20,000 nt of DNA from an uncultured virus (IMG/VR IMGVR_UViG_3300035510_000375) (Duplodnaviria; Heunggongvirae; Uroviricota; Caudoviricetes). The stretch lies in the IMG/VR virus record IMGVR_UViG_3300035510_000375; one strand, 5' to 3'. Within the stretch, counting starts at the first letter, position 1. Each line of letters opens with the position of its first letter. The notes under the pieces are model-generated. The model was given only the letters and a program-made list of their open reading frames with translations, searched no databases and was not told where the DNA came from. Below, in pieces: positions 1 through 20,000 of the stretch. Made by a program: the position numbers and the translations under genes.

Positions 1-233
1 TTTTCTTTTTGGATAAAAATTTCTGATAGGATATGTTTCATTTTCTTTTCTATATCTTCACATTTAGAATAGTATTTATGTAAAGCTGCATAGCAAGCTG
101 TATTATCTTCTTTTCTAAAATGCTCTGATATTCTACGTCTTATATTTATTGCTCTTCCAATATAAATTTTATTATTAGGAAAATTAATTTTATAAATACC
201 AGAAATATGTTGCGGAATTTCATTATACTTCAT
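1..233 (-). pseudogene. GIY-YIG homing endonuclease inside gyrA intron 2 (runs off window; probably internally deleted)
   Basis: Not in the ORF track. ATG at 233 after GAAAGGAG; translates MKYNEIPQHISGIYKINFPNNKIYIGRAINIRRRISEH (GIY..YIG..R). After ...CEDIE the GIY-YIG similarity stops, while another frame reads RYRKENETYPIRNFYPKRK. Confidence 0.8.
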
Positions 234-418
234 AAAAGTCTCCTTTCATTGTTTCCCACGGGATTACCATTTAATATTTTACATTATAATATTAAATTAT
301 AAATGAGGCATTATTCTATTTTGCCCTAAAAAATATTAGGCAGGCTTCCCCGTTACCCATACTTTATATATGAGCCTTGTGGTGAACAAGAAAGGTAATA
401 ACACAGGCATTATTACAT
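1..418 (-). ncRNA. Group I intron 2 of topoisomerase A gene (3' end outside window)
   Basis: Exon ends NGTQGIG (GGU at 421-419), then AUG UAA. P1 hairpin GGUAU-GUAAUA-AUGCC places a U.G pair at the splice site. P-like GUAACGGGGAAG (~346-357) and Q-like AAUCCCGUGGG (~255-265), followed by the endonuclease ORF. Confidence 0.85.
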
Positions 419-706
419 ACCAATACCCTGAGTTCCATTAACGATGTTGTAAAAACCTTTAGACGGAAGAACTGATGGATACTTTTCAGTATCATCATAA
501 TTATCTCTCCACTCTTCTACAGTATTCTTATCTATATCTTCAAATAATTTAAGTGAAAAATTGCTTAATCTTGAAGAAGAATAACGAGGCGCTGCCCAAT
601 TACCAGTTTCCATTAAGTTTCCGCCATTACCTTCTATTTCAATCAGCGGATACCGCATAGCAAATGGTTGACCCGATCTCATTATAACGCCTTCTGCACT
701 TGCGTC
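419..706 (-). CDS. gyrA: Type IIA topoisomerase subunit A (GyrA/ParC-like), exon 2
   Basis: 96 codons DASAEGVIMR...MRYPLIEIEGNGG...AAPRY (catalytic Arg-Tyr)...NYDDTEKYPSVLP...IVNGTQGIG; flanked by introns at codon boundaries. Confidence 0.92.
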
Positions 707-981
707 CAATAATTATTAACCATAGGCTTTTTATCCTATGCTCTGGAGCTTTCGCTCATTTTCATCAAATAGTCTTTTCTATTTCAGTTTAGCATATCTT
801 TTCATCTTTATTAGATGTCGCGGCCTCGTGGAGGGATTATATCTTTTCACCCTCTATGCGTTGCCCCTGACTATAGTTTCTATAGCCTTCGGTTCGGATT
901 AGCATATCATTTCTGATTTAGCCTTCCCGCTTAATTCCGCGATTTTAACACGGCAACTAAAAATTAATTTTTTACTACTCT
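707..981 (-). ncRNA. Group I intron 1 of topoisomerase A gene, ORF-less, 275 nt
   Basis: Removal joins YIHG to DASAEG (conserved HGD). Exon CACGGU pairs with intron GCCGUG (U.G at the splice site); terminal G at 707; P AAUUAAGCGGGAAG, Q GCUAAUCCGAACC, P3 UCGCGG/CCGCGA, P7 GCAUA/UAUGC, extra GAGGG/CCCUC hairpin between P7 and P3' (IA-like). Confidence 0.92.
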
Positions 982-1203
982 ACCGTGGATATACATTCGG
1001 GCTACCGAACCTATAGCTTTCAAAGTCTTTTTAAATGGTTTATTAGGCAAGAACTTATCTGTATATAAACAATAAAAAATTTGTCTTGCAGAGGGTTTTA
1101 AACAATCTCTTACATCTACAAGCGCTCGTGATTGGAGTACAGCTCCCGCATAGGTAGTAAAACTATCTTCAATAATAGATTGCATATTTCTTTCTATATT
1201 CAT
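982..1203 (-). CDS. gyrA: Type IIA topoisomerase subunit A, exon 1
   Basis: 74 codons MNIERNMQSIIEDSFTTYAGAVLQSRALVDVRDCLKPSARQI...MYIHG match the GyrA/ParC N-terminus (RALPDVRDGLKP..R); AGGAG RBS upstream. Confidence 0.93.
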
Positions 1204-1234
1204 ATTTTTCTCCTAATTATTTTTCTTTATTATA

Positions 1235-1263
1235 ATTATAATATTATTTTTAATTAAAATCAA
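1235..1263 (-). promoter_or_regulatory. Sigma-A/70-like promoter upstream of gyrA
   Basis: TTGATT-17 nt-TATAAT on the minus strand. Confidence 0.7.
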
Positions 1264-1272
1264 ATAAAATTT

Positions 1273-1878
1273 TTATTCATGAATTGTAGCAAAATCTACA
1301 TTTTTAAATATATAATCTGTACGATAACTTACATCATCACCCATTAGTTCTTCTAACATTTGGATTGCGTTAGGATTAGGTTTTAATACTTCCATTCTTT
1401 GAAATTCATCCGAGAACATTGAACGTTGGGCTTGCTCTGTAGATAAGCTTCCTAAGCCTTTGTTTCGCTGAACTTCCCCTTTAATAGAATCTCGTACTGC
1501 ATTCATTTCTTCATCTGTAAAATAATACTGTTCTTCTTTTCCATTTTTTACAATATAAAGCGGAGATTTTAACCAGCATAATCTATTCTCTTGTATAAAT
1601 TGTGGCGCAAGATATTGCAAAGCGGACATAATCAACAAGCCTATGTGCGCGCCATCACTATCTGCATCGCTACATATACCTATTCTACCATAGCGCAATT
1701 TAGCGGGATTATATTTTCCTGGTACAATATTCATAGCTTTTAGTAATAATTTAATTTCTTCATTATCAGCAATTCGCTCTTCATTATTACTAAGGCAATT
1801 AATCATTTTTCCTCTGATTGCAAGAATCCCATACTTGGAGTAATCACGTGCATTAGCCATGGCACCTGCAGCACTATC
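1273..1878 (-). CDS. gyrB: Type IIA topoisomerase subunit B (GyrB/ParE-like), exon 2 (Toprim domain)
   Basis: Starts DSAAGAMANARD, six codons before the annotated ATG; contains AIRGKMIN (PLRGK-like), DADSDGAHI (DxDxDG) and QRNKGLG. Confidence 0.93.
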   Translation of the reverse strand, partial: DSAAGAMANARDYSKYGILAIRGKMINCLSNNEERIADNEEIKLLLKAMNIVPGKYNPAKLRYGRIGICSDADSDGAHIGLLIMSALQYLAPQFIQENRLCWLKSPLYIVKNGKEEQYYFTDEEMNAVRDSIKGEVQRNKGLGSLSTEQAQRSMFSDEFQRMEVLKPNPNAIQMLEELMGDDVSYRTDYIFKNVDFATIHE

Positions 1879-2528
1879 CGTGTGCTCCTATATTTCTATA
1901 GGCACTGACTATCTCTTCACTCTGGTTTGTCAAACCTTCATCGTGTCCTCTATTTCGAAATATGTATCAATAATATTTCTACTACAGGTCTCGCCCTGTA
2001 TAGTCGATACAGCTTATTCTATATCTTTATAAGTTTGGTGTGTTACTATATTATATATAGTAAACCATGCTTTATCTGGCACATATTTTAACCAAACTTG
2101 TTTTGGACTCATACCATTATCATAATCTTGTCTCATTTGCAAAACTTGTTCTTTTGTAAAAGCTTTTGTATTATTAGCAGCAATTTCAGAAGCATTTGCT
2201 TTTGCTTGGTGAGAATGCCAATATTTATTTTCTGCATTATTATATTCAGGATGAATATTTTTCCAATTTTCAAAATACCATACTTTTTGCAGCCCTCTTT
2301 TAGAAATTTTATCTTTAAATTCTGCATAAACAGTTCTAAAAGGAATATGATTAAAATATCAAGTTTTGTCCAAAAATTTTTCAATATAAAATCTTGCCAC
2401 GGGATTGACTTCGCCTAAACTTGTTTTGACTTACAAGTGTAACGGTCAGCTTTCCCCGTTAGCTACTTATTTTTAATTAAGTAACCCCACTGATGAGGTG
2501 GTAAAAAGGATTAGGGCAATAATTACTT
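1879..2528 (-). ncRNA. Group I intron (IA2-like) in gyrB, 650 nt
   Basis: Removal restores LIVEG|DSAAG. Exon AGGGU pairs with GCCCU (U.G), terminal G at 1879, P10 AUUAUU/GAUAGU, P GCUAACGGGGAAAG, Q AAUCCCGUGG, R GUAUCGACUA, S GAAGAGAUAGUC, and two hairpins after R (UACAGG/CCUGUA; GAAAUAU/AUAUUUC) resembling P7.1/P7.2. Confidence 0.93.
2014..2358 (-). pseudogene. Start-less C-terminal remnant of an intron-encoded homing endonuclease (DNA-binding repeats)
   Basis: Open frame of 114 codons between TGA (2361-2359) and TAA (2016-2014): YFNHIPFRTVYAEFKDKISKRGLQKVWYFENWKNIHPEY...FTKEQVLQMRQDYDNGMSPKQVW...YNIVTHQTYKDIE. It lies between intron Q and R elements, with no start codon at the 5' end and no nuclease motif. 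Confidence 0.65.
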
Positions 2529-3764
2529 ACCCTCTACTATTAACAGCGTAGACCCAGGTCCTAAGAACTCCGCGTCTTTTAATTTATCTGAATTAAATAC
2601 TTTTTTACTAGCATTTTTTTCTATTTCTTTTGAAGTTTCAAGGATTTGACGTCTAGCTCTATCTGCAGCTTTTTCTGCCTTTTGAACTTTAATTAACATC
2701 TTAATAATATTATCAAAGTCTGTACTATTCTGAAATTCATCAAGTCCTTCTTTAAAAGCTTTTGAAGCAAGAGTACGAAGATTAGGATTATTTATCTTTG
2801 ATTTCGTTTGATTTGCAAAAGAGGGTTCAGCAACTTTGCAATTAATAGCATAAACTAAACCTTTCCTAATTAAATCTGCATCTAAGTCTTGTCCGCTCAT
2901 TTTCTTGATTTGTGTTGTTAATGTTGTTTTAGCTCCTGTAACTGGACTTCCGCCCTCATTACAATACAAACCATTAACAAAAACGTGTGCAGCTTCTTTC
3001 CCCGCAGTCCAGCAGAAAGCAATTTCAACCTCATCTATTTCATCTTTTGCTTTACAAATAATAGGCTTCATTAATGGAGATTTTGCTTCTGCTATAACAA
3101 AATCTGCAATACCATTTTTTGAATAAAATTCTTTTTTCTGTTTTGTCTTTTTATTAGTAATAATAAAATGTACACCTTTATTAAGATAAGATATATTTTT
3201 TATTTCACTTATTATTCTATCAAAAGTAAAAGTATCAGTCATATTTTTAAAGACTTCTTTATCAGGAATGAAGCTAACAAAAGTACCATTTTTTTCTTTT
3301 GTATCAAATTCTTTATAGTTATCTAAAATTCCTTTAGTAAAGTTTGCGGCAGCCGCTTTTCCATCTCTATAGCTTTCAACTGCAAAAGATAGAGAAGAAA
3401 GACATACTGCACTTGCTCCAATTCCATTTAATCCAGAGCTGTTTGCATATGCACCTTTTGTAAATTTACCACCAGTATGAGATTCTGTATAAATAGATAC
3501 TAATACATTTTCTCCATTGTCTCTAATACCAAATGGCACTCCCCTACCATAATCCCTAACAGAAATTAAATTTTTATCTTCATCTACTTTAATCTCTATT
3601 ACATCGCCATAGCCAGCCAGTGCCTCATCTGTTGAATTATTTACAATTTCTTTAAAAGCTTGATAAATTCCATCTGTATCATCAGAACCTAAATACATTG
3701 GAACTTTTTGTCTAATGCCCTCTCTAAAGGTTAAATGTTGAATATCATTTATATCATATGACAT
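2529..3764 (-). CDS. gyrB: Type IIA topoisomerase subunit B, exon 1 (GHKL ATPase + transducer)
   Basis: EGIRQKVPMYLG, EIVNNSTDE, DYGRGVP, HTGGKF, SGLNGIGASAV, FANQTKSKI, LLIVEG; spliced product would be 613 aa; AAAGGAG RBS. Confidence 0.95.
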
Positions 3765-3795
3765 TATTTATTTCTCCTTTTTATTTTTTTATTAT

Positions 3796-3824
3796 ATTAT
3801 AACATAATTTTTATTAAATTTCAA
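3796..3824 (-). promoter_or_regulatory. Sigma-A-like promoter upstream of gyrB
   Basis: TTGAAA-17 nt-TATAAT with extended -10 TG. Confidence 0.72.
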
Positions 3825-3849
3825 ATATTAAAAAATTAAAAATTTTTAC

Positions 3850-3878
3850 TTGACTTTTTAAAAATTTTATGATATCAT
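3850..3878 (+). promoter_or_regulatory. Plus-strand sigma-A-like promoter with no downstream gene
   Basis: TTGACT-17 nt-TATCAT with TG extension. Confidence 0.45.
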
Positions 3879-4045
3879 ATTTATATAAGGAATAAAACAA
3901 AAGAAAACTAAATTCTAGATCCTATATTATACTAATCTAATTATATATTATTATAAAATATTAAGTCAATTTTTATATTCTAATTTTTATAATTTTCTTT
4001 CATAATTTGCTGTTTGTAAACTATATTATTTTTTATTCTAATATT

Positions 4046-4074
4046 ATTATATCATATTTTTCAGAGAAAGTCAA
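4046..4074 (-). promoter_or_regulatory. Sigma-A-like promoter in the endolysin-gyrB intergenic region
   Basis: TTGACT-17 nt-TATAAT with TG extension; a further TTGACT-18-TATAAT at 3940-3969. Confidence 0.6.
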
Positions 4075-4114
4075 ACCGTTTTAAAAAATTTTTTTTATTA
4101 GAATAAAAATAAGC

Positions 4115-4150
4115 AAAAAATTAAGTGGGTAGCTTTTACGCTACCCACTT
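4115..4150 (-). terminator. Intrinsic terminator after endolysin
   Basis: 11-bp stem AAGTGGGTAGC/GCTACCCACTT (4123-4150) followed by a T-tract on the minus strand. Confidence 0.8.
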
Positions 4151-4156
4151 TGAATA

Positions 4157-4969
4157 TTAAACTTTCTTAGTATAATTCAGTGAAATCCAACCTTTGCCAG
4201 ATTTTAAATATCCCCAAGTACCAGAAGTTTTTGTAATTGTATAAGTACCCTTGTCTTTAATTACACCAGTAATTGCATATTTAGTTCCAGGGCCTTTTCT
4301 AATATTTAACGCGCTTGCTGTTACTTTTACTTTATAACTTGAAGCAGCAGTGCTTGATTGTGTAGTCGTAGTAACTGCCTTAGTAGAGCTACTAGTCTTA
4401 GCTTCCGCGCTTGTAGACACGGTTGCCACATTTAATTTTGCCGTTACTTTTGTAGCTAAATCACCAAGCTTACCATACATCCAATCACCTGGACAAGCTG
4501 TATTACTAAACCAGCGATGTGCTGTTAGTACCATTTCATCTGCTGCTGGTGTATAATTTAATGCGGTATTTTTATCTCCTAACCAAAGTAATTTCTTCTT
4601 ACCATTTCTCTTGCAAATATCAGTACATAATTCAATTAATTTATTATAAACTGTATTGTTAAAAGCATAAGGTGCTGTTAAATCAGAAGCACATTCAATA
4701 GTAATTGCTCTCTGATCATTTGCACTACTGCTTGAACACCAGCTTCTATTAGCTTCATCTACTACTAATACAATTTTACCATCTTTACCTATTGCATAGT
4801 TACAACTAGCTTTTCTACTAGTAGGAGTAAAGATGCTGCCAATTGACTCTGCAGTAAGCTGTCCTACTACACAGTGAGGTGTAATTCTATCAATAGTATG
4901 AGTTCTAGCTCCACTATGATTAGGACTCTTGATTGTACATCCTATTAATGAACTATTTGTATATTCCAT
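4157..4969 (-). CDS. Endolysin: N-acetylmuramoyl-L-alanine amidase (Amidase_2-like) + Thr/Ser/Ala linker + SH3b cell-wall-binding domain
   Basis: ITPHCVVG, SCNYAIG, ITIEC, TAHRWFSNTACPG Zn-amidase motifs; C-terminal ALNIRKGPGT...WGYLKSGKGWISLNY. Confidence 0.92.
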   Translation of the reverse strand: MEYTNSSLIGCTIKSPNHSGARTHTIDRITPHCVVGQLTAESIGSIFTPTSRKASCNYAIGKDGKIVLVVDEANRSWCSSSSANDQRAITIECASDLTAPYAFNNTVYNKLIELCTDICKRNGKKKLLWLGDKNTALNYTPAADEMVLTAHRWFSNTACPGDWMYGKLGDLATKVTAKLNVATVSTSAEAKTSSSTKAVTTTTQSSTAASSYKVKVTASALNIRKGPGTKYAITGVIKDKGTYTITKTSGTWGYLKSGKGWISLNYTKKV

Positions 4970-4970
4970 A

Positions 4971-5321
4971 TTACTTATCTCCTTCTACATAAGATTTTAC
5001 GTTTTCGTTTTGTTCTAACATTGTTTTAAATTTATCTAAAGCTTCGTCTACTAAAGTACTAAACTGATCAAAAGGGATAATCTTAGCAAGCCATGTAAAT
5101 TTAGCAATAAACATATCATAAACATAACGTAATTTAATTTGTCCAGTTCCAGAGCCTAGTTCTTTTTCAGCTTCTGTTACTGCGTATAATAACCATTCTT
5201 TTACTTTTTCAATCTGTTCTGTCGTTGGTCTTGTTGCAAAAGCATAAATTGCATATCCTGCGGCAGCGAGCACCGCAATAGCAATAATAATAATTAACCA
5301 ATTAGATATTAAAAAACTCAT
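4971..5321 (-). CDS. Holin-like membrane protein (LL-H-like)
   Basis: Likely start MSFLISNWLII at 5321 after AAAGGAG; single N-terminal TM helix; AVTEAEKELGSGTGQIKLRYVYD motif; directly upstream of the endolysin. Confidence 0.75.
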   Translation of the reverse strand: MSFLISNWLIIIIAIAVLAAAGYAIYAFATRPTTEQIEKVKEWLLYAVTEAEKELGSGTGQIKLRYVYDMFIAKFTWLAKIIPFDQFSTLVDEALDKFKTMLEQNENVKSYVEGDK

Positions 5322-5340
5322 ATTTTTATCTCCTTTTTTC

Positions 5341-5802
5341 TTATCCAACTGCGGAATCATCATCATCTTCACCAAGTCCATCATCATTACTGGTGACACT
5401 ATTTAGCCCCTTCATCGCAGACTCATAGACAATTCCATCTTTAGAATTTTCTTTAACTGATTTAAGTGAATAGACTCCAAAACCAATAACTTCACCAACT
5501 ACCGCTCCAATCAAAGCGACAAGAGGACTAAAGTCAGGTGATAAATATTCAGAGGCTGCCGCAATTTGTAAGCTTTTTACTGTTGCCCAACCAGTAAATA
5601 TTTCTATTAAAGTACAATTTATAAATAAAAAAAGAATTAACCTTTTAGTAGTAGTTAATTCTTTTTTATCTTTTAATTTATCATTTAGTTTTCTCTTGCC
5701 TTTTTCTATTTTAATTTTTCGTTTTAGTAGTTGTTTATCCTTGGCCCATTTTTGTTCCTCTTGTTGGATTTCTTCTTCGGTTAAATTTTTATCAAAGTCC
5801 AT
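5341..5802 (-). CDS. Two-TM membrane protein of the lysis cassette (holin/antiholin candidate)
   Basis: ATG 5802 after GAGGTG; charged N-terminus, two hydrophobic segments, YSLKSVKENSKDGIVYE, acidic tail. Confidence 0.6.
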   Translation of the reverse strand: MDFDKNLTEEEIQQEEQKWAKDKQLLKRKIKIEKGKRKLNDKLKDKKELTTTKRLILFLFINCTLIEIFTGWATVKSLQIAAASEYLSPDFSPLVALIGAVVGEVIGFGVYSLKSVKENSKDGIVYESAMKGLNSVTSNDDGLGEDDDDSAVG

Positions 5803-5863
5803 AATAAACACCTCTTATTTTCTTTGTCTAATAATAATTAAAAATTAATAATATAAATTAAAC

Positions 5864-5890
5864 AAAAAAGACCTCACTTAATGTGAGGTC
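5864..5890 (-). terminator. Intrinsic terminator separating the upstream cluster from the lysis cassette
   Basis: GACCTCAC-5 nt-GTGAGGTC stem, then TTTTTT on the minus strand. Confidence 0.75.
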
Positions 5891-5897
5891 TATAATA

Positions 5898-6176
5898 TTA
5901 ATCATCCTGTAAAGTTGAAGAAAAATCGTTGGTTTTAAAGAAGCTTCCAATAATACCTAATGTTCCACAGAAAATAGGAATATCTGCTTTCGCAAGAGTA
6001 ATACCAATCATTCCAATTCCCTTAATAAATAGATTACCTATTGTAATTTTAATAATCCATCCAATAATTACACCAAGAGCAAAATTAAGAAATGGAGTAA
6101 TAAACATTAAAAATACCAATCCTAATAGAGTAAGGCATCCCACCGCGATATCTGTATTCTTATCCTCGTTAGTCAT
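5898..6176 (-). CDS. Small hydrophobic membrane protein
   Basis: 92 aa, mostly hydrophobic and Gly-rich; AAAGGAG RBS. Confidence 0.75.
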   Translation of the reverse strand: MTNEDKNTDIAVGCLTLLGLVFLMFITPFLNFALGVIIGWIIKITIGNLFIKGIGMIGITLAKADIPIFCGTLGIIGSFFKTNDFSSTLQDD

Positions 6177-6177
6177 A

Positions 6178-6720
6178 CTAAATTTCTCCTTTATTTCTTT
6201 TTATATTTATATCATCAATAATTTGTTCAAGATTAACTGGTGTGCAGTTATGAGCATCTAAATTTACATTATAAGCATGGAATACATCACTCCACTTATC
6301 TTGAGAGTGAGTATGACCATGTAATGAAAAGATAGGTTTTATATCTTTATAATTTGCAACGAGCTGCGGATAATGACTAAGAATAAATTGTTTCTTTCCA
6401 GTAGAAAAACGATATCCCATTTGCACCTCATAAATATTAGGTAGCTCGTTATAAATTTCAATGCGGGCGAGGGTGTCATGATTCCCGTAGGCTACGTATA
6501 TTTTCCCATTAAGCCGAAGAATTTTCTCCATCCCGCGCTCATTATCTTTAAGCATTAGATCTCCAAGACAATAAACAATATCATCTTCTTTAACTACTTT
6601 ATTCCAATTCTCTATAATTGCTTCATCATGTTCTTCAATACTATTGAACCCTCGCGACCCCCAGATGAACGGCTGGTCATGTGAGAAATGAAGGTCACTA
6701 GTAAGCCATATGTTCGTCAT
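6178..6720 (-). CDS. Calcineurin-like metallophosphoesterase
   Basis: SDLHFSH, LGD, GNHD, LSHYP, HGHTH. Confidence 0.9.
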   Translation of the reverse strand: MTNIWLTSDLHFSHDQPFIWGSRGFNSIEEHDEAIIENWNKVVKEDDIVYCLGDLMLKDNERGMEKILRLNGKIYVAYGNHDTLARIEIYNELPNIYEVQMGYRFSTGKKQFILSHYPQLVANYKDIKPIFSLHGHTHSQDKWSDVFHAYNVNLDAHNCTPVNLEQIIDDINIKRNKGEI

Positions 6721-7219
6721 AAATATGTTCCTCCAAATATTCTACTATTGGTTTATTATCTTCTACTACATATATTCTATTAAATCCTTCTTCAAAAGTA
6801 GGTCTAGTTATGCTTGCGTGCATCCTCCCAACAACAGAACGAGGAACGTAAGCTTGAGTATCTTTACGATTTTCATTTTGTGCAAGACATACTTCCAAAG
6901 GCTTCTTAATAAAAATTGCATTTATTTCAGAAGGGTTAGAGTCAATACGTGATAACAACTTGCTCCTAGAAGGCACACTTATATGAGTAGCATCCGCAAA
7001 CACATTATATCCTTGCTCTATTGCTTCATTAATTAAATATACAAATTCTCTAAAGACTTCTACTTCATGTGTAAAATAATCTTCCCCTTCATCAAGTAAT
7101 TCAAATCTAAGAGCGTCTCTTGAAATTACCTTGTCTGTTTTAGGATTTGAATGATTAGCTATCCAAGTACTCTTGCCCGATCCTGGCGCTCCTATCATTA
7201 CATATAGTTTTCCATTCAT
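6698..7219 (-). CDS. Polynucleotide-kinase-like P-loop kinase (AAA_33-type)
   Basis: GAPGSGKST Walker A, ISRDALR, DATH..R and NENR lid, as in the T4 Pnk kinase domain. Confidence 0.85.
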   Translation of the reverse strand: MNGKLYVMIGAPGSGKSTWIANHSNPKTDKVISRDALRFELLDEGEDYFTHEVEVFREFVYLINEAIEQGYNVFADATHISVPSRSKLLSRIDSNPSEINAIFIKKPLEVCLAQNENRKDTQAYVPRSVVGRMHASITRPTFEEGFNRIYVVEDNKPIVEYLEEHIYDEHMAY

Positions 7220-7221
7220 AT

Positions 7222-7581
7222 TTAGCCCTCCTTATTACGAAATTCACATTGACAAGAACAATTTGTGTTCCAACATTTACCTATTCTATTTCTATTGTAT
7301 TTACATTCAAGATTTTTACAGCCTGGTAACTGACTAATAGGAAGTTTTTCACCATTAACAAATCTACCTAAGTCAAATTCTTCTTTAAAATCTTCGTAGC
7401 GGTAAGAGCCGAATGGACGCACCTCGGCATGGTTCGTCGCCTTACAACAACATAAACAATAGATACGTTTTAGATGACCAGCCTCTCTTTGTTGACCTGC
7501 GCGACGTGGAATATCAATTCCCTTGTTTCCGCATTCTGTACAATACATTTCACTAATAGTAAAATTTTTATTTTTTGGCAT
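7222..7581 (-). CDS. Zn-finger protein with ribosomal protein L33-like N-terminal domain
   Basis: YCTECG...HLKRIYCLCCCKATNHAEVR parallels L33 ACTEC...LKKYCxxCxxHTxHxE; second Cys cluster at the C-terminus. Confidence 0.6.
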   Translation of the reverse strand: MPKNKNFTISEMYCTECGNKGIDIPRRAGQQREAGHLKRIYCLCCCKATNHAEVRPFGSYRYEDFKEEFDLGRFVNGEKLPISQLPGCKNLECKYNRNRIGKCWNTNCSCQCEFRNKEG

Positions 7582-7620
7582 ACAATAACCACACTTCTTT
7601 CTTTTTTATTTTCTATATAT

Positions 7621-7649
7621 ATTATAATATAAATTTTATTAAAAATAAA
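7621..7649 (-). promoter_or_regulatory. Sigma-A-like promoter
   Basis: TTTATT-17 nt-TATAAT; spacer shared with the other copies. Confidence 0.6.
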
Positions 7650-7658
7650 GTGTAGAAA

Positions 7659-8405
7659 TTAATCTGCGCTTATTGGATTAAAGGATGCCATAGGCATTAA
7701 CTTAAATAAATTCTGTTTATGTAATTTATCAATTTTTTCTTTTATTTCTGCGGGAGGCTCAATGCCTTCTCCGATATATTTATCAAGAGTCTCATAGGTA
7801 AAGCCAAGATTATCTTCATCGGTCTTTCCGCAAAGACCATCTGATGGAGCCTTGTCTATCATCCATGACGGAAGTCCAAGTTCTCTACCAATAGCTTTTA
7901 CTTCTGATACCAATAGATTACTAAGAGGACTAAAATCGCCTGCACCATCTCCATATTTAGTAGCATATCCTACCCAATCTTCGCTTTTATTACAGGTATT
8001 TGCAACTCTTCCATTGCAGCTTTGACTTACCGCATAAAGCGCCGCCATTCTAATACGTGGAGGGAGATTAATTGTAGCCTGTGTTGAAAGAGAGCTTGCT
8101 TCATATTCAATTTCTGCAATAAGTTCTTTAACTGCCGCCCCAATATTTACAGTACAACTATAAATATTTAAATAAGTGCAAATATCCATAGCATCAGATA
8201 GGTCACTTTGGGTGTTATTAGGCATTCGTACTCCAATAACTCTATTTGCACCTAAAGCTTCTACACAAAGTGCGGCGACCACGGTTGAATCCTTCCCGCC
8301 CGAAATTCCCACTACCGCATTACAACCTTTACCATTTTCCTCAAACCAATCTTTAATCCATTGTACACATCTATCTTTTACTTCTTTTGCATTAAAATCC
8401 TTCAT
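7659..8405 (-). CDS. nadE: NH3-dependent NAD+ synthetase
   Basis: GISGGKDS, NLPPRIRM, TCNKSEDWVGYATKYGDG, KAPSDGL, TDEDNLG; no glutaminase domain. Confidence 0.95.
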   Translation of the reverse strand: MKDFNAKEVKDRCVQWIKDWFEENGKGCNAVVGISGGKDSTVVAALCVEALGANRVIGVRMPNNTQSDLSDAMDICTYLNIYSCTVNIGAAVKELIAEIEYEASSLSTQATINLPPRIRMAALYAVSQSCNGRVANTCNKSEDWVGYATKYGDGAGDFSPLSNLLVSEVKAIGRELGLPSWMIDKAPSDGLCGKTDEDNLGFTYETLDKYIGEGIEPPAEIKEKIDKLHKQNLFKLMPMASFNPISAD

Positions 8406-8416
8406 AATATTTCTCC

Positions 8417-8503
8417 TTAGATTCTGTTTAATACATCATAAAATCTTCTTAAATATTCATATACATTTTCAAGTAAGTTAGTGATAATTGGCTGTAATCT
8501 CAT
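8417..8503 (-). pseudogene. pncB: 28-aa minigene, probable internal-deletion remnant of nicotinate phosphoribosyltransferase
   Basis: MRLQPIITNLLEN|VYEYLRRFYDVLNRI after an AAGGA RBS; the halves resemble the recalled PncB N-terminus (PIIxSLLETDxYK) and C-terminus (EYVxYLxR); located between the promoter and nadE. Confidence 0.55.
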
Positions 8504-8530
8504 TTTTTTCCTTTTTTTTATTATGTATAT

Positions 8531-8559
8531 ATTATATCATAAATTTTTATAAAAATAAA
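8531..8559 (-). promoter_or_regulatory. Sigma-A-like promoter for the minigene and nadE
   Basis: TTTATT-17 nt-TATAAT with TG extension. Confidence 0.62.
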
Positions 8560-8580
8560 GAGCGAGTATTACCTCGCTCT
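8551..8580 (-). terminator. Terminator-like hairpin after RNA ligase
   Basis: AGAGCGAG-6 nt-CTCGCTCT then TTATTTTT; the T-rich tail overlaps the next -35 box. Confidence 0.6.
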
Positions 8581-8586
8581 ATTTTA

Positions 8587-9789
8587 CTATTGATGATATT
8601 TTAATAAAAATTGATTTGAAACCGCTTTAAAGCTTTGGGTTCCATCTTGAGAACGGAATACAAGTCCTTCCCTCATGCCGCTATCTATTGTAGAATCTCC
8701 AGTAGCAAAATCTAACATTTCATCTACTGTTGGTAATAATTTAAAATGGTCATGCAAAATAGGAACCCAAGGAATATCATAAGCTGACATTATTTTAGCA
8801 GACTCCACAGAATTAAGGCGTCCTCTATCCGAGAAGATAAGATTAAAGCCAGCGAACTCGTGCCCTTTAAGAGAGTAATCACGCTTCTGTATGCCGGTCC
8901 CGTAAACTTCGCCTTGTAAAGTGGCCCACTCTAGGTTATATTTTTTTACCAAGTCACCAAGAACTTCCTCAAAATGATATTTCTCTGACATCTCTGTGTA
9001 TGGATTAAACTCATAATAGCAACCCTTATTAGGCTTATCAAATACTACATTTCTACTACAGATATAATATTCATGCTTTTTCTTCCCTTTTCTTTTATAA
9101 GTTGCAGTTGTAGAACTACCATCTATTTTTTCTGTTACTATCCATTTATCCTTGCTCGAAAGAATATGAGGTAGGTTCTGTATCCTCTCCTCATCGGTTT
9201 TTTTCACCCACTCTGGCCACGGATTCTTTTTATCTTTCCTTTTTCCAAAGAAAAGGAACATTAAATTTTTACCCCAACTTCTTTTCATAAGCCATTTTGC
9301 CCATGATTTTTTAAATATCTCTGGGTGTCGCTGTGCCATTTTCTTATATTTATTTGCGGGCACCGCTTTTCTTTGATTATCTTCCGCAACTGCATAAGTT
9401 ACATCTAAAGCCGCAGTCAAAAATTCATGCTCAATATTTCCGCCTTGCTCAACTTTATCTTGCAATCTCTGTAACCAATCTGGTGCATTACCATCTATAA
9501 TAAAGTCATTAAAAGACATAAGTAATCCTTGTGAAATAGACTTACACATCTTTTGAGTTTTTATTTTAAAATGTTTAGGTTCAAGAAATAAAAATGGCTC
9601 TACTTCAGGAACTTTTGAGTCTATTTCAAAATATATAGCATAATTACCGGGTTTAAATTGTCCTTTTCGCACTACAACTCGCCAACCGCCAACAATAGCA
9701 GACTCTACCCTATCATACCCTGGAAGTGGTTCAATCGCATCTATTTTAACTGTATATACGAGTTCTCTAGTACCCTCTGAATTTAACAT
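8587..9789 (-). CDS. ATP-dependent RNA ligase, Rnl2/DRB0094-like, with N-terminal OB-fold-like domain
   Basis: Nucleotidyltransferase motifs TEKIDGSS (I), LQGEVYG (III), REGLVFR (IV), SFKAVSN (V); N-terminal IEPLPGYDRVE...GWRVVVRKGQF...YFEIDS. Confidence 0.9.
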   Translation of the reverse strand: MLNSEGTRELVYTVKIDAIEPLPGYDRVESAIVGGWRVVVRKGQFKPGNYAIYFEIDSKVPEVEPFLFLEPKHFKIKTQKMCKSISQGLLMSFNDFIIDGNAPDWLQRLQDKVEQGGNIEHEFLTAALDVTYAVAEDNQRKAVPANKYKKMAQRHPEIFKKSWAKWLMKRSWGKNLMFLFFGKRKDKKNPWPEWVKKTDEERIQNLPHILSSKDKWIVTEKIDGSSTTATYKRKGKKKHEYYICSRNVVFDKPNKGCYYEFNPYTEMSEKYHFEEVLGDLVKKYNLEWATLQGEVYGTGIQKRDYSLKGHEFAGFNLIFSDRGRLNSVESAKIMSAYDIPWVPILHDHFKLLPTVDEMLDFATGDSTIDSGMREGLVFRSQDGTQSFKAVSNQFLLKYHQ

Positions 9790-9795
9790 AAGTCT

Positions 9796-10113
9796 CTATT
9801 CCTCTTTTCCTTGAAGCTTCATCGTCGCATCATAAATATCTTCTATTGATGTGCAAATAACTTCTTTTTCTTCTTCATCTTCAAGAATATAAAAATAAAC
9901 ATCAACGCCTTGCGCATACTGTAGCAATGTTTCAACAATATATTCACTACCAGTCATTTCTTCTAGTATACTTTCTATTGCACCAACAAAAATATTCTTT
10001 TCATTTGTAACATACAAACCAAAAGAAGATAAAGCGTTATCTAAGTTTATTGTTTTATTAAAATCATCTATATAAGCCTCTGCTAACTTTACAAAAATTT
10101 CTTTCTGTGTCAT
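9796..10113 (-). CDS. Hypothetical acidic protein
   Basis: 105-aa ORF, GAGGTG RBS, in operon orientation. Confidence 0.75.
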   Translation of the reverse strand: MTQKEIFVKLAEAYIDDFNKTINLDNALSSFGLYVTNEKNIFVGAIESILEEMTGSEYIVETLLQYAQGVDVYFYILEDEEEKEVICTSIEDIYDATMKLQGKEE

Positions 10114-10128
10114 AATAAATTCACCTCA

Positions 10129-10914
10129 TTATAAAAATTTAATTTCTTCACCATGAATAATATTTTCTAATTCTATAGCTTTATCATTAAAAAGCATTAT
10201 TATTTGTTTATTTTCTATTTTAGGATAAATTCTTGTGCTATGAAAATGCCCAAATAACCAAAGTTTATAATTTAAATTACGTTCTATTTGTTCTAAATAT
10301 CTTTCCATAGTAGTATCTACTGTTGACTGGTCTACTACAGATAAAAATAAATCAGTTGGCTGAAATGTGAATGGACAAGTATGTGACAATACTAAATCAA
10401 CATTCCAATCTTCTTTCTCAAATATACAAATACCATCAGATTGCTCTTGTTCACTCAGCTGTTCTGCGGGAAACCATGACCAATTTAGTTCTAGTCTACG
10501 GTATTTATCGACAGAATAACCACCTGGAATTATAGCTGTTTTATAACCATTAATATCATATACAGCAACTTCATCAAGAGCATACTTAATATAAGGAAAT
10601 TTATTCTCTACATATACAGTATTACCAAAATATGTTTCAGTATGCCATTTATCAGACTCTTTTTCCATACAAATACTAGGTCTTTCTTCGTGGTTTCCTC
10701 TAACTAAAAAATAAGTAAAAGGATAAGTTCCTAATTTCTTTTTAGTATCTTCATCTCTGTGATTAAAAAAGAAGTTTAATCCTGCATCACCAAGTAAAAT
10801 TATTACTTTTTCTGCTTCATTATATTCTTTATCATCTTTATTTCGTTGATAAAAGGCTCTTACAGGACGCCAATTCCCATGTATATCACCCAAAATATAT
10901 ATTTTTGGTTTCAT
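10129..10914 (-). CDS. Calcineurin-like metallophosphoesterase
   Basis: GDIHG, LGDAG, RGNHE, GGYSVDK, LSHTCP, FGHFH. Confidence 0.9.
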   Translation of the reverse strand: MKPKIYILGDIHGNWRPVRAFYQRNKDDKEYNEAEKVIILLGDAGLNFFFNHRDEDTKKKLGTYPFTYFLVRGNHEERPSICMEKESDKWHTETYFGNTVYVENKFPYIKYALDEVAVYDINGYKTAIIPGGYSVDKYRRLELNWSWFPAEQLSEQEQSDGICIFEKEDWNVDLVLSHTCPFTFQPTDLFLSVVDQSTVDTTMERYLEQIERNLNYKLWLFGHFHSTRIYPKIENKQIIMLFNDKAIELENIIHGEEIKFL

Positions 10915-10946
10915 TTTTATTATACTCCTTTTTTATTTCTATATAT

Positions 10947-10975
10947 ATTATAATATAAATTTTTATAAAAATAAA
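10947..10975 (-). promoter_or_regulatory. Sigma-A-like promoter
   Basis: TTTATT-17 nt-TATAAT, followed by ATATATAGAAATAAAAAAGGAG. Confidence 0.62.
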
Positions 10976-10981
10976 GGTGAG

Positions 10982-11818
10982 TTACAAACCCACCTTTTTA
11001 TCTATATAAGCTCTATCTTCACCTTTAAAAATAGGAATATTATTATCAATTATCCAATGATGTAGCTTTGTCTGCAAATCTGGAGTAGTAATATATTCAT
11101 TTTTTATACAACAACTACCCCTCTGCTGAGTAATAGGAAGCTTATCCCAATCTATATTCTTTTGCTCCAAAAGCATCTGTTTAACTTCTTTACTTGACTT
11201 ACCTTGCAATTCCTTATGTGCAAAATTAGCCTGTCCTACAGAGTTAATGCTGTTACGTATTGCATCTAGCTGCCGCCATAAAATCAGATTGGTAACTTCT
11301 TCTTTTGGAATATTAAATGCACGAGAGTCAAACATAGCACCTTTATCTGCGGCAGTTTGCAATTTAGCACAATATTTATTTATTTCTTGCTGTATTTCCG
11401 CACTTAGAAAGCCCTTTGAAGCTTGACATTCATAATCTGCAATTAAATTCGTTACCTTTGCGGTAAATGCTTTATTAAAAGCAAGAGTAGCCATAGACGC
11501 ACTAATACTTACTAACTTTTCTAGCTGATTATCAAACCAAGCTTGCGTTTCTAATTTTTCATAGTCAGTTAGAATAAGTGTAATTTCATCACTTTGAGTG
11601 TATCCTACTACACATCCCGCAATATTCTCACAAAGATACTTCATGGTTTTTTGCATAGACTCCATAAACACTTTATCAAACGGCTTGCAGAAACCTTTAG
11701 TAAAAGTGTGTCCTGCTCTCATATCTAGCCTAATCGCCACAGGCGTCCGCCGCATTAAACTAATTTTAGGTATGTTCTCATAGTTTTTCATTCTATTGCC
11801 CAAATCATCTCGGATCAT
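10982..11818 (-). CDS. thg1: tRNA(His) guanylyltransferase / Thg1-like 3'-5' polymerase
   Basis: RMKNYE, IRLD..GHTFT, YTQSDEI, FDSR, WRQLDAIRNS. Likely start at ATG 11818, overlapping the upstream TAA (TAATG), with AGAGGA RBS. Confidence 0.92.
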   Translation of the reverse strand: MIRDDLGNRMKNYENIPKISLMRRTPVAIRLDMRAGHTFTKGFCKPFDKVFMESMQKTMKYLCENIAGCVVGYTQSDEITLILTDYEKLETQAWFDNQLEKLVSISASMATLAFNKAFTAKVTNLIADYECQASKGFLSAEIQQEINKYCAKLQTAADKGAMFDSRAFNIPKEEVTNLILWRQLDAIRNSINSVGQANFAHKELQGKSSKEVKQMLLEQKNIDWDKLPITQQRGSCCIKNEYITTPDLQTKLHHWIIDNNIPIFKGEDRAYIDKKVGL

Positions 11819-12219
11819 TATTTTATCCTCTTTTCCCAATAGTAATTCCAATCAGTAATTTTTATTTTATTATAGTCAGTTGTATCCTCTTCAATATCTT
11901 TTCTATTTGACCATACATCAAGGTCTTCTACAATAAAACTATTCATAGCGCAAAATAAGAGGTATCCAAAATAAGTTCCATCCCCGCATCCAAAATCAAT
12001 ATATTTAGTTATGACAGTTTCAGTCTTTTTGTCAATAAGCATAACGACAACAGAAGTATAAGTACCCGACTTATCTTCAAATACTTCAACGTGACGATTG
12101 ACCTGATGCATAACAAAGCGACCTCTCCAAAGAGGATCTTGCGCAATATTTTTATTTAAGGTACGAATTTTTTTATTTATTTTACGTTGGTTTTGTTTAA
12201 TTTGTTTGCGTGTGTTCAT
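11818..12219 (-). CDS. Hypothetical protein with basic N-terminus
   Basis: 133-aa ORF, GAAAGGAAG RBS, translationally coupled to Thg1. Confidence 0.75.
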   Translation of the reverse strand: MNTRKQIKQNQRKINKKIRTLNKNIAQDPLWRGRFVMHQVNRHVEVFEDKSGTYTSVVVMLIDKKTETVITKYIDFGCGDGTYFGYLLFCAMNSFIVEDLDVWSNRKDIEEDTTDYNKIKITDWNYYWEKRIK

Positions 12220-12255
12220 ACTTAATACTTCCTTTCTTTTTTATTTTCTATAATT

Positions 12256-12284
12256 ATTATAATATAATTTTTATAAAAAATCAA
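12256..12284 (-). promoter_or_regulatory. Sigma-A-like promoter
   Basis: TTGATT-17 nt-TATAAT. Confidence 0.7.
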
Positions 12285-13313
12285 TTAAGATTTTAAATTA
12301 GGATTAGTAATTTTTATATAAGTACCTTTCATACCCATATTTTGTACTGTTGCTACCTTTAATTCTTTCATTTTTGTTATTAAATTATTATATACCGGGC
12401 GGGAGATGCAGGTCTGCTCTACTAACCTAGATATGGTAATATTACCCTCGTATCCTATTTCATCAATGATAGCTTCATAGGCTTTTCTTTCTGCGTTAGT
12501 AAGATGCTCAAAAAATTCTTTCTTTGAAATATTAATAGTGGGATTAACAATAGAAGAATAGATTATTTGCATCACTCCTTCTTCCATAATTGCGGCAGCC
12601 CTGGTTCGGAGCTCATGAGCAACTCCCGCATCTTTATCTAAAACTCTATCTAATAATTCATAAATACCTTGTTTAGCTCCTTCAATATCTACACTATTAC
12701 TATTTTTAATTAAAGATAATGTACTATGCATAATACCTTGTGGTCTAATACAATCAATATAATCTTTACCCTGCAAATACATATCTAAGAAATAGGTTAA
12801 TCTCCAAGCATTATAAATTTTTTTGTTGTCTAATTCTACATAAGATAATGTATGTTTAATTTGCCCGCTAATGCTTTTTACAGTCTTATCAATGTCATAA
12901 TGTGTGATATCTTCCCTATTGGATACAAAATATTGATTCCATAATTCTTCATATTTAGGATTAAGAATAAAATAATCTGTATATAAAATTTCAAGAAAAT
13001 TAATATTCTGTTTCATGAACATTAATCTTAATTCTCTAATATCTTTTACTTCGATATGTTCATCCTCAAAATGAAGTTCTTTTGACTCCCATTTTTCATG
13101 TAAACATATATCTTCAAAAGTAGGCAAAATAATCAATTTACTGTCAATATCACTATCTCGGTTAGCGAAATGATAATTTTGTGAACCGTAACAAAAAATT
13201 CCAAGTATATTTTCTTCATTATAACCTTGTTGTTTTGCGTATTCTAGATGTTGATGTAATCTATCCATAGTTTTATGTCGAATGAGCTGTTCAAATTCAG
13301 ATGTATATTCCAT
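12285..13313 (-). CDS. Pol-beta-superfamily nucleotidyltransferase (RlaP/Nuc-transf-like) fused to a CodY-like C-terminal winged HTH
   Basis: N-terminal YGSQNY..DSDID and KQNINFLEIL; C-terminal LTNAERKAYEAIIDEIGYEGNITISRL...ISRPV...NMGMKGTYIKITN aligns by eye to CodY LSYSELEA...EGLLVASKI...ITRSV...SLGMKGTYIKVLN. Confidence 0.85.
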   Translation of the reverse strand: MEYTSEFEQLIRHKTMDRLHQHLEYAKQQGYNEENILGIFCYGSQNYHFANRDSDIDSKLIILPTFEDICLHEKWESKELHFEDEHIEVKDIRELRLMFMKQNINFLEILYTDYFILNPKYEELWNQYFVSNREDITHYDIDKTVKSISGQIKHTLSYVELDNKKIYNAWRLTYFLDMYLQGKDYIDCIRPQGIMHSTLSLIKNSNSVDIEGAKQGIYELLDRVLDKDAGVAHELRTRAAAIMEEGVMQIIYSSIVNPTINISKKEFFEHLTNAERKAYEAIIDEIGYEGNITISRLVEQTCISRPVYNNLITKMKELKVATVQNMGMKGTYIKITNPNLKS

Positions 13314-13325
13314 TTAATTTTCTCC

Positions 13326-14186
13326 TTATATAATAAATTTGCTTGTTTCTAATAATAAATCCTCAATACATAAATTATTTAAATGCGTATAAGGTATCCT
13401 TATTAATGGAATATTATTTTCTTTACACCATTGATTTTTATAATTATCGTGTTCTTGAATTTTTTTAAAATTTTCTTCAATATTCCATTTATAATCATTA
13501 TATTTATAATGTTGTATTCCATCATATTCAATAAGATAATTATTCTTTGGTATATAAAAATCAAATTTAGCTAATGCTCCAGTGTCAAAAAATCTACAAG
13601 TATCAAAAGTTTTTTTGAAAAATATAAACTAAATTATTTTTTTCTAATAATTGGACAACAGCTATTTCTCCCATGGACATTTGAGAACTACAATCATTAC
13701 AACACGTTGTTAATCCAGAAGTTAATTGGTCTGTTCTTACTATGTAAGGTTGCTCTCTATTGCATAATAAACATTTACATTCCCAGTATATATGATTATC
13801 TGTAGAATTTTTTTAGCTAATGATTCTTTTATTACTTGCAAATTACCAAAAATTTTATTAGTTAAATCTATTTTTCTTTGATGATTTATATTGATAATAT
13901 GCTGTTGAGCAGTATCTTTACGCAAACATCCACAAGTTTTGATTTTATTACTTATAACATTATCTCGCATAACAGATATAATATTATGTTCTGAGCATCG
14001 TAAACACATACAATATAAATAAGTTCTAGGACGTCCCTCTCTAGGAGTTCCATCTCTTCCAATAACATACAAATCATTAAAAATTTGTCCTGTTAAGTCT
14101 TTAGCTTGACCAAAAGGAATAAGATTTAATTTATTTATCTCATTCTTTTTTTGTTCTAGTATTACTTTTATATCATTATTATTCAT
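13326..14186 (-). pseudogene. Free-standing Vsr/DUF559-like (EDxHD-type) endonuclease with Cys-rich N-terminal repeats, two frameshifts
   Basis: Three-segment reconstruction: ...CMC..TCGC...ESLAKK / NSTDNHIYWECKC..CCNDC..SMGEIAVVQLL..YIFQK / TFDTCRF..KFDFYI..YLIEYDGIQH..QEHDNYKNQWC..LIRIPY..SKFII*. Frame changes fall at A7 runs at 13808-13814 and 13610-13616. Confidence 0.82.
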
Positions 14187-14270
14187 TTACGTTTTCTCCT
14201 TCTATTTTGATACTATAATATAAAAATAGAAAAAAGATAAATTCCATAATTTTGTCCAAAATATGGTTTA

Positions 14271-14372
14271 TTATATACCTAGAATACGCTCCTTAGGGAT
14301 GCTTGCCGCAGCATAGCCCCAATGTTCCTTTAATCTATTAATAATAGACTTTTTATCTAATGTAAAATCCAT
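14271..14372 (-). pseudogene. 33-aa orphan 5' fragment of a nucleotidyltransferase paralog
   Basis: MDFTLDKKSIINRLKEHWGYAAASIPKERILGI* after AGGAG; aligns with TMDRLHQHLEYAKQQGYNEENILGI of the 12285..13313 protein. Confidence 0.7.
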
Positions 14373-14375
14373 TTA

Positions 14376-15092
14376 TTACTTTTCTCCTATTGTAAAATAT
14401 TTTTCAACCTTTAATTCATCAAGGTCAAATAAAGCAATCTTATTAGTAAATGCGCTAGTTAGATCTAAACAAAATTTATGACCATCGCAATAATTTAATA
14501 CTTCATCTGTTAGTGGTGCTTTTAATTTTGGTTTATCGCAAAATTCTAAAGCAAAATTAAGTGCATTTAATAGATATTTAACTCCGGTATGCCCATGCAC
14601 TATAAACTCATTCTCTTTACCATACCAGTTAGTATAAATATGTAGTCTATCCCATAAGAATGGATTATATTCCATATCTTTTATTTCCTCTTGGTTAAAA
14701 GGATAATAGCCTGAATGAGTCATTATAATTTTTTGTCCTTTTGTATTAATATACGTCATTTCTTCTGGAAGTTTATTAAGGTTATCTATTAATTCCATTT
14801 GCTTATCTATAGACAAATCTATAAAATCTAAAATAGTGCGGTCGCCGCCATTCTGATACCAAAGTGTGTAATTTCCCTTAGTACTTTGTGTAATAAATTC
14901 TTCATGGTTGCCCTTTAAATAAATAACCCTATCATCTATTAACAATTCTTGAATAATTTTTATTCCATCGGGGCCTCTATCACAAGCATCTCCTAAAAAA
15001 TATATTACATCAGTTTCATCACAATAATCTCTTATTTGTTGCCATAAAGAGTGCATTCCATGTAAATCTGCTATTGCATAATGTTTATTCAT
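14376..15092 (-). CDS. PPP-family Ser/Thr phosphatase-like metallophosphoesterase
   Basis: ADLHG, GDACDRGPD, KGNHE, WYQNGG, LWDR, VHGHT. Confidence 0.9.
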   Translation of the reverse strand: MNKHYAIADLHGMHSLWQQIRDYCDETDVIYFLGDACDRGPDGIKIIQELLIDDRVIYLKGNHEEFITQSTKGNYTLWYQNGGDRTILDFIDLSIDKQMELIDNLNKLPEEMTYINTKGQKIIMTHSGYYPFNQEEIKDMEYNPFLWDRLHIYTNWYGKENEFIVHGHTGVKYLLNALNFALEFCDKPKLKAPLTDEVLNYCDGHKFCLDLTSAFTNKIALFDLDELKVEKYFTIGEK

Positions 15093-15123
15093 TATTTTAT
15101 TTTCCTTTAAATTTTATATATTT

Positions 15124-15152
15124 ATTATACTATAATTTTTATTAAAAATCAA
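15124..15152 (-). promoter_or_regulatory. Sigma-A-like promoter at the head of the minus-strand cluster
   Basis: TTGATT-17 nt-TATAAT; divergent from the structural genes. Confidence 0.7.
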
Positions 15153-15246
15153 ATATTATTTTTTAGGACAAGATTGAATAAATTCCTTTGGACTTTTTTG
15201 ATACAAAGTGTAGAAAAAACTTCAGAAAGGTAGGTATTATATTGTT

Positions 15247-15426
15247 ATGTTTAATATAATGAAACAAGGTGATCATTTTACTGCATATATTACTGAATTT
15301 GCGGCAGATAGTGAAGCTGACGTAGCAAACTTACCTACTACTGTTGCTCCTGGAAGCTCTTGCATTGTTATTGAAACATCTAATGTATATATGTTAAATA
15401 ATAATCGAGAGTGGATGCTTATTTAA
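15247..15426 (+). CDS. Small 59-aa protein (missed by the ORF track)
   Basis: MFNIMKQGDHFTAYITEFAADSEADVANLPTTVAPGSSCIVIETSNVYMLNNNREWMLI; GAAAGGTAGG upstream; first gene of the plus-strand unit. Confidence 0.75.
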   Translation: MFNIMKQGDHFTAYITEFAADSEADVANLPTTVAPGSSCIVIETSNVYMLNNNREWMLI

Positions 15427-15442
15427 AGGGAGGGATTAAGTA

Positions 15443-15952
15443 GTGGATATTGTTACATATGCATTATGCAAAAAACTTATAAGTTCTGCATCTAAAACTA
15501 TAGACTATAATGATTTACTTAATACTCCAATTCCTAATGTGAATGGAACTGAAGATAGTCCTATAGTTCTAAATACATTAGATTATGGTAATTATATCCT
15601 TACTGGTAATTATCAATATACTTCAATAGCTGATACTCAAACAACAGATGTACCGGTGTTAGTTCAAATAACACAAGATGTAGTCACTTCAGAAAAAATT
15701 GCTACATTTGAAGTGTATGAAGATGGGGAAGCGTGTCGTTATTCAATTACATTTTATGATGATGACACTTGCTTGCAAGATAAGGTAGTAATTACCAACC
15801 AAAAAGATGTTGTATTATTTTTTAATGATGATACTGATCTACCAGACCAAGGACAAGAAAAAATCTTGTATGTAACGGATAGTTCTATTTATAAATGGAA
15901 TGATACAGAATATACAAGTTTGGGAGCTTCCGAATGGGGTTCCTGTGATTAA
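15443..15952 (+). CDS. Acidic hypothetical protein, probably virion-associated
   Basis: GGGAGG RBS, GTG start; C-terminal LPDQGQEKILYV..IYKWNDTEY module. Confidence 0.7.
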   Translation: MDIVTYALCKKLISSASKTIDYNDLLNTPIPNVNGTEDSPIVLNTLDYGNYILTGNYQYTSIADTQTTDVPVLVQITQDVVTSEKIATFEVYEDGEACRYSITFYDDDTCLQDKVVITNQKDVVLFFNDDTDLPDQGQEKILYVTDSSIYKWNDTEYTSLGASEWGSCD

Positions 15953-15969
15953 AATTTAAGGAGGCTTTC

Positions 15970-17028
15970 ATGGCTTATAATGTTAAGTTTGTAAAGGGTA
16001 CTGCTTCCGGATATTCTAGTTTATCTACAAAGGATAGTAATACTCTCTATTTCATTACTGATACCGGAGCGTTATATTTAGGCACAACGCTCATTGCAGA
16101 CAAGACTGATTTATCTACAGTTAATTCTGCTATCGGTACTCTTTCTAGTTTAAAAACCACTTCAAAGACTGATTTAGTTACTGCGGTAAACGAGGTCTTT
16201 GATAAGGCGGCAAGTGCTGCAACCGCCGCATCTAACGCAGCAACCAATAGCAAGGTAACTCTTACTACAGCCGCTACACCTACATCTGGATACCTCAAGA
16301 CATATGTTGTATCTCAAGGTGGTTCCGAAGTAGGTAAAATTGATATACCAAAAGATTTAGTAGTAACTTCCGGTTCTGTTGTTGTTAATCCAACAGGTCA
16401 AGATGCTGGTACTTATATCGCATTAGTTATCGCTAATCAGTCAACACCTATTTATATTAATGTAAAAGACCTTTGCGATGTTTATACTGCGGCAAGCGGC
16501 GCGGCAAGAGTACAGCTTACTGTTAGCGATACTAATGTTATTAGTGCTGATTTAGTTTCAGGTAGCATTAGTTCAGGCTATTTAGCTAGTAATGCTGTAA
16601 CAACAGCTAAAATTGCTGATAGTGCGGTAACAACAGCTAAATTAGATAGCACACTTCAAACAGCTATTACTAAAGCGGGAACTGCAGTTCAGTCTGTTAC
16701 AACCGGTACTACTAATGGTACTATTGCGGTTGATGGTACAAATGTTTCTGTTAAAGGCTTAGGCAGTGCGGCTTACACAGCTAGTACAGCTTATGACGCC
16801 GCAGGTACTGCTGCTACAAAGATAGCTGCTTTGGATGCTACTGTATCGCAGACTTCCGCAAGTTCTAATGGATATGTAGCTGCAAGCGTAGTTGAAACAG
16901 ATGGTAAACTTACTAGTGTATCTGTTACTGTTGATTCTACGAAGTATGATGCGAGCGGTGCGGCATCCTCTGCACTCACTTCCGCAAAAGCTTATACTGA
17001 TACAGCTCTTACTTGGGGTTCACTCTAA
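15970..17028 (+). CDS. Tail-fibre/virion decoration-like protein, Ala/Ser/Thr-rich
   Basis: GGAGG RBS; N-terminal VKFVKGT..Y..KDSNTLYF..LYLG module; LKTTSKTDLVTAVNEV; AVTTAK repeats. Confidence 0.7.
   Translation: MAYNVKFVKGTASGYSSLSTKDSNTLYFITDTGALYLGTTLIADKTDLSTVNSAIGTLSSLKTTSKTDLVTAVNEVFDKAASAATAASNAATNSKVTLTTAATPTSGYLKTYVVSQGGSEVGKIDIPKDLVVTSGSVVVNPTGQDAGTYIALVIANQSTPIYINVKDLCDVYTAASGAARVQLTVSDTNVISADLVSGSISSGYLASNAVTTAKIADSAVTTAKLDSTLQTAITKAGTAVQSVTTGTTNGTIAVDGTNVSVKGLGSAAYTASTAYDAAGTAATKIAALDATVSQTSASSNGYVAASVVETDGKLTSVSVTVDSTKYDASGAASSALTSAKAYTDTALTWGSL
16594..16650 (+). repeat. Tandem 30-bp coding repeat (AVTTAKIADS/AVTTAKLDS)
   Basis: GTAACAACAGCTAAA occurs twice, 30 nt apart. Confidence 0.8.
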
Positions 17029-17052
17029 TTTATTGGGTAGCTTAAATTAATT

Positions 17053-17095
17053 AATTTCCGTCTAGTTTTATAATATACTAGACGGAAATTTTTTT
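17053..17095 (+). terminator. Intrinsic terminator between tail genes
   Basis: 14-bp stem AATTTCCGTCTAGT/ACTAGACGGAAATT followed by a T-tract. Confidence 0.8.
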
Positions 17096-17113
17096 AATAA
17101 GGAGGTCAATAAA

Positions 17114-19504
17114 TTGGCTAATGAAGTAAATTTTTATAAAGGAAAACAATCCTCCTATGATACAAAATTAACTAATAATGAAATAGATGATTTAACTTTT
17201 TATTTAACAAAAGATGATAATGATATCCCGCAAGATGCTTATTTAGGAAAATTAAAATTAACTAATGATGACAGTAGTGAAGATTATTTACCTTTATCAG
17301 GCGGAACCATAACTGGTCCTATTGTTGAAACACAAGGTAGCTATGTACATAAAGTAACAAAAAATACAACTGGTGATATTGCTGATTATAAAATATTGGC
17401 TATGATAGATTTTACAAAAAAATCTTCTAACCTGCAAAATAATCAACCTCTTATGTTTGAGGTTATTTCTACTGGAGCATCTCAATCTAGTATTTATTTT
17501 TTAAATTATATTTCTTATGACGTAGATTTTACTTATTATGGATTAACTACTGGTTTATGTTTAATTAAGCAAAGTACTGGACAATATGCTTTAGTTACTA
17601 ATGTAGAATCAGATGCTTATTTTTATGTGGTAAGATATTACAATCCAAATCCCTTAAAAGATGGCGTTGGGATCAATGTAACATGGATGGACCAAAATTA
17701 TGCAAGCGATATTTCTGCCAATACCAATGTTATATATCCGGAATTGGGAAATAGCTATTATACCAATGGGGTATATGAAGGGGATTTACAGGTAAAAGGA
17801 AATTCTTATGTTTATAGAATAAAAGATAGTTCTATACAAGGTCAGGTACAATTTGCTAAAATCCATATTGCAGAGAATTTTATAGAGCAAACTACTAACT
17901 CTGCACCCTATGGCCCTTTAGTGTTAGATGTTACTTACAGTATAGGAGAACATACAAATTTATATTTTCGTGTATCTACAGGAAGCGGACAAGCTCCTTA
18001 TGTAGAAAACCATTGTTATAGCACATATGGAAATATTTATCTTAATAAAATAGATGATTATACATATGGAGTTGTTGTTAATCATTATGCTGCCAATGGA
18101 AATTATTTACAAGTTAATCATTGCCATAATGCGGCTCCACAATGGCTTTCAATAGAATGGGACTCTACAGCGGTAGAACTTACAGATTTAATTACAGTTA
18201 AACAATCTAATATTTCAATGGCTGATGGAAATATTGTTTTAAATAATGATTCAGAACTCATTATGAATAACACAAGTATGGGGTTGATCTTAACAGATAG
18301 CACAGGGAAAAAATATCCAGGTATCTGTGATAACAGTTCAAATTTATGGATAGGTGCTTATCAGGCAGAAAGTGGAAGACAAACAAAAGCAACTAGACAA
18401 TTTCATCATACAGGGGAGGTTCTTATTTCTTCTGGCATAAATGCGGATGGGAAGACGTGGACTGATGATAGTGATGGTAATGAATATTTTGGAAATGAAA
18501 CTATTAAGATATGCGTGCCTAATGTTGTAAGCCCTCCTGCAGATTCGGGTGGAATTGATTATCGTAATTATCCTGTACTTCATACTGGTAATATAGGTCA
18601 AAGAAGTATTAATTTTAATTTAGGCATAGGTATTAGCGGAAATGGGGCTGAATTAATTAATACTAGTCTAACAAATTATGCAGACCTTACTAGTAGTGCA
18701 AGTGGAAAAAGTCAAGGAATATCTAGAAATAATTTAAAGTTTGGTAATAAAAATTGTTATAATTCTATTTATATAGGTTCTTATTATGCCACTAATGAAT
18801 TTTCAAGCTCTAATATTGCCGCTAGTGTACCTGCCTGTGGCGGAGATGCAGTAACAGCAATAGGAGGAACAACAACAGATGGACGTACTGAATATATTAT
18901 TTTAAATGCAGTAAAGGATATAATTGTAAGATTAAGTAGCACAGGCGAGAATACCAATGGTACAGATTTTGCAGGTTCTGCACTTAGACCTGCAACATCA
19001 GGACAATCAATGTTAGGAAGAAGTTCTTACAGATGGGATACTGGCTATTTTTCTTCAGCTATTAGCACGACTTCTGACAAAAACCTTAAAAAAGATATTG
19101 AAAATCTTGATGATAAATATTTAGATTTGATGCTTGAACTTCAACCTAAGTCATTTAAATTTATAGATAATACAAGCAACAGAACACACGTTGGATTCAT
19201 TTCCCAAGACGTTGAAGAATTATTAGATAAATATGGTCTTACCGCATTAGATTTTGCGGGATTCTGTAAAGACAAAAAAACAGAGACAAGAGTCATTAAA
19301 GAGGCTATATTAGATGAAGATGGTAATATTGTTCAAGAAGAAGAAACTGAAGATGTTGAAGTCTTGGATGAAAATGGCAATCCAGAGTACGTTTATAGTT
19401 TGCGATATGAAGAATTTATCGCAATTAATACAGCCTTAATTCAAAGGCAGCAAAAACAAATTAACGAGTTAACAGAAAAAATAGATAGTTTAATAAATAA
19501 ATAA
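17114..19504 (+). CDS. Tail fibre/spike with C-terminal intramolecular chaperone (peptidase S74)
   Basis: AAGGAGG RBS, TTG start; YLPLSGGTITG; C-terminal LGRSSYRW..TSDKNLKKDI..HVGFISQDVE..YSLRYEEFI and coiled coil. Confidence 0.88.
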   Translation: MANEVNFYKGKQSSYDTKLTNNEIDDLTFYLTKDDNDIPQDAYLGKLKLTNDDSSEDYLPLSGGTITGPIVETQGSYVHKVTKNTTGDIADYKILAMIDFTKKSSNLQNNQPLMFEVISTGASQSSIYFLNYISYDVDFTYYGLTTGLCLIKQSTGQYALVTNVESDAYFYVVRYYNPNPLKDGVGINVTWMDQNYASDISANTNVIYPELGNSYYTNGVYEGDLQVKGNSYVYRIKDSSIQGQVQFAKIHIAENFIEQTTNSAPYGPLVLDVTYSIGEHTNLYFRVSTGSGQAPYVENHCYSTYGNIYLNKIDDYTYGVVVNHYAANGNYLQVNHCHNAAPQWLSIEWDSTAVELTDLITVKQSNISMADGNIVLNNDSELIMNNTSMGLILTDSTGKKYPGICDNSSNLWIGAYQAESGRQTKATRQFHHTGEVLISSGINADGKTWTDDSDGNEYFGNETIKICVPNVVSPPADSGGIDYRNYPVLHTGNIGQRSINFNLGIGISGNGAELINTSLTNYADLTSSASGKSQGISRNNLKFGNKNCYNSIYIGSYYATNEFSSSNIAASVPACGGDAVTAIGGTTTDGRTEYIILNAVKDIIVRLSSTGENTNGTDFAGSALRPATSGQSMLGRSSYRWDTGYFSSAISTTSDKNLKKDIENLDDKYLDLMLELQPKSFKFIDNTSNRTHVGFISQDVEELLDKYGLTALDFAGFCKDKKTETRVIKEAILDEDGNIVQEEETEDVEVLDENGNPEYVYSLRYEEFIAINTALIQRQQKQINELTEKIDSLINK

Positions 19505-19582
19505 ATAAATAAGAGTTATGTTTATTAATATTAAATTATAAAATAACTCCATTATTTATTTATTTTGTAATGGGGAAAAATA

Positions 19583-19858
19583 ATGGCATACAATGTAAAA
19601 TTCAAGAAAGGAACTCAAACTAAATACGATGCTTTGACAACAAAAGATGAAGATACATTTTATCATATAGATAATAATGTGTATTTAGGTGAGATTAAAC
19701 TCTCCAATGGAGAGGATGTAGCTGATTTAGCAATAGGAGGTAGGAATCTAATACTTAATAGTAAAGATTTATCTTATACTGGTAATGTATTTTTTAACTC
19801 TTATCTTGTAAATAATAGCAATACACTTACTTATAATGGTAGTGTTTTAGTATATTAA
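19583..19858 (+). CDS. Short tail-associated protein sharing the N-terminal module
   Basis: MAYNVKFKKGTQTKYDALTTKDEDTFYHIDNNVYLG then IGGRNLILNS. Confidence 0.72.
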   Translation: MAYNVKFKKGTQTKYDALTTKDEDTFYHIDNNVYLGEIKLSNGEDVADLAIGGRNLILNSKDLSYTGNVFFNSYLVNNSNTLTYNGSVLVY

Positions 19859-19876
19859 TGAAGGAGAGAATTATTT

Positions 19877-20000
19877 ATGGCGAATATTGAAATTAAAACA
19901 GTAATTGATGATATTTTAAGTAGTTCTACTAAAGTCACCACATTACAATCAAATGTTGCAACTAATACTACTAATATTGCTAATAATACTAGTAAAATTA
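19877..20000 (+). CDS. 5' part of a probable coiled-coil fibre protein (truncated by window end)
   Basis: GAAGGAG RBS; MANIEIKTVIDDILSSSTKVTTLQSNVATNTTNIANNTSKI..., open to the window end. Confidence 0.7.
   Translation, partial: MANIEIKTVIDDILSSSTKVTTLQSNVATNTTNIANNTSKI

Follow-up and report, generated by a model that had tools for sequence, protein, structure and literature searches.

The question raised by this locus is how a phage could obtain a topoisomerase from an operon in which the genes for both subunits are interrupted within conserved motifs. The window, that is, the whole stretch of 20,000 nucleotides of uncultured virus DNA that was analysed, carries these genes on the minus strand of its first 3,764 positions, and a preliminary description had placed three in-frame interruptions there, at EG|DSA, HG|D and NGTQGIG|. 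All three were found at those places, and the two junctions given for the complete inserts, 2529/1878 and 982/706, are exact. The domains found with Pfam (HATPase_c, DNA_gyraseB, Toprim, DNA_gyraseB_C, DNA_topoisoIV and five DNA_gyraseA_C repeats) mark the genes as those of a type IIA topoisomerase of the GyrB/GyrA-like kind. Very probably, this is the topoisomerase operon of a gut phage in which gyrB and gyrA together hold three group I introns, with cores that are typical of their families and covarying.

The gyrB-like exon 1 (2529..3764, minus strand) comprises 412 codons, matches Pfam HATPase_c and DNA_gyraseB, and is colinear with uninterrupted homologues as far as the EG|DSA junction of the Toprim motif, where it ends in LLIVEG with the codon GGT. 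Intron B1 (1879..2528, minus strand; 650 nt, family X) follows, and exon 2 (1273..1878, minus strand; stop at 1275..1273) begins DSAAGA and matches Toprim and DNA_gyraseB_C, the Toprim match picking up at profile position 8. The gyrA-like exon 1 (982..1203, minus strand) has 74 codons, ends in YIHG, again with GGT, and covers positions 1-49 of the DNA_topoisoIV profile. It is separated at HG|D by intron A1 (707..981, minus strand), an ORF-less element of 275 nt belonging to the AR9-like family Y, from exon 2 (419..706, minus strand), whose 96 codons run from DASAEG to NGTQGIG, end in GGT, cover profile positions 50-144 and include an RYSSSR stretch which we take to be the catalytic-tyrosine region, a GyrA motif. 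Intron A2 (1..418, minus strand; family X), at GIG|V, is represented in the window by the first 418 of its 560 nt; the last 142 nt lie past window base 1 and were supplied by locus L003, which is identical to the window across the 3764 bases and in whose continuation gyrA exon 3 begins VGASSSLPQFN. The DNA_topoisoIV profile thus abuts over both gyrA inserts in Pfam (1-49, 50-144 and 145-428), and the same arrangement, with all three introns, is found in each of two independent IMG/VR contigs that are 100% identical.

When the exons were joined by coordinate, they yielded a GyrB of 613 aa and a GyrA of 799 aa with zero internal stops. The proposed alignment to uninterrupted homologues, three of which were used, proved colinear and gapless at every junction, so that the number of inserts in the operon is exactly three; identity of the joined exons to these intact proteins is 52-57% for GyrB and 38-42% for GyrA, with no frameshift. 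The insertion sites are usually empty elsewhere, as no insert was found at HG|D in 78 of 80 metagenomic gyrA homologues, nor at GIG| in 76 of the 78 that were scorable (one upstream row was reassigned by eye in these counts).

The 5' exon ends in GGU and a P1 helix with a U.G pair, which had been described from the letters of the window, were seen in all three introns. In B1 the internal guide at 2513..2517 (minus strand) pairs with the exon at 2533..2529, forming a P1 with U.G at the splice site, and the helix recurs in the minimum-energy fold of L091, an ORF-less relative; in A1 the exon end 987..982 pairs with the guide 954..949, and in A2 423..419 pairs with 408..404 through just 3 bp and a wobble extension. 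By eye, the first three to six bases of each 3' exon can be paired just 5' of the P1 guide, a possible P10. Both complete introns end in G, as had been said, at window 1879 for B1 and 707 for A1, and A2 does likewise at L003 9906. The recurrence of GGU can be put down to the family-typical GCC-like guide, since exon end and guide covary in the relatives (GGU/GCC, GCU/GGC, CGU/GCG and GAU/GUC).

Behind P1, the 3' half of the B1 core (1907..2005, minus strand) contains P7 (2005..2000 with 1912..1907) and, inside it, P7.1 (1999..1984), P7.2 (1979..1957), a P3' strand (1951..1946) that pairs with 2510..2505, and P8 (1936..1924). The A1 core (792..954, minus strand) consists of P3 (942..937 with 823..818), P4 (929..926 with 898..895), P6 (887..869), P7 (859..855 with 796..792), P7.1 (854..831) and P8 (817..803), and its fold has a z-score of -4.37, the value for L091 being -4.16. 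The core helices of B1, A1 and A2 are unbroken and match the covarying structures of their families. Extra helices P7.1/P7.2 between P7 and P3' mark subgroup IA. Two covarying hairpins follow the 5' strand of P7 in family X and one does so in family Y, and by these hairpins the introns would be IA-like; the trait is mentioned for subgroup IA in part of the text of PMC3984707. In family X the putative P3 strand lies directly after P1, and two hairpins stand between it and P4. This layout is unlike that of the textbook group I introns known to us, and the helix names used for family X are therefore tentative.

The three introns belong to two distinct families, both widespread in IMG/VR. An IMG/VR search with an exact 24-mer of A1 defined family Y, with 33 loci in at least eight exon contexts. 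RNAalifold, run on 25 of 31 distinct copies, returned 42 pairs; compensatory changes back 28 of these, the long-range P7 included. With the P3/P7 pseudoknot added (12 copies), 89.2% of cells were paired against 69.4% in shuffled alignments, a level reached by none of 500 shuffles, and against 31-45% in slid alignments; both sides change in 43 of 58 pairs. P3 itself is paired in 63.9% of cells on the alignment, a low value because of register shifts. For family X there are at least 119 matching IMG/VR stretches, and in 11 ORF-less copies 96.2% of cells were paired against 77.0% shuffled and 35-43% slid, with compensatory changes in 25 of 43 pairs and P7.1, P7.2 and P8 among the covarying helices. 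Its P7 is invariant and carries no information, as the two strands were set by the search pattern. The P3 duplex energy is -5.52 kcal/mol for cognate strands vs -4.15 kcal/mol for non-cognate ones, a mean not attained in any of 5000 permutations. Covariation in both families supports a group I core, made up of a P1 with U·G, the P3/P7 pseudoknot, P4-P6, P7.1, P8 and P9.

Relatives occupy the same sites as well: at EG|DSA the ORF-less L091 and L092, which has a homing endonuclease gene, at GIG|V L098, L147, L151 and L152, behind which DNA_topoisoIV resumes at profile 145-147, and at HG|D L005, L010, L199 and L219. A short guide of GCC type is common to both families, and across the two there are dozens of sites after GGU, in nrdD, DNA polymerases, gyrB/gyrA (at least six) and terminase-like ATPases, and many copies have no ORF. 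The possible novelty that attached to the earlier view of topoisomerase as an uncommon intron target does not hold up, topoisomerase genes being the second commonest host of family X in IMG/VR; among the matches listed, nrdD accounts for 36 of 90 distinct downstream exons and GyrB/GyrA-type genes for 18 of 90.

A covariance-model search had been proposed as a check, and Rfam returned no group I intron at gathering score in the whole window. The best match to RF00028 (13.0 bits against a gathering score of 50; E 0.57) is local, spans window 895-929, covers P4-P5 of A1 and is the sole group I signal from Rfam. This negative result is uninformative, however, because the annotated gyrA introns of phage AR9 and 20 loci with relatives of the gyrB intron (family X) were missed by Rfam too. 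That phage introns may escape the Rfam and GISSD models is also said, in the part of the text consulted, for the Bastillevirinae (PMC11878797). The group I nature of the inserts is supported by covariation, by frame restoration and by the joined A2 contigs described below, rather than by the proposed model search. Two abundant families of phage introns go undetected by the standard Rfam model, the window being a concrete example, and covariance models built from alignments such as these would recover hundreds of split genes. Gene callers cut the present operon into four or five fragments, and the topoisomerase would be missed or called broken, here as in many other IMG/VR contigs.

Evidence from RNA comes from contigs of three RNA-library runs, here X1, X2 and X3. 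A joint corresponding to L003 9346->9907 omits 560 nt with the ends AT..CG and equals the A2 boundaries exactly; it was found in two studies, represented by X1 (depth 7.8, with just 30 letters on the shorter side) and by X3 (depth 3.1, side 83), so the joined form is present in metatranscriptome contigs of two of the three runs. For B1 and A1, whose junctions (2529/1878 and 982/706) had been proposed for an RNA check, no spliced junction was seen in the contigs of the three runs. The 5' splice site of A1 is bridged, unspliced and unbranched, by record 3 of X1 (7857-8963) and record 14 of X2 (7896-9056), and in X2 the two splice sites of A2 are also covered by unspliced contigs (records 15 and 16). 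The contigs of B1 are 5-10 times as deep as exon contigs in all three runs, contig depth being a poor means of ranking gene parts. The B1 contig of X1 extends from intron base 5 to the terminal G and is 30 letters longer than the part it covers; such a surplus is what a k=31 graph would give for a path that closes into a circle.

An intron-less allele would provide another source for the A2 joint. Under this explanation, such an allele, arising by homing polymorphism or precise loss, co-occurs with the interrupted one and yields the same junction, either as DNA, which RNA libraries can contain, or through its own transcript, in which case the introns may still be active. In X1 about half of A2 is joined (7.8 vs 8.95), yet the A1 5' site is crossed unbranched in both X1 and X2, a combination more in keeping with two strains than with a single transcript spliced uniformly, and X2 has A2 in the unjoined form only. 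However, no near-identical intron-less allele was found among the IMG/VR contigs and metagenome homologues searched, collections that may lack records close to the window; the best of the metagenome homologues have at most 82% identity in the exon-2 protein, and the very uneven contig depth along the operon resembles RNA rather than DNA. We regard the allele as a somewhat unlikely source of the junction.

The ORFs within the introns bear on a second alternative. In the P6 loop of B1 lies a reading frame of 114 codons (2017..2358, minus strand) that lacks a start codon and has no Pfam match of its own; over 113 aa it is 69% identical (E 3e-61) to part of a GIY-YIG-type ORF (residues 111-223) in the L092 intron at the same EG|DSA site, and it appears to be the C-terminal half of such an enzyme in a state of decay. 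The P6 loop of A2 holds an ORF too (3..233, minus strand; 100 codons in L003), which matches Pfam GIY-YIG with 28.3 bits (cut-off 22.6) and consists of the nuclease domain only, as it ends after 100 codons and the C-terminal DNA-binding domain is absent; at this site L098 has an ORF of 239 aa, which matches residues 10-38 only. The A2 ORF is filed here as a putative truncated remnant of a GIY-YIG homing endonuclease. As both endonucleases are decayed, these copies are probably not self-mobile. The many sites after GGU and the many ORF-less copies might mean that new sites are taken by ribozyme-guided reverse splicing into any exposed ...GGU rather than by homing, and excised B1 RNA might persist in large amounts, possibly as a circle, but these suggestions are doubtful.

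It could be argued that some of the inserts are dead ribozymes or plain insertions of endonuclease genes, the enzyme being assembled from separately translated fragments in the manner of the split large topoisomerase subunit of T4. Split phage topoisomerase subunits do occur in nature (T4 genes 39 and 60), an in-frame ATG stands in gyrB exon 2 six codons past the junction, the B1 and A1 junctions were not seen in RNA contigs, and the decay of both endonuclease genes marks the elements as old. However, the splits fall inside catalytic motifs, leaving fragments without DSAAGA or a GyrA piece of 79 aa; a plausible start codon is lacking in gyrA exon 2, and by eye no ribosome-binding site was found suitably spaced upstream of the gyrB ATG. 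The core helices are intact in all three introns and consistent with the covarying family structures, and the ORF-less relative at the same gyrB site is hard to explain unless the element is spliced. Separate translation is accordingly considered very improbable. A reading of the operon as a set of pseudogenes in decay, with inserts that are debris whose removal is unneeded, is scarcely credible, in spite of three interruptions within 3.8 kb and decayed endonuclease ORFs, as each of the five exons is open, conserved and in phase, with no frameshift, the two independent contigs agree, and the region is represented in RNA libraries.

The preferred reading, then, is a gyrB-gyrA operon that would have been invaded by three mobile IA-like group I introns with P7.1 or P7.2 hairpins. 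All three would be present in the primary transcript; each guide would form a P1 with U.G by pairing with the exon end ...GGU, and the core would consist of the P4-P6 domain together with the P3/P7 pseudoknot. An external guanosine would attack behind the U, the terminal G would dock and the exons would be ligated, restoring the EGDSA, HGD and GIGVG motifs, so that the complete proteins, 613 aa for GyrB and 799 aa for GyrA, could come from spliced RNA only. We infer the catalysis itself, the splicing of B1 and A1 and the inactivity of the endonucleases. The earlier proposal that both subunits depend on self-splicing stands insofar as the frames are restored only on joining, whereas for B1 and A1 the splicing step is presumed. 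Both subunits would rely on three correctly folded ribozymes, a possible point of regulation or vulnerability that involves no new principle.

The possible novelty of topoisomerase as an intron host, raised in the preliminary description, is removed by the Bacillus jumbo phage AR9 / PBS1, in which the gyrA CDS AR9_g044 is already annotated as joined from three pieces (GenBank KU878088). As in the window, the AR9 host gene is gyrA and each of its two introns comes directly after a GGT codon; over about 100 nt, the 3' halves of the AR9 introns share about 88% identity with A1, and these introns fit its covarying structure. The sites differ, being by our own reading IIG|EYHPHG and DAHG|NFGS in AR9 as opposed to HG|D and GIG|V in the gyrA of the window; gyrB is uninterrupted in AR9 but intron-bearing in the window, and B1 and A2 belong to another family than the AR9 introns. 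Many phage genes split by group I introns are reported in the sections consulted on the Bastillevirinae (PMC11878797) and the gut Jug jumbo phages (PMC12880540), the Jug introns having been validated with metatranscriptome junction reads. The words 'topoisomerase' and 'gyrase' have no occurrence in the Bastillevirinae text (PMC11878797), and the Jug text (PMC12880540) has 'topoisomerase' once, solely as a conserved core gene; in the sections consulted, neither paper gives a topoisomerase gene as an intron host. In the literature searched, no paper was found in which the gyrase or topoisomerase gene of a phage is described as holding a group I intron.

The classical phage introns of IA2 type are those of T4 td, nrdB and nrdD, of Twort and of the SPO1 DNA polymerase; they lie in conserved motifs of DNA-metabolism genes, have P7.1/P7.2 between P7 and P3', and carry in peripheral loops ORFs for GIY-YIG or other homing endonucleases that decay with time. 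The introns of the window resemble them in their conserved motifs, P7.1/P7.2 hairpins, peripheral-loop endonuclease ORFs and decay, and in that nrdD is the main host gene of family X among the matches listed. They differ in that no sequence or covariance-model link was obtained, RF00028 staying below threshold, and family X differs further in its P3 strand right after P1 and the two hairpins ahead of P4.

T4 topoisomerase II is split between genes 39 and 60, with the insertion of a mobile element, and the subunit is supplied as separate polypeptides with translational, or ribosomal, bypass. T4 and the window are alike in that a GyrB-like subunit is broken by mobile DNA and its function rescued after transcription, but the rescue differs, with separate polypeptides and ribosomal bypass in T4 and evidence for RNA splicing here. 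The split T4 enzyme is described in the part consulted of 10.1101/2022.08.31.505936. Group I introns in phage topoisomerase are a class already known, and the present operon is an ordinary case of a familiar phage phenomenon, in which topoisomerase joins the nrd genes, thymidylate synthase and the polymerases among the usual hosts of phage introns.

Read on the minus strand, the window's initial 3.8 kb carry five open pieces that encode a GyrB-like and a GyrA-like protein, and the full-length forms of both very probably arise only once three group I introns, belonging to two families, have been spliced out in vivo. The first gyrB exon (3764..2529) ends in LLIVEG, with a stop two codons further, and the second starts at 1878 with DSAAGA; gyrA exon 1 (1203..982) ends in YIHG and gyrA exon 2 (706..419) opens with DASAEG and closes with NGTQGIG. 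The inserts between them are B1 in gyrB at EG/DSA (650 nt, 2528..1879), A1 in gyrA at HG/D (275 nt, 981..707) and A2 in gyrA at GIG/V, which begins at 418 and leaves the window. The length of A2, 560 nt, comes from L003, an IMG/VR contig that matches 3764 bases of the window without a difference and supplies the remainder of the operon, with gyrA exon 3 starting as VGASSSLPQFN. At all three inserts the 5' exon ends in GGT, and both inserts complete within the window have G as their last base. The preliminary description had named these three interruptions and the terminal G of the two complete inserts, all of which are found as claimed; its "at least three" inserts become exactly three once the full operon in L003 is considered.

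Joining the exons by coordinates restores both frames, giving a GyrB of 613 aa and a GyrA of 799 aa without a stop in either, and when these were aligned with three uninterrupted relatives, as had been proposed for intron-less homologues, zero gaps were found at every junction. The Pfam DNA_topoisoIV profile abuts across the gyrA pieces (1-49, 50-144 and 145-428), and the Toprim match picks up again at profile position 8 in gyrB exon 2. Among 80 metagenomic gyrA homologues examined, HG/D is continuous in 78 and the GIG site in 76 of the 78 that could be scored, thus the inserts are sporadic additions to an otherwise unbroken gene. In one metagenomic homologue (L239:3789-3848) a stop codon interrupts the frame within the conserved SVP-YN stretch right after the GIG site, a sign, perhaps, of a sequencing error, of recoding or of a pseudogene.

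The genes surrounding the operon, namely an endolysin, tail genes, ligases and NAD synthase, mark the window as phage DNA. Pfam matches in the window comprise an amidase-SH3 endolysin, a tail-tip domain protein, an RNA ligase, NAD synthase and a tail-fibre-like ORF with an S74 chaperone domain. The NAD synthase (7659-8405, minus strand) and the RNA ligase with its PHA02142 OB domain (8587-9789, minus strand) are accompanied just past the window by an NAD-dependent DNA ligase adjoining gyrA (L003:11876-13234), so that NAD supply and NAD-using ligation are encoded in one genome. The nearest virus record, G001, matches the window over 58 bases only and is without the operon.

By structure, B1, A1 and A2 are almost certainly all group I introns, a reading which the preliminary description had proposed and which is supported here by compared and covarying structure in two intron families rather than by Rfam. 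The covariance-model search that had been suggested gave no match at the gathering score in the whole window, and at E<=10 positions 1-4000 gave three chance matches, none of them an intron; A1 searched alone returned as its sole result a 13-bit local match, to RF00028, across the stretch assigned here as P4-P5. This silence weighs little, because the gyrA introns of AR9, a phage, and 20 loci holding relatives of B1 also escape this library, and a 2025 survey of Bastillevirinae introns states that phage introns may go unrecognised by Rfam and GISSD models (PMC11878797). As Rfam is uninformative, structure was judged by comparison among relatives, which sorts the inserts into an AR9-like family (Y), with A1, and a larger family (X), with B1 and A2.

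The 3' part of A1 is about 88% identical to both AR9 gyrA introns over about 100 nt, and the 33 IMG/VR loci that contain an exact 24-mer of A1 represent at least eight exon contexts. RNAalifold, run on 25 of the 31 distinct family-Y copies (left out were five that could not be aligned in the 5' two-thirds and one nearly identical to another), predicted 42 pairs, of which 28 show compensatory changes, including a long-range P7 that encloses the hairpin P7.1, a single strand and the hairpin P8. The full structure with its P3/P7 pseudoknot was written by hand and counted on the 12 copies with an available 5' strand, where 89.2% of cells are paired, as against 69.4% after shuffling (none of 500 shuffles as high) and 31-45% with slid partners, and double-sided changes occur at 43 of 58 pairs. 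For P3 itself 63.9% of cells are paired on the alignment, a low value caused by shifts of register; double changes occur at five of its six pairs, and by eye the two strands of individual sequences are complementary. The fold of A1 has a z-score of -4.37. At the same HG/D site related loci carry family-Y introns with long ORFs, one with a 340-aa ORF (L010:8087-9390) and one with two ORFs in which LAGLIDADG-like motifs were seen by eye (L005:4824-6000); these ORFs lie near the intron 5' end, ahead of the guide and P3, and the 3' domains are shorter than that of A1.

B1 and A2 resemble each other and the inserts of related phages in their 5' and 3' parts, and at least 119 IMG/VR stretches match a two-strand P7 pattern; the invariance of P7 in this family is imposed by that pattern, in which both strands are fixed. 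In 11 ORF-less copies (10 of 21 were omitted, seven being a variant nrdD subtype and three having long P5 insertions) RNAalifold found P4, P5, P6, P7, P7.1, P7.2, P8 and P9; compensatory changes occur at 25 of the 43 pairs, and 96.2% of cells are paired, compared to 77.0% after shuffling and 35-43% when slid. For P3, which did not lend itself to column-wise scoring, the duplex energy of each copy's own two strands was compared with all mismatched combinations. The cognate mean is -5.52 against a non-cognate mean of -4.15 kcal/mol, and none of 5000 permutations reaches the cognate mean, with the test anchored on the first hairpin (the previous anchor gave 129 of 1000) and at least five of its 31 rows mis-anchored yet kept (L090, L093, L097, L110 and L155). 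All core elements of the family are intact in B1 and A2. An ORF-less copy at the gyrB site of B1 (L091) has a minimum-energy fold with a z-score of -4.16, in which P1, P4-P6, P7, P7.1, P7.2, P8 and P9 are all recovered. The layout is odd in that a covarying P3 strand directly follows P1 and two covarying hairpins precede P4, and helix names around P3 are tentative. Two earlier assignments in B1 and A2, a P/Q pairing read as P3 and the P7.2 arm read as P3', were contradicted by the relatives and dropped.

In both families the guide opens with a GCC-like triplet which pairs with the ...GGU exon end. Within family X, a script that mis-places some splice sites gives GGT for 27 of 46 exon ends, and five further ends that it misplaced are also GGT by eye (L055, L080, L157, L159 and A2). 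Other exon ends have matching guides (GCU-GGC, CGU-GCG and GAU-GUC); this tracking of exon end by guide is direct covariation of P1. In one family-Y copy, whose flanks were read by eye, a codon is apparently split after GGG-U. The GGU rule of the preliminary description is therefore real, as a property of the ribozyme families and not of glycine codons as such.

RNA evidence came from the contigs of three metatranscriptome runs of three studies (X1, X2 and X3), placed on L003:5900-12000. A2 is seen joined in these libraries: contigs of X1 and X3 connect 9346 to 9907, skipping 560 nt bounded by AT..CG, at exactly the boundaries previously predicted from structure, and the shorter side of the joint measures 30 letters in X1 and 83 in X3. 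Depths in X1 are 7.8 for the joined arm, 8.95 for the intron arm and 18 for the exon-3 contig, and in X2 A2 occurs in unspliced form only. The joined form may also exist as DNA and so may represent an intron-less allele rather than a splicing product; no near-identical intron-less allele turned up in the collections, which may lack near-window records, and the best match in a metagenome scan for such an allele had 82% protein identity.

The joint at GIG/V was the only one seen: none at 2529/1878 (B1) or 982/706 (A1) was present in the contigs of any of the three runs, and the 5' splice site of A1 is crossed unspliced and unbranched in record 3 of X1 and record 14 of X2. Operon cover in the contigs is incomplete (L003 8964-9159, for example, is bare in X1), and since contigs prove presence and not absence, the missing joints and uncovered stretches are not counted further against splicing. 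In all three runs B1 contigs are 5-10 times deeper than those of neighbouring exons (89.6 vs 9.5 and 15.8 in X1; 48.8 vs about 3-8.5 and 15.1 vs about 1-4 in the others), which hints at stable, accumulated excised intron RNA, contig depth being unable to rank gene parts. The X1 contig over B1 (record 2; L003:7241-7886, window 2524..1879; 645 of 675 letters placed) extends from intron base 5 to the terminal G, and the next contig begins 30 bases before that G. In a k=31 graph this suggests a second successor to the final 30-mer of the intron, as would arise from a circular intron minus its first 4 bases.

Within the P6 loop of B1 lies an open frame of 114 codons that lacks a start codon and shares 69% identity with residues 111-223 of a GIY-YIG-type ORF in the same-site intron of locus L092; only the C-terminal half of the endonuclease survives. 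A2 has a 100-codon ORF with a GIY-YIG domain and nothing beyond; the ORF of a relative at this site is 239 aa long. These remnants and the ORF-less L091 represent the usual cycle of invasion, decay and loss of homing endonuclease genes. The second IMG/VR contig with this arrangement (L004:1509-1849, against L003:7407-7748) differs within the B1 remnant by the loss of one base and by a G>A change, both also present in all three RNA runs (L003 7495 and 7625), suggesting free drift of a dead ORF whilst the ribozyme parts stay identical.

The host genes of family X were assigned from the first long downstream open frame of 97 copies (90 distinct) among the matches listed, using Pfam at E<=0.001. 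Among these 90, anaerobic ribonucleotide reductase accounts for 36, GyrB-type proteins for 14 (9 above the Pfam cut-off), DNA polymerase III alpha for 9, GyrA-type proteins for 4, family A polymerase for 3 and RecJ for 1, with 23 lacking a Pfam match. Family-X introns of related phages also lie in the second acidic Toprim motif (in three phases), in the ATPase domain after SSGLNG and in the GyrB tail near position 12 of Pfam DNA_gyraseB_C, giving at least six sites in gyrB and gyrA together (other-site loci: L005, L011/L012, L015, L059, L066, L075, L096, L099, L112, L128, L133, L153 and L157). In uncultivated phages, family X is therefore commonly hosted by topoisomerase genes, 18 of the 90 downstream exons among the matches listed being of GyrB or GyrA type. 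When the ORF-less B1 relative was compared by blastn with isolated phages, the only result was a match of 45 bases, shared by two records of Enterococcus phages. In phage EF5 (L249; MF001361.1 128133-128177) it corresponds to the P7'-P9 part of family X and falls in an unannotated gap between a "DNA polymerase III alpha subunit" fragment with a "hypothetical protein" upstream and a second "hypothetical protein" downstream, probably an unannotated intron splitting the polymerase gene.

Within the library searched, no paper was found to describe a phage gyrase or topoisomerase gene that carries a group I intron, and neither "gyrase" nor "topoisomerase" occurs in a 2014 review of bacterial group I introns (PMC3984707). 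The operon is a further case of a known phenomenon, the interruption of phage topoisomerase genes by group I introns. AR9 gyrA already carries two family-Y introns, and GenBank annotates the gene as a join of three pieces; by our reading the introns measure 354 and 358 nt (L002:4294-4647 and 4744-5101), are close copies of each other and flank a 96-nt exon encoding EYHPHG...DAHG. The two systems differ in that the gyrA introns of AR9 occupy sites other than those of the window, and in that AR9 gyrB has no intron.
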